64,000 nt of DNA from a virus (IMGVR_UViG_3300035092_000015:1-64000), one strand, 5' to 3'; numbered from the stretch's first letter, positions 1-64,000 are shown. A program made the numbers and translations. The notes: generated from the sequence alone by a model not told the origin.

Positions 1-1703
1 TAGACGGTGTCGAGGCGTTGAAGCTGTTCGCCAGCCTGGCCGGCGACCTGATCGGGATCCTGGGCGGGATCTCCCGGGCAGCCGGCGAAGGCGGCGGGCT
101 GTTCAGCTTCTTCGACCGGTTGAACACCTTGGTCAACTCGGTGTCTGGGCAGGCCACCTTGACCCAGCTGTTTACTGCCTTGGGCGACGCTGCGGTCGCT
201 CTGACACCGGTGTTGCTGGTCCTGTTGCAGGCGTTGGTGCCGATCCTGCAGGGGATCTCGCAGATCGCGGTCGCGTTCGCCCCCGGGCTGACCGTCGTGG
301 TGACTGCGCTGGGGCAGGCGTTGGCGGCGTTGGTCCCGGCGTTCATCGCCCTAGCGCCGTTGATGGACGTGATCGCCGAGGGGTTGATGCCGATCGCGCA
401 GATCCTGGTCGACCTGGTGGTCAACGCAGCCCCGTCTCTGACCGAGTTCTTCCGGTTGCTGGCTGACGCTTTGGCGGAGTTGGCTCCCATCGCCGCGCCG
501 GTTGGCAAAGCGCTCGGGCTGCTGGTGCTGCTCCTGTCCGACGTACTGGCTGGAGTCTTGCCGCTAGTGATCGAGCTGCTCGGGTTCCTGGCCGACGTGT
601 TGATCGTGATCCTCACCCCGCTCGAGCCGCTGGTCCGGCAGATGATCCCGATGTTGACTCTGCTGTTCCACCAACTGTTCGACGCACTCCAGCCGCTACT
701 GCCGGCGCTGTTCGCGGTGGCGATGACCCTAGCCCAGGCATTCATAGACAACAAGGACGCGATCATCACCCTGCTGGTCCAGTGGATCGACCTGTTCACT
801 ATCCTGGCGCAGAAGATGACCGGCGAGTTCGTCCAAGCCCTGACGATGATCATCCCTCTGCTGCCAGGCCTGGTCGAGAGCGGGTTGGCGTTCTCGCAGG
901 TGCTGCTCGAGCTAGCCCAAACCTTGATGCCGTTGATCATGCTGTTCCTGGACCTGACCAACAACGGCGAAGCATGGCGGATCTTGCTGCTGGCGTTCAT
1001 CGGCTGGTCGATCATCGCGACGAACGTCATCCAGCTGTTCATCACCTGGCTGCGGGCCCTGTACGAGATCTTCAGGTTGATCATCCAGGTCCTGGACTGG
1101 GTGATCGAACAGATCAAGCGGTTCGTCAGCTGGGTCACCTCCGGGTTCAGCCAGATCAGCAGCGCGATCGGGGGGGCGTTGCACAACGCCTACCAGGCGA
1201 TCCTGAACTTCGGGGTCAACATGTACAACGCCGGGGCCAACCTGATCTCCCAGCTGATCGGCGGGATCAAGTCGATGCTCGGCCCGGTCGGCAACGCAGT
1301 CGGCGCCATCGTTCAAAGGGCGAAGGACTACTTCAACTGGAGCCCCGCGAAACGCGGCCCGCTGTCCGGACGCGGCGACATGCGCTACGCCGGGCAGAAC
1401 CTGGTCGGGCGGCTGGTTGAGGGCGTCCAGCAGGGCATGACCGAGGCGGAGCAAGCCGCCGCGACCCTCGCCGGGCTGTTCGGGGTCGGCGGGGCTGGAA
1501 GGTTTGCGTTCGCCGGAGTAGGCGGCGCAGCAGGCGGGCAGCCACGGCCGATCTACGCGTTCGTTCAGATCGGCGAACGGCCGGTCAAGGAGATGGTGGA
1601 GGCCACAATCCTGGACAACCCGGAGGCGGTCGCCAAGGCCACCAGCGAGGGCAACCGGCAGGACGCGGCTATCACTGGGCGGAAACGGATCGGTGACACG
1701 TGA
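1..1703 (+). CDS. Tape measure protein, C-terminal part (5'-truncated by window)
   Basis: Frame is open from the window edge. Long amphipathic Ala/Leu-rich helical repeats, C-terminal SPAKRGPLSG motif typical of actinophage TMPs, upstream of minor tail genes. Confidence 0.8.
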   Translation, partial: DGVEALKLFASLAGDLIGILGGISRAAGEGGGLFSFFDRLNTLVNSVSGQATLTQLFTALGDAAVALTPVLLVLLQALVPILQGISQIAVAFAPGLTVVVTALGQALAALVPAFIALAPLMDVIAEGLMPIAQILVDLVVNAAPSLTEFFRLLADALAELAPIAAPVGKALGLLVLLLSDVLAGVLPLVIELLGFLADVLIVILTPLEPLVRQMIPMLTLLFHQLFDALQPLLPALFAVAMTLAQAFIDNKDAIITLLVQWIDLFTILAQKMTGEFVQALTMIIPLLPGLVESGLAFSQVLLELAQTLMPLIMLFLDLTNNGEAWRILLLAFIGWSIIATNVIQLFITWLRALYEIFRLIIQVLDWVIEQIKRFVSWVTSGFSQISSAIGGALHNAYQAILNFGVNMYNAGANLISQLIGGIKSMLGPVGNAVGAIVQRAKDYFNWSPAKRGPLSGRGDMRYAGQNLVGRLVEGVQQGMTEAEQAAATLAGLFGVGGAGRFAFAGVGGAAGGQPRPIYAFVQIGERPVKEMVEATILDNPEAVAKATSEGNRQDAAITGRKRIGDT

Positions 1704-3925
1704 CCGGTGAGATGTACTTCGGGACCCCCGGGTCTTTAATCGAGATCCCCCACCCTCGGGGCGGAGTCCAGACCAGCAGGATCCGGCCGAACTCGACGTT
1801 CCAGACCGCGTCGGGTGGGGCCCGGTTCGGCAAGACTGTCAACGGTAAACGGAAGTTCACCCTGAACTATGAGCGGCTGTTCCTGGACACCTACGCCGAC
1901 CTGCTGCAATACGAGCAGGGCCACATGGGGCCGGGGCCGTTCGTGCTACACGACCCGTCCGCGACCAACTGGCTGACCCCGAACCAGGCCGCTGCGACCT
2001 CGCTGCGTAACGACCCACTAGGGTTTACCGTCGACACGTGCTCGTACACCGTCTACGACAACTACACCCGGTCGGCAGCGTCTGGGTGGGGCACTTCGAC
2101 TTCCGGGCATGCTTGGACCACCGTGTTGACTGCCGGTGCGATCGCTGCATCGGTGTCGGTGAACGGCACCCAGGGGCAGGTTGCGCACAACGTCTTGGCG
2201 GCCGACTACACCCTGCTGCAGCCCGGGATCTACGTCGACACCTATCAGGAAGTCGACATCTCCGTCCCGCTGTACGTCTCCCAGACCAGCCCGTTGCAGT
2301 GGTTCGAGGGTTCGCCGACCTCCGGCGAATGCGACACCCTGTTGATGGCGCGGTACGTCGACGCCAACAACTACTATCGGGTGTTCTGTTCGTTCCAGTC
2401 GAACGGGTTCGTGTCGATCTACCTGGATGAGCTGCTGGCCAGTTCCAGCACCGCCCTGGATAGCGAACTGAACGCGATCGCGTACGAACCGGGCCGGCCG
2501 TTGCGGCTCGGGCTGGAGGTCAGCGGCGACACGATCCGCGCGAAGGTGTGGGACCCGTCGGCCGGGTCTCCGCCTGAGGCTTGGACAGTCACCTCGAACC
2601 TGGCGACGAAGATCTTCAACGGCCAATGCGGGATCCGGACTAGGACCGAGCCTGGCAACAACAACACCTACCCATTCACGGTCAGCTTCGACAACTACAT
2701 GCTGCAGCGGTGCGATGCGTCGCTGATCGCGTATGACAACTACACCCGGACTATCTCCGGGTCGTGGGGGACCGCCGATGATTCTGTCCACTCGTGGGGG
2801 TCGTTGACCGGTGCGCCGAACGCGTTCAACGTCAACGGGACCACCGGGCGGATCACCCTGATCGGTTCGGCCAACACCACCTACAACGCCACGTTGGCGA
2901 CCTTCTCCGAGTTCAACATGCGCCTGCAGCTGACCAACACCTGCTCGGCCACCCCGACTGGCGCCAGCATCACCACCAACATCGACTTCCCCTACGTCGA
3001 CACCAACAACTACTACCGGCTGCAGATCGTCCGGACCACCTCCAACACGGTCACGGTCGAACTGATCAAGGTGATCGGCGGGGTCACCACCAGCCTCGAC
3101 GGGGTGGATACTGTCTCCGGGGTGAACGCTACCTCCAACCTGTCGATTGAGATGGTCCGGGATGCGGGCGAGATCGGCGGGCATGAGCAGGTTTACTGCC
3201 GGGTGTGGCTCGCCACAGCGGCTAAACCGACTGGGGTCACCCTGTTCTCCACCGATACCGAGTTAACCGGGAAGGGCAGTCTGCGGCTTGGCGCGATCCG
3301 CAACACCTCCAACACCAACACCAACCCGGTGGTCACGTTCGATAGTGTCAGCGTCGACTATCTGACCCCGCCGTCGGTTCTGTCGTCGACCCCGACCCCG
3401 GTCAACCGGGGGCCACGGGCGCTCGAGTGGATCCACAGCGGGGTGACCGGGCTGCAAGTCCCCTGGCTGACCATCGACCCGCCGGTCCGCGAATGGCCCG
3501 GGATCCCGGTCATCTCCAACCAGGCGATCATCTTGTCGATGCAGGTTCGAGGCGGCGGGGCCGACGCGATCGTCACCCTCACCCCGAAGCTGGTCTGGTT
3601 GAACTACAACTGGTGCCCGGTCTCGATCACCTCCGGCACCCCGGTCGTGACCTCGACCAGCTACGCCTCCATGACCGTATCTGGGACCCCACCGTCGGGG
3701 GCGGCGTACGTGGTGTGCGTGGTGGAGGCGACCTCTGGGCTGTCGGCCGGGTCGATCATCTACCTGGACCAGTTCCAGCTGGAACGCGGCTCGAGCGTCA
3801 CCGAATGGCGACCTGGTACCGGGATCTTTCCGGTGGCGTTGGTGTCGCTGAACGAGCAGTGGCCGTGGCTGGCGTGGGACTACCGCGAATCGGCGACGTT
3901 GGTGTTGCAGGAGACGGGGCCGTAA
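1700..3925 (+). CDS. Minor tail protein (distal-tail-like) with inserted beta-rich/lectin-like repeats
   Basis: Directly follows TMP. Two internal repeats starting YDNYTR..SG.WGT..H.W, Thr/Ser/Asn-rich, CBM-like C-terminus (YLDQFQLE). Confidence 0.7.
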   Translation: MTGEMYFGTPGSLIEIPHPRGGVQTSRIRPNSTFQTASGGARFGKTVNGKRKFTLNYERLFLDTYADLLQYEQGHMGPGPFVLHDPSATNWLTPNQAAATSLRNDPLGFTVDTCSYTVYDNYTRSAASGWGTSTSGHAWTTVLTAGAIAASVSVNGTQGQVAHNVLAADYTLLQPGIYVDTYQEVDISVPLYVSQTSPLQWFEGSPTSGECDTLLMARYVDANNYYRVFCSFQSNGFVSIYLDELLASSSTALDSELNAIAYEPGRPLRLGLEVSGDTIRAKVWDPSAGSPPEAWTVTSNLATKIFNGQCGIRTRTEPGNNNTYPFTVSFDNYMLQRCDASLIAYDNYTRTISGSWGTADDSVHSWGSLTGAPNAFNVNGTTGRITLIGSANTTYNATLATFSEFNMRLQLTNTCSATPTGASITTNIDFPYVDTNNYYRLQIVRTTSNTVTVELIKVIGGVTTSLDGVDTVSGVNATSNLSIEMVRDAGEIGGHEQVYCRVWLATAAKPTGVTLFSTDTELTGKGSLRLGAIRNTSNTNTNPVVTFDSVSVDYLTPPSVLSSTPTPVNRGPRALEWIHSGVTGLQVPWLTIDPPVREWPGIPVISNQAIILSMQVRGGGADAIVTLTPKLVWLNYNWCPVSITSGTPVVTSTSYASMTVSGTPPSGAAYVVCVVEATSGLSAGSIIYLDQFQLERGSSVTEWRPGTGIFPVALVSLNEQWPWLAWDYRESATLVLQETGP

Positions 3926-3926
3926 G

Positions 3927-6425
3927 ATGCAGACCAGTCTGATCACCCTCGGGCAGGCGTTGCGGGCCGGCGCGGTCACCTGGGATCCGCTGCTGTACGC
4001 CGACTGGGCCGACGATGGGTACGGCGAACGCGGGTCGATCGACGACCTGTCTGGCCAGGCCGGTTCGATCCAGGTGGCCCACTCGATGGACGACGGGATG
4101 CCCGACGAGGTGTCGTTCCTGTCCGGTGGGGTCCCGACACTGCGGACCAACCTGGCCGGCCGGGAGCCGCTGGACGGCACCGAGTATTTCTCGCCGTTCC
4201 GGACCGACTCGCCGATCTTCGGGTATGACCGGGACGTTGCCGGTGTGAAGCTGGACATTGCTGCTGTCACAGCGGAAGGCATGGAAGACATCCGGGTGTT
4301 CACCGGGATCATGCGCGACACGCCTGTGCAGGGTGGGCGGGCCAGTCTCCAGGCTGCGTCGGAGGCCCGGGTCCGGATGAGTACGGTCGTCCAGCCGCAG
4401 GCGAAGGCCCGCTCGAGTGGCGCCGACTCCGGGATCGTGTTCGGGTTGACTGCCACCCATCCGGTCACCTGGGCGCTACACAAGGCGGGCATGGATGCTT
4501 CGCCGCCGCACCCCGACGAGGGGGTGATCTTGTGGATGCCCCTGCACGGCAGTGGCCATGCCTACCATCCTGAGACCAACATGGACATGCAGCAGAACCC
4601 CGACGGGATGCTGCACGCCTACACTGTCAGCACTGCGCACGGCGAGGATCTGCAAGCAGAGCCGGTTTGGATCCGGGGACCGTATGCCGGCGCGTCGTTC
4701 GCCGAGGTCACAACCGACGTGGTGCGGGCGTTCTGGGGCGGGACCTTCAACTTCAACGCCGCCAATGTCCCGAAGATCTGCGGGATCGCCGACGACGGCC
4801 AGGCGTTGATGATGTCCCGCGATGCCTACGACGCTGCTGCTGTCACCCGGCTGGAGTTCTGGGTCCGGGGCGATGTCGCCGCGAACGTCAACACCACCCC
4901 CTCCGGGTCGGCGATCTTCGCCGACACCCACAGTATCTACACCGGCAAGTCGGCTGCGTACGTCAGCCTCAGCATGCGGTATGACCTGTCGCTGTCTGGG
5001 TTTGCGATGGGGATCGACTCGAGCCGCAACCTGTACATCTCCACCTGGGACAACACCGCCCAGAACCACAAACGGACTGGCCCGGCGTTGCCGTCGGACG
5101 GCGAATGGCACTTCGTCGGGTTGGCGTTCAGCCCGGCAGGCAACAAGGTCTGGTTTAACCTGGACGGGGCAGTCACCACCAACACCATCTCCCCCTCGAT
5201 CGTGCGGGCCAACCTGCCCGCGTCTGACTACACCGTCGACAACGTACTGACGATCAACACGTTCCTACCAGTCGCGGAGTTCCTGCTCACCGGATACCCA
5301 ATCGACTCGGATTTCCCCACCATCGCCAACCCGGACACCGGCAACGCCTGGCTCAACGACCAGGGCTGGGAGCAGCGTTCGTTCGTCTACCCGTCGTGTC
5401 TGCAGCTGGAGACCCTGTCCGACCCGACCCCGAGCGAGGTGTGGCAGCTGATCGCCTCCTACGCCAGGGCCGAATATGCGGCGATGACCATCGACGAACA
5501 CGACCAGTTCCACTACTGGCCACGCGGGTATTTCGCCACCGTCGCCGGGCAGACCGTCGCGCAGGAGTTGACCTCCGATTACGACACCGCCATCCCGCAG
5601 GTCGACCTGGACCACACCAGGATCCGTACGATCTGCCGGGTGTCGTACCAGCAAACCCGGGTAGCGCAGATCGTCAACACCGAGGTGGTCGAGGTCCGGG
5701 AGTTCGTGGCGTTCCCGCCCGGGATCACCGAGTTCCAGGTCGCGTTCGATCACACAGCAGTCGGGGTGTTGGGCGGGCCGATGGAGTTGTTGACCGCGAC
5801 CCAGGTCGGCGGGGGCGGTTTGAACCCGCAACGCAGCTACCTGTCGCTGGCGTTGGACGCCGATGCGATCTCCGGCTATGCGACTTCAACTGAGGCCGAG
5901 GCCACCATCCTGGATTGGTGGGCTGGTGGCGCGGTGATTCAGATCGTGAACGACTATTCAGGTCCGCTGTATCTGTTCAACACCGGCGACACCTACCCGT
6001 TCCTGGGGGTGTTCGGTCGGATCGTGTCCTCGAACCGGCTGGCTGTCACCGAATCTTATGATGCCGGAGTCGATGTCCGGGGCGAGCGTGGGTTGACGTT
6101 GACGTTGGACCGGATCCAGCGGGAGATCGATGCCCGGCGGATGGCCCGGCGGATTGTGGTCCCGCAGTCGTTCCCGACTCCGGTTATCCGGTCGGTGCAG
6201 ATGTTCGGCGATCCTCGACGGCAGTCCGGCGATCTGATCCAGTATAGCGACGAGTTCAAGACCGGCGCGGCCGGGAAGTGGCGGGTCCACGCGGTTGGGC
6301 ACACCGTCGACGGGGCCAGTTACACTCAGGAGGTCGCCGCCCAACGGGCGGAGTTGGTCGGGACGTGGGGCGACGGGGTGTCGACCTGGGGCAGCGGTGT
6401 CTGGGCCGGGCTGGAGGAGGCGTAA
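3927..6425 (+). CDS. Minor tail protein (hub/Tal-like) with LamG-like segment
   Basis: Position in tail module, DGEWHFVGLAF..WFNLDG LamG-like motif, C-terminal GDPRRQSGDLI hub motif. Confidence 0.7.
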   Translation: MQTSLITLGQALRAGAVTWDPLLYADWADDGYGERGSIDDLSGQAGSIQVAHSMDDGMPDEVSFLSGGVPTLRTNLAGREPLDGTEYFSPFRTDSPIFGYDRDVAGVKLDIAAVTAEGMEDIRVFTGIMRDTPVQGGRASLQAASEARVRMSTVVQPQAKARSSGADSGIVFGLTATHPVTWALHKAGMDASPPHPDEGVILWMPLHGSGHAYHPETNMDMQQNPDGMLHAYTVSTAHGEDLQAEPVWIRGPYAGASFAEVTTDVVRAFWGGTFNFNAANVPKICGIADDGQALMMSRDAYDAAAVTRLEFWVRGDVAANVNTTPSGSAIFADTHSIYTGKSAAYVSLSMRYDLSLSGFAMGIDSSRNLYISTWDNTAQNHKRTGPALPSDGEWHFVGLAFSPAGNKVWFNLDGAVTTNTISPSIVRANLPASDYTVDNVLTINTFLPVAEFLLTGYPIDSDFPTIANPDTGNAWLNDQGWEQRSFVYPSCLQLETLSDPTPSEVWQLIASYARAEYAAMTIDEHDQFHYWPRGYFATVAGQTVAQELTSDYDTAIPQVDLDHTRIRTICRVSYQQTRVAQIVNTEVVEVREFVAFPPGITEFQVAFDHTAVGVLGGPMELLTATQVGGGGLNPQRSYLSLALDADAISGYATSTEAEATILDWWAGGAVIQIVNDYSGPLYLFNTGDTYPFLGVFGRIVSSNRLAVTESYDAGVDVRGERGLTLTLDRIQREIDARRMARRIVVPQSFPTPVIRSVQMFGDPRRQSGDLIQYSDEFKTGAAGKWRVHAVGHTVDGASYTQEVAAQRAELVGTWGDGVSTWGSGVWAGLEEA

Positions 6426-6905
6426 ATGACGATCGTTGCTCCGGTCGACGGCGACCCGATCGACCCGCAGTGGGCGCAGGACATCACCGATCTGGTCAAC
6501 TCGCTGGATGTGGCGAGCCAGGCCGAGTCGGCGGTCTGGTCGGTCTACGTCCCGACTTGGACCAACGGCGGCAGTATCGGCAACGGCACTTTGACCGGCC
6601 GATACAAGCAGGTCGGGAAGACGGTCCGGCTGAAGATCTACTTCTTGGCCGGGTCGACCACCACATTTGGGGCTGGGGTGTGGTCCTGGAGTTTGCCGGT
6701 CACAGCGCTGGTCACTGCACGCGACTGCGGCTCGGTGTACATGCTGGACGCGGGGACGGCGAACCGCAGCGGGTCGTGCCTGTTGAACACCACCACCTCG
6801 GTGTTCGCGGTCTCGTCGGCCGACGGCGATGTCAGCCCGACCGTCCCGCAGACGTGGGCGGTCAACGATGCGCTGGTCATCGGCATCACCTACGAAGCAG
6901 CGTAA
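6426..6905 (+). CDS. Small tail fibre/tip protein
   Basis: GNGTLTGRYKQVGKTV...WSLPV motif common in actinophage tail-tip proteins. Confidence 0.55.
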   Translation: MTIVAPVDGDPIDPQWAQDITDLVNSLDVASQAESAVWSVYVPTWTNGGSIGNGTLTGRYKQVGKTVRLKIYFLAGSTTTFGAGVWSWSLPVTALVTARDCGSVYMLDAGTANRSGSCLLNTTTSVFAVSSADGDVSPTVPQTWAVNDALVIGITYEAA

Positions 6906-6919
6906 GAGAGGGGTCGGGG

Positions 6920-7213
6920 ATGGTCGAGTTTGTCGCCCTGCCAACGGGGGGGCAGTACATGGCCGAGGGGCACGGTCAGGCCGAGAAGGACCTGCGGGAC
7001 GGGTTGGCTGCTACGCTGGGGGATGTGCAGCAGGCCAACACGGCGGTACTGGCAGAGGCGTGGTACGCCGACGGGCATGGGTTCGGCCACGACTGCGCAC
7101 AACACCAGGACGTCGACCAGTCGCAGTGGGCGCCGGGCTGTCACGACGGGGGGTTCCGGCCGGTGACGGTCGCTACCGTGTGGTCGGCCCCGGGGGGAGT
7201 GAGGCGAGCATGA
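6920..7213 (+). CDS. Hypothetical protein
   Basis: ATG after purine-rich RBS, fills gap between tail and lysis genes. Confidence 0.5.
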   Translation: MVEFVALPTGGQYMAEGHGQAEKDLRDGLAATLGDVQQANTAVLAEAWYADGHGFGHDCAQHQDVDQSQWAPGCHDGGFRPVTVATVWSAPGGVRRA

Positions 7214-7371
7214 CACAGCAGCTCGAGCCGGACCGGCCGGTCCGGACTGACGAGACGATCGCCGAGATGTTCCCCGATCGGGGTGAGTTCCCTGGCAACG
7301 AGGTGACCGTTGACCCGGACGCCCAGCCGGTGCCCGATATCGGGCACCCGGGGGGTCGCCGCGATGAGTGA
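7210..7371 (+). CDS. Small acidic hypothetical protein
   Basis: ATGA overlap with the upstream gene and short overlap with the endolysin start. Confidence 0.45.
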   Translation: MTQQLEPDRPVRTDETIAEMFPDRGEFPGNEVTVDPDAQPVPDIGHPGGRRDE

Positions 7372-8266
7372 ACAGATCCTGTGGGTCGGGTATCCACGTT
7401 CGTACACTCCCGGCCGGGCGAGGGCGCCGCAGTACGTGTGCCTGCACGGGACCGCCGGCAACGAGGGACCGTCCTCGGCCGAGAACGGCGCCCAATACGA
7501 TAAGACCCGCACCGACGGGACCTCGTGCCACTATTTCGTCGACTCGTCTGGGCCGGCGTTGCAGGAGGTCCCAGACGGGGACCGGTCCCATTCGGCGTAT
7601 TTCGTCGGCAACGAGATCGGGATCCACGTCGAGATCTGCGGGTTACCGCAGACCCGCGAGCAGTGGCTCGACCCGGTGTCGTACGCCACCCTGCAGACAG
7701 CAGCTTGGTTGACCCGGACGTTGTGCCAGCGGCACGGGTTCGCGTTGAAGAAGATGACCGTCGACGAGGTGTACCGCGCGTACTACGACCCGGCCGGGTC
7801 CCGGCCGACCGGGTATTGCCAACACGCGGATGTCACCTACGCCTACGGGGCGGGGGACCACCTGGACCTGTGGGACGGGTTCCCGTGGGATGTGTTCAAC
7901 AAGCTTGTGGCCGGCGAGGCGCAGAGGAGGAACGACGTGGGTACCCTGATGATTGCGAAGTCCAACGCAGGCCCGAACGGGGAGGACACCCCCAGCACCA
8001 GGTGGTGGGTCGGCGACGGGATCTACCACCGCGAGACCGACAAGTCCAGCGCCGCCAACCTGCTCGGTGCGATCAAACTGTTCTATGGCGACCCGCGTGC
8101 TGAGATCCTGTCGTGGGGCGACTCGTCCCCGGCGGCGGTGCAGAAGGTCATCGGGTCGATCCCGGCCGGCACCGGCGGCGGCGGTGGCGGCACGATCGCC
8201 CCGTTGACGTTCGACCAGACGGTGGAGGCTGCCCGGTTGGGTGCCAACGCGGCTGAAGACAGCTAA
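7364..8266 (+). CDS. Endolysin, N-acetylmuramoyl-L-alanine amidase (Amidase_2-like)
   Basis: LHGTAG, SCHYFVD, GIHVEICG, HADV and DHLD Zn-amidase motifs, followed by membrane-protein genes. Confidence 0.85.
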   Translation: MSEQILWVGYPRSYTPGRARAPQYVCLHGTAGNEGPSSAENGAQYDKTRTDGTSCHYFVDSSGPALQEVPDGDRSHSAYFVGNEIGIHVEICGLPQTREQWLDPVSYATLQTAAWLTRTLCQRHGFALKKMTVDEVYRAYYDPAGSRPTGYCQHADVTYAYGAGDHLDLWDGFPWDVFNKLVAGEAQRRNDVGTLMIAKSNAGPNGEDTPSTRWWVGDGIYHRETDKSSAANLLGAIKLFYGDPRAEILSWGDSSPAAVQKVIGSIPAGTGGGGGGTIAPLTFDQTVEAARLGANAAEDS

Positions 8267-8335
8267 CCATGGGCTCCCCCCTGGGAACGCCCCACCCGGC
8301 AGAGAGGGAGCACCTGTGGTTGACTGGAGCCGGAG

Positions 8336-8596
8336 TTGCTGAGCACCCTGGTCACCGGCGGGGTGATCGCTTCCCTGGTGGGGGCGATGATCACCCTGGT
8401 CCGGATGGCGGTCTCGGCGGAGCGCCGACGCGCCGACGACTGGCGTACCGCCGCGACCACTTCGGCCGAGGCGAACAAGGTCCTGTCGGGCAATCTCGAC
8501 AAGCTGATCAACACGGTGGACCAGATGGCCAACGCGCAGCACGAGATGATGCAACTGCTGCGGAAAGTGGCAGATGGCGGCGGGGGCCCGTCGTGA
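8336..8596 (+). CDS. Membrane-anchored coiled-coil protein of lysis cassette
   Basis: N-terminal TM helix followed by coiled coil, downstream of endolysin. Confidence 0.6.
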   Translation: MLSTLVTGGVIASLVGAMITLVRMAVSAERRRADDWRTAATTSAEANKVLSGNLDKLINTVDQMANAQHEMMQLLRKVADGGGGPS

Positions 8597-8811
8597 TGCG
8601 CTGGCCCTGGCGCGGGTGGGTGGGGAAGCACCGCAACGGCAGCGCCGCCCGCCAGGCCGTCCAGCAGGCACAGGAGTCGCTGCAGGATGCCACCCGCCAG
8701 GCGGGGCATGCCGACCAGGTGGCCGAGCGCGGCCAGGAGATCGCCAACCGGGCCAGCTGGTTTACTCAAGACATGGAACGGGCGTTGCATCTGAGACGGG
8801 GGTCAGCATGA
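8596..8811 (+). CDS. Hypothetical lysis-cassette protein
   Basis: TGATG coupling, MRWPW start, helical. Confidence 0.55.
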   Translation: MRWPWRGWVGKHRNGSAARQAVQQAQESLQDATRQAGHADQVAERGQEIANRASWFTQDMERALHLRRGSA

Positions 8812-9095
8812 GGGGGGTCCTTGGTTCCCTGATCGTCCTGTCCATCGCCGTCACGGCGTGGTTCGTGTTCCGTCTGGGCAACCCGCAACGCAGCGCCGAC
8901 CCAGCGGCGGCGTGGCTGTGGGCCCTGCTCGGCTGGGTCACGATCGCACTCGACGTCCTACTGCTGTTGGTCCTGCTGCGTGTCCGGTACCCTGCGTGGG
9001 TGGCGGCGGCGGTTCTGACAGCGCAAGACGTCATCTACGTGTGGCGGTCGGTCCGGTTGGAGAAAGCCCGCAGGGCGGACAAGGAGAGCGGCTGA
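8808..9095 (+). CDS. Putative holin (about 3 TM helices)
   Basis: Hydrophobic segments, basic C-terminus, lysis context. Confidence 0.55.
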   Translation: MRGVLGSLIVLSIAVTAWFVFRLGNPQRSADPAAAWLWALLGWVTIALDVLLLLVLLRVRYPAWVAAAVLTAQDVIYVWRSVRLEKARRADKESG

Positions 9096-9448
9096 TGGAT
9101 GTCAAGGCGTGGTTGTATGCCGGGTTGCGGACTGGCGCGCAGGCGTTGTGGGCGTTGCTGGTGGCATTCCTGGCGAAGAAAGGGATCACCCTGCCGGACG
9201 CCCTGCAGGGTTGGTTTGTCGACGTGGTGATCCTGTCGACTGTGATCGGGGCGGCGACGTCGGGGATCCGGTGGATGGAGACCCGCAAGGGCGACCAGTG
9301 GCATGCGCGGCTGTTCCGGGGGATCGCCCATGTGCTGATGCTCGGGTTGTCGGCGAAACAGCCGACCTATTCGGCGGCGGACAGCCGGGCGGCGGCGGTG
9401 GAGGTCACCCACGCCAACGGGCAGGTTGTGTCGAGCTTGCGCGAGTGA
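9095..9448 (+). CDS. Putative holin/membrane protein
   Basis: Two TM segments, LRTGAQALW motif, last gene before terminator. Confidence 0.55.
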   Translation: MDVKAWLYAGLRTGAQALWALLVAFLAKKGITLPDALQGWFVDVVILSTVIGAATSGIRWMETRKGDQWHARLFRGIAHVLMLGLSAKQPTYSAADSRAAAVEVTHANGQVVSSLRE

Positions 9449-9471
9449 TAACGTAGCTCGAGGCCAGACAC

Positions 9472-9510
9472 GCATCAGCCCCCCCGGGCGTCGACCGGGG
9501 GGGCTGATGC
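9472..9510. terminator. Strong hairpin between convergent operons (likely bidirectional terminator)
   Basis: GCATCAGCCCCCCCGG-gcgtcga-CCGGGGGGGCTGATGC perfect 16-bp stem. A second hairpin lies at about 9544-9572. Confidence 0.75.
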
Positions 9511-9697
9511 TATTCTGGGGGGGTTCCCTCGGTCTGCATTGGTGGCAGCCCCCCGCGATCCGGGGGGCTGCCGTTTAGCAGCGGACAGTGGATGGTGACC
9601 ACCCATTTGCCGTACCGGTATCGGGCCCACGCCTGCAGACCCGCGACTGCTGCCGGATCGTCGTACTCCCATTGGAATCCGCCGCCGTAGGGTCGGG

Positions 9698-10042
9698 TCA
9701 GCCGTCGCGGATCCACAGCCGGCCGTCGGTTCCTCGGACATGCCCGGTCTCGGTGTGCCCCGCGCCGAGTAGCGTCCCATACATGGACACCATCGCCTGG
9801 TGGGCGTCGCGGATCCCAAGCAGCCGCTGGTACGGGTACAGGTCCCGCAGCAGGGTCTTACCCATGTACTTCTCGTCGACGTGCGACCCGTCGTCCAACG
9901 CCATCCGGCCCTGCTGTTGGGCTGCTCCTTTCTCTGCAGCCTCAGCTTCGAATGCCTCGATCTTGGCTTGGGTCCGTTCGGCCTGGTCGGCGTGCCAGGC
10001 CATCTTCGCGAAGTTGGCGCTACGGCCGGCTATCTTCGCCAC
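9698..10042 (-). CDS. Hypothetical protein
   Basis: GGGAGG RBS before GTG, part of overlapping leftward operon. Confidence 0.55.
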   Translation of the reverse strand: MAKIAGRSANFAKMAWHADQAERTQAKIEAFEAEAAEKGAAQQQGRMALDDGSHVDEKYMGKTLLRDLYPYQRLLGIRDAHQAMVSMYGTLLGAGHTETGHVRGTDGRLWIRDG

Positions 10043-10379
10043 GGTGGGCCTCCCGGTCGTGTTCGATCAGCAGCTGGCACCAGCCGGGCAGGTCGGGCAG
10101 GAACATGGACCGGTAGGCGTCGCTGCATCGGGCCTGTCCGTCCCGGCCGTCTTTCAACACTGACACCCCGGCGAGGATGACGTAATCGACCTCGCCGTCG
10201 GTGCTGTGCACGGTGACCTCGGTGGGGCGGATCTTGTGGTTGTGGTGCCGGCGCGGGATCGGCGTCGCGCCGACGATCTGGTATTCGGTGGTCCGCTCGC
10301 GGCAGGCGTGCACCGCCTGGGCGATGACCTCCGGGGTCAGGTCGGCGTCCTGGCGCAGGGTGAACGGTTCGCCGGTCAT
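10020..10379 (-). CDS. Hypothetical protein
   Basis: Coupled ORF in leftward operon. Confidence 0.55.
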   Translation of the reverse strand: MTGEPFTLRQDADLTPEVIAQAVHACRERTTEYQIVGATPIPRRHHNHKIRPTEVTVHSTDGEVDYVILAGVSVLKDGRDGQARCSDAYRSMFLPDLPGWCQLLIEHDREAHRGEDSRP

Positions 10380-10843
10380 GCCGCGTCCTCCTCAACCTTC
10401 GCTGGGGTGGTCTTGCGGGGCCGCCCGCCGCGACGCTTCGGCGCCGGTTCCGGCTCGGGGGTCGGCTCGGCGACGATGGGCAGCGGGTAGGCTAGCTGGA
10501 CCCGGGCGATCTGCGCGGTGGACAACGCCCAGGTGGTGTCGTTGTCGGTCCGGAGGATCAACAGGTCGGAGTTGGATCCGGTGGTGGTGGTGGCGACGGC
10601 GACAAGCTCGCCGACGTACTGCTGGTCGCCCATGGCGGCGACCCGGCCGAACCAGCGCTCGAGCACGACCCGGTGTCCGACGAACGGGCGCATGATCTCT
10701 TTGCGGGCTGGGCGCTTCAAGCGCCACAGGGGGGTCTCGATCGGGTCGAGTTCGCCTCGGGTGGGCTTGGTGTCGACGGGCTGGTCGGGCGGGGAGATCG
10801 GCTCGGCCGGGGCGGCGGGGGCGGTCGTGGTGGGGTCGGACAT
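10376..10843 (-). CDS. Hypothetical protein with basic (AT-hook-like GRPRK) C-terminus
   Basis: AAGGAG RBS, KRRGGRPRK tail. Confidence 0.6.
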   Translation of the reverse strand: MSDPTTTAPAAPAEPISPPDQPVDTKPTRGELDPIETPLWRLKRPARKEIMRPFVGHRVVLERWFGRVAAMGDQQYVGELVAVATTTTGSNSDLLILRTDNDTTWALSTAQIARVQLAYPLPIVAEPTPEPEPAPKRRGGRPRKTTPAKVEEDAA

Positions 10844-10845
10844 GG

Positions 10846-11022
10846 TCAGTTCTCCTTCTGGTTGAGGTACTGCAGGTAGTCGGATTGGCGGATTCGGAAC
10901 TGGCGCCCGACCCGGGTGTACGGGATGGCGCCTCGGTGGAGCAGCCGCATGACGGCCATCTTCGACACCCGCAGGTCGCGGACGATCTCGGCGGGGGTCA
11001 GGAACGGGTCGTCGTCGTTCAT
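10846..11022 (-). CDS. Excisionase/MerR-like HTH DNA-binding protein
   Basis: FLTPAEIVRDLRVSKMAVMRLLHRGAIPYTRVGRQFRI matches the HTH_17 pattern. Confidence 0.8.
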   Translation of the reverse strand: MNDDDPFLTPAEIVRDLRVSKMAVMRLLHRGAIPYTRVGRQFRIRQSDYLQYLNQKEN

Positions 11023-11288
11023 AGCAGTTCCAGCCCGGGGAAGTAGTACACGTACTCGTCCAGGGCGCGGGGTCCGGTCCGGACGATCGCGGCGAGCAGG
11101 TGCGCGTCGCCGACCCCGATGTGGTGTACGGCGGCGAGGATCAGCAGGCACAGTTTCTGCGCCGTCCCGACCAGGGCGGGGTGTCCTCCGTGGGCGTGGG
11201 TGGTGCGGATCCCGGCGTCGCGGTTCATAGCCACCCACCGGTCGGTGTTGACGATCAGGGTGACCCTCTGCTCGGCGGGGGCGGTCAT
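11019..11288 (-). CDS. Hypothetical protein
   Basis: ATGA-coupled ORF. Confidence 0.5.
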   Translation of the reverse strand: MTAPAEQRVTLIVNTDRWVAMNRDAGIRTTHAHGGHPALVGTAQKLCLLILAAVHHIGVGDAHLLAAIVRTGPRALDEYVYYFPGLELL

Positions 11289-11473
11289 GGGTGGGCCCAC
11301 GGCTTCGGGCCGTTGTCGAACGCTGTCTGCATCCGGGCCATCCGGGCGTCCCACTCCGGGGTGTGGACCAACCCCCGTGCCTTCTCGGAGTTGTAGTGCG
11401 CCAGCTGAGAGATCCAGTCGGTGTTCGCCCGAGCCCACCGGCGGTACTCGGGGTTGGTCCTGCGTCTGAACAT
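11285..11473 (-). CDS. Hypothetical protein
   Basis: GAGGAG RBS, ATGA overlap. Confidence 0.55.
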   Translation of the reverse strand: MFRRRTNPEYRRWARANTDWISQLAHYNSEKARGLVHTPEWDARMARMQTAFDNGPKPWAHP

Positions 11474-11548
11474 GTCGTGCTCCTCTCTGGTTTCACGTGG
11501 ATCCGGGGAATACAGCGAGGGGGCCGCCGTAGCGACCCCCTCGGTGTG

Positions 11549-12382
11549 TCAGACTGCCGCCAACTCAAGCTCGGAGTCCGCCTGGCGTGCGAGTTCGATG
11601 GCCTTCTTCGCCGCGCCGCGCCCACATCCGGTCGCCCGCATCAGCTGTACGAGCGAGATGTCCGGAGCCTGTACGGCCAGTTCGCGTGCCTTCTGGGCTG
11701 CCACCATGCGCTGCTTGTTAAGCTGGCGCTGGTCGACGGCCGTCTCGACTGTCGCGACCTCGATCGGCGCAACCGCATCGAATCCCCGGGCGAGCTTAGA
11801 CTCGACCTGAAGCTCCATCGCCTCGATCTTGGCGAAGTCCGGGCGGACCAGAACCCGCAGGATCTGGGCTGCCGGGATTACTCCGACGATGAACCCCGCC
11901 AGGACCCGCAGGATCCAGTGGGGGGCCGGGGCCATCACGTTGACCGCGATGGACGCCGTGACCGGGAGCACCATGATGTACATGGCGACCTTCTTGGAGC
12001 TGTCGGACGCGGCGGGTTCGCCAGCGATCCGGATGCAGTTGACGATCAGCAGGTCTGCGGCGATCGGGACTCCACCTACCAGCAGCAGCATTCCCAGGAT
12101 GTGAGTCACCTCTTGGAGGAGGAGGGCGTAGTTGCCCACTGGGGTTGTCACGTGCAGGTATGGGAGGATCAGCCCGAGCAGAAACGCGATCTGGTGGGGC
12201 ATTGAGACGCCGAGGGCGATCTTCGTGATGCGAACGCTGTTCTTCGCGATCTCGTCAAGCGCGTCGAGCATCTTCTTTGCCGCGCCCTTCGCGTGTTCCC
12301 TTGCGAAGAGCGCCGCCTGGCTGACCCCGCGAGGGGCGTCAGGCGTGTTGTTGGCGGCAGGGGTGGCGGTGTCGGCATTCAT
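11549..12382 (-). CDS. Polytopic membrane protein with C-terminal HTH (DUF2637/SpdA-like architecture)
   Basis: GAAGGAG RBS, four TM segments, C-terminal ISLVQLMRATGCGRGAAKKAI HTH-like segment. Confidence 0.6.
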   Translation of the reverse strand: MNADTATPAANNTPDAPRGVSQAALFAREHAKGAAKKMLDALDEIAKNSVRITKIALGVSMPHQIAFLLGLILPYLHVTTPVGNYALLLQEVTHILGMLLLVGGVPIAADLLIVNCIRIAGEPAASDSSKKVAMYIMVLPVTASIAVNVMAPAPHWILRVLAGFIVGVIPAAQILRVLVRPDFAKIEAMELQVESKLARGFDAVAPIEVATVETAVDQRQLNKQRMVAAQKARELAVQAPDISLVQLMRATGCGRGAAKKAIELARQADSELELAAV

Positions 12383-12561
12383 GCCGATCTCCTTCCGGTT
12401 GTGGAATCCGGGCTGACTCCCGGTGCGGGGGGTGGGTTCGGCGCGGCTCCTGCCGACGAGGTCAGCGCCGGCAGGGCACCCCTGCCGGGCGCCGCGCGCC
12501 CCACACCCCCCTGATCGGGGGTCAGAACCGGGGGCCACTGCCCCCTGCTCTGTCTGTTCCG

Positions 12562-12578
12562 CTGTGGAGTTCTCAAGG
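12562..12578 (-). promoter_or_regulatory. rrn boxA-like antitermination element
   Basis: Minus strand reads CCTTGAGAACTCCACAG, resembling actinobacterial rrn leader boxA, in the leader downstream of a strong promoter. Confidence 0.55.
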
Positions 12579-12634
12579 TCCGGGTCTCGCCGGGGTCCGC
12601 CCCGGGGGGCGTCCGGTCCGGCTGGACTGCGTCC

Positions 12635-12664
12635 ATTTTACCACGGTGCCACCCCCTGTGTCAA
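12635..12664 (-). promoter_or_regulatory. Leftward promoter with embedded operator palindrome
   Basis: TTGACA-N18-TAAAAT, with TGACAC-AGGGG-GTGGCA overlapping the -35. Confidence 0.75.
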
Positions 12665-12681
12665 GTCCGATTCCACACGAC

Positions 12682-12711
12682 TTGCCACCGGGGGTGTCGG
12701 GATGGTTTCCT
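12682..12711 (+). promoter_or_regulatory. Divergent rightward promoter/operator
   Basis: TTGCCA-N18-TTTCCT, with TGCCAC-CGGGG-GTGTCG. Confidence 0.5.
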
Positions 12712-12737
12712 AGACGCTGGATGAGAGGAGCTTGGAC

Positions 12738-13190
12738 ATGGTCAACGACCACAGGGTCAACCACAAGCAACGGCGGGGCATCGCCCGCACCAGGTGGACC
12801 TCCGAGCAGCACGACCGGTACAACGACCCACTGGTCGACATCGAACTGGCCCGAGCAGACGCCGGGCGGAGACCCGAACCGCTGGTCCAGGTCACCATGA
12901 CCCACCAGACCGCCCGGCAGATCATGATCGCGCTCGGGATCAACTCCACCCGGTACGGGCTGGAGGTCCGGCAGCTCCTGACCGGGCTGAACATCATGCT
13001 GATCGGGATGGTCGCCGGGCCGGAACCGAGCACCCCCCACGGGCCGGGCCACGGCTGCCGCACCTGCCGGATCCTGAAGCCGATCCACCCCGGGTCGGCG
13101 TGCTGCAACGCCTGTTTCTGGGAGAACCCGGAGCAGTACATCGAGTTCCCGACCGTCTGCGAGCACCGGCTCGAGGCGCTCGATGTCTGA
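12738..13190 (+). CDS. Hypothetical protein, Cys-rich C-terminus
   Basis: GAGAGGAG RBS, CxxC/CCxxC motifs. Confidence 0.6.
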   Translation: MVNDHRVNHKQRRGIARTRWTSEQHDRYNDPLVDIELARADAGRRPEPLVQVTMTHQTARQIMIALGINSTRYGLEVRQLLTGLNIMLIGMVAGPEPSTPHGPGHGCRTCRILKPIHPGSACCNACFWENPEQYIEFPTVCEHRLEALDV

Positions 13191-13359
13191 CCTCGGGTGG
13201 TGCCAAGCCACGACGACAGCGCAGGCGTTCGGCAGCTCCTGGGCCTCCTCGACCTGGTCCTGCCAACGCCGCGCGACCCGCGAAGTCGACGGCGAGAAGC
13301 TGTGCTGGCAACATGCCAGGATCGCCGAGAGGTCCAAGCAGGAGGCGGGCCGTGGTTAG
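13183..13359 (+). CDS. Small putative Zn-binding protein (58 aa, not in ORF track)
   Basis: C...C...CWQH pattern, overlaps both neighbours in operon fashion. Confidence 0.45.
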   Translation: MSDLGWCQATTTAQAFGSSWASSTWSCQRRATREVDGEKLCWQHARIAERSKQEAGRG

Positions 13360-14224
13360 CCTCCGGCCGCAGGACCTGCCCCAGCTGCGCGACGATCTGG
13401 CCCGGTTCGGCCAGACCGACATCGGCGCCGCGATGTTCACCCTGGTCGACCAGTACGACAGCGACACCGCCGCCACCGCCGAATCGATGACCCAGGCGTT
13501 GCAACTGGCCGACGCGACCCTGTTCTACGTCACCCCGGAGATGTGCGAACTGGTCGACGTCGCCGCCCGGACCCTGCCGGAGTTCGCCATGTCACCCGAC
13601 GACCCGCCATCGCAGGTCGGGCTGGCCTGGCTGGCCCGCCCCATCTGCGACGTGACGATGGACGTCCCACCCAGGCCGATCGCCGCATGCGCGACCTCCT
13701 GGATCACCACCGGCGGGACCGTCCGGCTATCGCAGCACCTGGAACGCGACACCCTGCCGATCGAACGGCGGATCCGGGACAAGCTGCCCGGGTTGGGGTT
13801 CCCGGTTGTGTTCCCGATGGGCGCCTGGGATGCCCCGCTGGACGAGCAGGGGATGCCGGTCGCGGTGTCGAATGGCGCCACCCGGCACATTCTGGCGGCG
13901 ATCAAAACCCTGTGGTTGTTGCTGCGACAGCCGATGACTGAACAGGAGGAGGTGGTCCTGCCTCGGCCGGTGCGTCGCCGGCTGGCGCGGGAGGGCAGGG
14001 AACCGCCGCCGGTGCGGGTGATCCGGCTGCGCCGCCCGCCGGGGCGTAGCTCCGAGCCGGGGGAGCCGGTGCAGTGGCACCACCGGTGGATTGTGCGGGG
14101 CCATTGGCGGCAGCAGCCGTTCGGGCCTGGTCGGGGTCTGCGCCGCCCGCAGTGGATCTCGCCGTTTGTTAAGGGGCCGGAGGATGCCCCGTTGATAGGA
14201 GGAGAGAAGGTGCATCTGCTGTGA
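13352..14224 (+). CDS. Conserved phage hypothetical protein
   Basis: GGAGG RBS, C-terminal WIVRGHWRQQ...WISPFVKGP motif widespread in phage proteins. Confidence 0.65.
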   Translation: MVSLRPQDLPQLRDDLARFGQTDIGAAMFTLVDQYDSDTAATAESMTQALQLADATLFYVTPEMCELVDVAARTLPEFAMSPDDPPSQVGLAWLARPICDVTMDVPPRPIAACATSWITTGGTVRLSQHLERDTLPIERRIRDKLPGLGFPVVFPMGAWDAPLDEQGMPVAVSNGATRHILAAIKTLWLLLRQPMTEQEEVVLPRPVRRRLAREGREPPPVRVIRLRRPPGRSSEPGEPVQWHHRWIVRGHWRQQPFGPGRGLRRPQWISPFVKGPEDAPLIGGEKVHLL

Positions 14225-14598
14225 GAGATGGACTGGTTTATGAACAGCCGGATCCGCGTGAGTCCAAGCTGCCGCTGTGGGCCCGGCAGCGGTTGGCGGG
14301 GATGCGCAGCTGGGTGGCGTACGCCCGGGACCAGATGGTGGAGGCGCAGGCCGCCGCCCAACAGGCGATCGCCGGCACCGACCCGTCGGTCACCGACACG
14401 GTGTACGTGTTGGAGATGGGGGCGACGGCCAGCGAGGTCGGGCTGCCGCCGGGGCAGGTGGTCCGGTTCAAGCTGGGCGAGAAGCAGGGGATCGACGCCC
14501 AGATCGTCGACGGGAGGTTGGAGCTATCGGCGCACCGGGGGCAGCTGGTGCTGCGTACCCGGTTCCAGAACGAGGTATACGTCCAGGTCGAGCCGTGA
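14221..14598 (+). CDS. Hypothetical protein
   Basis: GTGA coupling. Confidence 0.55.
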   Translation: MRDGLVYEQPDPRESKLPLWARQRLAGMRSWVAYARDQMVEAQAAAQQAIAGTDPSVTDTVYVLEMGATASEVGLPPGQVVRFKLGEKQGIDAQIVDGRLELSAHRGQLVLRTRFQNEVYVQVEP

Positions 14599-15275
14599 CC
14601 TGGTCGGAGTTCAGCCATGTGTGGTCGGCGCTCGACAGGAGGATCCTGATGGGAGACAGCAAGATGGAGACACGCAGGTCACAGCTGGACCGGGAGATTG
14701 CCCGGCATCGCGACAAGCTCGAACGGGCGGAGGCGCTGCGCGAACAGCTGGCGGGCGTCCCGGATACCGACCCGTTCCCGGACGGGATGGTCCTGGTGTT
14801 CGACGCCCGGTTCGCCGGCAGCGAACGGACCTACTCGTACGCGGCGCTGCGGGCAGCGGGCCGCTGGTTCCTGACCGGGACCCGCGAGGCCAGCGGCGTT
14901 GGCGGGCTGGCCTGGGCGGAGTTGGTCGACTGGTGGATCGAACACCGGGTGGACATGGTCGGGTTCTACGAGCAGACCTCGGTGCACAGCCTGGGCGACC
15001 TGCCGCAGCCGCCGGCACCGCCGAAGAAGGTCGAGATCCGGGGCGGCGGGCGGGTCCAGAAGGACGGCACGACCACCAGGGCGTTCCCGGTTGTGTTCTG
15101 CGGGAACTCGGGTGAGGACCACGACGGGCACATCTGGCACTCCACCGACGCCTGGGCTGCCCAGTGGTGCGCGGGGCAGGGGACGCTGTCCTGCGAGGAC
15201 ACGGGCCGCACCCCACCCCACGGAGCGCATGTTTGGCACCAGGACGGCCGGCGCCTCCACTGCATGGGCGGGTGA
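14595..15275 (+). CDS. Hypothetical protein with C/H-rich C-terminus
   Basis: GTGA coupling, YSYAALRAAGRWFLTG motif. Confidence 0.55.
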   Translation: MTWSEFSHVWSALDRRILMGDSKMETRRSQLDREIARHRDKLERAEALREQLAGVPDTDPFPDGMVLVFDARFAGSERTYSYAALRAAGRWFLTGTREASGVGGLAWAELVDWWIEHRVDMVGFYEQTSVHSLGDLPQPPAPPKKVEIRGGGRVQKDGTTTRAFPVVFCGNSGEDHDGHIWHSTDAWAAQWCAGQGTLSCEDTGRTPPHGAHVWHQDGRRLHCMGG

Positions 15276-15283
15276 CATCCGAC

Positions 15284-15312
15284 TTGACACCGGGCGTGTC
15301 ATCTGGTAGTAT
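15284..15312 (+). promoter_or_regulatory. Promoter with perfect operator palindrome
   Basis: TTGACA-N17-TAGTAT, with TGACAC-CGGGC-GTGTCA. Confidence 0.8.
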
Positions 15313-15362
15313 GGGTTCTGGGGGGAACACACCCCCAGCCCCACCAGAGAGGAGCCACCCGG

Positions 15363-15614
15363 ATGTCACGACTGGCCGACCGGAGCATCAGCACCACCCA
15401 GGTTGACGTCCAGAACCCCGCTACTACGATCGTTGACGAAGACGACTTGGCCTGGCGGGTCGAGTGCGAGGGAGGCTGCAAACGGCGGATCCACGTCGCC
15501 AAGCGGGACTACACCCCGGTTGACTACGCCGACCCGAACGGCCCGCTGACCTGCACCGAGTACAACCGCCCGGGAGCCCGCCGCTGCGCGCTGTGCGGCC
15601 CGTTCACCAAGTAA
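15363..15614 (+). CDS. Small Cys-rich protein
   Basis: GAGAGGAG RBS, CxxxC and CxxC, followed by a hairpin. Confidence 0.6.
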   Translation: MSRLADRSISTTQVDVQNPATTIVDEDDLAWRVECEGGCKRRIHVAKRDYTPVDYADPNGPLTCTEYNRPGARRCALCGPFTK

Positions 15615-15670
15615 CACCCCCGGCCGGGGGGCAGCCGCCCCCCGGCCACAACCATCTGAGAGGACCCGAA

Positions 15671-16825
15671 ATGACCGAGCCCCGCACCCTCACCCGCAAC
15701 GCCAGCCTCACCGACATCCACACCCTGCTGCTCGGACAGCACGCCCGCAAGGTCGACATCATCGCCCCCATCGGCGCGCTGCTGGCCGACGCCGGGCGGC
15801 TCGTCGTCAAGGGCGAACCGCAGGTCACCACCGACGGGGTGTCCCCCGACAGCGTGTTCCTCCCGACCGCCTTGTGCGACGGCGGGATCGCCGATCGGGT
15901 CGGGCACGACCTGTCCGCCAAGTACCTGTCCACCTGCCGCGAGAAGGCCATCGACCTGTACGACCAGAACGTCAACACCTGGCTGCAGCACCCCGACAAC
16001 GCCGGCAAGAAGTACCTGGTCCGGGGTCTGACCAACGACGACGGCACCGCAATCGCCCGCGCGTTCCTGTCCGACAGCTACAAGGTCATCGACAACATCG
16101 ACGTCCTGATGACCGTCCTGGACGGGCTGCGCGAAGCCGGAGTCGACGTCGAGGTCACCTCGTGCGACCTGACCGACCGGCGGATGTACCTGCGGGTCAA
16201 GTCCGAAGCCGTCGCCCTGGCCGTCCCGGAACTGGTCCGGGGCTACCGCAGCCCCTACAACGGCAAGACCGGCGAGGAGCTGCCCCTGATGTTCGCCGGG
16301 TTCGAGGTGTCGAACTCGGAGGTCGGACACGGTGCCTTCTCGATCGCTCCCCGGGTGATCCTGGAAGTCTGCGGCAACGGAATGACCCGCCGGTTCGACG
16401 CGGTCCGCTCGCAGCACCTGGGCGGGAAGCTCGAAGATGAAGGGACCATCGTCTGGTCCCAGGCCACCCAGGAGAAGAACCTCGCGCTGATCCGGTCCAA
16501 GACGGTCGACGCCGTGAAGGGGTTCCTGTCCAGCGAGTACCTGCAGAAGGTGGCCGGCGAGATGGCCGCCGAGGCTGGGGTGGAGATCGCGAGGCCGGAG
16601 GAGACCATCAAGCACGTCGCGAAGACGATGCGCTACACCGAGGAGCAGCAGGCCGACATCCTGCGGATGTTCATCAAGGGCGGCGCGGTGACCGCGATCG
16701 GCGTGATGCACGCGGTGACCGCGTCGGCGCAGGGCCAGCCCGACGCTGACCTGGCGGCGGACATGGAGGCGGACTCGATGCGGGTCCTGTCGCTGGCCGC
16801 CGCCCACGGGCGGGCCACCCGCTAA
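15671..16825 (+). CDS. DUF932-like phage/plasmid protein
   Basis: RAFLSDSYKVIDN, SNSEVGHG and VCGNGM motifs. Confidence 0.7.
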   Translation: MTEPRTLTRNASLTDIHTLLLGQHARKVDIIAPIGALLADAGRLVVKGEPQVTTDGVSPDSVFLPTALCDGGIADRVGHDLSAKYLSTCREKAIDLYDQNVNTWLQHPDNAGKKYLVRGLTNDDGTAIARAFLSDSYKVIDNIDVLMTVLDGLREAGVDVEVTSCDLTDRRMYLRVKSEAVALAVPELVRGYRSPYNGKTGEELPLMFAGFEVSNSEVGHGAFSIAPRVILEVCGNGMTRRFDAVRSQHLGGKLEDEGTIVWSQATQEKNLALIRSKTVDAVKGFLSSEYLQKVAGEMAAEAGVEIARPEETIKHVAKTMRYTEEQQADILRMFIKGGAVTAIGVMHAVTASAQGQPDADLAADMEADSMRVLSLAAAHGRATR

Positions 16826-16885
16826 CCGGACCGGCCCCCACCCCCCCCGGGGGTGGGGGCACCTCCCCGCCACGAAGGAGAAGCC

Positions 16886-17656
16886 ATGAGCGGCAGCAAG
16901 ATCGTCACCGACCAGACCAGCTACAACGGCGAACCTCGGGCCCTGCCCGATGTGGCCAGCGAGCACTACACCGCGATCGACGGGGTGGAGGTCATCGCCC
17001 GCGAGTTGGCGGTCTCGCCGCACCCCCGGTGGAAGGACCAACACCCGCAGACCCACCATTTCATCACCAAGCTGCTGCTGGCCGACGGGCGCGAGGTATA
17101 CGAGTGCAACCACTGCCACCTGCACGATCCGGAGTTGAAGTCGATCAAGGCCCACCTGACCAAGCACCGGCCCAACCCGCCGCAGCCGTTGACCGACGTG
17201 GAGACGATCCGGACGGTGCTGCGGGAGGTCGAGCGGGCCCGCCGGCTGTACGGGGTGGGCCGGTACGGTAAGTACGCGGTGGACGCGCTGACCCGGCTCG
17301 GGGTCCGTCCGGCGACCGGCGATGAGTGGACGGTGGCGAAGGTGACCAGCCTGTACGGTGCCTACAAGGACCGCTACCCGGTCCGGGCGCCGAAGGTTAC
17401 CGCCCGCCCCGTGCAGCGGCGCCCCCGGGTCGTCGCGGCTGCCGTCCCGCCGGCCCCCGAACCGACGGTGGTGGTGTCCGGCAGCAACCGCGACCTGATG
17501 CAGCTGCTGGTCCAGATCGACGCCATCGTCCACCACGCGATGCGGGCGGTCGCGGCAGCAACCGACCCGGATGAGCAGATCGTGGAGAAGGCCGCCAAGC
17601 TGGACCAGCTGGTCGCCGGCCTGGGCGAGGACACGATCAACAAACTGCTGGCTTAG
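16886..17656 (+). CDS. C2H2 zinc-finger DNA-binding protein
   Basis: GAAGGAG RBS, YECNHC-x12-HLTKH. Confidence 0.65.
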   Translation: MSGSKIVTDQTSYNGEPRALPDVASEHYTAIDGVEVIARELAVSPHPRWKDQHPQTHHFITKLLLADGREVYECNHCHLHDPELKSIKAHLTKHRPNPPQPLTDVETIRTVLREVERARRLYGVGRYGKYAVDALTRLGVRPATGDEWTVAKVTSLYGAYKDRYPVRAPKVTARPVQRRPRVVAAAVPPAPEPTVVVSGSNRDLMQLLVQIDAIVHHAMRAVAAATDPDEQIVEKAAKLDQLVAGLGEDTINKLLA

Positions 17657-18054
17657 ACCCCATCCTCCGGCACCTCTCTGGCCTCGGCCGGGGGGGTGTC
17701 GCTGTAGGTGGGTTCGGTGTTGTCCGCCGCGTTCAGGTCCAGCGCCAGCTGCTCCGCCTCGTTCTCGTCCTTCTCGTCCTTAGGGACGCGGATGACCACA
17801 CAGGTCGCCAGGGTGGCGATCGAGTTCGCGTCGACCGACAGGAACACCGGGTCGCCGGTGCGCATGTCGGTTGCCCGGCTGAACACCAGCAGCGTCTTGC
17901 CCTGGCGGGCTTCGGCCCACGTCCGGGTCATGTGCTCGTGGACCTGGTCCTCCTGCGCGTCCGGGTCGGTGTCGTCGGGCAGCTCCAACGAGTCGATCAC
18001 CTGCGCGCGGTGTCCGCTGGCCAGGGTCATGTCAACCACATACTCAACCTTCAC
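17653..18054 (-). CDS. Acidic hypothetical protein
   Basis: AAGGAGAGG RBS, last gene of leftward arm. Confidence 0.55.
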   Translation of the reverse strand: MKVEYVVDMTLASGHRAQVIDSLELPDDTDPDAQEDQVHEHMTRTWAEARQGKTLLVFSRATDMRTGDPVFLSVDANSIATLATCVVIRVPKDEKDENEAEQLALDLNAADNTEPTYSDTPPAEAREVPEDGV

Positions 18055-18752
18055 GGTGCCTCTCCTTGTGTCTCCGACGGTGGGGGGCTATCGACATCCC
18101 CCCGTGGGGGTTTCAGTGTCTCCGTGACCAACGGGAGTACCTTCGCGATACCTTCGGACAGCGACCCGTGCGGGTCCAGTGCTGCCATCCGGGCGACGTT
18201 GATGAACAGAGCGCCGGTGGGCAGGCCGTGGCTGCGGACCGGGATGGTGTTGATGATCGGACGCCACGCCGCCTCAACTGCCTTCCACACTCCGGGCGAC
18301 CCGGCGACCCGGATCTGCTCGGTCGGGTTGACCAGCCGCTCCAACGGGTTCGGCTGGGTGTCCCAGATCGGGCTGTACCCCAGATCGAGTGATTCGCACA
18401 TCCCGGCGAGGCTGTCCAGTTCGGGTTGGGCTATCGGGTAGGTGACGACGGTGGGCAGCGGTCGGACCCGGATCGGGCCGGTCGCCAGGTGCAGCCACAT
18501 CTCCGGTTCGGCGGGTTGGCACACGAACACCAGGTCGCAGTAGTCGGCGAGCGTGTCGAGCCGGCTGGTGGTGGGGATGGCCCACCGCTCGAGCAGATCC
18601 ACCGTCTCGGGTGGGGTGCCATCGGGGGGGGCCCAGACCATCCCGTGGGGGTGGTAGGCGATCACGGAGTGGTACCCGTAGTCGCGCATGGCGAGCGCGA
18701 GCGGGATGCCGCGTTCCCAGTCGAGCCCGATGACCCCGATGCGTCGTTTCAC
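18051..18752 (-). CDS. Degenerate Rossmann-fold protein resembling NDP-sugar dehydrogenase N-terminal domain
   Basis: RIGVIGL start, CDLVFVC, but lacks the canonical GxGxxG. Lies at the end of the glycan cluster. Confidence 0.4.
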   Translation of the reverse strand: MKRRIGVIGLDWERGIPLALAMRDYGYHSVIAYHPHGMVWAPPDGTPPETVDLLERWAIPTTSRLDTLADYCDLVFVCQPAEPEMWLHLATGPIRVRPLPTVVTYPIAQPELDSLAGMCESLDLGYSPIWDTQPNPLERLVNPTEQIRVAGSPGVWKAVEAAWRPIINTIPVRSHGLPTGALFINVARMAALDPHGSLSEGIAKVLPLVTETLKPPRGDVDSPPPSETQGEAP

Positions 18753-18763
18753 CCTGCCGCCTC

Positions 18764-18940
18764 TCAGACCGCCGATGAGAACCCGGACACGGCCTCGCGC
18801 GGGTGATCGACCTCGCGTTGTAGCCGGCGCAGCGTGGCCTCCAACGCTGGATTGCCGGCCAGTTCGGGCAGCTTCGCGAGGCGCGCGCCGTCCAGCCGGG
18901 CCACCGTGGTCGGGACGTCCGCCGGATCCGGGTTCGTCAC
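18764..18940 (-). CDS. FxSxx-COOH RiPP precursor-like peptide (58 aa)
   Basis: AAGGAG RBS then GTG. Sequence ...LAGNPALEATLRRLQREVDHPREAVSGFSSAV* has the FxsA-type leader and terminal F-x-S-x-x. Confidence 0.7.
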   Translation of the reverse strand: MTNPDPADVPTTVARLDGARLAKLPELAGNPALEATLRRLQREVDHPREAVSGFSSAV

Positions 18941-19629
18941 CGGGCGTCTCCTTGTCCCGGGACCCCGGAGGTGTTCCCGCCGTCGGCGTGGTATCGCCAG
19001 GTCCGCTCCGCCAGGTGCACCATCTGCTGGCTGTTCCTGACCGCGTACTGCGACAACCCGATGATGTGGTACCAATCCTCGTTGCCGTACTTCTGCGAGT
19101 CGCCCTGGAACGGGTCGTTGATGAACCCGACCGCCTGGGCGGCGTCGGTCCGGACCAGGAACGTGATCGTGGTGTGGTGCGGGGTGGCCGGGTTGAACGG
19201 GATCCCGAAATGCCCGAGCGGGTCATTGTCCTCGGTCATCCACGGGAACACGAACATCGCCCCGGTCGCCTCCGCGACCTCCAGACACCGTTGCAGGTGC
19301 TGCGGCAGCCACTCGTCGTCCGAATCGCACCACGCCATCCACTCGGTCTGGACCTGGTCCAGGATCTGCTGGCGGGTCCAGCCGGCGCCGTGTCCGTCGC
19401 GGTCGTTTACGACCAGGATCCGGTCGGGTTGGCGGGTCTGGTTGACGATCGACCGGAGTGTCCGCTCGAGCTTCCCGTTCACGTACCGGGCGGGGTGGGC
19501 GGCGACGCAGGCGGTGACGGTGCCTGGGATCAAGGTGCGGACGGCCCGGTCCAGGTAGTGCTCTAGCGAGTACTCCGTCTCGGTCTCGGCCTCGGTCGCG
19601 TCGGTCGCGTCGTCGATCAACTCACCCAT
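18937..19629 (-). CDS. Glycosyltransferase family 2 (GT-A)
   Basis: SIVNQT..D.ILVVND, GAGWTR, WCDSDD (DxD). Confidence 0.8.
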   Translation of the reverse strand: MGELIDDATDATEAETETEYSLEHYLDRAVRTLIPGTVTACVAAHPARYVNGKLERTLRSIVNQTRQPDRILVVNDRDGHGAGWTRQQILDQVQTEWMAWCDSDDEWLPQHLQRCLEVAEATGAMFVFPWMTEDNDPLGHFGIPFNPATPHHTTITFLVRTDAAQAVGFINDPFQGDSQKYGNEDWYHIIGLSQYAVRNSQQMVHLAERTWRYHADGGNTSGVPGQGDAR

Positions 19630-19737
19630 GGTGCCCCCTCCACTTCTCTCCGAGCCACTCCGCCAACGCTACCGCCGCTAGGCCCACCAACAAGATGATG
19701 ATGCCGCCCAGACCTTGTGGGTCGTCCCAGCCGCCGT

Positions 19738-20433
19738 TCACCCGCCACCGCCGTGTTCGTGCAGAATCCACCAGGTCGCCCACGGCAGATCCATATTCCA
19801 CCGGACCGGCGCCGGCCCCAGCTGCGACAGCCGCAACAACACCGGCAGCGACAGCTGGTCCTGATGCGACCAGTTCACACACTCAACCCACCACAGATCC
19901 GACAGCGCGATCACCCCCGGGGTGTGCCGGCGTACATTCGCCCCCGTCGCGACCAACCCCCACCCGCCCGGGTGGAACGAACGGTACGCCTCAATCTGGC
20001 GCAGCACCGACGCCGGGTCGTACCGCCAGGTCAACGTCGCCGAGTATTCCCCCTCGGTGTAGATACAGTCCCGCCACGGGTGGCGCATACAGGACCAGTC
20101 GTCCGACCCGAGCGCCTGCAGGCATTTCTCCGGGTAGTCCGGGAACAGCAGCTGCATCGACCCGTCGATCCACAAGCTGACATCCACCCCGGGGCAGGCA
20201 AGCTCCGGGTGGGTCTTCCACCATTTGTGTGCCAACATCGGCCCGGTCACGGCCGGGTCGCCGTTCAGGGTGGCGATCCCGTGCCGGACGATCCGGGGTT
20301 CCCACCCGGCGGCGGCTGCCTTCTCCGCCGTCACCTCCGAATCGGTGTACAGGTAGGCGGGGATCCCGAGGAACGGCAACGGTTTGACCCAATCGTACGG
20401 GCCGTAGATCGCGGTGTACAGCGCGAGGTTCAT
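19738..20433 (-). CDS. DUF616-like glycosyltransferase
   Basis: LYTAIYGPYD, K.HP, SLWIDGS, HPWRDCIYTE and QDQLS motifs. Confidence 0.75.
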   Translation of the reverse strand: MNLALYTAIYGPYDWVKPLPFLGIPAYLYTDSEVTAEKAAAAGWEPRIVRHGIATLNGDPAVTGPMLAHKWWKTHPELACPGVDVSLWIDGSMQLLFPDYPEKCLQALGSDDWSCMRHPWRDCIYTEGEYSATLTWRYDPASVLRQIEAYRSFHPGGWGLVATGANVRRHTPGVIALSDLWWVECVNWSHQDQLSLPVLLRLSQLGPAPVRWNMDLPWATWWILHEHGGGG

Positions 20434-20648
20434 CGGCCGGCCAGGAAACGTTCAACCGTGGCTGAGTTGCGGTCGGTGTACGTCTGCGCTGTCACCCGGG
20501 CGACCTTGCGCAGCCAGTGCGCCCCCGACGGTCCGACTGGCCGGCTGGTTTCGAGCGCGTTGGCGTATTCGATCAACGATTTGACCGACGGCGGTGCGGG
20601 TACCAGCTGGACGTCGACCCACCACAGCAGCCGGTTGAGCAGCTTCAT
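20430..20648 (-). CDS. Hypothetical protein
   Basis: TGATG/ATGA coupling. Confidence 0.45.
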   Translation of the reverse strand: MKLLNRLLWWVDVQLVPAPPSVKSLIEYANALETSRPVGPSGAHWLRKVARVTAQTYTDRNSATVERFLAGR

Positions 20649-21187
20649 CACTCGTACCCCCGGACCGGTGCGTGGGCGGCGATCGCCTGCAGGTTGACGT
20701 GTAGCCGCCAGTTCCACTCCGCATCCGCCAGTGCGTTGTGCCGGTCCTTCGCAGGCGGCAGGATCTGCTCCGGGTCGACCCCCAACCGGTGCGCCTCCTG
20801 CTGCAGGTCGTTGGTCCACATCGGGATCCCGTTCGGATGGTCGTTCATCGTCCCGTATAGCTGGCACAACACCACATGGTCGTAGGCGCCGTACCAGGCC
20901 CACAACTCGACCGGTTCGCCCGGCCCGGTCAGGAACTGGTGGACCTGCTCGGCGATGGTCTCCCGTTCGCGGAACACTGGGTTGTATTCATCCAGACGCC
21001 CGTCGGGGGTGTGTGGGAGGCTCGGGAGGACGTTCTCGACCAGCCACGGGTGTCTCCGGATCCGCCGCCACGGCGCGTCCAAGTCGACCGCGTAGTACAT
21101 ATCGCCTCGGTCGTTGACAATCCCGATCGAGATCAGATCGACCGTCCGGCCGTCCTCCAGGAACTCACAATCGTAGTAGAACCTCAC
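20648..21187 (-). CDS. DEDDh 3'-5' exoribonuclease (Rv2179c/RNase AS-like)
   Basis: FYYDCEFLEDG, LISIG, WAWYGAYDHV, HNALADA. Confidence 0.85.
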   Translation of the reverse strand: MRFYYDCEFLEDGRTVDLISIGIVNDRGDMYYAVDLDAPWRRIRRHPWLVENVLPSLPHTPDGRLDEYNPVFRERETIAEQVHQFLTGPGEPVELWAWYGAYDHVVLCQLYGTMNDHPNGIPMWTNDLQQEAHRLGVDPEQILPPAKDRHNALADAEWNWRLHVNLQAIAAHAPVRGYE

Positions 21188-22011
21188 CCCAACGCCTCAT
21201 TCCGGTAAGTCAGGACAGCCTCACGCATCAAGTCCAGATCGTACCGGGGCCGCCAACCGAGCAGATCCCACCCCTCGCCCGCCGCGTGGATCTCCGACTC
21301 GATCTCCCCCTGGCGCATCGGCAGGAAATCGAACCGTGGCATCTTCCACCCGGTTGCACTGGCCGCCACCCACGCGACCTGCTTCACCGTCATCGGCACC
21401 CCGGTCCCGCCGTCGAACACCCGATCCGCGTCGCAGTGCTCGACCGCATCCACCAACATCCGCGCGAGGTCGTCCACGTGGATCATGTCGACGGTCTGCT
21501 CGCCCGACCCCCAGACCGGCAGCGGTTCCTGGCGCCACGCCTTCACCGCGAACGTCGGCAGGATCTTCTGCGGGTGTCCCGGGCCGTGTTTCTGCCCCGG
21601 CCCGTACGCGTTGAACGCCCGCACATGCGCCACCTGCAGCCCCCGGTTGTGGTGCAGCGCGGTGGCGATCCGCTGGGCGGCGATCTTGGTCGCGGTGTAC
21701 AGCGACGGGAACACGTCCGGCATCAAGATCCCGACGTACCGGGCGCCGTTGCGGATACACCACTGCATCACGTTCAACGCCCCCAGGACGTTCACCTTGA
21801 CTGCTTCGTTGGGGGTGTCGAACAGTTCTGCTGTCCCGAGCACCCCGGCGAGGTGGATGACCGCGTTGGCCCCCTCAAGCCCGCCGAGGTGACCGAGGAC
21901 ATCCCCGCCGTGGGTCCGGTCGACTGACCAGGCTTGGTGGCCGGCTTTGCGGGCGGCGACCACGGTGGGTGCGCCGATGAACCCGGATCCGCCGGTGACT
22001 GCGATCTTCAT
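21184..22011 (-). CDS. NAD-dependent epimerase/dehydratase
   Basis: TGGSGFIG, VIHLAG, YTATK (YxxxK), FNAYGPGQ. Confidence 0.9.
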   Translation of the reverse strand: MKIAVTGGSGFIGAPTVVAARKAGHQAWSVDRTHGGDVLGHLGGLEGANAVIHLAGVLGTAELFDTPNEAVKVNVLGALNVMQWCIRNGARYVGILMPDVFPSLYTATKIAAQRIATALHHNRGLQVAHVRAFNAYGPGQKHGPGHPQKILPTFAVKAWRQEPLPVWGSGEQTVDMIHVDDLARMLVDAVEHCDADRVFDGGTGVPMTVKQVAWVAASATGWKMPRFDFLPMRQGEIESEIHAAGEGWDLLGWRPRYDLDLMREAVLTYRNEALG

Positions 22012-22670
22012 GCCCACTCCTCGGTGAGTTCGGCCAACGCCTGTTCGGGGGTGATAGCGGTGACCCGGTCCAGTACCGCAGGGGGGACGGTGGTCCAGTC
22101 CTGCCAAATCTCGACCAGCCGCCGGTCCGGTGCCCACTCCTGGGGGTGGGCTGGGAACCCTGACACTACCAGACACCCGGTGGGCCAGGTGTCGACCAGG
22201 CGCAGCCGCAGATCCGGTCGGTATTCGGCGAGCATCCGGCGGATCTTCCACACGTCGCCGGTCCAGTCCCCCAGGATGGGGGTGCCGACGGGGATCCGGC
22301 GGGCTTCTTCCTGGTTACGGGGCAGGACGTCGTCGAGCGCGACGATCGAGCGGGGGTGGCAGTACCGGGCGATGTTCTGGAAGTCCCGTACGACGTATTC
22401 GATCAGGTGCATCCCGTCGATGTACGCCAGGTCGATCTGCCACCCATCAGGTCGGGGGTCGGCGAAGAACTCATCGGAGGTCATGCTGTGGATCTTCTGG
22501 TTCGCGGTCTCCACGACCAGCGGCTGCGGGTCGATCCCGATCGCGACCTCGGCTGCGAACGCCAGGTTCAGGCTGTACCCGTGTTGAACCCCGACCTCCA
22601 GGTAGGTTTTCGGCCGGACCAGCCGGTGCAGCCCGGTCAGGAACCCACGGGTGTCGCTTAGATCGACCAT
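22008..22670 (-). CDS. Class I SAM-dependent methyltransferase (Methyltransf_24-like)
   Basis: YLEVGVQHG, DLAYIDGMH, ALDD, WTGDVWK. Confidence 0.85.
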   Translation of the reverse strand: MVDLSDTRGFLTGLHRLVRPKTYLEVGVQHGYSLNLAFAAEVAIGIDPQPLVVETANQKIHSMTSDEFFADPRPDGWQIDLAYIDGMHLIEYVVRDFQNIARYCHPRSIVALDDVLPRNQEEARRIPVGTPILGDWTGDVWKIRRMLAEYRPDLRLRLVDTWPTGCLVVSGFPAHPQEWAPDRRLVEIWQDWTTVPPAVLDRVTAITPEQALAELTEEWA

Positions 22671-23341
22671 GGCCGGAACCCCCACTTCTCGACAAACAAC
22701 GCCATGTCGACCCCGGTCCTGGCCTGCAACTCCGGGCGGGTCGAGGTCGACTGGTCCGGATACAGATGCCGGACCTCATCCCGGGGCATGATCAACGTCC
22801 CGCCCAACCGGCGGGCCTGCATGTCCAGGTCGTTGTCCCCGCACCACCAGGCGAACCGTTCGTCGGCCCGCAGGTTCCCCTCGCCGCGCAGCAGGAACGC
22901 CCACCCGGGCATCCGTTCATGCAACGCCGTCAACCCCGGTTCGCGGTGGAATACCGGCTCGTGGACCGGGCCGAACCCGGCAGCATAGCACCCCCCCAGG
23001 CGCATCGGGGTCGACAACCGGTCGAACCAGTCCGGCGGAAGGATCGCATCGTCGTTGCACACCGCCACGTCGTACATCGTCCGGTTAGTGCTCGACATGT
23101 TGGCGACCGCGACCCGCCCGAGCCCGACGTTCCACAGCCGGGACAGGTTCGGCGGCTGCTCCGGGTGGTGCTCCACCACAACCAGCGGGTGCCGGTGATC
23201 GTCGAAATAGCCGCCCAAGTCGGAGTTGTCCACTACCACCACCCACGCGTTCTGGGCCTGGGCGGCGGCGATCGCTTCGCGCAGTTCTTTGTCCCGTTCG
23301 CCTCGGGTGGTGATCACCGCATACCGGGGGATCCGGTCCAT
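22658..23341 (-). CDS. Glycosyltransferase family 2
   Basis: VVVVDNS, WNVG, VCNDD, GWAFLLR, WWCGDND. Confidence 0.8.
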   Translation of the reverse strand: MDRIPRYAVITTRGERDKELREAIAAAQAQNAWVVVVDNSDLGGYFDDHRHPLVVVEHHPEQPPNLSRLWNVGLGRVAVANMSSTNRTMYDVAVCNDDAILPPDWFDRLSTPMRLGGCYAAGFGPVHEPVFHREPGLTALHERMPGWAFLLRGEGNLRADERFAWWCGDNDLDMQARRLGGTLIMPRDEVRHLYPDQSTSTRPELQARTGVDMALFVEKWGFRPWSI

Positions 23342-23841
23342 CAACGCTCCTTGTCGGGGTAGACGAGTTGGCCGTCGTACATCAGCCACATCCTGGACAG
23401 CTGGACCTCCATGTCCTGGATAGCCGACAGGAGCCACCTCCGGAACTCCTCAGCGGTAACTCTGTCCCGGTTGAAGATCGGCAGCCGGATAATCAGCCCA
23501 AGCCGGTCGGTCAGCGACTTGTGCGGCGGGATGGTCTGCGACAGGTAGTGCCGTTCTTCCGGCTCGGGGTCGGTGTAGCCGTTCATAGCCGGGAACCGCA
23601 TGCGGTGCAAGAACCGGTTCGGGTCCCGCACCTCGACCCGCAGCACCATCCAATCGACCATATAACCCGGAGGCGTAAACAGTGGGCTGGACGGGTCGAC
23701 CTGGTCCGGAGACAGCAACTCGAACCGCCACCCCGGTTTGTAACTGTGCCGGCGCAGCTGGGCCCGGTACCAACCATCGGTACCCGGCGGGGACAGAGCA
23801 TCCAGCACCTGCTCGCGGCGTTCCTGGACCGGGTCTTTCAC
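23341..23841 (-). CDS. Hypothetical protein
   Basis: Coupled ORF, YKPGWRF motif. Confidence 0.5.
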   Translation of the reverse strand: MKDPVQERREQVLDALSPPGTDGWYRAQLRRHSYKPGWRFELLSPDQVDPSSPLFTPPGYMVDWMVLRVEVRDPNRFLHRMRFPAMNGYTDPEPEERHYLSQTIPPHKSLTDRLGLIIRLPIFNRDRVTAEEFRRWLLSAIQDMEVQLSRMWLMYDGQLVYPDKER

Positions 23842-24821
23842 GACTGGTACGCCTTCAGCCAACGCCAAGCGTTCCCCTCCACCGTCCGGGTCGCGGCCCA
23901 CTCCCGACCCGCCTGCGCCATCTCGTCGCGCAGCTGCGGCGATTTGGTCAACGTCCACAGGTGTTTATCCCACTGTTTCGGGTCAGACACCAGGAACCCG
24001 GTCTTGCCGTGTTGGACCGACTCGCGGTACGCGACCACATCCGACGCGACCACCGGGAACCCCAGCGCGTTCGCCTCCAGACAGCGCAGGTCCGACTTGG
24101 AGGTGTTGAACACCGTCGGCGCCAGCGGCGCCACCGCGAAATGCCAATCCAGCAGGTGGTAGAACCGGTCGTGTCCGACCCAATCGGTCCTGCGGTGCGG
24201 GTGGACGCTGGGGAACGACGGCGGGGTCGATCCGACCGTGTGGAACTCCACCGGGACCCCCTGCTGCCGGGCCTGGTTGAACCAACGCCCGATCGGGTTC
24301 GCGGCGCGGGCCCAGTCGCCGGTGTGGGTGGCCGACCCTTGCCAGCCGACGGTGATCCGGTCGACGTGGTACCCGTGTTGCCAGTCCAGTAACGCCGCCG
24401 GGATGCAGTTCGGTACGACGTGGATGTTCCGGTTGTACTGGGCTAGCCGTTCTGCCAGCGGGGCGGTGGAGACGGTGACCACGTCGGCGACCTGCAGGTT
24501 GGCGATGATGTTCGCCTGGATCTGCGGGTTGTTGAAGAACTCGACGCTCGGGTTGTGCTGGTCCAGGTTCAACAGGTCGTCGTCGACCTCGTACACCAGT
24601 TTCGGCCGGTTCCCTTTCGACCGGGCCATCCGCTGGAAGATCCCGGTCGGGCCTTCCAGGCAGGTCCGTTGGGCGATCACCACGTCGTAATCCCAGAACT
24701 CCTCCTTCAAGGTGTTCCCGAACCGGGTGTGTTCGCCCTGCTCGCGCAAAGCCGCCAGCGGCAGTAGGATCCGGTACCAGGCACAGCCGGCGAAATCGGC
24801 CTGCCAGCCGAAGATCTTCAC
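23838..24821 (-). CDS. Glycosyltransferase (GT-B/GT4-like)
   Basis: GCAWYRILLP, VYEVDD, ADVVTVST, FNTSKSDLRCLE, PVVASD. Confidence 0.85.
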   Translation of the reverse strand: MKIFGWQADFAGCAWYRILLPLAALREQGEHTRFGNTLKEEFWDYDVVIAQRTCLEGPTGIFQRMARSKGNRPKLVYEVDDDLLNLDQHNPSVEFFNNPQIQANIIANLQVADVVTVSTAPLAERLAQYNRNIHVVPNCIPAALLDWQHGYHVDRITVGWQGSATHTGDWARAANPIGRWFNQARQQGVPVEFHTVGSTPPSFPSVHPHRRTDWVGHDRFYHLLDWHFAVAPLAPTVFNTSKSDLRCLEANALGFPVVASDVVAYRESVQHGKTGFLVSDPKQWDKHLWTLTKSPQLRDEMAQAGREWAATRTVEGNAWRWLKAYQS

Positions 24822-25663
24822 AAGACCACCCCGGGGTGTAGTTGACGCATGATCTCGATCGGCACCGGGCGGTACCGGTCGCGGAAGCTGCGCGGGCTGC
24901 GCCCCGCCTGCAGATGGGCCTGGTATAGCGCGTTCTGCTCGGCGAAGGTCAGATCTTCGAACTCCACCCGCAGACTGTGCCGGGGCGGTAGCTTCGCCCG
25001 GTCCAGCTTCTCCCAATCGATGAACCCGACCGCCTCGGGGTCGCTGTACGGCCCAGCCTGCGGGTCGTCGATAGTCCGGTCGGTCCAGGCTTCGAACGGC
25101 TGCCACCCCCGGGCGGTCGCGGCGGCAGCGGCGCCCCGGTCTGGCCCGTCGACGCACCACAGCTGCTGGTACAGCCGGTCGATCCGGTTGTGGGTGCGGG
25201 CGGTGACCCGGTCGAACGTTGCATGCCGCCACAGGTGCAGGTTCGACCGGGGCAGGTCACTGATACTGGACAGGTAGACCAGCCCGTACCCGCCGCGTCC
25301 CATCGCCTGCAACCGGCGGGCCACCCCGATCGGGTCGACCAGTGCCAGGACCGGGGCGACCCGGGCGATCCGCTGTGCGATCGCCGGGGTGACGCTGGCC
25401 TGCCGCCCGCTGTGTAGCCCTTCGACGGTTTTACCCCAGACGGCTGCCTCGAGCGCGATCTGGTACAGGCTCATTCCCTGCTCAAGCAGCGCCTCGATGT
25501 GCAGCCGGGTGGGGAGGGCGTTGATCCGTGACTGCCAGGTCCCGTAGGCGAGGGCCCGGGTGCGGCGGGCTTTCAACTGCCGCCGGTATTCGGCGCAGTC
25601 GGTGCAGCCGACGTGGTAGCGGGCTCGGTGGTTGGGGCAGATTCGTGGCTGTGGCGGGACCAT
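24818..25663 (-). CDS. Putative DNA-binding protein (Zn motif plus HTH)
   Basis: H...GCTDC, GMSLYQIA HTH-like, RRLQAM motif. Confidence 0.55.
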   Translation of the reverse strand: MVPPQPRICPNHRARYHVGCTDCAEYRRQLKARRTRALAYGTWQSRINALPTRLHIEALLEQGMSLYQIALEAAVWGKTVEGLHSGRQASVTPAIAQRIARVAPVLALVDPIGVARRLQAMGRGGYGLVYLSSISDLPRSNLHLWRHATFDRVTARTHNRIDRLYQQLWCVDGPDRGAAAAATARGWQPFEAWTDRTIDDPQAGPYSDPEAVGFIDWEKLDRAKLPPRHSLRVEFEDLTFAEQNALYQAHLQAGRSPRSFRDRYRPVPIEIMRQLHPGVVL

Positions 25664-26112
25664 GGATCTCTCCGGGGTGGCGGGGCGTCGAACAGGGTGG
25701 CGGGTGGTTCGGCCAACTCGGTGGCTCCCCACGGGGTGAGCCAGACGGGGCAGTTGTGGATGCGGGCCCGTTCGACACAATCGGCGGTGCCGGACGACTG
25801 GCCGGGCGGACCCGGGAAGGCCAGGCAGCAGTACGCGTAGGGCCAGTTCTCGGCCCACATGTGGGCGTTACGGATCGGACCGGCGCGGCGACCCATCCGC
25901 CAATCAGCCGGATACGGAACCTGGTAGACGTCGGGGTGGTCCTGCTCTTCGACCCAAACCCGGACGATCTCATCCAGCCCCCGCTCCGCAGCACCGTGCA
26001 CGACCTTGAACAGCTCACCTCGGGCGATGGCCACGTCGCGCAGCAGCCCGAGCGCCTGCCGGGGCAGGGTCGGTGGGGCGTAGAACCGCCAGCCGGTGGC
26101 GACGATCAACAT
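25573..26112 (-). CDS. SLOG/YspA-like (DUF2493) protein
   Basis: LIVATGWR, VVHGAAERGLD, AGPIRNAHM, CLAFPG, SSGTADC. Confidence 0.75.
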   Translation of the reverse strand: MLIVATGWRFYAPPTLPRQALGLLRDVAIARGELFKVVHGAAERGLDEIVRVWVEEQDHPDVYQVPYPADWRMGRRAGPIRNAHMWAENWPYAYCCLAFPGPPGQSSGTADCVERARIHNCPVWLTPWGATELAEPPATLFDAPPPRRDPWSRHSHESAPTTEPATTSAAPTAPNTGGS

Positions 26113-26278
26113 GCGGCTCTCCATCCCGGGCGGGATTCGCGGGCGACAGTGGCCATGATCTGCTCGGCGCAGCGGCGGTGCAGGTAGCGGGTACCGTCCA
26201 GGGTTTCGAGGGTGCTGCACGGTTGGCGGCAGCCGGCGCACAAGCCCACCCGGGGCGGGGTGGATCTGCGCAGCCAGT

Positions 26279-26557
26279 TCATGGCAGGTCCTGCTCCGGC
26301 GGGCCGGTCTCACCCTCGTCCGCCTCGTCCGGCGGTTCGGGGGTTGGGGCGGTGGCGACGTCACCAGCGGGGTCGATGTCGCGCCAGCGGCTGTCGCCGG
26401 GGCGGGTCCCGCCGTGTCCGAGCGGACCCTCATATTCGGCTAGCCACGTCTTGGCCTTGTCCAGCCAGGGCGTGGCGTCGCCTGGCTGGATCCCACGGGC
26501 GATGCTGTTGAAAAGCCCGGCGGCCCGCTCGAGCAGGTCCTGGTCCTTGCTATTCAC
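26279..26557 (-). CDS. Hypothetical protein
   Basis: Coupled ORF. Confidence 0.45.
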   Translation of the reverse strand: MNSKDQDLLERAAGLFNSIARGIQPGDATPWLDKAKTWLAEYEGPLGHGGTRPGDSRWRDIDPAGDVATAPTPEPPDEADEGETGPPEQDLP

Positions 26558-27059
26558 CCTCGTCCTCCTTGCCCGGGTTCAACACCCGCTCCAAACCGGA
26601 CTGGATCGCCTCCAGTTCGTGACGCAACTCGGCCTCGCTGATCCTATCGGTCTGGAACACCCGGCGGGTGTAGTCCGCCCAATGCCGGACCCCCACCCGC
26701 AGCCGGGCCACTTCCATGTCCGACAGCCGGTCAGCCGCCAGCCGCAGCGTCGTCGCGGACAGCTCAACATCGCCGTCCTCGTCCAGCGTCCCCTGCGCGG
26801 TCCGCGAGACGTACAACGCCCGCATCACCTTGCGCAGCGCCTCGTCCTGCTCCGGGTTCGCGACCTCCAGCCCGGTGATCCGCAGTTCGACCGACCGGTC
26901 CTTGTCCTCGTCCGGGGCGGGTTCGTTGCGGACTGCGTGCTTCAACTCCCCGACCACCATGATCCGGGCGCCCTGGTTGCGGTACAGCCGGTCGGCGTAA
27001 AGCTCGACCGCCTCCTGGGCGGAGGTGGACGGTTTGCCGCTGATCTTAACGGTGGTCAC
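26550..27059 (-). CDS. Hypothetical protein
   Basis: AGGAGG RBS, downstream of promoter at 27.1 kb. Confidence 0.6.
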   Translation of the reverse strand: MTTVKISGKPSTSAQEAVELYADRLYRNQGARIMVVGELKHAVRNEPAPDEDKDRSVELRITGLEVANPEQDEALRKVMRALYVSRTAQGTLDEDGDVELSATTLRLAADRLSDMEVARLRVGVRHWADYTRRVFQTDRISEAELRHELEAIQSGLERVLNPGKEDEGE

Positions 27060-27089
27060 GACTGGTTTCCCTCCTGGATGGTTCCCGCA

Positions 27090-27118
27090 AGCAAAACATG
27101 TGTCACACTGGATGTCAA
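27090..27118 (-). promoter_or_regulatory. Leftward promoter/operator
   Basis: TTGACA-N17-TTTGCT, with TGACAT-CCAGT-GTGACA. 19 bp are identical to 43011-43029. Confidence 0.55.
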
Positions 27119-27775
27119 TCAGGCGGGGTCGGGTTCAAGACTCCAACACGGGGTCACCCGCGCCAACGCCCGCGACTGCTGCCGGTCGACCTCGGTGAAC
27201 GGATGCTGCAGCATCGCCGCCGCGATCGCACAACACACCGCCGCCTCGGCCAGGTTGTGATCCGCCTGCCCGTTCGCCCGGTCGATCTGGAAGAACGGCC
27301 ACTGCTCCCGGACCGCCTTGACCATCCTGGTTTTAGCCACCGCCCCCGACCCCAGCTGACCCGTCCCGGTTGCGTAGATCTTCAACTGTGGCGACGGGGC
27401 GATATACACCGGGATCCGGTCGGTCAGCAGAACGTCGATGATCAGACACCACATGTACGACCGTTCGATCTGCCCCCCGTACGATTGGGCCATGTCCAGC
27501 CCCTCGATGCACACCGCGTCCGGTTTGAACCCAGCTGCGTACCCGCCGATCTGCAACGCGAGTGCGGTCAGCTTCGGGATCCGTATCCCCCACGGCTGGA
27601 TGGTCAGTTTGTCCTCGCCGAACAGACGGCATTCGCCGCTGGACAGCGCCACCCCGGTTGCGCGCAGCGACATGTCGATCCCGGCTGTCCGGATCGCGGG
27701 CTGGCTCGAGCGAAGCGGCAGGATCTGTGCGTCTACAGCCGGGCGTTCGATGGTAGCAGCGGTCTGATCGGCCAT
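27119..27775 (-). CDS. RuvC-like Holliday junction resolvase
   Basis: AGIDMSLRATGVA, VCIEG, LKIYATG, NLAEA. Confidence 0.75.
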   Translation of the reverse strand: MADQTAATIERPAVDAQILPLRSSQPAIRTAGIDMSLRATGVALSSGECRLFGEDKLTIQPWGIRIPKLTALALQIGGYAAGFKPDAVCIEGLDMAQSYGGQIERSYMWCLIIDVLLTDRIPVYIAPSPQLKIYATGTGQLGSGAVAKTRMVKAVREQWPFFQIDRANGQADHNLAEAAVCCAIAAAMLQHPFTEVDRQQSRALARVTPCWSLEPDPA

Positions 27776-28458
27776 CGCCCGTCCACTCCTTCTGTCGGTT
27801 TCTGGTTCTTGCGCAGGTACTCGGCGAACGACGCGTCCTGCTTCTGCTTCCACTCGACCTGCAGCTGGTGCAGCTGCGGTACCGTCAAGCTGCCCAGGGC
27901 GGGGTAGAGCCGTCCGATCCGCCACACCACCCGGGCGGCTGCGAACGCATCATAGGCCGACCCGTGTGCAGATGCAGCATCCCAGGGGATCCGGTATTGG
28001 TTCGCGAGGGTCTCGAGCTTACGGCTGCCTTTACGGTACGGGTCGACTGCTTTGTCCAGGACGAACGCATCCAACGCGAAGATCTGGCACCGGTCGGTCA
28101 ACGGCGCCACCCCGTACAGGCGGCAGTTCCGGTCCAACATGGTCAGGTCGAACGGGACGTTCATCCCGACCAGCGGGGTGTGTTCGTCGACCATGATCGA
28201 CAGGACCTGGCACAACGCCTCGAGCGTCTCGGCCGGGTCCGCGCCGTTCTCCTTCAGGAACTGCAGCGAGATTTTGTGTATCTCATACCCACCGGGCGGG
28301 TCAGTCAGACCCGGGTGCAGCAGGTATTCGGTGGTTTCGGCGGGCGGGGCGGTCCGGGGGATATTGATGACCGACGCCGACAGGATCAGATCCCGCTCGG
28401 TGTCGACACCGGTCGTCTCGCAGTCGAACCCAACCATCGGCCCGTCGGTCCAGGTCAT
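27733..28458 (-). CDS. DnaQ-like DEDDh 3'-5' exonuclease
   Basis: GFDCETTG, VGMNVPFDL, AHGSAYDA. Confidence 0.9.
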   Translation of the reverse strand: MTWTDGPMVGFDCETTGVDTERDLILSASVINIPRTAPPAETTEYLLHPGLTDPPGGYEIHKISLQFLKENGADPAETLEALCQVLSIMVDEHTPLVGMNVPFDLTMLDRNCRLYGVAPLTDRCQIFALDAFVLDKAVDPYRKGSRKLETLANQYRIPWDAASAHGSAYDAFAAARVVWRIGRLYPALGSLTVPQLHQLQVEWKQKQDASFAEYLRKNQKPTEGVDGRWPIRPLLPSNARL

Positions 28459-28808
28459 CGCCGGACCCACCCGGCTTGGCGCAGCCCCTCGAACAGCTGC
28501 TCGGCCGGTTGGTGCCAACGCATCCACACCTGGCCGTTGGTGTATGCGCTGGTCTGGGTGGGGATCGGGCCTTGCCGGTCCAGGACCATCCTGGACAGTT
28601 CGACCTGCCATCCGCCGTCCGCGTCCATGTATCGGCGTCGAACCTCGACCATCGGCCCGTCGCCCGGGTCGTCCTCGTGCGGGAACAGCACCACCCCGTC
28701 GCGGCCGTCCGGCAGGGCTCCGGTGGTCCGCTGGACGTGCCACAACTCATCGGCGTTGGACATCTCGCTGGCCGTCTCGTAGACCGGCAGCCACAGGGTG
28801 ATCTTCAT
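28455..28808 (-). CDS. Hypothetical protein
   Basis: ATGA coupling. Confidence 0.5.
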   Translation of the reverse strand: MKITLWLPVYETASEMSNADELWHVQRTTGALPDGRDGVVLFPHEDDPGDGPMVEVRRRYMDADGGWQVELSRMVLDRQGPIPTQTSAYTNGQVWMRWHQPAEQLFEGLRQAGWVRR

Positions 28809-29023
28809 GCCGCGAACCACATGAACAGGTGGATCAGCCCGAACACGCACGCGACCGGGATCAAAGTGACCAGCCCGATCACGGAGCCAGCGTCCAGCTT
28901 CGGACGCCACCACTCCCACGAACACAGGCACCGGCCGGCGTACCGCAGCTGGTCCTGCCAGACCCACAACAACATCGGGCCGACCACAGCCACGACCGGC
29001 AACATGAGATAGAGGGCGATCAC
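28805..29023 (-). CDS. Small membrane protein
   Basis: GGAGG RBS, two hydrophobic segments. Confidence 0.45.
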   Translation of the reverse strand: MIALYLMLPVVAVVGPMLLWVWQDQLRYAGRCLCSWEWWRPKLDAGSVIGLVTLIPVACVFGLIHLFMWFAA

Positions 29024-29298
29024 TTTTTCCTCCGGTACCGTTTGGCGTCGGGGCAGGTTGCGAAATGCGGCAGGTGCAACGTCCCCGGGGTTTTGGTCGC
29101 GATCTGGGTGTTGGTCAGGACCACCGCGAGCGGCGAGTCGAGCCCGGTGTCGCGCAGCTGAATGTTGCCCTTCGGGTCGGGGTTGGCCTCGACCAGCATT
29201 CGGTCTCTGCTGGTCGCGGCCCACACCAGCTGGGCGTCGGTGCATTTCGCCGAGTCGCACCACGGCCCGACCGGGAACCGGCTACCGGTCAGATCCAC
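29020..29298 (-). CDS. Putative Zn-binding phage protein
   Basis: CDSAKC...HFATCPDA motif. Confidence 0.6.
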   Translation of the reverse strand: MDLTGSRFPVGPWCDSAKCTDAQLVWAATSRDRMLVEANPDPKGNIQLRDTGLDSPLAVVLTNTQIATKTPGTLHLPHFATCPDAKRYRRKK

Positions 29299-29644
29299 CG
29301 TCGTCCCCGTCCAGTTCGGCTGCGATCTGCCCGTAGCGGCGTTGGTACACCTCGACCAGCGGTTCGGCCTTCTCCCGCTCCCACCAGCTGTTCAGATATA
29401 TCAAGGTCCGTTCAAACTCGGCCCGTTCGACGAAGATCGCGCTGTGCACGACCCGGCGCAGCGGGTAGGCCGGGTCGGGGCAGCTGCCGATGAAGATCCC
29501 GACCTTTCCGTCCTCCATGATGGCCGACCACATGATCTTCGTGTGGTTCTCCTCCGCCAGGTGGGCGAAAAGCTCGTACGCGACGGGGAACCCGTCGGGC
29601 TGCGCTTTACCGTCCCAACCGAACGGGGCAGGTTCACGAGCCAT
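29282..29644 (-). CDS. Hypothetical protein
   Basis: Coupled ORF. Confidence 0.5.
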   Translation of the reverse strand: MAREPAPFGWDGKAQPDGFPVAYELFAHLAEENHTKIMWSAIMEDGKVGIFIGSCPDPAYPLRRVVHSAIFVERAEFERTLIYLNSWWEREKAEPLVEVYQRRYGQIAAELDGDDGGSDR

Positions 29645-30866
29645 GACGCGACCCCAACCAGGGCAAGAACCCCTCAAGCTCGACGGCGGTCGCCCGAGCC
29701 AACTCGCCGGGCTGCCCGCGCCACTCGCCGTACAACTCCCGCAGCTTCGACATAGACCACTGCCGGGCGCCGGCCAACGTCGCGACCTGGTTCCACAGGG
29801 CCATACGGTCGGGGGATGGTGAACTCGACGGTGCGGGTGAGGAGGTCGACGAACTGGTTGATCCCGGTCCGGCAGTACCGGCAGGGGCAGCGGCGTTGCC
29901 CGACGGCGGCGGGTCGGCGAGCGATGCCCGGCGGGACTGCCACGCTTGCCGCAGCGCGTCCACCTGCTCCGGTTGGAGCTTGCCGATGTTGTCCTGGATG
30001 TGGCCGCTGACCTGCTTGAGCTTGTCCAGTGTGTCCGCCTGGGCGATCCCACGCCACAAGCTGTTGAAGTCCCATGTGTCCTCGGCGGGGGTTGCGGCGG
30101 CGGGCAGTGCGAGCGGTTGCGGGCCGGGCTCGAGCGCGGGGGCGGGGCGGGCCTCCAATGCCGGCGCGGCGGGTGCGCCGAGCAGCGCCACCGCCGGGGT
30201 CATGTCGATGTGCAGGACCGGGACCATGAACCGGGAGATCATCGTCTTATCTGGGTTGCGCGGATCCGGGACCTCCGCCTGCCGTTCCTCCATCTCCAGC
30301 CGGGCCGGGATGTGGCGGCCCAACGCAGTCAGCAGATCCACCGCGCCGGGCAGTTCGGCAGCCGCGTTGTACCCGTGCGACTCCAAACGCCACACACCCA
30401 TCCCAGGGGTGTCGGCGAGCATCAAGGACACCCGGGTGGTCGGTTTACAGCCGGCTTGTTTCTTGTCCGCCGGGTCCGGCCCGCAGACACACGGCTGGTC
30501 CTCCAAAAGCTCCCGCAGCCCGTCGCAACGACGGGAACACCGGCCGTTGGTCCACTGCTCGTAGTATTGGCTGCAGGCGTTCGGCGGGACGATGACCTGC
30601 AAGCTGGTCTTGTCGATCACCACCTGGTGCTGCAGGGCGCCGTGGTCGGGTTGCCACGGTTCAGGTTCTCCGCCGTACACCAACGCGACCTGTTGGATCA
30701 ACGTCTCGGACCGGGAGGTCAGCCGGAACCGGTCGAGTTTGACCGGCTCCTTGTATTCCTTGCCGGCGCGGCTGGTTTTCGGGCGGCTGGTGCCGAGCCG
30801 GATCCGGCCCACTTCGACCTGCCGCGCCTGCACGTCGGCCAGCCGGCGGGGGGTAGGAAGCGTCAT
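29634..30866 (-). CDS. Recombination directionality factor-like (Gp3-like) protein, probable ssDNA-annealing partner
   Basis: GRIRLG, KLDRFRLTS, RRCDG, CKPTTRVSLML, GVWRLESHGYNAAAEL. Lies near a PD-(D/E)XK nuclease. Confidence 0.7.
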   Translation of the reverse strand: MTLPTPRRLADVQARQVEVGRIRLGTSRPKTSRAGKEYKEPVKLDRFRLTSRSETLIQQVALVYGGEPEPWQPDHGALQHQVVIDKTSLQVIVPPNACSQYYEQWTNGRCSRRCDGLRELLEDQPCVCGPDPADKKQAGCKPTTRVSLMLADTPGMGVWRLESHGYNAAAELPGAVDLLTALGRHIPARLEMEERQAEVPDPRNPDKTMISRFMVPVLHIDMTPAVALLGAPAAPALEARPAPALEPGPQPLALPAAATPAEDTWDFNSLWRGIAQADTLDKLKQVSGHIQDNIGKLQPEQVDALRQAWQSRRASLADPPPSGNAAAPAGTAGPGSTSSSTSSPAPSSSPSPDRMALWNQVATLAGARQWSMSKLRELYGEWRGQPGELARATAVELEGFLPWLGSRHGS

Positions 30867-31243
30867 GTGTTACGCACCGCCTCGAGGGTCTGTTCGAATG
30901 TCGGCTCGTGTGGTTTGCGGTTGACCTCGCCGACCAGCGTCAGCCAGGCGGCGAGCCGGAACGCGGCGGCGCTGTCGAGCTTCCGGCCGGACGGGTTGAG
31001 CAGGATGGTGGTCTGCAGGCCGGTGCTGCCGACCATGAAGTCGTTGGTCGCGTCGACCGGGGTGGCGAACTTGGCGGTCTGCAGCCGCAGACGTTCGACC
31101 TCGGTATTCTGGTAGCCGGTGTACCCGCTGCGAGCCTGCGCCGCAGCCTTGTCCACGACGCCTTTCGGGGGCGGTTCGGTGTACACCCCATGCACCACCG
31201 CGCCGTTCAACCCGATGTCTGACACTAGCACAAACACATCCAT
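30863..31243 (-). CDS. Hypothetical protein
   Basis: GAGAGGA RBS. Confidence 0.5.
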   Translation of the reverse strand: MDVFVLVSDIGLNGAVVHGVYTEPPPKGVVDKAAAQARSGYTGYQNTEVERLRLQTAKFATPVDATNDFMVGSTGLQTTILLNPSGRKLDSAAAFRLAAWLTLVGEVNRKPHEPTFEQTLEAVRNT

Positions 31244-31254
31244 GGCGGTTCCTC

Positions 31255-32631
31255 TCAGAACGGCAGCGGCTCGTCCAACAGAGCCAGCTGTGGCGGGCCG
31301 ATCTTGAACTTAGACGACATCGTGGCGGTGGTCACCGACCCGGCGGCTTTGATCAACTCCGCGTTGGCGGCGAGGTCAGCCGCGATCGCCGCTTGGACGC
31401 GGGCTTTCTGCGCCTGCGCGACCGGCGCCAGCGGCAGGTCGGGCAGCGGCGGTTCCTCCTCGGACAGCCAGGAATCGAGCGGATCCGGCCCGTTCGACAT
31501 GTTCTCGGTGCCGGCGAAATGCTCCTGCGCAGTCCGGTGGACCCCATGCGGGTCGCCCATCTCACACAGATAGCAGCCCGGCTCGAGAGCCAACTCGATT
31601 GCCTCTTGGACCGCCGCGAAGTCCACCCCAGCCGGGTCGTCCTCCGCGACATCCATCACGGCCAGCGCCGCGTCCGACACCTGCGCCCGGATGGGCATCT
31701 GATCCAACGGCGGATCGAACGGCTTCTTCCCGATCCCGGTGATCCACCGGTACGCCGTCAACACCCCCAGGAACGCGTCGAACGCACCATCGTCCGACAA
31801 CATCGCCTTGAACGTGTACGATTCCGGGCGCAGCTGCAACACCGCCCGCGCCCAGGTCGACGGCGCCTCGAACTCCTGCCCGTCCGACAACATCGCCACC
31901 TGGCACCGCTCGTACGCTACCGCCTGCAACGGCATGTCGTAGTACAGCCGCTCGTCCGGCTTCTCCCGGGTCTTGTAGTCCACCCGGATAAGCTCCGCGT
32001 CCCCACCGCCGACCCGGTCCAGGAACTCATCCGCCCACCGCGACGCGCCCCGCCGGACCCACACCGCCCCGTCCGACGTGCCGGCGTAGCCGTGCAGGCG
32101 GTTCAACAACGTCACCTCGGTCTGCTCCCACGAACCGGCCCCATCCGGGCCATTCGGGTGTAGACCGTAGTCGGTCACCCACTGGTGGAACTGGTCCATG
32201 TACGGGCGGACCTCCGGACGGATCGAGATCTGCGACCCACCCCCGAGAATCCACGCGTTGATCGCCTCGTGCACCTCCGTCCCCTCCTGCGATCGGCGGT
32301 TCGACTCCGCCTCATGCCGCCACGCGACGCGGCGCCACCAGCAACGTTCGCACCGGCCACACGGGCAACGTTCGCAGGTCTGGCCCCGGCCGTGTTTCAG
32401 GTAGCACTTGTTGAACGTGTTCCCGCACGCTGGGGTCATCTGCGCAGCCCAGATCGCCGGCAGGTTGTCCACCGCATAGTCCGCCGCGACCATTCCGGCC
32501 CAGATCTTCAACGCCGCCTTGTCCACCAGGTCCAGGATGGTGGTGACCGAGTCGAACCGTTCATTGGTCAACGGATGCACGTAGTACTTGCCACCGGCTG
32601 GGTTGGTCTGACGGTTGGCCGGTTCAGCCAC
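31255..32631 (-). CDS. PD-(D/E)XK exonuclease (RecE/Cas4-like) with Cys-rich insertion
   Basis: SVTTIL, GTEVH, YAGTSD, VDYKT, QAVAY. Confidence 0.8.
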   Translation of the reverse strand: MAEPANRQTNPAGGKYYVHPLTNERFDSVTTILDLVDKAALKIWAGMVAADYAVDNLPAIWAAQMTPACGNTFNKCYLKHGRGQTCERCPCGRCERCWWRRVAWRHEAESNRRSQEGTEVHEAINAWILGGGSQISIRPEVRPYMDQFHQWVTDYGLHPNGPDGAGSWEQTEVTLLNRLHGYAGTSDGAVWVRRGASRWADEFLDRVGGGDAELIRVDYKTREKPDERLYYDMPLQAVAYERCQVAMLSDGQEFEAPSTWARAVLQLRPESYTFKAMLSDDGAFDAFLGVLTAYRWITGIGKKPFDPPLDQMPIRAQVSDAALAVMDVAEDDPAGVDFAAVQEAIELALEPGCYLCEMGDPHGVHRTAQEHFAGTENMSNGPDPLDSWLSEEEPPLPDLPLAPVAQAQKARVQAAIAADLAANAELIKAAGSVTTATMSSKFKIGPPQLALLDEPLPF

Positions 32632-32818
32632 TGGACAGCTCCTGTTCGAACAGACGGTGCACGGCTGCGGCGGGGATCCGCCACCGCTTGCCTGGACGGA
32701 TGGCCTCGATCCGGCCGGTCCTAGCCCAATCGGACACAGTCCGGCGGGACAGGCGCAGCATCTTGGCGACCTCGCCGGTGGTGTAGGTGCAACGTTCGCG
32801 TGGCGGGTGGTACGTCAT
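32624..32818 (-). CDS. Excisionase/MerR-like HTH DNA-binding protein
   Basis: YTTGEVAKMLRLSRRTVSDWARTGRIEAIRPGKRWRIP. Confidence 0.85.
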   Translation of the reverse strand: MTYHPPRERCTYTTGEVAKMLRLSRRTVSDWARTGRIEAIRPGKRWRIPAAAVHRLFEQELSSG

Positions 32819-32846
32819 CGGAGGTGGCGCTCCTGCGGGTCCGGTG

Positions 32847-33386
32847 TCAGGTCACGTGGCTGACTGGGGTGGCGGTGCCGATCCAACTGTGGATCTGCCC
32901 GTCGGTCACCACCGGGTCGGCGGTGTTGGACAGCAGCCACTCCTGGGCTGCTGCCTTGCGGGCCTGCTCGTTCTCGGCCCGAACCCGTCTCTGGTTGGCC
33001 GCCCCGGTGATCTCATACCGGGAGAACCGGTCCCACCGGTGTTGCCCGATCCGCTCCTGGTAGTGCTCGTCACGTCGGCGCAGCCAACGCTGCGCCAACC
33101 CGTCCAACACCCAGTACGACCGGTCGGACAAGGACTGCCACAGCAGCGACAGCACAGCCACGGTCGGGCGGATCAGCCGCTGCGGTGCCGGTTCGGATCG
33201 GGTCCGCAGCAGCGCACCGAGTTCGTCTTCCAACAGCCGCAGCTTGTAATGCGCCAGAGTGGCCTCCACCCCCGAACCGATCGTGTACACCACGGCCAGG
33301 ACCGGCAGCCAGTACACGCCGGTCAAGAGCGCGGCGACGATCAACACGGACACGGCGGGTACGGTACGGACCAGCCAGGACAACAT
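32847..33386 (-). CDS. Membrane protein
   Basis: GGAGG RBS, N-terminal TM segments. Confidence 0.5.
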   Translation of the reverse strand: MLSWLVRTVPAVSVLIVAALLTGVYWLPVLAVVYTIGSGVEATLAHYKLRLLEDELGALLRTRSEPAPQRLIRPTVAVLSLLWQSLSDRSYWVLDGLAQRWLRRRDEHYQERIGQHRWDRFSRYEITGAANQRRVRAENEQARKAAAQEWLLSNTADPVVTDGQIHSWIGTATPVSHVT

Positions 33387-33400
33387 CGGAACCTCCGGGG

Positions 33401-33664
33401 TCAGGCCGCTTGCTGCTGGGGATTACTGTTCTCGTGCACGCGCAGCCAACGACGCGGCACTTCGTGGGTGATGTAGACCCGGGACTTCGAATCGGTCACG
33501 TTCCGGTTGATGATCTCCATCATCTCGTCCCGAATAGCAACGAAGGTAGCGGGCGGGTCGCCGCCGCGCCGCTTCTGGATGAACTCGATCGGGTCGCACC
33601 CGAGACGAGAGGCGACCAGCTGGTACAGCGGCCGGTCGGCCAGAGGTGTGGGGGTATCTGCCAT
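33401..33664 (-). CDS. Small putative DNA-binding regulator (leaderless first gene of left arm)
   Basis: ATG 6 nt after a -10 box, helical with terminal xRRW motif. Confidence 0.5.
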   Translation of the reverse strand: MADTPTPLADRPLYQLVASRLGCDPIEFIQKRRGGDPPATFVAIRDEMMEIINRNVTDSKSRVYITHEVPRRWLRVHENSNPQQQAA

Positions 33665-33670
33665 CGGTCA

Positions 33671-33700
33671 AGCAAACCACGGCAAAGTGAAACCCGTCAA
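33671..33700 (-). promoter_or_regulatory. Leftward promoter of central divergence
   Basis: TTGACG-N18-TTTGCT preceded by TGG, at the strand switch. Confidence 0.55.
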
Positions 33701-33722
33701 GCAACCTGGCGTGGCACGTCGC

Positions 33723-33751
33723 TTGACACACCAGCTGTGGGTTGGTATGCT
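33723..33751 (+). promoter_or_regulatory. Rightward promoter driving purZ0 operon
   Basis: TTGACA-N17-TATGCT, ATG 7 nt downstream (leaderless). Confidence 0.75.
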
Positions 33752-33758
33752 CGGACCC

Positions 33759-34115
33759 ATGACCCTGACACCGACTGACCCTGCCCTGCCCACCGCCCAC
33801 GACCTCGGCCTGCAACGGTTCGACGAAGTCATCGCCCGTCTGGAGCAGCTGGGCTGGCGCCGCCTGCGCGTCGACACCCTCGTGTGGGAGGCCGACCAAG
33901 CCAACCACCCCCGGGCGCTGCCCACCGTCCGGCACCACTACGACCACGGGGTGTGGGAGCTGTACTACGAACTGGACCGGTACTGGAACCACGACACCAA
34001 GCCGTTCTCGATCGCTCGGCTCGACCAGGCCGACCTGCCCACCGTCAACCAGGTGCTGGCCCAGCTGTTCGGCAAACACCTGCGTCGGTACGTCACAACC
34101 CAACGCAGCGCATGA
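33759..34115 (+). CDS. Hypothetical protein
   Basis: Leaderless start, ATGA coupling to next gene. Confidence 0.55.
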   Translation: MTLTPTDPALPTAHDLGLQRFDEVIARLEQLGWRRLRVDTLVWEADQANHPRALPTVRHHYDHGVWELYYELDRYWNHDTKPFSIARLDQADLPTVNQVLAQLFGKHLRRYVTTQRSA

Positions 34116-34342
34116 TCCAGGAGCTTAGCGCCGTCGAACGGACCGCGCTGCACATCGTGGTCGAAGGCGCCAAAACCGCCGTCGAGATGTTCCAGGAACA
34201 ACCAGCCAAAACCGCCGACGGGACCTTGGTCGACGACACCACCTGCCGTCAGATCGCGCTGCTCGCCGCGAACCTCACCCACGCCATCGCCTGCTACCCC
34301 CACGTCCTGCTCGAACTCGCCGCCCAGGAGGAACCGACATGA
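34112..34342 (+). CDS. Hypothetical protein
   Basis: Coupled, contains the AGGAGG RBS for purZ. Confidence 0.5.
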   Translation: MIQELSAVERTALHIVVEGAKTAVEMFQEQPAKTADGTLVDDTTCRQIALLAANLTHAIACYPHVLLELAAQEEPT

Positions 34343-35388
34343 CCCGAGGCACCATCCAAGTCATCGCAGGCGGACAGTACGGATCCGAAGCGAAAGGCGC
34401 CGTCGCCGGCTACCTGGCCGCCGAACAGGAACAGATGCTCGCGATCCGGGTCGCTGGCCCCAACGCCGGACATTCGGTGGTCGACCCGATCACCGGCGAG
34501 AAGTACGCCCTGCGGCAGATCCCCGCCGCCGCTGTTACCAACCCCGGCGCGTCGCTGTGCATCGCCGCCGGATCCGAGATCGACCCGTACGTGCTGCACG
34601 AAGAGATCGCCTGGCTCGAACGCGGCGGGATCCACGTCAAGGACCGGTTGTTGATCGACCCGGCCGCGACCTGGCTCACCCAGGACCACAAAGACCGCGA
34701 AATCACCGCCGGGATCGTCGGGCGGATCGGGTCCACCGGGAAAGGGATCGGCGCTGCCCGCGCCGCCCGGATCATGCGCGAAGCCCGCACCGTCGGACAG
34801 CACCGGTCCGAGTTCGAACAGTACGGACACATCGGGTCCGTTGCTACCGCCGCCCGGTCCGTACTGCGCGGCGGGGCCACGGTCCAGATCGAAGGGACAC
34901 AAGGGTACGGGTTGGGGCTGCACGGGGAACACTACCCGCAATGCACCTCCTCGGATTGCACCGCGTTGGATTTCCTGCAGATGGCCCGGGTCAACCCGTG
35001 GGAAGCCGACCAGCTGCAGGTGTGGCTGGTGTTCCGGCCCTACCCGATCCGGGTCGCCGGCAACTCCGGATATCTGTACGGCGAGACCAGCTGGGAGGCA
35101 CTCGGGCTGGCACCGGAGATGACCACCGTCACCAAGAATATCCGCCGGGTCGGGCAGTGGGACGGCGGGCTGGCGTACGCCGCGATGCAAGCCAACGGTG
35201 GGTCGCGTGTCGTGTGGCCGGTGCTGACCATGGCCGACCAGATCGACCCTGCCCTGGCCGGGGTGACCGACTCTGACACGGTGCTCGGGTCGGATCTGCT
35301 CGGGCAGTTCCTGAAGATCTTCGAAGCCGACGTCGGGCTCGAACCGTGCATGATCACCACCTCCGACCGCACCTGCGTGAGGCTGTGA
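34339..35388 (+). CDS. purZ: PurA paralogue, PurZ0-type 2-amino-deoxyadenylosuccinate synthetase
   Basis: GGQYGSEAKG (Ser replaces the PurA catalytic Asp of GDEGKG), GPNAGH, GSTGKGIG, EGTQG, YPQCTS, PIRVAGNSG, TTVTK..RRV, and LTMAD (GTP-type TxxD). Confidence 0.85.
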   Translation: MTRGTIQVIAGGQYGSEAKGAVAGYLAAEQEQMLAIRVAGPNAGHSVVDPITGEKYALRQIPAAAVTNPGASLCIAAGSEIDPYVLHEEIAWLERGGIHVKDRLLIDPAATWLTQDHKDREITAGIVGRIGSTGKGIGAARAARIMREARTVGQHRSEFEQYGHIGSVATAARSVLRGGATVQIEGTQGYGLGLHGEHYPQCTSSDCTALDFLQMARVNPWEADQLQVWLVFRPYPIRVAGNSGYLYGETSWEALGLAPEMTTVTKNIRRVGQWDGGLAYAAMQANGGSRVVWPVLTMADQIDPALAGVTDSDTVLGSDLLGQFLKIFEADVGLEPCMITTSDRTCVRL

Positions 35389-35963
35389 TGGCCAAGAAGA
35401 AGCTCCCCCTGCAGGTCGCCTGCTCGACTTGCCACCGGCAGTACAAACCCCGACCCAACAACACCCTGCCCCGCCACAAAGACGGACTGCGGTGGTGCCC
35501 CGGCAGCTACCAGCCGCCCGCCGCACCCGACGACAACGCCACACCCGGCGGCAGTGGGTTTGCTTGGCTGCCCACCCCCGAACCGATCCTGATCGAAGTG
35601 CCCCGAGTCGGGGCGAAAGCACAACCACTGGCCGATTGGTGGGCCGCCCGCGCCCTGGCCGAGATCGAGATGGTCGTGGCGAAAGCCGTCGAATACGGCG
35701 CCACCGACCTGCGCGACCTGGGCTACCAGATGCTGGACATGGCCGGGCGGCGCGAGCAGTTCATGGACCCGGAGGACCTGCACTACAGCGACGCCTACGC
35801 CACCGAGGTCGGGATCGTCTTCTACGCCCAAGGGAAACTCGCCCGCGCCGTGGCCGCGATCAAAGAAGGCCGACGGCCCTCAGTCGATACCTGGCTGGAC
35901 CTCGGGGTGTACGCCCGGATGGCCCAACGGGTCCACGACCGAGGCGGCTGGCCCGGTGTCTAG
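35388..35963 (+). CDS. Zn-ribbon plus Nmad1/DUF1599-like (MazG-fold) nucleotide pyrophosphohydrolase candidate
   Basis: K..EYG..DL ... KLAR ... DTWLDLGVY pattern, TGATG-coupled to purZ. Confidence 0.6.
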   Translation: MAKKKLPLQVACSTCHRQYKPRPNNTLPRHKDGLRWCPGSYQPPAAPDDNATPGGSGFAWLPTPEPILIEVPRVGAKAQPLADWWAARALAEIEMVVAKAVEYGATDLRDLGYQMLDMAGRREQFMDPEDLHYSDAYATEVGIVFYAQGKLARAVAAIKEGRRPSVDTWLDLGVYARMAQRVHDRGGWPGV

Positions 35964-36041
35964 CCGGCACTGGTTCGACCCGATCCCCGCCTGCATCTAC
36001 TGGGTGTGGTTCATCCTGACTTACTGCACTGGCAGCTGACC

Positions 36042-36287
36042 ATGCCCACCCGGATATCCACCGCAGACGAACACTACTGGGAGCAGCAAGCCCGACACCT
36101 GGTCGCCTGCGACACCTGCCCCGCCCCGATCGACCAACCATGCCACTACCCGACCAGCGGAGTCGAAGCGTCAGTGTGCTGCCACACCAGCCGGATGGTC
36201 AAAGCCGTCAACCACCCCGACTGGGCCGGAAGGAAACCCAAATGGCTACCGACGAAACAATGCGCGACTGGCTCGCCCCCCAGATGA
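36042..36287 (+). CDS. Small Zn-finger protein
   Basis: CDTCPA...PC...CHTSR. Confidence 0.5.
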   Translation: MPTRISTADEHYWEQQARHLVACDTCPAPIDQPCHYPTSGVEASVCCHTSRMVKAVNHPDWAGRKPKWLPTKQCATGSPPR

Positions 36288-36532
36288 GACGCGCCGACTG
36301 CCCCGAACCCGACTGCAACATGTGGGCCGGACATCAAGGGCTACACTCCATCGCCCCCCGGGCTAGGCACACCATCCCCGGCTGGGCAGTGACCCTGTTC
36401 GCACTCACCGCCGGGCTGGCCATGCTAGCCGCCGCCGCCCGGATCCATCTGGAAACCGCCCTGCTCGCCGGCTGCGGGACGCTGCTGGTCGGCACCGCCA
36501 TCGCCGCGATCAACGAGATGAGGAGACACTGA
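36242..36532 (+). CDS. Small membrane protein
   Basis: GAAGGA RBS, two TM segments. Confidence 0.5.
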   Translation: MATDETMRDWLAPQMRRADCPEPDCNMWAGHQGLHSIAPRARHTIPGWAVTLFALTAGLAMLAAAARIHLETALLAGCGTLLVGTAIAAINEMRRH

Positions 36533-37485
36533 TGGGCACACCCTGGGGCGACCAACCCCCACTCGTCTACTTCGCCGAACCGATCGACAAAGCCCACGGG
36601 CAGAACTTCGCCATCGCCGCCACCATGCACGGCGCACTCACCACCTGGGGCTGCACCACCTACCGCCCCAGCGCAGCCTGGAAAGCCACCCACCTGGACT
36701 GGCGGGTCGACCACCTCAACCGGCAAGCGCTACGCCTGGCCGACCTGATCGTCGCCTACCTCGACGAACACACCCCATCGATCGGAGTCCCCGCCGAGAT
36801 CGAAGCCGCCACCGCCCAGAAAATCCCCGCCATCGTGCACTACACCGGCACCTCGTTCGTCCTGGCCGGCAACCCCCTGGTCACCGTCATCACCAAAACC
36901 GAAGACCTGGTCGCAGCGGTGATGCGAGCATTGAAAGACCACCCCCGGCCCGACCGGGCCGCCGACCACCAACTGGCCCGGACCCTCGCATCGGGTGGTT
37001 CGGTCAGCCTCGGCACCATCACCCCCGCACAGGCCACCGCCCTGGTCGCCAAGATCAACGGCCCCGAACCGATCCGGCTGGTCGTCACCGAAGGCGCCGC
37101 CCCACCCCAGCGGGTCTACCAAGACGACGCCGGAATCGACCTCACCACCGCCGCCGAGATCGTCATCAACCCCGGACAGTACGTCGACGTCCCCACCCAG
37201 GTCGAAGCCACCCAACTCCCCTCCGGATACTGGGGGTTGATCACCGGCCGCTCGAGTGCGCTGCGGAAATGGCGCCTGCACATCCCCATCGCCGTGATCG
37301 ACCCCGGCTGGCGCGGCCCGCTGTTCGTCGGGGTGTGGAACCTCGGCGGGAACCCCGTCACCGTCAAAGCCGGCGACCGGCTCGGCCAGCTGATCCTCAT
37401 CCCCAACCACACCGCCCCGATCGAAGTCGTCGCGGCGGTTGAAGACCACCCCCGGGGTTTGAAAGGATTCGGCTCGAGCGGATGA
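36532..37485 (+). CDS. Fusion of nucleoside 2-deoxyribosyltransferase/N-glycosidase-like domain and trimeric dUTPase-like domain
   Basis: N-term VYFAEPID...ADLIVA...SIGVPAEIEAA. C-term DAGIDL, GRSS, VIDPGWRG, GDRLGQ, RGLKGFGSSG. Confidence 0.8.
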   Translation: MGTPWGDQPPLVYFAEPIDKAHGQNFAIAATMHGALTTWGCTTYRPSAAWKATHLDWRVDHLNRQALRLADLIVAYLDEHTPSIGVPAEIEAATAQKIPAIVHYTGTSFVLAGNPLVTVITKTEDLVAAVMRALKDHPRPDRAADHQLARTLASGGSVSLGTITPAQATALVAKINGPEPIRLVVTEGAAPPQRVYQDDAGIDLTTAAEIVINPGQYVDVPTQVEATQLPSGYWGLITGRSSALRKWRLHIPIAVIDPGWRGPLFVGVWNLGGNPVTVKAGDRLGQLILIPNHTAPIEVVAAVEDHPRGLKGFGSSG

Positions 37486-37925
37486 AACCCAGCCACCAAT
37501 GCCGGGTCTGCGGACGGTGGCTCGAAGGCGAGTGGAACCGGACCACCGACCCAGACCTGCAGGCCGCCCTGCAACGGCAGATGAACCAAGGCCACTGCGA
37601 CGGGTGCACACCCGACCTCGAACGGCCCCACCAATGGCGACCCACCCGGCTCGGCGTCACCCGGATCCTGCAAACCGAACGGCTGGCCATCCACCGGATC
37701 AACTACCTGTGGTGGTGCGCCTGGTGCGGCACACAGACCAGACAACCCGACTACCCCGGCGGGACCTGCAACCAACACCGCCTGGCCGAACTGACCGGCC
37801 GGACCTACACCGTCGACACCAAACCGACCCTCCCAGGAAGGCCACCCAACCGGACATGGCACTCGACTACCAATGCGTGTACTGCCGCCCCCAACCCCAC
37901 GCACGATTCCACAACGGGACATTGA
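37482..37925 (+). CDS. Cys-rich hypothetical protein
   Basis: Multiple CxxC, ATGA coupling. Confidence 0.45.
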   Translation: MKPSHQCRVCGRWLEGEWNRTTDPDLQAALQRQMNQGHCDGCTPDLERPHQWRPTRLGVTRILQTERLAIHRINYLWWCAWCGTQTRQPDYPGGTCNQHRLAELTGRTYTVDTKPTLPGRPPNRTWHSTTNACTAAPNPTHDSTTGH

Positions 37926-38146
37926 TCGAGATCGCCCTACACCACACCGGACGGCGCTGCCACGGCGACATCACCCGGCTCACACCCACCGAATGGGACA
38001 GTTACGCCCCCGCACACGTGGACACCGAGCTGCGCCAGAAATGGGTCCGAGGGTGGCAGGCAACCCAATCACCCGACGCGAAACCACCCAAACCCGACCG
38101 GGTACGCCCCGCCGGGACCGTCCGCCGGCCCACCCCCCGCCGGTAG
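37856..38146 (+). CDS. Hypothetical protein
   Basis: CVYC...H...C pattern. Confidence 0.4.
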   Translation: MALDYQCVYCRPQPHARFHNGTLIEIALHHTGRRCHGDITRLTPTEWDSYAPAHVDTELRQKWVRGWQATQSPDAKPPKPDRVRPAGTVRRPTPRR

Positions 38147-38326
38147 GGTGTTGTCCCGCCAGAACCAGCGGTACGATAGACGATCCGCGTCCGGGGACAG
38201 GAGCGGGGGGCTGCGCCGCCACGCGCAACCCCCCACCTGCTGACACCGGAACCCGCAAGACCACCCGGATCAATCCTAGCACAACCGGCCCCCGACGGCC
38301 GCCAACCACAACAAGAGGGGGGACGA

Positions 38327-40474
38327 GTGGAACGTACCCCGCTGCAGGTCGTGCTCGACGCCATCACCACCCGCACCGGGACCGGGCAGCTGCAGAACGG
38401 GCAATGGCGACTGCACTGCCCCGCCCACCCAGACCGAAACTCCAGCCTCGGACTGGCCGAAACCCCAGCCGGACATGCGCTGCTGTACTGCCAAGCCGGC
38501 TGCCGCACCGAAGACGTCCTCGCATCCGTCGACCTGCAGATGCGCGACCTGTACCCCATCACCAACGGCGACCGGCGCGAAGACCCCATCGTCGCCACCT
38601 ACCCATACGTGGACGAAACCGGGCAGCTGCTGTACCAAGTGCTGCGGACCGCCAACAAACGGTTCATGCAACGCCGCCCCGACCCCACCCAACCCACCAA
38701 ATGGATCTACAAACTCGACGACACCCGCCGGGTCCTGTACCGCCTCCCAGCCGTGCTGCAAGCCATCCGCGAAGGCCAAACCATCTACCTCGTGGAAGGC
38801 GAGAAAGACGTCCACACCGTCGAACAAGACGGCTGCGTCGGGACGTGTAACCCCGGCGGAGCCGGGAAATGGCGACCCGAATACACCGACCAGCTACGCG
38901 GCGCCCACCTCGTGATCGTCGCCGACATCGACCCCACCGGGGTCGGGATGCGCCACGCCCGAACCCTACACCAACAGCTACAACCAGTAGCAGCCAGCCT
39001 GCTGCTGTGCCAACCCGCCGCCGGGAAAGACACCACCGACCACCGGCTCGCCGGGTTCGCCCTGGACGAGCTGACCATCGTCGACCCCAACCCCCCAACC
39101 CCCACCCCGCAGGCCGTCCCGCTGCCCCCGGAGGCCATCGACGGGCCGCCCGAGCCGGTATCACCCGCAACCACCGACATGGGGAGAGCGAGGATCCGGT
39201 TGACCCCCGCATCGGCGTTCACCATCAAACCCGTCCGGTGGGTCTGGGACGGACGGATGCCACTCGGCGAGATCTGCCTCATCGCCGGACGCGAAGGCGT
39301 CGGCAAATCCACCTTCCTGGCCTGGCTCACCGCCGCCATCACAAACGGTAACCTCCCCGGGGTGTACGAAGGCGAACCCCGGGCCGTCCTGTACAGCGCC
39401 TCCGAAGACGCCTGGAGTTACACCATCGCCCCCCGGATGGTCGCCGCCGGAGCCAACCTCGACCTGGTCTACCGGATCGACACACTCGACGACGACGGCA
39501 CCCCAGGGAAGCTGATCCTCCCACGCGACAGCCGATACCTGCCCGAGATCGCCGAAGAAACCAAAGCCGCCGCACTCATGTGCGACCCCATCCTCAGCCT
39601 CGTCGACGGAAGGATCAACCCCAACCAAGCCCAAGAACTGCGCTCCGCACTCGAACCGTTGAAACACGCCGCCGAAACCGCCGGGATCGTCGTCCCCGCA
39701 CTCGTGCACTTCAACAAAACCCGCGACGTGGACATCCTGTCGATGATCGCCGGGTCGAGATCGTGGTCCGAAGTCGCCCGCGCCGCCCTGGCGATCGCCG
39801 AGGACAAAGAAGCCGAAGAATACACCTGTGTCGTCTCCCAGGGCAAGAACAACCTCGGCCGTAAAAACCTCCCCAACCTGCTGTACACCATCGACGACGT
39901 AGCGTTGGAGACCGAGGACGGACCACCTGCCAGGGTCGGCCGGCTGCGGTGGACCGGCGAGACCGAACTGGAGGCGGAAGAGGTGCTGCAACGCAAACCG
40001 ACCAGCCAAGCCAACCGGGAGAACATGAACCGGACCCAGGCGGCGATCTTGGACTGGCTGGACGAACAGGGCCGCGCCTGCAGCCCCCGCGAGGTTGCCG
40101 ATGGGCTGCCGGACGTCCTGAACTATGAGAACGCGAAGAAAACCCTCGCCCGGCTGGCGTCACGCGGCGTAATCCAACGGGTAGGGACAGGCTTGTATCG
40201 CACCGAACCTGCTGTCCCTGCCGCTGGAGCCGGGTCAACGCCCATGCGTACGCGCGACCCCCTCGGAAAACAGTCCCCGTCCCCCGCCCAAGTCAAGGGG
40301 GGTGGAGGGACTGGAAGTAAGGGTATACTTGTCCCCGCAGGGACTGGAGGAGGGACTGGGACGCAGGGGGCGGGCAAGTTGTCCCCCGAGGTGGTAAGGA
40401 GTTGCACGGTCTGCTACGGACCGTTAACGATCACCGAGCCCGGCCAGACCACCCACCCCACCTGCGAGCCCTAG
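38327..40474 (+). CDS. DNA primase (Zn-binding + TOPRIM) / AAA_25 helicase fusion
   Basis: CPAHPD...YCQAGC, LVEGEKD, IVADID, Walker A GREGVGKS, C-terminal wHTH. Confidence 0.9.
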   Translation: MERTPLQVVLDAITTRTGTGQLQNGQWRLHCPAHPDRNSSLGLAETPAGHALLYCQAGCRTEDVLASVDLQMRDLYPITNGDRREDPIVATYPYVDETGQLLYQVLRTANKRFMQRRPDPTQPTKWIYKLDDTRRVLYRLPAVLQAIREGQTIYLVEGEKDVHTVEQDGCVGTCNPGGAGKWRPEYTDQLRGAHLVIVADIDPTGVGMRHARTLHQQLQPVAASLLLCQPAAGKDTTDHRLAGFALDELTIVDPNPPTPTPQAVPLPPEAIDGPPEPVSPATTDMGRARIRLTPASAFTIKPVRWVWDGRMPLGEICLIAGREGVGKSTFLAWLTAAITNGNLPGVYEGEPRAVLYSASEDAWSYTIAPRMVAAGANLDLVYRIDTLDDDGTPGKLILPRDSRYLPEIAEETKAAALMCDPILSLVDGRINPNQAQELRSALEPLKHAAETAGIVVPALVHFNKTRDVDILSMIAGSRSWSEVARAALAIAEDKEAEEYTCVVSQGKNNLGRKNLPNLLYTIDDVALETEDGPPARVGRLRWTGETELEAEEVLQRKPTSQANRENMNRTQAAILDWLDEQGRACSPREVADGLPDVLNYENAKKTLARLASRGVIQRVGTGLYRTEPAVPAAGAGSTPMRTRDPLGKQSPSPAQVKGGGGTGSKGILVPAGTGGGTGTQGAGKLSPEVVRSCTVCYGPLTITEPGQTTHPTCEP
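40184..40385. repeat. Cluster of ten GGGAC/GTCCC pentamers (iteron-like), candidate replication origin
   Basis: Copies at 40184, 40214, 40273, 40279, 40307, 40331, 40340, 40352, 40358 and 40381 in both orientations, in the low-complexity 3' tail of the primase gene. Confidence 0.5.
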
Positions 40475-40503
40475 CCGTCGGGACCGCGTGATAGAGTGCA
40501 GGG

Positions 40504-40767
40504 ATGGCAACCCAGATCCAACCGGGACAACCCGGTGACCTGCCCGACCACCCACGCCCCATCAGCAGCACCACCTACCCCTGGGACCAATGGGCCGACG
40601 GACACACCTGGCTGCTCACCCGAGACACCGACTACACCGACACCACCCACAAAGTCACCGAAGCCGCCAAGAAACACGCCCAACGCCACGGCTACCACCT
40701 GCGCTACGCCACCACCCCCAACAGCATCCGCCTACGATTCATCCCGAAGGAACCCGCCACACCATGA
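40504..40767 (+). CDS. Hypothetical protein
   Basis: YPWDQWADG motif, ATGA coupling to purB. Confidence 0.6.
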   Translation: MATQIQPGQPGDLPDHPRPISSTTYPWDQWADGHTWLLTRDTDYTDTTHKVTEAAKKHAQRHGYHLRYATTPNSIRLRFIPKEPATP

Positions 40768-42206
40768 GCCGACGTACACCCACCCCAGACATCGACCGCA
40801 TCTGGACCACCACCTGGACCACACACCTGTGGCACCAACAATGGCTCGCCCATTTATACACCCAAACCCGAGCCAACCCCAACCACCCAGGACACGACCA
40901 CCTCGACCACTACCACCAAGCCGCCCAGCAATACGCCGACAACCCCACCCCGTGGTTGATCGAACAAGGGCACCAAGAACAGATCACCCGACACGACCTC
41001 CAAGCCGCCCTCGACATCTACAACCAGCACGCCGGACACGACACCGCCCACCTCGGACTCACCAGCCACGACATCACCGACCCCACCACCCAGATCCAGA
41101 TCCGAGACAGCGCCAACCACATCCTGCGGCAGATCACCGAACTCGCCCACCTGCTCGGACAGCAAGCCCAAACCTGGCGCCTGCAACCGCTGCTCGCCCG
41201 CACCCACGGCCAACCCGCCCAGACCACAAGCTACGGACACCGGATCGCCGCCACCATCACCCCGCTGCTGGCGGCCGGGGCCCGGCTCGAGGCCGCGATC
41301 CAGAACTACGACTTCCGCCCCCCGCACGGTGCGGTCGGCACCTCTGCTGACCTGAACCGCGTCCTGCACGGGTGGGCCGGGCACGGGAACGGCCCGACGA
41401 CGGCCTCGGAGGGGTCTCCGAGCGCCTCGGAGCCCCCAGCGGGTATTTCGGGCCCCCCAGGAGCTTCGGAGGCCGCCGGAAAGGCTTCCGAAGCCGTCGA
41501 CCTGTACGGCGTTTTGATCGCCAAAGCGGCCGGGTTCCAGTTCGTGATGCCCACCACCCGTCAGATCTACCACCGGTCCTACGACCTGCCGATCGCCTCG
41601 GCGATGGTGGAGATCGCGGCGGTCGCGCAGACCTGGGCCACCGACCGGCGGCTGGAGGCGATGCTCGGGTTGGGCAACGAGGCCCGCGACCCGGGGCAGG
41701 TCGGTTCGTCTGCGATGGCGCATAAGACCAACCCGGTCCTGTGCGAACGGATCTGCAGCCTGACGTCGGTTACTCGGAGTCACTACACCGGGTTGGCGGA
41801 GATCGCCGGGCAGGGGTGGCTCGAGGGGGATGTGTCGACCTCTGCAGCCCGGCGGTTGTTGCTGCCGCAACTGTTCTCGAATGTCTCGGCGATCTTGATC
41901 AACTGGCGCGACGCCGCCCTGCGGTGGGAGCCGGATTGTAAGCAGCTGTCCCGTGAGTTGGAGTTACACAACCAGGAGGTGTCGACGGGGGCGTTGCTGC
42001 ACTACCTGGTCGAGTCGGGGGTGCCACGGTCGGAGGCCCACCGGCGGCTGCGTGGGGGGGTGTTGGGGCTGCTGGCCGATGCGGATGGCGAGGAGCATGA
42101 TCGGTTACTGGCTGTGATGGTGGATGCGTCTCGGATCCCGGTGCAGGCGTTGGTCGAGGTCGATGTGATTGTGGCGGCGACGGCATCGCTCGGCCCGTCC
42201 AGTTGA
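40764..42206 (+). CDS. purB: Adenylosuccinate lyase (fumarase/ASL superfamily)
   Basis: TRHD, HLGLTSHDITD, ARTHGQPAQ, GAVGT, and signature GSSAMAHKTNP..CE. Confidence 0.85.
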   Translation: MSRRTPTPDIDRIWTTTWTTHLWHQQWLAHLYTQTRANPNHPGHDHLDHYHQAAQQYADNPTPWLIEQGHQEQITRHDLQAALDIYNQHAGHDTAHLGLTSHDITDPTTQIQIRDSANHILRQITELAHLLGQQAQTWRLQPLLARTHGQPAQTTSYGHRIAATITPLLAAGARLEAAIQNYDFRPPHGAVGTSADLNRVLHGWAGHGNGPTTASEGSPSASEPPAGISGPPGASEAAGKASEAVDLYGVLIAKAAGFQFVMPTTRQIYHRSYDLPIASAMVEIAAVAQTWATDRRLEAMLGLGNEARDPGQVGSSAMAHKTNPVLCERICSLTSVTRSHYTGLAEIAGQGWLEGDVSTSAARRLLLPQLFSNVSAILINWRDAALRWEPDCKQLSRELELHNQEVSTGALLHYLVESGVPRSEAHRRLRGGVLGLLADADGEEHDRLLAVMVDASRIPVQALVEVDVIVAATASLGPSS

Positions 42207-42232
42207 CACCCGGGGTGGCACGGTGGTTTCCT
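42203..42232 (+). promoter_or_regulatory. Promoter/operator
   Basis: TTGACA-N18-TTTCCT, with TGACAC-CCGGG-GTGGCA. Confidence 0.55.
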
Positions 42233-42266
42233 GGCGGGCGGGATGAGCGAGAGCTAAGCTGGATCT

Positions 42267-42449
42267 ATGGCAGCCGATGTCTCCGCCCGAGTCCGGATCG
42301 TCAAAGTCTTCAACCTCGAAGAACAACTCCGCGACCAGGTCCAAACCCTGCGCGACCAGGTCCAAACCATGCAGGGGCAAATCCAGACCCTGCAGGGCCA
42401 GGTCCAGAACCTGAACCAACGAGTCACCGCACTGGAGAACGCACCTTGA
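42267..42449 (+). CDS. Short coiled-coil protein built from 21-bp tandem repeats
   Basis: LRDQVQT LRDQVQT MQGQIQT LQGQVQN heptads. Confidence 0.6.
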   Translation: MAADVSARVRIVKVFNLEEQLRDQVQTLRDQVQTMQGQIQTLQGQVQNLNQRVTALENAP

Positions 42450-42462
42450 GAGGACGGCATCT

Positions 42463-43005
42463 GTGGTAAGCGACGGATACTGGCTGGCCGCCCCCGGCCA
42501 CGACTGGCGGCGGGTCAAGCTCGAGGACTACCTGACCGCAGCCGGCAACGCCGGACTGTACCGTACCGTCACCGACCGGCCTCCCGAGGCGTTCACCGAC
42601 ATCGCCTCCGGGATCCGAGGAACCACGTCCGACCCGAACGCGGACCCGCAGGAGATCCCCCGGTTGCACGTGCAAGGCCGGACGTTGAACGAGCAACAAC
42701 TAGCTGCCTTGCGCACTGCGTGGGGCCAGGTCGGCGCTGTGCTCGCACAGGTCCGTGCCGACACCATCGCGGCGATGCGGGTTGTTGCCGAAGCAATGGG
42801 CGCCGCTGTCGATGAGGCTCAGAAGGTCCGGGAGGCTGCGACGATCAGGAACCAACCCTGCACGGCCGCACCCGACGATGTGCTCCGCCGTGTGTGCTAC
42901 GTCTGGACGACCCACGAACATCCCGACCTGCCCGGGGTTCAGGTCGAGACCTGTATGCGGTGCGGGGAGCCCAACTGGGAGGCTCTAGCTAAACTCCTCC
43001 AATAA
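42463..43005 (+). CDS. Hypothetical protein
   Basis: GAGAGGA RBS, C-terminal CMRC. Confidence 0.5.
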   Translation: MVSDGYWLAAPGHDWRRVKLEDYLTAAGNAGLYRTVTDRPPEAFTDIASGIRGTTSDPNADPQEIPRLHVQGRTLNEQQLAALRTAWGQVGAVLAQVRADTIAAMRVVAEAMGAAVDEAQKVREAATIRNQPCTAAPDDVLRRVCYVWTTHEHPDLPGVQVETCMRCGEPNWEALAKLLQ

Positions 43006-43009
43006 CACC

Positions 43010-43038
43010 TTGTGTCACACTGGATGTCACGCTAAGAT
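43010..43038 (+). promoter_or_regulatory. Promoter/operator for leaderless lipoprotein gene
   Basis: TTGTGT-N17-TAAGAT containing TGTCAC-ACTGG-ATGTCA. Confidence 0.5.
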
Positions 43039-43044
43039 GGTGGT

Positions 43045-43680
43045 GTGAATCTATCGACCCGCACCGCCACCGCCACCCTGGCCGCCCTGACCACACTCAC
43101 CCTCACCGCTGGATGTGACACCGACTTCTGGGGCAACCCACAACCCGGCCCCAGCGACGAAGGCACCAGCTGCCCCGTAGGAGAAGGACCCGTGGCCCCA
43201 CCCCTGCCATTCGACCCCGCCGCCCAGCAGAAACCCGACGGCGTCACCCCCGGCAACAGCTGGATCGTGTTCGAACTCGAGGTCAGGGCGTTGGGCGGCG
43301 ACGGGGACCGCGACTACTGCGTCCCGTTCGCCGGGCACGTCTACGCCCGGTCCGGCGAAGCCGACACCGTCACCCTCGACGGTGCCGGGCTGCCCGGCGG
43401 GCCGCACGACTTCATCGGGACCACCCCCTGGACCGGGCGGTACCTCGCCCTGCAGTACAACCCCACCGAGCAGCGGTTCGCCGGAACACCCCCCGCCTAT
43501 GAGGTCCACCTCGACGCGACCTACCTGGCCGATCGGGACGCCCACAACCCCCCACCTGCAGCCCTGCGGTGTGCGATCCGACTGCGCGGGGCGACCGTCG
43601 CGCAGGACCTGTCGGTGATCGCGAAAGGCAGCAACGTCCGATGCGAGCTGCGCAGCAACGACTACTGGATCCACGCATGA
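43045..43680 (+). CDS. Lipoprotein
   Basis: Signal peptide with lipobox LTAGC. Confidence 0.7.
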   Translation: MNLSTRTATATLAALTTLTLTAGCDTDFWGNPQPGPSDEGTSCPVGEGPVAPPLPFDPAAQQKPDGVTPGNSWIVFELEVRALGGDGDRDYCVPFAGHVYARSGEADTVTLDGAGLPGGPHDFIGTTPWTGRYLALQYNPTEQRFAGTPPAYEVHLDATYLADRDAHNPPPAALRCAIRLRGATVAQDLSVIAKGSNVRCELRSNDYWIHA

Positions 43681-43759
43681 AGATCTCGATCCTGTTGGTC
43701 GCTCTGGCGGCGGCGTTCTGCGTGGTCATGGCGGTCGGGTTCCTGGCCGGGTACATCCG

Positions 43760-44122
43760 ATGAACCGGGTACTGTACGGCGACGCCCAGGGCCGGTGGGC
43801 GCAATTGATCTGGCCGGATGGGCTGGTGTCCCCTCCGGCGCTGGCGATGCACCAGCCGCTGGTCGGGCCGGCCGGGTTGATCCACCTCGGGCATCCGTGT
43901 GAGGTGGTGGGCCAGATCTGCGCCCGGCACGGCGGGAATAAACGCCCGGTCCAGCAGGCGATCGCCGGGCTGCTCGGGGTGACGCAGCAGCAAGTGTCGC
44001 GGTATGCCCTGGGGCAGTCGTTGCCGCCGCCCGTTGTCCTGCCGGTGGTCGTCCGGATGTGGTTCGATCCGCAGCTGGTCGAAGACGTGATAGCCGGGAT
44101 CGAGGAGGTCGACGGTGGGTGA
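43760..44122 (+). CDS. XRE-like HTH protein
   Basis: QQAIAGLLGVTQQQVSRYALG. Confidence 0.6.
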   Translation: MNRVLYGDAQGRWAQLIWPDGLVSPPALAMHQPLVGPAGLIHLGHPCEVVGQICARHGGNKRPVQQAIAGLLGVTQQQVSRYALGQSLPPPVVLPVVVRMWFDPQLVEDVIAGIEEVDGG

Positions 44123-44480
44123 TCTTCACGGCGAGATCCGGGTTCGGGTCGAGGCCCGGCAGCAACGGGCCCGAGAAGTTGCCCCGACCTGGGGGAAAAG
44201 CGTCCGCAATGGCGGGGTCGGTACGACCTTCACCCACCAGGCTGGGCAGTGGGAGGCGGCCGAGGCGACGAAGGTGTTCGTCTATCATGAGAACCCGACC
44301 GTCGTCCTGCGCAACTGCGCCGAAGACCTGCGGATCCTGGACGAGCACCGTCCGTGCGCCTGCGACTTGGCCCGGGAGGTTCCGCACTGTGTCACCCACC
44401 GCTGCCCGGCCAGACGGCCGCACACCGCGCTGTCGTCGCTCGCCCGTCGCTACGGAATTGAGGAGAACGATCATGACTGA
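44115..44480 (+). CDS. DUF6221-like protein
   Basis: NPTVVLRNCAEDLRILDEH ... LARRY pattern. Confidence 0.55.
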   Translation: MGDLHGEIRVRVEARQQRAREVAPTWGKSVRNGGVGTTFTHQAGQWEAAEATKVFVYHENPTVVLRNCAEDLRILDEHRPCACDLAREVPHCVTHRCPARRPHTALSSLARRYGIEENDHD

Positions 44481-44676
44481 CGAACTCACCTGGTTTAAGA
44501 GCACCTACTCTGCCGACAGCGCCGCCTGCGTCGAGGTCGCCCGCACCGACACCGAGGTGTGGCTGCGGGACTCGAAACACCCCACCGGGCCCGTGCTGCG
44601 GCTCGACCCGGACGTGTGGCGCCGGTTCGTCCAAGACGTGAGCGCGGGAGCGTTCGACATTGGGACGAAGCCGTGA
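44473..44676 (+). CDS. DUF397 (BldB/Scr1-like) protein
   Basis: WFKSTYS...CVEVA...LRDSK.P.GPVL...W..F. Confidence 0.9.
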   Translation: MTDELTWFKSTYSADSAACVEVARTDTEVWLRDSKHPTGPVLRLDPDVWRRFVQDVSAGAFDIGTKP

Positions 44677-44852
44677 GCGGCGAAGCCCAGGACATCCCCT
44701 GGACCAGCCCGTGCGACACCGGTACCTGCATCCAGACCCGCACCGTCGGCGGCCAGGTCGAGATCCGCGACTCCGAAAACCCAAACGCTACGCTGCTCGT
44801 ACCGGCGCAGGCGTGGGAGCGGTTTCTCGCCGCTGTCGTAGCAGACCGTTGA
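44673..44852 (+). CDS. Second, divergent DUF397 protein
   Basis: CDTGTCIQ...IRDSENP...AWERFLAAV. Confidence 0.75.
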   Translation: MSGEAQDIPWTSPCDTGTCIQTRTVGGQVEIRDSENPNATLLVPAQAWERFLAAVVADR

Positions 44853-45229
44853 TGGCTGGCGAACGCCCTTACCAGGACGGGCTGGTCGTGGTCAACTCGG
44901 ACGGGACCGACACCGGCGGGCCGTTGCAGTTCCTGGCCGACGCACTGCTCGCGAACGGGGTCGACCGGCAGGCTGCCGCCCTGATCATCTCCACCATGGC
45001 CGACACCCTCGAGGTCGAGCGGAAAGCCGCTGACATGAACGCCTGGCGGCAAGGACGGGCCACAGCCACCGAACTGGTCCGCAAAGTCGACCAATCCCAC
45101 CAGCTGTACACCGTGCGTTGGCAAGAAGCCTGGGACGCGCACGAGATCATGCAAGCCGTGCGGTGGCGCGGCGTGGCGGAGGGTCTGCAGATCGCACTGT
45201 CGATCCTGGCCGGACCGGAGGACCAGTAA
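44852..45229 (+). CDS. Hypothetical protein
   Basis: TGATG coupling. Confidence 0.5.
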   Translation: MAGERPYQDGLVVVNSDGTDTGGPLQFLADALLANGVDRQAAALIISTMADTLEVERKAADMNAWRQGRATATELVRKVDQSHQLYTVRWQEAWDAHEIMQAVRWRGVAEGLQIALSILAGPEDQ

Positions 45230-45759
45230 TGGCTGGCTGGTGGGACCACTTGCTGCACACCCCGATGCGTGACCTGGCGTGGTATGACTGGATCGCCGCG
45301 ATCGCGGCGATCCTGATGTCCGTCGCGGGCATGATCGGTGGGGCGACGGCCGTCCGATGGGGGCTGCAGCGGTGGCGCCCGGGGCCCACCCCGGAGCAGC
45401 TGATCGCCGCGATCAAAGCCAACTACGCCGGCCAGTGGGTCGCTGTGCACGGCGGGAAGGTCATCGGGCACAGCCAATACAACACCCGGGTCCTGCCTGA
45501 CGCTGTTGGTCGTGCCGGGACGACTATCGCCTACGTCTGCCGCCCGGAGGAGATCCCCAAGTGGGCAGCCAGGTTCGACCGGGAAGGACGGATCGGACCG
45601 AACGACGAGCACGAAACCCGCGAAGAGGCCGAACGTTGGGCGCAGTCCTGGGTTCGGTCGCGCGGCCCGGCGACGTTGATGCAACGGGTGGACGACCCGA
45701 TGCACCTGTGCGGGGTGTGGGTCGAGGTCGGACCGATCGAGGTGGGGCGGGATGCTTGA
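45229..45759 (+). CDS. Membrane-anchored hypothetical protein
   Basis: TAATG coupling, TM helix, GQWVAVHGGKVIGH motif. Confidence 0.55.
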   Translation: MAGWWDHLLHTPMRDLAWYDWIAAIAAILMSVAGMIGGATAVRWGLQRWRPGPTPEQLIAAIKANYAGQWVAVHGGKVIGHSQYNTRVLPDAVGRAGTTIAYVCRPEEIPKWAARFDREGRIGPNDEHETREEAERWAQSWVRSRGPATLMQRVDDPMHLCGVWVEVGPIEVGRDA

Positions 45760-46120
45760 CCGTTGGTACGGGGTCAGCTGCGATGGGTGCGGCGCAACTC
45801 AGGAGATTCTGCCTTCTGGTCGTGCGGCTCGAGCAGCGGCGAAGAGGAGAGGCTGGCGGCGGATCCTGGGCCGAGACCTGTGCCCGCGATGTCTGGCGAA
45901 GGAAGCTGAAGATGCCTGACGGGGGGCAGGAGGAGCAGGAGGGTGGGGCTATGGTCCTGACGTTCCGCGACGAGGCAGGCCGGGAATGGCTCGCCGCCGC
46001 CCTGGTTGGCCCGCTGTACCGGTATGAGGGCGCCGACCCGGTCCCGGTCGAAACCATCCCGGTCTCGTTGTTGAAAGACCGCCCGTTCACCCTGTGCCGG
46101 ATCACGGTGGTCGACCAGTG

Positions 46121-46531
46121 ATGGACGGACGCGGGACCGGGCTGTGGAGCCGCGACAACGACACCTACCGGATGTTGTCCTACGTCGCCAACCGCAGGAA
46201 AGGCTGGAGCCTCCAACCCGGCCAATGGTACTACCGCTGGCCTGGCAAGGCAGTCGCTGCCGCACTCCCGAACCTGCCCTACGGGCGGGCGTCGGCGAAA
46301 CCCCACACCGACCGGACGGTTGCGCACATCTCACATCTGGTCCTGCTGGGGTGGCGCGGTGGGCAGCTGCTCGGGACGATGGCGGTGTGGCTGTGCGGCT
46401 CCACCACCACCCAGTTCGTCCTCGAGCAGGATCTACAGTCCCGTCCGTGTCCGATGTGCTTCCTGCGCCGGGATGGGCTCGGGATCCTGATCCAGAACAG
46501 CATCGTCGTGATCGGAGGCCGCAGTGGCTGA
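46121..46531 (+). CDS. Hypothetical protein
   Basis: TGATG coupling, H...WLCG...CPMC. Confidence 0.5.
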   Translation: MDGRGTGLWSRDNDTYRMLSYVANRRKGWSLQPGQWYYRWPGKAVAAALPNLPYGRASAKPHTDRTVAHISHLVLLGWRGGQLLGTMAVWLCGSTTTQFVLEQDLQSRPCPMCFLRRDGLGILIQNSIVVIGGRSG

Positions 46532-46745
46532 ACCGCGACACCGTTGCCCCGGGCTGTGCGGCAACACCGTCCCGAACCATCTGCTGGCCTGCGGGCCGTG
46601 CTGGTGGCGCCTGCCGGCGCAGCTAAAACGGACGGTCGGGCGGGCCTACCACCGCCGGGAACACGACCCGACCGGGCACCAGCAGGCGGTCGCGGCAGCG
46701 GCGGCGTGGTACCGACAGCAGAAAGAGGGGCAAGCGAATGGCTGA
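46524..46745 (+). CDS. Small Zn-binding protein
   Basis: CPGLC...CGPCW. Confidence 0.55.
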   Translation: MAEPRHRCPGLCGNTVPNHLLACGPCWWRLPAQLKRTVGRAYHRREHDPTGHQQAVAAAAAWYRQQKEGQANG

Positions 46746-47295
46746 GGTCGATCTGGAGAAGGTCGAGGGCCGTCGGGCGCGGGCAGCTGCCTGGATGAAC
46801 GGGCAGGACCCGCCGGAGGGTGCGGGGGAACGCGCGGCATGGCTGGTCGTGACGGGTGATGTTCCGGCGTTGATCGCCGAACTGGAGCAGATCCGACGTG
46901 ACATGGCCGACCTGCGGGTCGAGCGAGATCAATACTGGAGCCGGTTCAACAGTTCCCAGGACTCGAACAGGACCCTTGCGACTATGGCGCGGGAGGAGCG
47001 TGACCGGGCTAACGAGGCTGCCCGGTTGAGCGCTGAGGCCCGCGACCTGCGAACAGAGATCGCCGAGATGGAGGAGGTGATCCAGGACCTGCGGCAGGAT
47101 CTGCAGCGGCACAGCGACGCCCGGATTGTCGAGACCCGCGCCCGGTGCCGGGCCGAGCAGGTTCAGTTCACCCACTCCATGTTCGCCTACCCCCACCTGT
47201 TCCTGTGGCATGCCCTGTTCGACGGGACCCCGCTGTGCCGGTGTTGGCACAGCCGCGAGATGAGGGAGCACGCCCGTGCACTGGATGTGGAGTGA
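46738..47295 (+). CDS. Coiled-coil hypothetical protein
   Basis: DVPALIAELE motif, heptads. Confidence 0.55.
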   Translation: MAEVDLEKVEGRRARAAAWMNGQDPPEGAGERAAWLVVTGDVPALIAELEQIRRDMADLRVERDQYWSRFNSSQDSNRTLATMAREERDRANEAARLSAEARDLRTEIAEMEEVIQDLRQDLQRHSDARIVETRARCRAEQVQFTHSMFAYPHLFLWHALFDGTPLCRCWHSREMREHARALDVE

Positions 47296-47472
47296 CTTCG
47301 TCCCGAACGTCCTGGCCAACATCGCCGGGACCGGGACCGTCGCCCTGGCCGTCGCCGGGTTGATCAAACTCGACACCGTCCGGGCCAGACGTCGCGCCGC
47401 CCAGGCCCGCGCCGAGCGCGCCGCATCGAACCTGTCCCCCGCTCCGTCCGCCACACCCGAAGGAGACAACCA

Positions 47473-47979
47473 GTGACCCAGCCCGACGACCGGCTGTACC
47501 AAGACCTGCGGCAGGCGTTGAACCGCAACAGCGCCGAGAACGGCAGCAACACCCCCGACTTCATCCTGGCCGAATACCTGCAGTCTTGCCTGCGGGCGTT
47601 CGACCACGCTGTGCGGACCCGGGCGTCCGCGACCCAGTTGAGCCCGCTGGACCCGAACCCCGGGTCGACCCTGTTCGCGCGTTTCGACCCTGTCGAGCAG
47701 CCACTGGCTGTCCTCCCGGGGATCCAGACGCTGCTCGAGCAGCACGTCAAAGCTGTGGAGGAGTTGCTGCGGACGGCGGCGTGTGCGGTGTGCGGCGACC
47801 CTGCGGTCATGCTGATGCAGACCAAGCCGGCGCGGATCGGGTTCCGCCGGGATGCGACGGACGACCTGGCGTTGAGGATCACGGAGGAGGTCCGGCCGTT
47901 GTGCGCCGCCCACTCAGACACACCGATCCAGACGCCGGACGTCCCGTCTGACCCGTACCTGTGGGAGTCCGGGACATGA
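47473..47979 (+). CDS. Hypothetical phage protein
   Basis: AAGGAG RBS, LNRNSAENGSNTPDFILAEYL motif. Confidence 0.6.
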   Translation: MTQPDDRLYQDLRQALNRNSAENGSNTPDFILAEYLQSCLRAFDHAVRTRASATQLSPLDPNPGSTLFARFDPVEQPLAVLPGIQTLLEQHVKAVEELLRTAACAVCGDPAVMLMQTKPARIGFRRDATDDLALRITEEVRPLCAAHSDTPIQTPDVPSDPYLWESGT

Positions 47980-48154
47980 CCGGCAAGATCCCAGAGAGCG
48001 TCTTCATCGACGCCAACCGGGCCCGCAACAGCGAAGTGCACGGGCTGAACAACGGCGGGCTCGAGCGTCTGATCGTCATCGGCGCCCGCGAACGCGGATT
48101 CCGCGCCGCCGTCGCCGCCGCCTACCGCGCCGGCCAGGCCAGTACAATAGACCC

Positions 48155-49072
48155 ATGCACCCACACGTGTGGAACCCCCGGCTGCACCCCCGCGACCGGA
48201 TCGGCCAGTTCACCGACACACCCGGCAGCGGGTCGTGGCTCTCCCGGGCTGCCGAGCAGGCCCGGCGCGGGTTCACCGACGCCGAGCTTGCACAGCGCGA
48301 GCAGGACGTCAACGACCTGATCGCCGGGAGCCGCCATCTGGACACCCACCGGGTGCACAAACCGAACGGACGCTGGTCCGACGAACGGGCCGCCGCTCAC
48401 CGGGAGATCTTGGACAGGGTGTGGGCGGAGAAAGCCACCCGGGTGCCGAACGAACACCGGGCGGTGATGACCGGCGGGTTGATGGGCGCCGGAAAGACCA
48501 CCGTCCTAGCCGGACACCCCGAGATCGACATGTCCGACTACCTGATGGTGTCGGCCGACGACATGAAAGAGGAGATCATCCGCCACGGTCTGGTCCCGCG
48601 CATCCCGGGCGCCGAACACCTGTCGCCGATGGAGCTGTCGGCGATGTACCACGTCGAATCGGCCTACCTGGCGGACGCACTGGCCGAACGCGCCTACGCC
48701 GAAGGGAAGAACGTGATCCTGGATGCGTCGATGGGCGACCGGACTGCCCCGGCGGCGCGGCTGGCGCGGCTGCGCGACATGGGCTACCAGGTCCGGGGGG
48801 TGTTCGTCGACATCCCGGTCGAGACGAGCCTGCAACGGGCGTCGGCCCGGTACCGGTCGGGGATGCAGCAGTGGGGCAGCGGTACCGGCCCGGGCGGGCG
48901 GACGATCCCTCCGGCGTTGATCGAGGGGCAACGCGGCCCGGGTGGGATGACGAAGAACCGGGTGGTGTTCGACCAGCTGCGCGAGGAGGGGTTGTTCGGG
49001 GCGGGGTGGGAGGTACACGACAACACCGGGTCGGCGCCGGTGCTGTTGAAGCGCGGAGGAATACAGACGTGA
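48155..49072 (+). CDS. Zeta-toxin family P-loop kinase with N-terminal HPR leader
   Basis: GGLMGAGKTT, SADDMK, HVESAYLA, NVILDAS, RASAR, GGRTIP, DN. N-terminus WNPRLHPRDRIGQF. Confidence 0.85.
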   Translation: MHPHVWNPRLHPRDRIGQFTDTPGSGSWLSRAAEQARRGFTDAELAQREQDVNDLIAGSRHLDTHRVHKPNGRWSDERAAAHREILDRVWAEKATRVPNEHRAVMTGGLMGAGKTTVLAGHPEIDMSDYLMVSADDMKEEIIRHGLVPRIPGAEHLSPMELSAMYHVESAYLADALAERAYAEGKNVILDASMGDRTAPAARLARLRDMGYQVRGVFVDIPVETSLQRASARYRSGMQQWGSGTGPGGRTIPPALIEGQRGPGGMTKNRVVFDQLREEGLFGAGWEVHDNTGSAPVLLKRGGIQT

Positions 49073-49105
49073 CACGGAGCGTTGCACTTAGAGGAGGAGT
49101 GTCGC

Positions 49106-49372
49106 ATGGGCAGCAGCAGGACGGTGCAGCAACTGGTGGACGATCTCGCATCTGGCAGGATCAACCTGGATCTGGCGGTGAGGGATTTTGGGACCCGCCG
49201 TTGGCCCGGCCCGGCGCCGGAGACCGCGCAGCAGCGGCACGGGGTGCACGACGCGGACCTGCCCGACCCGAACAGTATCGATTGGGTGCAGGTGAGCCCC
49301 GGGCTGTCAGACGAGCAGCGTCGCGCGTTGCTGCGCGTGTACGACCAGCGTACGTCCCGCTCTGGGCGTTGA
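49106..49372 (+). CDS. Small protein, candidate zeta antitoxin/partner
   Basis: GAGGAGGAG RBS, immediately downstream of zeta gene. Confidence 0.5.
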   Translation: MGSSRTVQQLVDDLASGRINLDLAVRDFGTRRWPGPAPETAQQRHGVHDADLPDPNSIDWVQVSPGLSDEQRRALLRVYDQRTSRSGR

Positions 49373-49611
49373 TCGCGGTCCGCGAGCTGTGTTTCGCGGT
49401 GATGGTCGCGGCGTGTGGGTGGTTGGCGGTGTATGCGGTCTGGCCGTGGTCGCCGTTGCCGGCGCTGCTGGTGTTGTGGTTGGGGACGCAGGTGGTGCCG
49501 TGGTTCCGGCGGCTGTCCCACCCCCGCCGCCCCCGGGTTGCACCCGAGGTGTCACCTGTGGTACAATGGTGGGGTAAGGGACAACTACAGAGAGGACCCT
49601 GCAATGAGTGA
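49369..49611 (+). CDS. Small membrane protein
   Basis: TTGA coupling, two TM segments. Confidence 0.4.
   Translation: MIAVRELCFAVMVAACGWLAVYAVWPWSPLPALLVLWLGTQVVPWFRRLSHPRRPRVAPEVSPVVQWWGKGQLQRGPCNE
49538..49567 (+). promoter_or_regulatory. Promoter/operator
   Basis: TTGCAC-N18-TACAAT with GTGTCA half-site, near-duplicate of 50140-50169. Confidence 0.75.
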
Positions 49612-49903
49612 GAGCCAGGGCTACAGCGCCCCCGACGCCACCTCGCCCGAGTACCGGGCAGGCTGGGCCGCCGAGAGCGCCAGCCAGGCAACGACTCTGG
49701 TCGGAGAGGATCTGGACGACGATGAGCTGGGCATGTTCGCCAGCCGGCTGCTGGGATGGCTGCGCAGTCAGCCGGACGTGATCAGCGCCGAGATCGTGAT
49801 GGACACCGGCAAGGACGACCGCAAGACCAGCGCCGACATCATCCTCGGGGTGGATGTCGCCGCGATCGGCGGAGTCAGCATGACGATGAACATCACCCCG
49901 TGA
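49604..49903 (+). CDS. Acidic hypothetical protein
   Basis: AGAGGA RBS, own promoter and terminator. Confidence 0.6.
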   Translation: MSESQGYSAPDATSPEYRAGWAAESASQATTLVGEDLDDDELGMFASRLLGWLRSQPDVISAEIVMDTGKDDRKTSADIILGVDVAAIGGVSMTMNITP

Positions 49904-49925
49904 CCTTGTTCCCTCTCTGATGGGC

Positions 49926-49968
49926 CCGGCCCCCCGGCGCGACGACGCCCGGGGGGCCGGTGCTTTTC
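49926..49968 (+). terminator. Intrinsic terminator
   Basis: CCGGCCCCCCGG...CCGGGGGGCCGG followed by TGCTTTTC. Confidence 0.65.
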
Positions 49969-49970
49969 TC

Positions 49971-50041
49971 GGCTGCTTAGCTCAACGGCAGAGCAGGCGT
50001 CTCTAACACGCCGGTTGCGGGTCCGACTCCCGCCGCAGCCT
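49971..50041 (+). tRNA. tRNA with CUA anticodon (putative amber suppressor), no encoded CCA
   Basis: Acceptor GGCTGC/GCAGCC, T8A9, D stem GCTC/GAGC, anticodon stem GGCGT/ACGCC with loop CT-CTA-AC, T stem GCGGG/CCCGC with loop TCCGACT. Confidence 0.7.
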
Positions 50042-50139
50042 CGCACCGCGCGTGGCCCGGACAGCCGGGTAACGCGGCGGGTCAGGGCGCCGGGCTGGCT
50101 GGGCGCCTTGTCGACTTGGCCCGCCGGGGCCACGAGCGG

Positions 50140-50169
50140 TTGCACGCGAGGTGTCACCTGTGATATAAT
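50140..50169 (+). promoter_or_regulatory. Promoter/operator
   Basis: TTGCAC-N18-TATAAT with GTGTCA half-site. Confidence 0.8.
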
Positions 50170-50228
50170 GGAGGTGCCCGGCCGGACGTCGGTCGGGCGG
50201 GTTGGCAACTCCAGAGAGGGAGAACAGG

Positions 50229-50633
50229 ATGTCTGTGACAGTGGGCGCAGGAGCCACCGAACAGGGCCGCGACTGGAAGATCATCCAGGGTGACCGGCCG
50301 CAGAGTGGCGCCTACGACAACCACGTCTGGCAGGAGTTCGCCGGGCTGGCCATCGAGGTGGGCGGCTACAGCGACCTGACTGCCATCGACCCCTACAGCG
50401 GGCGCAGGTTCTGGCTGGGCGACGCCTACCGGTGCAACACGCACACGGCGATGCTGAAAGCCGCCAAGCCCGGCGAGGAGGCTCTCGCGGTCTACCAGGC
50501 GTCACACGAGTGCGGCGACTGCGGCGGCACGATGATCGCCGCGATCCGCCGGCTGTTGGACGCGATGGAGGCCGTCGGGTTCCCCGGCGAGCCGGCCGAC
50601 GAGCCCCGCAGGGCGAACGTGGCCAGCGCCTGA
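50229..50633 (+). CDS. Hypothetical protein with C/H motifs
   Basis: GAGGGAG RBS, CNTH...HECGDC. Confidence 0.6.
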   Translation: MSVTVGAGATEQGRDWKIIQGDRPQSGAYDNHVWQEFAGLAIEVGGYSDLTAIDPYSGRRFWLGDAYRCNTHTAMLKAAKPGEEALAVYQASHECGDCGGTMIAAIRRLLDAMEAVGFPGEPADEPRRANVASA

Positions 50634-50644
50634 CCAACCCAACA

Positions 50645-50676
50645 CGACGCCCCCCAGGGCAACCTGGGGGGCGTCG
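50645..50676. terminator. Hairpin between convergent genes
   Basis: CGACGCCCCCCAGG-GCAA-CCTGGGGGGCGTCG, GNRA loop. Confidence 0.7.
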
Positions 50677-50678
50677 CC

Positions 50679-50825
50679 CTATCCGGGGATGTGTTCGATC
50701 AGCACCGCGACCACAAACGCACAGAACCCGCCCCAACCCAGCCGCTCCGGGATCAACCCGAACGCAGCCAGCCCCGACAGGACCAACGCCAACAGCAGGA
50801 ACAGCAAAACCAACACGGTTGCCAT
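50679..50825 (-). CDS. 48-aa hydrophobic membrane peptide (not in ORF track)
   Basis: MATVLVLLFLLLALVLSGLAAFGLIPERLGWGGFCAFVVAVLIEHIPG, ending at the hairpin. Confidence 0.45.
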   Translation of the reverse strand: MATVLVLLFLLLALVLSGLAAFGLIPERLGWGGFCAFVVAVLIEHIPG

Positions 50826-50910
50826 ACCGGGTGTTTACCCACCGCGACCCCCGGGCATGCTACCATCGGGTAGCCAGGGTCGCGATGACCCCTGGATAGG
50901 GAGAGTCGAG

Positions 50911-51447
50911 ATGACCAAACCCGCCGAAGGTAAACGGCTAAGCGGCAACCCCGTCGGGATCCGGGTCAGCCCCAACAAAGACAGCCTCATCGCCCGCCGG
51001 ATCCGCGCGGTTGAACTGCGCGTCCAAGGCATGACCCTCAACCAGGTCTCCCAGGCCACCGGCGTCAACCCACGGACCGTCCGGATCGACATCGACACGG
51101 TGTTGCGCGAGCGGGACGCGGAGACCATCCCGAAGCTGCGCGCGCTGGAAGAGGAACGGCTCGACCTGGCCGTCCGGACCGCGACCGCGATCATCGAAGC
51201 CCACCCCGGGACTGAACTGGCGTTGAAGGCCGTCGACCGGTTGATCCGGGCATCGGCCCGCCGCGCCGGGCTGCTCGGGTTGGACGCCCCGGTGGAGTTG
51301 AACATCCGCAGCACCGAGGTGACCCAGGCAGACCTCGAGTTGGACGAGCTGATCCGGGAGGCGCAGGCACGTAACGCGAACACCCGGGAACAGCTGATCG
51401 CGCAGGCAGGCGGTGGCGGTGACGACACGGCAACCCCGGTGGCCTAA
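50911..51447 (+). CDS. Terminase small subunit (HTH type)
   Basis: AVELRVQGMT HTH, LEEERLD, RRAGLLGLDAP, upstream of TerL. Confidence 0.7.
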   Translation: MTKPAEGKRLSGNPVGIRVSPNKDSLIARRIRAVELRVQGMTLNQVSQATGVNPRTVRIDIDTVLRERDAETIPKLRALEEERLDLAVRTATAIIEAHPGTELALKAVDRLIRASARRAGLLGLDAPVELNIRSTEVTQADLELDELIREAQARNANTREQLIAQAGGGGDDTATPVA

Positions 51448-51943
51448 GGGTACGCCGTGGCAGCGGCAGGGACCTGGCCCGGGACGTTGGGCTGAGCAGC
51501 TGTCGGCGCAGCTGCCCGGCCACGTCGAAGAGCCTGACTACCGGGGGGTGCACCAACCACCCGACCCCCGTGGCGCCGACACCGTGATGCGGCTGGACGA
51601 CCTCGAAGCTGACATGCCCGACGTGTACGAACACCCCGAATACTACCTGTCCAGAGAAACCGAGGGCTGGCGGGAAGCAGTCCGCGCGATGCGCGCCGTC
51701 CGGGGCCGACCCGACGCTACGATCACAATCTACCGGGCCGCACCGCCCGAGGCGGGGGCGATCAACCCCGGCGACTGGGTCAGCACCAGCCGGGCCTACG
51801 CCGCGACCCACGGTAGACACGCCCACGACCCCGCCCAGGACTGGCCGGTCATCTCGATGCAGGTTCCGGTCAGGGACGTGTACTGGGGCGGGAACGACTT
51901 CACGGAGTTCGGGTACTGGCCCGGTGTTGAGGAACGGCCGTGA
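51413..51943 (+). CDS. ADP-ribosyltransferase-fold protein with QPR leader
   Basis: IYRA...PGDWVSTSRAYA..HG...TEFGY (R-S-E-like). N-terminus QPRWPKGTP...GRWAEQLS. Confidence 0.55.
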   Translation: MAVTTRQPRWPKGTPWQRQGPGPGRWAEQLSAQLPGHVEEPDYRGVHQPPDPRGADTVMRLDDLEADMPDVYEHPEYYLSRETEGWREAVRAMRAVRGRPDATITIYRAAPPEAGAINPGDWVSTSRAYAATHGRHAHDPAQDWPVISMQVPVRDVYWGGNDFTEFGYWPGVEERP

Positions 51944-53559
51944 CTGCCGTTCTGCCTGGGCTCGAGCTTGAGCTTGACGCCCCGCCGCTGCCCTGGATCA
52001 CCGACCCGTACCACCCCGAGGTCAACGCTGAGAACTTCGACCTGTACGGGTATCTGGCCCAGTTCGACCCCAGGCTGTTCACCCACAGCCGAGGCCGGCG
52101 TGAGATCACCCGGTACGACCCGATCCTGTTCGCGATCGTTTACTTCCCGCACCACATCCGCACCGACGGGCGGATCTCATTCGCCGACCCGCATTTCCAG
52201 TGGGCCGGCGCCGCCCGACGGTGGATCGTCCCCGCCGGGCTGAAGCAAGACCGGCACGCCTACGTCGCCCCCCGCGACACCGGCAAGTCGACCTGGTGGT
52301 TCCTGCTGCTGCCGATGTGGGCCGCCGCGCACGGGCACATCAAGTTCGCCGCCGCGTTCGCCCACTCCGGCACCCAATCCGAGACCCACCTGCACGCGTT
52401 CCGCTCGGAACTGGCCGAGAACCAACGGCTGCGGCAGGACTACCCCGACCTGTGCACCCCCGCCAGGAAGCCGAACGGGAAAACCACCGCCGACAACATC
52501 CAGATGTTGCGAACCAAGGCCAACTTTGCGTTCGCTGCGCGTGGGGTGGACGCGGCGAACCTCGGGTTGAAGGAGAAAGACACCCGCCCCGACCTGATCC
52601 TGCTGGACGACGTCGAACCGGACGAAGCCTCGTACAGCCAGTACCAGATGGAGAAACGACGCGGGACCATCATCGAGGCGATCCTGCCGATGAACCTGCG
52701 CGCCCATGTCGTGCTGGTCGGGACCGTCACCATGCCCGGCAGTATCGTCCACCAGCTGGTCGCAGTCGCGAGAGGCGACACCGAGGTCGAAGCGTGGGTC
52801 GGGGAGGAGAACTTCGCCCCGCACCACGCCCTGCCGATCTGTCTACGCGACGACGGGACCGAACGAAGCATCTGGCCCGCGAAATGGCCCCTGTCGTTCC
52901 TGATCTCGATCCGCCGGACCCGATCCTACCTGAAGAACTTCGCCAACGACCCGATGGGCACCGAGGGCGGGTATTGGACGTTGGAAGATTTCACCTACGG
53001 CGAACTGGGCAACCCGACCCGCTGGTTCCTCGCGTTGGACCCGACGATCACCACGAAAACCCGCTCCGACCCGGCCGGGGTCGCGGTCATCTCCTATGCC
53101 CCCGGCTATGTGATCCCGGCCGAGTCGCCGCGCAGGCTGCCGGCGAAGGTCCCGAGCCGGTGTCTGGTGGAGTTCGCAGCGGAGGTGAAGCTGGTCGGGG
53201 AGGGTCTGCGCCGGTACCTGTTGAAGGTCTTGCAGCGGTACCCGAGGGTCAAGGCGATCATCGTCGAAGGCAACCAGGGCGGGGAGAACTGGCACGCGAT
53301 CCTGCACGATATGCCGGTCCGGGTGGTTGTCGTGTGGTCGGAGGAGAAGAAGGAGGTCCGGGCGGCGAACCTGCTGGAGCTGTACCAACACAACCCGCCG
53401 AGGGTCCTGCACCCGGAGCCTGGGGCGGTGGTGGCGCTGGAGCAGCAGATGGCGTCTTTCCCCCGGGGCAAGGACGACATGGTGGACGCGGTCGGGTCGG
53501 TGTGTCTGCGTGTCCTGGGGAAGCCGCCGAAGAAGGGCCAGACGTTCTTCCCGGTCTGA
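51940..53559 (+). CDS. terL: Terminase large subunit
   Basis: APRDTGKST Walker A, LILLDD Walker B, VGT, LALDP, VEGNQGG, DDMVDA. Confidence 0.9.
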   Translation: MTAVLPGLELELDAPPLPWITDPYHPEVNAENFDLYGYLAQFDPRLFTHSRGRREITRYDPILFAIVYFPHHIRTDGRISFADPHFQWAGAARRWIVPAGLKQDRHAYVAPRDTGKSTWWFLLLPMWAAAHGHIKFAAAFAHSGTQSETHLHAFRSELAENQRLRQDYPDLCTPARKPNGKTTADNIQMLRTKANFAFAARGVDAANLGLKEKDTRPDLILLDDVEPDEASYSQYQMEKRRGTIIEAILPMNLRAHVVLVGTVTMPGSIVHQLVAVARGDTEVEAWVGEENFAPHHALPICLRDDGTERSIWPAKWPLSFLISIRRTRSYLKNFANDPMGTEGGYWTLEDFTYGELGNPTRWFLALDPTITTKTRSDPAGVAVISYAPGYVIPAESPRRLPAKVPSRCLVEFAAEVKLVGEGLRRYLLKVLQRYPRVKAIIVEGNQGGENWHAILHDMPVRVVVVWSEEKKEVRAANLLELYQHNPPRVLHPEPGAVVALEQQMASFPRGKDDMVDAVGSVCLRVLGKPPKKGQTFFPV

Positions 53560-53594
53560 TACCCTGGTCGTAACCGACAGAGAGGGGGCCGGCG

Positions 53595-55604
53595 TTGACC
53601 AGAGCGCTCACCCCGGCCCACGCCGCCCAGCTGCAGGTCGGAACCATGACCACCGCCGGCTACGGCACCCCCGCCCTGGTCAACCCCGGCAACCCGGTGG
53701 AGATCACAGTCACCCCCGACAGCGACGGCGACGGACAGCACCTCGATACTGGCGCCACCGGGCTGTTGATGCGCAGCCTCGCCGAACTGGACGCCGCCCG
53801 CCCCGAATACGCCCTAGCGGACGAGATGTACGACGGGACCGTCGAAGAACTGCACGTATCCGACGCCATCGCCCGGCTGCTGGCACAATCCGGCGTGAAC
53901 AACATCGAAAACCTGAACTACGCGAAAGTCCCAGTCGACACCATCGCCGAGAAGCTGCAGATCCGCGCGATCACAGTCTCTGCCGGCGACCTGGCCGAGG
54001 ACGACAGCCACGACCCCGACCGGGAGATCGGCGAAGCCGACCGCGACATCGAAGACGACCCTGAGGTCGACGAGCAGAAAGAAATCAGCAGTCACGCGCA
54101 GGAGCTGCTGGACGAGATCCGCAAACGCAACCAGCTCGACGCGGAAGAACCCGAGCTGATGAAAACCTGCTCCCGCTACGGCGAAGGCTACCTGTTCGTC
54201 TGGCCGGTGGTGGCCGACCCGGAAGGCTACGAAGAAGCCTCACCGCTCGAGCCGGACCAACCCGCCCGGATCGTCGGGGTTGACATGTTCGTCAACAGCC
54301 CGTACACCACCCGGGCGTACTACGACGCGGAGAACCCGCTGCGGATGACCCACGTCCTGAAATCGTGGGAGTGGTACGACGAGGCCAACGACGCCGACCG
54401 GCTCCGCGCCACCCTGTACTTCCCCGACCGGATCGAACGTTGGGTGGTCAAGCTGCAGGGCGACCAGGCCCGCCGCGAAGACTGGGAGCACTACGTCGAG
54501 GGCGACGAGCAGTGGCCGTTGGACAACCCGACCGGCGAGATCCCGTTCTTCCACCTGCGCAACGCCCGCCCCTACGGCGTGCCCGAACACCGGGCAGCGT
54601 ACGGGCCGCAACGGTTGATCAACAAACTGGTCAGCACCCACGCGGCGACGATCGACTTCCAGGGCTGGCCGCAGCGGTACTTCCTGATCGACCCTAAAGC
54701 CGACGACCCGATGATGAACCTGCTCGACCCGGACAACCCCGAGGACGATGGGGACGACCCGGAAGGCAGCGGACGCAGCCCGTTCCGGGCCGACCCGGCA
54801 GCGGTGTGGAAGATGTTCGCCAGCGCGGTCGGGCAGTTCCAGGCCGCCGACCCGCAAGTGTTCATGGCGCCGCTGGACCGGTACATCAAGTCGATCTCCG
54901 AACTGTGCGGGATCCCGCTGGACCGGTTCGTCGGGTATTCGACCCCGCCGTCGGGGGAGTCGCGGAAGGCCGCGAACGAACCGCTGTACGAGAAGGCCGG
55001 GTCGCGGCAGGACTCGTACGGGCCGGTGATGGAGGACGCGTACGAGTTCGCGCTGCAGCTGCTGGGTGTGACCGATGTGACGGTCGACGTGAAATGGAAG
55101 CCGCTGCAGGTCGCGGTTGGGCTCGAGGATTGGAACATCATCCAGGCGAAGATCGGCAACGGTGTCCCGGTCCGGCAGGCGTTGATCGAAGCCGGCTACC
55201 CGGAGGACGAGGTCGACATCTGGCTGGTGGATGAGACCGGCGCGGACCTGGTCCGGCGGGTGGCGTTGTTGAACTCGATCGGGACCGCGATCCAGGCGAT
55301 GTCGGCCGGTGTCGCGGTCGGGATGGTCTCTCCGGAGCAGGCCGGCGACATCATCGCCCGGATCATTGGGGCGGTTGGGGAGAACCTGCCGCGTCTGGCG
55401 AAGCCGGTCGCGTTGCATCCGCAGATGCAGCAGATGGCGGACCAGATGCAGAAGGACGCCCGGGGTCAGCAGGTGGCTGAGCATATCGCGTCCGCGCCGC
55501 CGCAGCCGCAGTTCGACCCGGAGGGTAAGCCTATCCCGCCGCCGCCTGACCGGCCGTTGCCGCCGATGCCGCCCCCGCCGCCGCCAGTAAGGGTCGGACG
55601 ATGA
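53595..55604 (+). CDS. Portal protein (SPP1 gp6-like)
   Basis: Follows TerL. NYAKVPVD..AEKL, NPTGEIPFFH, YG.PEH, PQRY, PSGES, Pro-rich tail. Confidence 0.85.
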   Translation: MTRALTPAHAAQLQVGTMTTAGYGTPALVNPGNPVEITVTPDSDGDGQHLDTGATGLLMRSLAELDAARPEYALADEMYDGTVEELHVSDAIARLLAQSGVNNIENLNYAKVPVDTIAEKLQIRAITVSAGDLAEDDSHDPDREIGEADRDIEDDPEVDEQKEISSHAQELLDEIRKRNQLDAEEPELMKTCSRYGEGYLFVWPVVADPEGYEEASPLEPDQPARIVGVDMFVNSPYTTRAYYDAENPLRMTHVLKSWEWYDEANDADRLRATLYFPDRIERWVVKLQGDQARREDWEHYVEGDEQWPLDNPTGEIPFFHLRNARPYGVPEHRAAYGPQRLINKLVSTHAATIDFQGWPQRYFLIDPKADDPMMNLLDPDNPEDDGDDPEGSGRSPFRADPAAVWKMFASAVGQFQAADPQVFMAPLDRYIKSISELCGIPLDRFVGYSTPPSGESRKAANEPLYEKAGSRQDSYGPVMEDAYEFALQLLGVTDVTVDVKWKPLQVAVGLEDWNIIQAKIGNGVPVRQALIEAGYPEDEVDIWLVDETGADLVRRVALLNSIGTAIQAMSAGVAVGMVSPEQAGDIIARIIGAVGENLPRLAKPVALHPQMQQMADQMQKDARGQQVAEHIASAPPQPQFDPEGKPIPPPPDRPLPPMPPPPPPVRVGR

Positions 55605-56074
55605 CCTGGGGACCAAGCGACGAGCAGAAACACCCTCGCGACCGGGCTGGGCGGTGGGCCGAGAAGCTGTCCGATCTGATCGGCCAGCGCCGTTACCGTG
55701 GCATGCTCGCTGACTTGGCGGCGATGTCCGCAGACACCCCGGAGCACCGACAACAGGGGGCGGCGGCCCGCCGGGAGACGGCTGAGTGGTTGCGTGGTCT
55801 TCTGTCCGACCCGGAGTCCGGGCACGCTACGATCCCGGTCGGTGTTGGTGTCCTGCTCGACTTGGCTGACGTGATCGCGGGTGGGGAGTGGCAGGTCGCC
55901 CCGGCGTGGGGGTCGGGTGAGCCGGGCGGGGTGATCCGCCGGGTGTACACCGGCGGGCCGGGCGCCGGGTCGCTGCGGATTGAGACCGACGGGGGGAATC
56001 TGGATTTCCCGATCCCCGAGCCGTGGTCACGGGGCGAAGAGATCCGCATCCAACGCGCCTTCCGTCGGGGGTGA
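55601..56074 (+). CDS. HPR-leader protein 1
   Basis: MTWGPSDEQKHPRDRAGRWAEKLSDLI. Confidence 0.65.
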   Translation: MTWGPSDEQKHPRDRAGRWAEKLSDLIGQRRYRGMLADLAAMSADTPEHRQQGAAARRETAEWLRGLLSDPESGHATIPVGVGVLLDLADVIAGGEWQVAPAWGSGEPGGVIRRVYTGGPGAGSLRIETDGGNLDFPIPEPWSRGEEIRIQRAFRRG

Positions 56075-56077
56075 CCT

Positions 56078-56923
56078 GTGACGTGGGGACCGGAGGAGGA
56101 GCGGGCACACCCGCGCGACGCTGAAGGCCGTTGGACTGACCGGCTCGATGCCCGGCTGCGTCGGCTGCCGGATTTTCCGGCCGATGGGACGCGGATGCAA
56201 GCATCCGAGATGGCGTACCGTAAACGCTGGCTGGACGAACACGGTCGGTACAGCGGGCTGGAGATCTGGCACCCGAACCAGGGCACTTGGGCGGACGCAG
56301 CCGACGCCTTCCCAAAGGGCCGCTCCTACGGGCCAGCTGACGAGGACGACCCGATGAAGGGTATCAAGCTGGACGACCCGTACGGGATCGGGATGGAGGC
56401 GCATTGGACCCCCTCCGCTCCGATCCACGTCCGCAGGAAACTCGAGCCGGTCCGCCGGGTCGACCAGACGCGGGAGAAACCCAACCCGAGGATGGAGTAC
56501 CTGCACGAGGAGACCGGCGTGTGGGTGCCAGGGGCTAGGCTTGACGTTGACCCTGACACGGGGATGTGGGATGCGTTCGGCAGCCCGTTCGGCTCGGGGA
56601 AGGTTGCCGAACGGCCGCACTACCCGCCGACGAACTTCGACAAGCAGACCGTCGCCTACGGGTTCACCCCGGAGGATCACGCGTTCAACGGGATGATCCG
56701 AACCATCCACCTGCAGGACGTGGTCGACCAGCCGTCTTACCTGCAGGGCGGGTACCAGATGCTCGGGCAGGACGGGCAGTGGCACACCCTGGAAGAGGCG
56801 TACCAGGTCTATCCGGAGCTTGAAGACTCGGATCTGTTCGAGTTGATCGCGGGGGATCTGCATTTCCCGGAGATCGAAGCGTCGTCGGAGTTGACGGTCC
56901 GCCGCACCCCGATGGACTACTGA
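56078..56923 (+). CDS. HPR-leader protein 2 with repeated beta domains
   Basis: MTWGPEEERAHPRDAEGRWTDRL. Confidence 0.7.
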   Translation: MTWGPEEERAHPRDAEGRWTDRLDARLRRLPDFPADGTRMQASEMAYRKRWLDEHGRYSGLEIWHPNQGTWADAADAFPKGRSYGPADEDDPMKGIKLDDPYGIGMEAHWTPSAPIHVRRKLEPVRRVDQTREKPNPRMEYLHEETGVWVPGARLDVDPDTGMWDAFGSPFGSGKVAERPHYPPTNFDKQTVAYGFTPEDHAFNGMIRTIHLQDVVDQPSYLQGGYQMLGQDGQWHTLEEAYQVYPELEDSDLFELIAGDLHFPEIEASSELTVRRTPMDY

Positions 56924-56934
56924 CAGGAGGAGAA

Positions 56935-57108
56935 ATGGCAACCTACGGAGCACCCCGGCAGGTGCCGGGCCGTAACAGTACCGGCCGCAGCCGCCAGACG
57001 AGCAGCGCGAAGCGTAAGGGGATGAAGGCGCTGCCGCCGCGACGGACCGGCGGGTCGAAGATGACCCGCGACGGGTCGAACCCGATGGCCCACGGCGGGA
57101 ACTGCTAA
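56935..57108 (+). CDS. 57-aa basic peptide (not in ORF track)
   Basis: AGGAGG RBS, MATYGAPRQ...KRKGMK...NPMAHGGNC. Confidence 0.65.
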   Translation: MATYGAPRQVPGRNSTGRSRQTSSAKRKGMKALPPRRTGGSKMTRDGSNPMAHGGNC

Positions 57109-57114
57109 GGAGAG

Positions 57115-57969
57115 ATGGCGATGCGCCGTTGGAACGAGAAGGACCACCCCCGCAACCCCGAGGACGGTAGGTTCCGGGACAAGATCGGCGGCGGCGGGTG
57201 GGCGCGGCGTATCTCCGACGCGATCGGGCGACGCCGAGGCGAGCGTGACCAACGCCGCGAAGACGCCCAGTACGAACGCGACCGGCGCGAACACATGCGC
57301 ACCCACCCTGGCGCGACTGCCCGGCAGGCGGCGATCCATGCGTCGATGCAGCAGTCGTTCCGCCGGGAGGAGCAGGCCAGGGCGGCGGGCGACACCGCGC
57401 GGGCGGACAAGCTGAAGGCCCAGGGGTTCGATTTCATGCAGTCGTACCACCAGCCTGACCCGGGTGGGCCGTCGCGGCTGTCCCGGATGGAGGACGGCAC
57501 CGGTTCGCGTGACCCCAGGCAGGTCGGTGGGCGTCCGATCGAGATCAACGGCCAGACGGTCGGGTACGAATCGACCGGGCCTGGGATCCGGGGCGTCAAC
57601 CAGGACGAGGAGGGGCTGCCCCGGGGTCGGCTCGAGCGGGAGTTCGCCGATGTGGTTAAGGCCGACGAGGCCGCCCACGTCGGGGCGTTGAACGAGTCGA
57701 AACACCAGATCATCACAACCTACGTCGATGACCTGTTCGAGGTCGCGGAGGACATCCAGAACGGGGTCTTCCAGCATGATTTCGAGGAGGACCCGGATCT
57801 GGAGGATCTGGTGAATGCGATGGCGGATGTGGTGATGGACCGGCCGGACAACTGGGGGGCGATGCAGTCGGCGGCGGAGCGGCTGCGCAAGTACATCATC
57901 CGCAGCGGCTATGCGAATGTGGCGAAGCTGCCGCGACGCCCGCCGGAGTCGACCTGGAGGAGGGACTAG
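57115..57969 (+). CDS. HPR-leader protein 3
   Basis: RRWNEKDHPRNPEDGRF...WARRISDAIG. Confidence 0.7.
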   Translation: MAMRRWNEKDHPRNPEDGRFRDKIGGGGWARRISDAIGRRRGERDQRREDAQYERDRREHMRTHPGATARQAAIHASMQQSFRREEQARAAGDTARADKLKAQGFDFMQSYHQPDPGGPSRLSRMEDGTGSRDPRQVGGRPIEINGQTVGYESTGPGIRGVNQDEEGLPRGRLEREFADVVKADEAAHVGALNESKHQIITTYVDDLFEVAEDIQNGVFQHDFEEDPDLEDLVNAMADVVMDRPDNWGAMQSAAERLRKYIIRSGYANVAKLPRRPPESTWRRD

Positions 57970-57972
57970 TTC

Positions 57973-58350
57973 GTGTCGTGGGGCCCGGACGACGAGCGCA
58001 ACCATCCACGCGACCCTGCGGGGCGGTGGGCGGAGAAACTGTCTGCCAGGATGATCCATCCGTTCGACGATTTGGACTACCCGGAACCCCGCCCACATGG
58101 GAACCGGTCGTTTGCTGGGGCGAAGATGGTCCCGGTGTCGGCGATGTTGCAACGGCTGGAGCTGTGGAGTGGGCAGGTCGATGTGTACGACCAGCGCAGC
58201 GACCGGTGGGTGAACCTGGGCGAGGTCCGGCCGGGCCGGGGTACCGACCGGGTGCAGTTTCGGGGCCGGGGTCCGGGTCCGGCGTTGTTCTCCCGGAATC
58301 GGACGGATAGCGTGATTGTCCGGAGGGCTACCGGACAAGCAGGGGCGTGA
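57973..58350 (+). CDS. HPR-leader protein 4
   Basis: MSWGPDDERNHPRDPAGRWAEKLS. Confidence 0.7.
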   Translation: MSWGPDDERNHPRDPAGRWAEKLSARMIHPFDDLDYPEPRPHGNRSFAGAKMVPVSAMLQRLELWSGQVDVYDQRSDRWVNLGEVRPGRGTDRVQFRGRGPGPALFSRNRTDSVIVRRATGQAGA

Positions 58351-58376
58351 CACATACGGTGTCACTCTGGTAGAAT
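58347..58376 (+). promoter_or_regulatory. Promoter with perfect operator palindrome
   Basis: GTGACA-N18-TAGAAT, with GTGACAC-ATACG-GTGTCAC. Confidence 0.7.
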
Positions 58377-58387
58377 GGGAGTATGCA

Positions 58388-58570
58388 ATGGCAGTCACCG
58401 TCAAACCCCTCGGGCGGGTCGGTAAGTACACCGCCCGAGGCCACCACGCCCACACCGCGATCGGCTACCTCAACAGCGGCGCCCCCCTCGCCCACGGCGG
58501 GAACTGGCGCGGCGGGGCAGCCGCACCCCGGGCCCGCCGTGGTGGCGGACGTCGACGCAGCAGCTACTGA
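58388..58570 (+). CDS. 60-aa Arg/Gly-rich basic peptide
   Basis: MAVTVKP...APLAHGGNW...RARRGGGRRRSSY, directly after promoter. Confidence 0.6.
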   Translation: MAVTVKPLGRVGKYTARGHHAHTAIGYLNSGAPLAHGGNWRGGAAAPRARRGGGRRRSSY

Positions 58571-58585
58571 CGCCAGGAGTCACGC

Positions 58586-59587
58586 GTGAGCCGCTGGAAC
58601 GAACGCGAACACCCCCGATGGCCCGCCGGTACACCAACCTCCGGGAACATCGGGGGTGGCCGGTTCGCCGGAGCACCCCGACCCGGTGTCCCATCGTCGG
58701 GCGGACACGCGTGGGCCGACCAACTGTCCGGGCAGATCGGACGGCGGATGCTCGACCTGGGCCGCGACCGAGGCGACGGCACCCGGACCGTCACCACCGA
58801 GCAGATGCTCGCCGCCCGCGCCTCGATCCGCCCCGGGATGTACGACTACCAGGACCGGTGGACCGGCGAGTGGCGTCCGCTGCACGGGGTTGACCCGCAC
58901 GGGGTCGCCGCAGCGCACGGGATGGCGCTGTCCAGCAGCCCAACCTCCGCACAGATCTACTGGGATCGGGTCCGGATCAAACCAGCCGGCCAGCCGGTCC
59001 AACCCCATGCCGAACCGACCCCCCGGATCGGCATCCCGCAGGGCGACGGGACCTACCTGATCACCGGGCAGGAGCTTGCCCAACACGGCGCCGAGCTTGA
59101 AGGCCGGATCGACTACATCCCGCGAGGGGGCGCCGGGGACTCGCGGCTCGAGCCGCGCGAGGTGGTGTTCATAGAGCCCGGCAAAGGCAGCGGGGTGTTC
59201 TTGGGCCAGTTCGGGTCCACCAGCCTGCTGCGCGGCGACAGCGAGGTGCTGATCAGCTACCACGGCGAACCGACCGACGACCAGCAGTTCTTCGAGATGC
59301 GGATGGCCACCGGGCTCGAGAGTGACGAGGACCCGGAGGATCTGTTCACCCACGACCGGCGTTACATCGGCAACATCGAGGTGCAGGACCCGCAGACCGG
59401 CCAGTGGGGTGTGTACCGGGGCGGGGAGTACGAGGAGGACGAGCTGACCGGGCAGGACGTGATCCACATCTGGGTCGGGGAGCCCGGCGGCGAGTCGAAG
59501 ATCGTCCTGCCGGACAACCCTCGTGGCGGGTATGGGCGGATCCGGATCCGGCCGATCTCTGGGCAGGCCGGGGGGGGTCCGCGATGA
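58586..59587 (+). CDS. HPR-leader protein 5
   Basis: MSRWNEREHPRWPAGTP...GGGRF...WADQLSGQIG. Confidence 0.7.
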   Translation: MSRWNEREHPRWPAGTPTSGNIGGGRFAGAPRPGVPSSGGHAWADQLSGQIGRRMLDLGRDRGDGTRTVTTEQMLAARASIRPGMYDYQDRWTGEWRPLHGVDPHGVAAAHGMALSSSPTSAQIYWDRVRIKPAGQPVQPHAEPTPRIGIPQGDGTYLITGQELAQHGAELEGRIDYIPRGGAGDSRLEPREVVFIEPGKGSGVFLGQFGSTSLLRGDSEVLISYHGEPTDDQQFFEMRMATGLESDEDPEDLFTHDRRYIGNIEVQDPQTGQWGVYRGGEYEEDELTGQDVIHIWVGEPGGESKIVLPDNPRGGYGRIRIRPISGQAGGGPR

Positions 59588-60456
59588 AGTGGGACGAGCG
59601 GAAACACCCCCGCGACCCGCGCGATGGGCAGTTCACCGAGTCGTGGGCCACGGCTATCTCCGACCGGATCGCCGGGGCGGTCGGCAGAGCAACGTCCAGC
59701 CCGAACCTGCCCCGGCTGCAGCCCGGCGGCGGGCTGCCCGCTGACACCCCTGCCGACGGGCGGGTCGACAAGATCGACGACCTGGTCGACGCTACCGCCC
59801 ACCTGGACGAAGGCGAGGGGTTCGGCAGGTTCGACGGCATCGAGTTCTACGTGGGAGATGTCGGCTGGGTCAACGCCGACGAGGCACGGGTGTTGCGCCT
59901 CGGCCTTGACGAGGCCCATCGCTCCCACATCATCCACCTGGACAACTCGGAGATGACCATCCCTGGCGGGCTGGGTGGCGCGGTCGACGTGAGTCTCGAG
60001 GGCAAAGTCCGGTGGCGCCACGCCGACATCCGGCCGGTGGACACCAGCCAACCGCCGAACCCCGGCTGGGAATACCTGGTCGACTTTTACGACGAGTCGG
60101 AGTGGATCGACGCCCCGCAGATCGATGCGGTCGATGGGGAGTGGGTGTACGACGCGGAGATCCTGACCGCTGTCCTCGGGGGCCGGCCGATGATCGACCC
60201 GCCCGAGATGGAAGGTCTGCACACCCACCCGCAGAAGACCACCGTCGGCGCCCGGTTGTTGGACGACCTGCCCGCCTGGACCGGCGGCGGGTACCAGATC
60301 TACAACCCCGACACCGGGACCTGGCACACGATCGAAGAGATCTACCAGGACGACCCGGATGAGGAGGAGATCGAACTGATCGCCGACGGGTACCACCTGC
60401 CGCACCTGGACACTTCGGACGAGATCGTCGTCCGTCCGATACCCGTAGGGGACTGA
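59584..60456 (+). CDS. HPR-leader protein 6
   Basis: MKWDERKHPRDPRDGQFTESWATAISDRI. Confidence 0.7.
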   Translation: MKWDERKHPRDPRDGQFTESWATAISDRIAGAVGRATSSPNLPRLQPGGGLPADTPADGRVDKIDDLVDATAHLDEGEGFGRFDGIEFYVGDVGWVNADEARVLRLGLDEAHRSHIIHLDNSEMTIPGGLGGAVDVSLEGKVRWRHADIRPVDTSQPPNPGWEYLVDFYDESEWIDAPQIDAVDGEWVYDAEILTAVLGGRPMIDPPEMEGLHTHPQKTTVGARLLDDLPAWTGGGYQIYNPDTGTWHTIEEIYQDDPDEEEIELIADGYHLPHLDTSDEIVVRPIPVGD

Positions 60457-60458
60457 CA

Positions 60459-61205
60459 ATGGCCCGCGATTGGCGTGAACAGGACCACCCACGCAACCCA
60501 GCCGACGGCCAGTTCGTCGACAAGGCCGGCGCCGGACGGTGGGCCAGCCGAATCTCCGACGCGATCGGGCAGATGCGAGGCGAGCCCGGCCGCAGCCGCC
60601 GCCAGCGCACAGCCGGTGCCGCCAACGCTGACCCCGCCCCGGGTGAAGTCCGGGCAGCGCTGCACGGGCTGGTGCGCGACTCGGACCTGGCAGCCCTGAA
60701 CGACGACATGATCCGGGAGGCGATCGAGCAGGCCAAAGTGGATGTCGGAACGAACCCGCTGCGGGGCGGGATGACGTTCGATCGGTTTGTCGTGGACCAG
60801 ATGCAGCAGTACCTGTCCAATCAACACCCGGACGAGATCTGGCCGCATCTGGCGGAGGTCACCGCCCGCCGCGAGGCTGTGCTCGAGGCGTTCAACCCTG
60901 AGGCGGCGTTCCGCAGCAAATACGCCGCGCTGCTGACCGAACTGGTCCCCGGCATCAGCCAAGCCAGCATCGACGACGCCGCCCAGGACCACCTCAAGTA
61001 CGCCAGGGCGGGGCTGCAAGCCCCGATCACTGATGAAGATCTGGACTGGGGTCTCGCCTCCTACATCTCGCTGCTGGACGGCGACTCGATCATGAACGTC
61101 TACGACGCGCTGATGGAGTTGCAACAGCGGACCGGCCGGAGCTTCCCGAACACGATCGACGCCATCGACGAGATGGGGCTGCTCGACGACGAGGAGGATT
61201 ACTGA
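60459..61205 (+). CDS. HPR-leader protein 7 (helical, acidic)
   Basis: MARDWREQDHPRNPADGQF...RWASRISDAIG. Confidence 0.7.
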   Translation: MARDWREQDHPRNPADGQFVDKAGAGRWASRISDAIGQMRGEPGRSRRQRTAGAANADPAPGEVRAALHGLVRDSDLAALNDDMIREAIEQAKVDVGTNPLRGGMTFDRFVVDQMQQYLSNQHPDEIWPHLAEVTARREAVLEAFNPEAAFRSKYAALLTELVPGISQASIDDAAQDHLKYARAGLQAPITDEDLDWGLASYISLLDGDSIMNVYDALMELQQRTGRSFPNTIDAIDEMGLLDDEEDY

Positions 61206-61429
61206 TGGTGTACAAGGCGAACAAGACCTTCCGACGCCAGGTAGGCCGGGGCGTCCGGGCGTTGGGCCGCGCCATCGCCGCCGGGATCCGGCTGACCCGG
61301 CAGAAACGGCTCCAACGGATCCGCACCGGCGAACTGCAAGGATCGGTCCCGCGCCGGCACAGCCGCGCCCGGGGCCGTGTCACAGCCACCCGCCACGGGA
61401 TCCGCACCGCCCGCCGCAAACGCCGCTAG
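61205..61429 (+). CDS. 74-aa protamine-like Arg-rich peptide
   Basis: GAGGAGG RBS, TGATG coupling, very Arg-rich with a single acidic residue. Confidence 0.6.
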   Translation: MVYKANKTFRRQVGRGVRALGRAIAAGIRLTRQKRLQRIRTGELQGSVPRRHSRARGRVTATRHGIRTARRKRR

Positions 61430-61437
61430 GAGTCGAG

Positions 61438-64000
61438 ATGGCACGACGCCGGTACGGGATGCACCCCGGGGATGACGACCAACCCCGCTGGCCCGAAGGC
61501 ACCCCGGTCCGCCCGGATGGGCACGGGCCGGGTGGTGGGCGTTTCCGTGGCACCGGCGATGTCGGCGGGGCTGATGTTGGCGACCTCGTGTCCGGGCTGC
61601 AGGGGGCGTCTAGCCGGCCGTGGTACGAGACCGCAGCGGGGCAGATCGCGCAACAGCGCGGCGGTGGGCACCCGAGGGTGGCGTACAACCTGGCTGTGAT
61701 CAACGCCGCCCAGGCGCAGTACAACGAGAACCGGGGCGACGGGTTCCACGACGAACAGCTGCCGCAGCTGATCGGGCAGTACAACGTCGCGGAGGCGCAG
61801 GGCAACCCGGCTGGGCAGGATGTCGCGGTCGACCAACTCCGGTTGTGGATCGACTCGCATTACCCGGAGCAGTGGGCTGGTGCTCTGCCGGCGCGGGTGG
61901 AGGCCAGGGAGGCGCCTCGGGCGGCGGACCAGGACCAACGTAACAGCGCTGCCTTGGATCTGGCCCGGACAGCCCAGGCGAATATCGAGGTGAACACCGG
62001 CGACCCGGATGATGCTCTGGCGATCCGGATCGAAGCACTCGAGCGGCACCTCGGGCGGACTGGGCATCGGGTGGAGGCGGATCGGGAGGCAGCTGCTCTG
62101 CGCCGATATATGGACCACGAGATGGACCAGGAGGCGGCGTCGCCGCCGGGCACTGCGGTGATGCATGCCCGGCTCGAGGCGTCTCGACCGTCGGGCGAGG
62201 GTCAAGAGCTACGGGCGAGCGAGATCGCTCTGCAGTACATGTCGGGCAGGCCGCTCGAGTTGAACCTGCTCGACGGGCGCGGCTGGGGCCGGATCACCGA
62301 TTACAGTGAAGAGAGCGGCGGGACCGAGCACCGGTTCGAGCTACAGTACGAAGACGGCGGCGGCGACGAGATCTTCATGGGGTCGACCGATCGGTTGATC
62401 GCCCGACGTGTACCCGGCAGCCTCCCCGATCAGGCCCAGCAGCCGGAGATGGACCACGACCGGAACCTGCGACTGGTCAACGCGATGGAAACCCCCGAAG
62501 GTGGCGAGGTCACCGCTGCTGAACTGCTTGAGCTGGTCGGCAACGGGCACCGGCTGGAGGTCCTGGGCCGGCACGGGTGGGATCGAGTTGAGACGGTCGA
62601 CGTTTCCGGCGAGGGCGACCATTTCATCTACTTGGAGAACGACCCGGAGCCGATCTCGATGTCGCCGGAGGGTCGGGTGGCGATCCGATTCCCCCAGACA
62701 CCCGAGCCGGCCACGGCCAGTACCGGTCTCAGTCTCGGCGGGAACCCTCTCACCGATCGCGACGCGTGGAACCGGCTCGTCGTACACCTGGCCCGCCAGC
62801 ACAACGACAACCGCGCACGCGACGGGCTGGGCCGCGACGAGGTCATGGACCAGATGGTCGCCGACATCGAACACCCCGACGTCACCGACGTGCAGGGGGT
62901 GGCGGACAGCAACGCGGAGGTCCTGCGGCAACGGCTGGAGCGGATGTACCGGGCATCGATCATCGACCCACCAACCCGCCGCGCCGAGCCGCAGTTCACC
63001 ATCCCCGAGACTGGGGTCATCTCCGCCGCCGAGGACGTGAACCGCGTCCGCCGGGTGACGGGCCAGGCGGAGGACGCCCACCTCGCCGATATGCTGCGGG
63101 TGGTGCGGGGTGAACTCCCGGGCGACCCTCACGGCATGGTGGCGGCGATGCGGCAGCGGCTGCAGCAGATCCACGGCGTGACCGTTCCTGGCGGCGACGA
63201 TCTGGAGGCCCTGAACGACCGCGACCTGCGCGACCTCGGCATCGAATACGACATCGCCGTCCCCGCACCGCCGCTGGCCCCCGACTACCGCGCCGACCTG
63301 ATCGCCCGCATCCGCTACCGGCAACAGGCCGACGCCAACCGTGGAGTCTCACGGGCTGCCGCCCATAGCAACGTCAACTGGGCCGACACCCACATCAGCC
63401 ACCAACGCCCCAGGTTCTACCGCCAAGCGGTCGACGACTACCAGATGCCGTTGCAGATCCGCGACGCGCAGGGCCAATGGCGCACCGTCACCTCGATCGG
63501 CTACCCCACCAACGGGCAGTACGAGATCACCCACGACGGACCAACCGGCCACACGTTCGTCCCTGAGAACCACACGATCACCGCCCGGTTCGGGTCGGAC
63601 CGCAGTGGCACCACGAACCAGGACCGGCAGCGGTTCAACCAGCAGGTCGCGGTGGTCGCCGAGTCGATGCTCGAACAGGTGGCTCCGGAGGACCGGGCGG
63701 ACGACGAAGGCTACACCCGGCTGCGCGCCGCACTCGACAGCTACAACGACACCACCTCCAACCCGAACGACCAGGAGTCGATCGACTCGGCGGTGGACGA
63801 TTTGGTGAACGAACTGGCCGACTGGGATATCTACTTCGACGTCCCGCCGTACCAGGACTACGACAGCGGCGGGCCCAGCTACCTGCCGCCGAGCCGGTAC
63901 AACGGCGGGGTCTACACCGGGGACGACGAAGAAGACGACTACTACGACCAGCCGGCAATCCCCGAGATCTACGGCAACACGCTCGCCGCCGCGATAAGCC
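61438..64000 (+). CDS. Large acidic multidomain QPR-leader protein (>850 aa, runs off window, absent from ORF track)
   Basis: AGGAG RBS. MARRRYGMHPGDDDQPRWPEGTP...GGGRFRG, with the frame appearing open to the window end. Confidence 0.75.
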   Translation, partial: MARRRYGMHPGDDDQPRWPEGTPVRPDGHGPGGGRFRGTGDVGGADVGDLVSGLQGASSRPWYETAAGQIAQQRGGGHPRVAYNLAVINAAQAQYNENRGDGFHDEQLPQLIGQYNVAEAQGNPAGQDVAVDQLRLWIDSHYPEQWAGALPARVEAREAPRAADQDQRNSAALDLARTAQANIEVNTGDPDDALAIRIEALERHLGRTGHRVEADREAAALRRYMDHEMDQEAASPPGTAVMHARLEASRPSGEGQELRASEIALQYMSGRPLELNLLDGRGWGRITDYSEESGGTEHRFELQYEDGGGDEIFMGSTDRLIARRVPGSLPDQAQQPEMDHDRNLRLVNAMETPEGGEVTAAELLELVGNGHRLEVLGRHGWDRVETVDVSGEGDHFIYLENDPEPISMSPEGRVAIRFPQTPEPATASTGLSLGGNPLTDRDAWNRLVVHLARQHNDNRARDGLGRDEVMDQMVADIEHPDVTDVQGVADSNAEVLRQRLERMYRASIIDPPTRRAEPQFTIPETGVISAAEDVNRVRRVTGQAEDAHLADMLRVVRGELPGDPHGMVAAMRQRLQQIHGVTVPGGDDLEALNDRDLRDLGIEYDIAVPAPPLAPDYRADLIARIRYRQQADANRGVSRAAAHSNVNWADTHISHQRPRFYRQAVDDYQMPLQIRDAQGQWRTVTSIGYPTNGQYEITHDGPTGHTFVPENHTITARFGSDRSGTTNQDRQRFNQQVAVVAESMLEQVAPEDRADDEGYTRLRAALDSYNDTTSNPNDQESIDSAVDDLVNELADWDIYFDVPPYQDYDSGGPSYLPPSRYNGGVYTGDDEEDDYYDQPAIPEIYGNTLAAAIS

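Follow-up and report, generated by a model that had tools for sequence, protein, structure and literature searches.

Sixteen stand-alone genes with a common HPR header in the head module of an uncultured soil-type phage

Two capsid anchors are known for injected proteins, portal and MuF. SPP1 gp7, a member of the MuF family, binds the portal gp6; gp7 and the Dar proteins of P1 get into the procapsid through contacts with other proteins close to the portal and exit together with the DNA, and we know of no shared leader motif for either. The internal proteins of T4 load onto the scaffolding core, and their N-terminal address (CTS) is trimmed by a gp21-type prohead protease. The review PMC3012670 describes these T4 proteins as diverse and fast-evolving, with only the short N-terminal CTS in common; the CTS as portable to foreign proteins; and the proteins themselves as delivered with the DNA and countering host defences. 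In the MuF polymorphic toxins of temperate phages, MuF is a head-associated carrier of variable toxic or enzymatic C-terminal domains. Polyvalent proteins, as defined in the main text of Iyer, Burroughs, Anand, de Souza and Aravind 2017 (PMC5512222), combine from two to fifteen effector domains within a single polypeptide, with modules that include Zeta kinase, ParB-like, metallopeptidase and ART types; P1 DdrB and Alt are also mentioned there.

The stretch of DNA analysed here (the window) covers bases 1-64000 of a virus record that is 80,875 bp long and carries terminal repeats. The record belongs to an uncultured, soil-type phage of high-GC bacteria. Fused polyvalent proteins are known at the slot in question; here it holds separate header-bearing genes. 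A first-pass annotation had named ten ORFs sharing a leader; all ten are present on the plus strand with the starts it gave and with the motif inside the first ~15-25 residues, but its total was too low, as six further leader genes start past the window (genome 65189, 66202, 67116, 67895, 69923 and 70687). The array of tagged stand-alone genes is thus larger than first described: the 80.9-kb genome has 16, every one of them located between 48 and 72 kb on the head-gene (+) strand. The features are as follows.

48155..49072, +: leader (HPR type) with a Zeta-toxin-like P-loop kinase, 305 aa (Pfam Zeta_toxin 9.7e-15, AAA_33 3.3e-12)
51413..51943, +: leader (QPRWP type) with a ParB-C-like domain, 176 aa (phrog_2579 'ParB C-terminal domain' 2.6e-33)
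51940..53559, +: large terminase subunit (65-68% nucleotide matches to Streptomyces and Microbacterium phage terminase genes)
53595..55604, +: portal protein, SPP1 gp6-like (phrog_104 2.1e-46, Pfam SPP1_portal 1.6e-8; 150 homologues)
55601..56074, +: leader protein 1, 157 aa (MTWGP..HPRD..GRW..LSDLIG), no recognised body family (leader alignment, as for leader proteins 2 to 8)
56078..56923, +: leader protein 2, 281 aa, acidic
57115..57969, +: leader protein 3, 284 aa, leader complete in both parts
57973..58350, +: leader protein 4, 125 aa, basic body
58586..59587, +: leader protein 5, 333 aa, HPRWPxGTP...GGRF subtype, then WADQLSGQIG
59584..60456, +: leader protein 6, 290 aa, body pI 4.1; start overlaps the 58586 stop
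60459..61205, +: leader protein 7, 248 aa, acidic
61438..64680 (window ends at 64000), +: leader protein 8, QPRWP subtype, 1080 aa
genome 65189-68770, +: four tagged, putative PI3/PI4-kinase-like proteins (weak Pfam PI3_PI4_kinase; motif alignment)
genome 68767-69831: MuF-like protein, 354 aa (phrog_2662 and phrog_115 matches)
genome 69923 (start), +: tagged gene whose product has a C-terminal module common to 56078 and 59584
genome 70687, +: tagged HExxH protein (HEFGH; weak ATLF match, E = 0.01-0.03)

The resulting gene order is that of an SPP1-like head module: large terminase, portal, 12 tagged genes, the MuF-like gene, two tagged genes, scaffold and MCP. Stops and starts overlap between the portal and the first of the tagged genes downstream of it (55601), between 58586 and 59584, among the four kinase genes, and between kinase and MuF-like genes. 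The 51413 gene overlaps the large terminase start with its stop and, with its start, the end of an upstream HTH-bearing ORF which, read by eye, may be the small terminase. The portal has a proline-rich C-terminal tail (~residues 600-669). The MuF-like protein, five of whose distant homologues carry PF04233, has neither the leader nor, in a Pfam scan, an added domain. As in the MuF toxins, MuF marks a head-associated carrier context; unlike them, this 354-aa protein does not join an N-terminal MuF domain to a C-terminal toxin, and the variable proteins are separate genes.

As in T4, a diverse set of proteins sits behind one short N-terminal peptide, which we take to be unrelated in sequence to the CTS. 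Unlike T4, this is a siphovirus with an SPP1-like head module, and among the 20 late-region proteins scanned none matched a head or prohead protease family. A CTS-like peptide paired with such a protease was thus not found, the load-then-trim logic of T4 does not apply, and the leader probably stays on. The resemblance to SPP1 gp7 and the P1 Dar proteins is one of logic only.

The leader begins as W-x-E-x-x-(H/Q)PR...G(R/Q)(F/W), usually followed by an amphipathic W-A-x-x-(I/L)-S-x-x-I-G. Alignment of the 16 copies gives the consensus MxxWxExxHPRxPxxGRFxxxxWAxxLSxxxG, with R13 and G18 invariant and P12 and W29 in at least 90% of sequences. We divide it into two parts: part 1 (aromatic-x-E-x-x-HPR-x(2-17)-G-R/K/Q-F/W) is a widespread header, which in other phages opens every effector module; in part 2 (W-A-x-x-I/L-S-x-x-I/L-G) the W, I and I would share one face if the segment is helical. 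In our data part 2 is present on stand-alone actinophage-type proteins, and from the sequences this second, helical half looks special to such forms, the HPR half being widespread. As an operational family, HPR-headed modules are defined here by aromatic-x-E-x-x-(H/Q)PR-x(2-17)-G-(R/K/Q/E)-(F/W/Y), opening a protein or standing at a module boundary, an expression that matches 15 of the 16 proteins, the sixteenth being a QQRWP variant. Over all six frames of the genome it gives 19 matches, the 15 leader N-termini and four elsewhere in other frames. A leader profile run on six-frame ORFs of at least 40 aa recovers exactly 16 ORFs (E <= 1.2e-5; next match E = 0.078), which, since it was built from these same 16, shows merely that the genome holds no further copies. 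The tag region is net acidic, with no obvious DNA- or membrane-binding chemistry to be read from the sequences.

Behind the leader, always N-terminal, the 16 bodies are unrelated, and the earlier description of a unit reusable across diverging bodies holds up; so does that of mostly acidic bodies (pI 4.1-5.4 in seven of the eight array proteins, 57973 being basic). The enzyme domains it placed on 48155 and 51413 are borne out by the Zeta_toxin and ParB C-terminal matches given above. Recognised bodies are the Zeta-toxin-type kinase, the ParB-C-like protein, the HExxH protein and the four PI3/PI4-kinase-like proteins. The latter score 2e-5 to 0.08 against Pfam PI3_PI4_kinase, under the curated cut-off, and the best E-value of the profile against type II PI4-kinase chains is 8e-4. 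The alignment shows K92, D184, R185, N189 and H217 invariant, with D216 kept in at least 90% of the sequences; it has the D-R-H-x-x-N catalytic loop, the I-D-H/DFG-equivalent downstream and the Lys upstream of PI3/PI4 kinases; we regard them as putative members of this group. The 70687 protein, which has tagged homologues in four more distant portal relatives, is a candidate zinc-protease-like protein. Leader protein 8, despite its 1080 aa, has a single header and as its sole Pfam match a weak VipB hit below the cut-off. Most bodies matched no recognised family in the Pfam and phrog comparisons, and for those 'effector' is an inference.

These proteins share with polyvalent proteins, as presented in the main text of PMC5512222, the slot among portal and terminase head genes and the module types (here Zeta_toxin, ParB-C-like and a weak ATLF). 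Unlike the two to fifteen effector domains per polypeptide of that class, each tagged protein combines a single leader with no more than one recognised domain, and each module is the product of its own gene, not joined covalently to portal or MuF; no ART domain was found among the tagged-protein modules. There is also an extra, putatively helical element behind the header, and portal and MuF-like protein stand alone.

The HPR half of the leader is not confined to this phage: it is widespread, mainly as an internal module header of polyvalent proteins. The part 1 motif occurs in at least 118 viral contig stretches, against an estimated ~0.3 expected, and in at least 120 bacterial ones; in 49 viral records the real pattern is found at 93 places and the reversed pattern at none. 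The leader profile retrieves 445 cluster representatives at E <= 1e-3. Among the best 150 of these, 98 are of at least 600 aa (up to 7334 aa) and 52 are shorter, and the motif core, counted by regex, recurs up to 16 times per protein (median 3, median spacing ~260 aa). Seven multi-tag proteins that were scanned have ART-PolyVal, Phage_Mu_F, GNAT, NUDIX and ADPrib_exo_Tox domains, and the motif that opens each of the 16 proteins recurs between their modules. The term 'HPR' does not appear in the main texts of PMC5512222 or, for the MuF polymorphic toxins, of Jamet et al. 2017 (PMC5576092), and we found no description of the motif in print.

This distribution is tied to head genes. A MuF match is present in 30 of the 49 viral records; in 27 of the 30, MuF has its nearest tag no more than 5 kb away (median 1.6 kb), and 61 of the 62 tags in these records share the strand of MuF. 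In other phages the motif heads modules covalently fused to portal or MuF, and among 92 motif-bearing ORFs from bacterial genomes 14 matches are to portal families and one is to MuF, others being to PBECR1/3, LPD3/13, lysozyme, M23 and Gln_amidase; the 92 included no match to a relaxase or T4SS family. A motif spread without regard to head genes, which the first-pass annotation had named as refuting its cargo proposal, is hence not what is seen. The same data weigh on the improbable alternative that the tagged proteins are late cytoplasmic proteins instead of virion cargo, the leader binding a common phage or host factor such as an assembly chaperone, a regulator, or a degradation or activation machine. 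In its favour, 48155 and 51413 lie upstream of the large terminase, flanking the terminase genes and not following the portal, and kinases and a ParB-like protein could serve replication or packaging; yet the motif heads modules in frame with two virion components, clusters within a few kb of MuF on its strand, and accompanies the very payload repertoire predicted for injected polyvalent proteins.

The position of the tag within proteins bears on two further readings. The 8-14 residues preceding each tag are alike within one polyprotein and different between polyproteins; in many stand-alone proteins the aromatic residue comes 2-6 residues past the Met. Of the 52 short matches among the best 150, 47 start the motif at residues 1-8 and five further in. 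Part 1 might accordingly be a header for exit, or for action after delivery, at a free N-terminus instead of a loading signal, for example in N-terminus-first threading through the portal and tail channel or in recognition within the recipient cell; loading would then come about otherwise, by covalent fusion elsewhere and by part 2 or the bodies here. We hold this to be unlikely, though deserving of weight: it would account for a tag retained even in modules that a fusion already ties to portal or MuF and for a tag at the extreme N-terminus of stand-alone proteins, and the similar pre-tag residues fit a putative cut exposing it, but the acidic tag region offers no obvious DNA- or membrane-binding chemistry and the stand-alone proteins still need a route into the head. 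Very unlikely, in our judgement, is that the header is a leftover polyprotein processing signal, for a head protease or an HExxH metalloprotease, without function in stand-alone genes. Metallopeptidase-driven processing of polyvalent proteins has been proposed by Iyer et al. 2017 (main text of PMC5512222), the tagged 70687 protein combines HEFGH with a weak ATLF match and has tagged homologues in distant relatives, and HExxH occurs, by string count alone, in 38 of the 98 long tag-bearing proteins. A relic would decay, however, yet 16 copies here and the 47 of 52 short matches, which come from other contigs, keep the motif at or near residue 1, and stand-alone proteins have nothing upstream of the leader to cut off.

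Near-identical relatives (portal 96-98% identical) hold differing sets of tagged genes, in which mosaic bodies stand behind conserved leaders. Relative L008 has a 98% identical copy of 51413 and, alone among the relatives compared, an 85% identical copy of leader protein 5; its homologue of leader protein 3 keeps the leader and C-terminal half around a different middle. Leader protein 1 has a 90% identical copy in L249 and no homologue in the available parts of L248 and L008, and leader protein 4 none among the relatives' tagged ORFs. In L248, L008 and L249 there are homologues of leader protein 6 (66-86% identity) and of leader protein 8 (56-83%, with rearranged middles); leader protein 7 is related to the relatives' proteins as a mosaic. 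Within the genome, leader proteins 2 and 6 are similar by BLAST across 229 aa (5e-11), and the C-terminal module that they share with 69923 is of ~60 aa. The leader-coding stretches share short DNA repeats (64-88% identity), those of 60459 and 57115 being 73-79% identical. These repeats and the mosaic bodies would suit a DNA-level recombination signal for cassette exchange with the peptide incidental, a reading we think highly improbable, as leader DNA copies are no more than 64-86% identical while key residues were kept, the same peptide is written in different codons across phyla (e.g. CAC CCG CGC GAC vs CAT CCT AGA GAT), and the motif is always in frame at protein starts or module boundaries.

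In the array-bearing clade of portal relatives (15 entries with a first tag within 200 nt of the portal) this tag begins 18-156 nt past the portal stop; relatives in which MuF is the next gene after the portal carry 0-1 tags, and the cultured Gordonia phage Phendrix has directly behind its portal a 1479-aa protein with a tag at residues ~20-37. A proline-rich portal tail accompanies arrays in 13 of 16 cases against 4 of 42, a co-occurrence which comprises just three independent contrasts (sign test p = 1) and thus identifies no receptor.

Because the HPR motif recurs as a module header in portal- and MuF-anchored proteins, the phage may have split such a protein into stand-alone genes: at about even odds, the 16 genes represent the portal/MuF-fused multi-effector polyvalent proteins in split form, each standing alone with a loading header. 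As the same peptide heads enzyme modules fused to portal or MuF, the tagged proteins are probably taken up into the virus head and injected alongside the DNA. Of the proposal that the leader is a capsid-cargo signal, its reusability and its tie to head genes therefore stand, strengthened by the fused modules elsewhere, while packaging and docking are what we infer from sequence comparison. The tagged genes would be expressed together with the head genes, and the leader would address each protein non-covalently to a portal-proximal procapsid site (portal, MuF or scaffold), standing in for the covalent link of the fused forms. The proteins would exit via the portal along with the DNA, to become active at an early stage in the next host; their identifiable payloads would be the kinases, the ParB-like and the zinc-protease-like protein, the other bodies being mostly acidic and of no recognised family. 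As fused modules are already covalently anchored, a pure docking role of part 1 would be redundant in them, which points to an additional or different role in ejection, action after delivery or processing.

More tentatively, and less likely than not, the HPR header could be a general portable address peptide of tailed phages, which would direct any protein presenting it at a free N-terminus to procapsid uptake at a portal-proximal receptor and to ejection ahead of or with the DNA; this actinophage lineage would have added an amphipathic helix that replaces covalent anchoring and so allows 16 separately evolving cargo genes. If true, this would add to the T4 CTS a second programmable tag for packaging proteins, one with a far wider distribution, and would provide a sequence rule for spotting injected effectors in metagenomes; in this phage, one giant polyprotein would have become a plug-and-play library of 16 cargo genes.

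The genome carries 16 genes whose products begin with a common two-part leader: an HPR header (part 1), followed by a putatively helical stretch of the form W-A-x-x-I/L-S-x-x-I/L-G (part 2). The source record, an 80,875-bp IMG/VR entry of which the window covers bases 1-64000, has direct terminal repeats, is rated 100% complete and has a G+C content of ~67%; as its terminase and portal genes share 64-68% DNA identity with those of Streptomyces and Microbacterium phages, the host is probably an actinomycete. The first-pass annotation had named ten such ORFs, eight directly after the portal gene and two, at 48155 and 51413, outside that array. All ten are present on the + strand with the motif at their start, but the total of ten has to be raised to 16, with six more genes past the window (genome positions 65189, 66202, 67116, 67895, 69923 and 70687; this stretch was studied on L003, genome 61001-80875). 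ORF 61438 likewise extends to 64680, giving a protein of 1080 aa. The observation of a tagged gene array is thus confirmed.

The consensus of the 16 N-termini (alignment A1) is MxxWxExxHPRxPxxGRFxxxxWAxxLSxxxG, in which the Arg and Gly never vary and at least 90% of the sequences have the Pro and the second Trp. The leader comes in two subtypes: HPR(D/N)(P)xxG(R/Q)(F/W), and (H/Q)PRWPxGTP...GGRF with a longer Pro/Gly loop. A six-frame regular-expression search of the whole genome gave 19 matches, of which 15 are tagged N-termini. The A1 profile, for which these 16 sequences were themselves the training set, detects exactly the 16 ORFs (E <= 1.2e-5; next match 0.078), with no further copy in the remaining ~56 kb. 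By summed lengths the tagged genes comprise 5270 codons, or ~15.8 kb and 19.5% of the genome, and most of their starts are preceded by GGAG-like sites recognized by eye. The leader is conserved as protein while its codons vary, and its N-terminal placement on 16 proteins bears out the earlier proposal of a reusable, modular unit. Part 2 places W, I and I at positions i, i+4 and i+8, which would lie on one face of a short helix. It is seen on stand-alone actinophage-type proteins; internal tags instead precede Gly/Ser linkers.

Order of the leader genes and the head module
48155, + strand: Zeta-toxin-like kinase with the leader (Pfam, 9.7e-15)
Between the 48155 and 51413 genes: HTH protein, read as the small terminase
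51413, + strand: ParB-C-like protein with the leader (phrog_2579, 2.6e-33)
After the 51413 gene and before the portal: large terminase
53595-55604: portal (phrog_104, 2.1e-46)
Directly after the portal: eight leader genes (55601, 56078, 57115, 57973, 58586, 59584, 60459, 61438)
After the eight-gene array: four PI3/PI4-kinase-like genes of one family, each with the leader
Genome 68767-69831: MuF-like protein (phrog_2662 and phrog_115; PF04233 in 5 distant homologues)
After the MuF-like gene: two more genes with the leader; HEFGH and a weak match of the anthrax-lethal-factor type occur in the second
After the last leader genes: scaffold (Pfam Phage_scaffold, 9.9e-12)
Downstream of the scaffold: major capsid protein, connectors and tail

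Stop and start codons overlap at the portal/55601 and 58586/59584 junctions, between the kinase genes and at the kinase/MuF junction; these overlaps indicate that the array belongs to the head operon. The head module looks SPP1-like, and none of the prohead protease families was matched among the 20 late-region proteins scanned. Homologue alignments were built for the MuF-like protein (48 sequences, A3) and the portal (53 sequences, A4). Between the scaffold and capsid genes lies a minus-strand ORF of 187 aa (L003 12518-13081, genome 73518-74081), which by eye resembles an Ig-like (Big_2-type) domain and matched none of the PHROGs; the + strand frames opposite it look non-coding.

The header is widespread beyond this phage. 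The back-translated pattern W-x-E-x-x-HPRD-x-x-G-x-F occurs in at least 118 IMG/VR stretches, where an estimated ~0.3 are expected by chance, and in at least 120 bacterial or archaeal genome stretches from many phyla. A looser pattern occurs at 93 places in 49 viral records, and its reversed form at 0. Among the viral loci, 37 tags are no more than 40 residues from the first possible start, 93 are internal and 4 are at a locus edge; the corresponding numbers for the bacterial-genome loci are 71, 45 and 2. Against 1.84 billion cluster representatives the A1 profile retrieved 445 proteins at E <= 1e-3, 28 of them at E <= 1e-10. The best 150 of these 445 include 98 proteins of at least 600 aa (up to 7334 aa), with as many as 16 copies of the motif core per protein by regular expression (median 3), spaced at a median of 260 aa (interquartile range 194-390) and typically followed by a Gly/Ser-rich stretch. 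The remaining 52 of these best 150 are shorter than 600 aa: the match begins at residues 1-8 in 47 and further in for 5, and most of the 52 also show part 2 of the leader.

Seven multi-tag proteins combine ART-PolyVal (in three), Phage_Mu_F, GNAT, NUDIX, ADPrib_exo_Tox and DUF3626 domains, and are polyvalent proteins in the sense of Iyer et al., 2017 (PMC5512222). Pfam matches were collected for 92 motif-bearing ORFs of bacterial genomes, a set comprising ORFs of 150 aa or more without 7 ORFs of >1000 aa. They include phage head components (Phage_portal_3 in 8, Phage_portal in 6, MuF in 1), PBECR1 (8), PBECR3 (2), LPD3 (4), LPD13 (1), Phage_lysozyme (5), Gln_amidase (4), Peptidase_M23 (3), DUF2213 (2) and ART families; relaxase and type IV secretion families are absent among them. 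A short tag query found no match in plasmids, and a single Streptomyces plasmid locus, with a payload relative beside conjugation-type genes, has 0 tags in 30.6 kb; other plasmids may still carry the tag. Judged by sequence, the header of the 16 proteins is the same motif as that heading the portal- and MuF-fused modules. A homologue search with the leader profile and longer lengths retained 12 proteins among 8000 scored candidates, a yield too small to build on. The second subtype, in the form (H/Q)PR(W/Y/H)PxGTPV...GGRF, also recurs internally at no fewer than three places in the 1076-aa protein P0151, which has precomputed GNAT families; hence both subtypes act as module headers.

In Melainabacteria/Gastranaerophilales loci (L135-L246), numerous small stand-alone proteins open with M-x-W-N-E-x-x-HPRD-x-x-G-K-F-T-(F/Y)-K-N-G-G, followed by repeated (A/E)DILY(G/P) motifs, which may be a lineage-specific counterpart of part 2. 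In loci L112 and L116 a few long ORFs terminate 15-26 residues past a tag and may represent split or frameshifted anchor-payload genes.

A distribution of the motif without regard to head genes had been set out as grounds for abandoning the capsid-cargo reading, and the viral records speak against such independence. Of the 49 motif-bearing records, 30 also match Phage_Mu_F (E <= 1e-3; 18 of the 30 above the curated cut-off; L033 and L042 were left out of the scan). The nearest tag lies within 5 kb of the MuF gene in 27 of these 30 (median 1.6 kb), and 61 of their 62 tags are on the MuF strand.

Relatives identified by the portal were compared at 61 of 80 loci, chosen by eye with short loci and edge-cut portals excluded; L271 and L297 were also excluded at the next step. 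Close relatives (portal identity of 49% or more, with 2.3 kb or more of downstream DNA) have 3-9 tagged ORFs, and the short locus L250 has 1. In the 15 rows whose first tag is no more than 200 nt away from the portal stop, the distance is 18-156 nt. Where a MuF signature follows the portal at ~765 nt, as it does in many relatives, there is at most one tag, and the cultured relative Streptomyces phage KimJongPhill shows a compact order of portal, minor head protein, scaffold and capsid, with the tag absent. The tagged gene sets differ even among three contigs whose portals are 96-98% identical to that of this phage: 55601 has a homologue only in one of them (L249), 58586 only in another (L008) and 57973 in none, and the homologues of 57115, 59584, 60459 and 61438 have kept the leader with their middles exchanged or deleted. 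The cargo most widely shared among more distant relatives comprises the tagged HExxH protein and the kinases.

The portal of this phage has a proline-rich tail (residues ~600-669). Relatives with a tag array after the portal have Pro-rich portal tails too, in some cases with an Ala/Lys-rich basic tail behind them, and portals with MuF directly after them end soon past the crown helices. The portal tail was considered as a receptor for the leader, but this correlation was rejected as evidence: the raw counts are 13/16 versus 4/42, but on a tree of 58 portals (L301 and L303, with <3 kb downstream and no tag, were dropped) the supported branches offer no more than 3 independent contrasts (sign test p = 1), and the criterion used for a Pro-rich tail, 8 or more Pro among the 70 C-terminal residues, puts L277, L281 and L286 in the wrong class. 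The link between tail and array is inseparable from shared ancestry.

The payloads behind the leaders are diverse. The Zeta_toxin assignment of the 48155 body is solid; that of 51413 as ParB-C-like comes from PHROGs only. For the four kinase-like proteins, the Pfam PI3_PI4_kinase matches are weak and fall below the cut-off; in their family alignment (A5) a Lys, D-R-x-x-x-N and a His are invariant and an Asp precedes that His in at least 90%, and the A5 profile matches type II PI 4-kinases in the PDB (E = 8e-4). As had been noted earlier, the bodies of the array proteins are mostly acidic (7 of 8), and these seven matched no family in Pfam, PHROGs or NCBIfam. NCBIfam gave no match for 8 proteins, the PDB sequence search none for three bodies, and a protein-atlas search no usable match for the 290-aa acidic protein 59584. 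A GNAT domain read by eye at the C-terminus of the 1080-aa protein is unsupported, as its similarity to P0151 is confined to the tags and does not include the body. A module of ~55-60 residues is found at the C-terminus of several tagged proteins that are not enzymes, and BLAST connects 56078, 59584 and 69923.

C-terminal modules and putative small ORFs
56700-56923, 60230-60456, several sites in 61438-64000 and genome 70500-70684: C-terminal module of ~55-60 residues
56935-57108, ~58385-58570 and 61205-61429: three small, very basic putative ORFs in the ~190-235-nt gaps between cargo genes

GGAG-like sites precede two of the three small putative ORFs. A 24-nt element, 88% identical between 57081-57104 and 58483-58506, is common to two gaps; it is all that the gaps at 56924, 58351 and 61206 yielded, with no convincing common structure, and with promoter- or terminator-like sites not above shuffles.

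Among cultured phages, tblastn with three whole tagged proteins gave no match, and short-leader queries gave only weak ones (E = 0.1-9): the portal of Xanthomonas phage PhiXhv-5, an HI1409-family protein of a Helicobacter phage, and Gordonia phages Phendrix and GodonK. In Phendrix (121 kb), gp66 (L326 13938-18377) is a hypothetical protein of 1479 aa directly after the portal, with the tag at residues ~20-37 and no Pfam family; GodonK gp67 is the same. No virion proteomics for these weakly matched phages was found in the literature.

The first-pass annotation had interpreted the leader as a signal that docks cargo on the portal, scaffold or capsid for packaging and co-injection. This is partly supported, and we consider the chances that the tagged proteins are capsid cargo to be about even. 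Under this proposal the stand-alone tagged proteins would be expressed with the head proteins and recruited, without covalent attachment, to a site near the portal while the procapsid assembles; they would retain the leader, because no protease was found, and be ejected with the DNA. Purely as a hypothesis, part 2 would provide the docking that covalent fusion gives elsewhere, and part 1 a function shared by every module. Within a given polyprotein the 8-14 residues ahead of each tag are conserved, but they differ from one polyprotein to another; the stand-alone proteins have only 1-5 residues ahead of the aromatic residue. Both features would fit a tag that is needed at a free N-terminus.

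Virion-delivered effectors, polyvalent and MuF/portal-fused proteins, and T4 CTS proteins are known kinds; what is new here is a polyprotein broken up into 16 free-standing genes that share a two-part leader. The string 'HPR' has 0 occurrences in the main texts of Iyer et al., 2017 (PMC5512222) and Jamet et al., 2017 (PMC5576092). No description of the motif was found in the literature searched, with supplements and subscription journals lying outside that search.

Phage proteins injected with the DNA decide the first minutes of infection, through anti-restriction, host shut-off and defence evasion, and are hard to recognize from sequence. This genome is an unusually clean case, with 16 tagged genes in an array that varies among near-identical relatives; given this variation and the lack of a detected head protease, loading by the leader alone is directly testable here. 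If the header does mark injected modules, it would offer a simple means of spotting them in uncultured phages, be they portal-/MuF-fused or free-standing, and a candidate tag with which foreign proteins might be loaded into phage heads.
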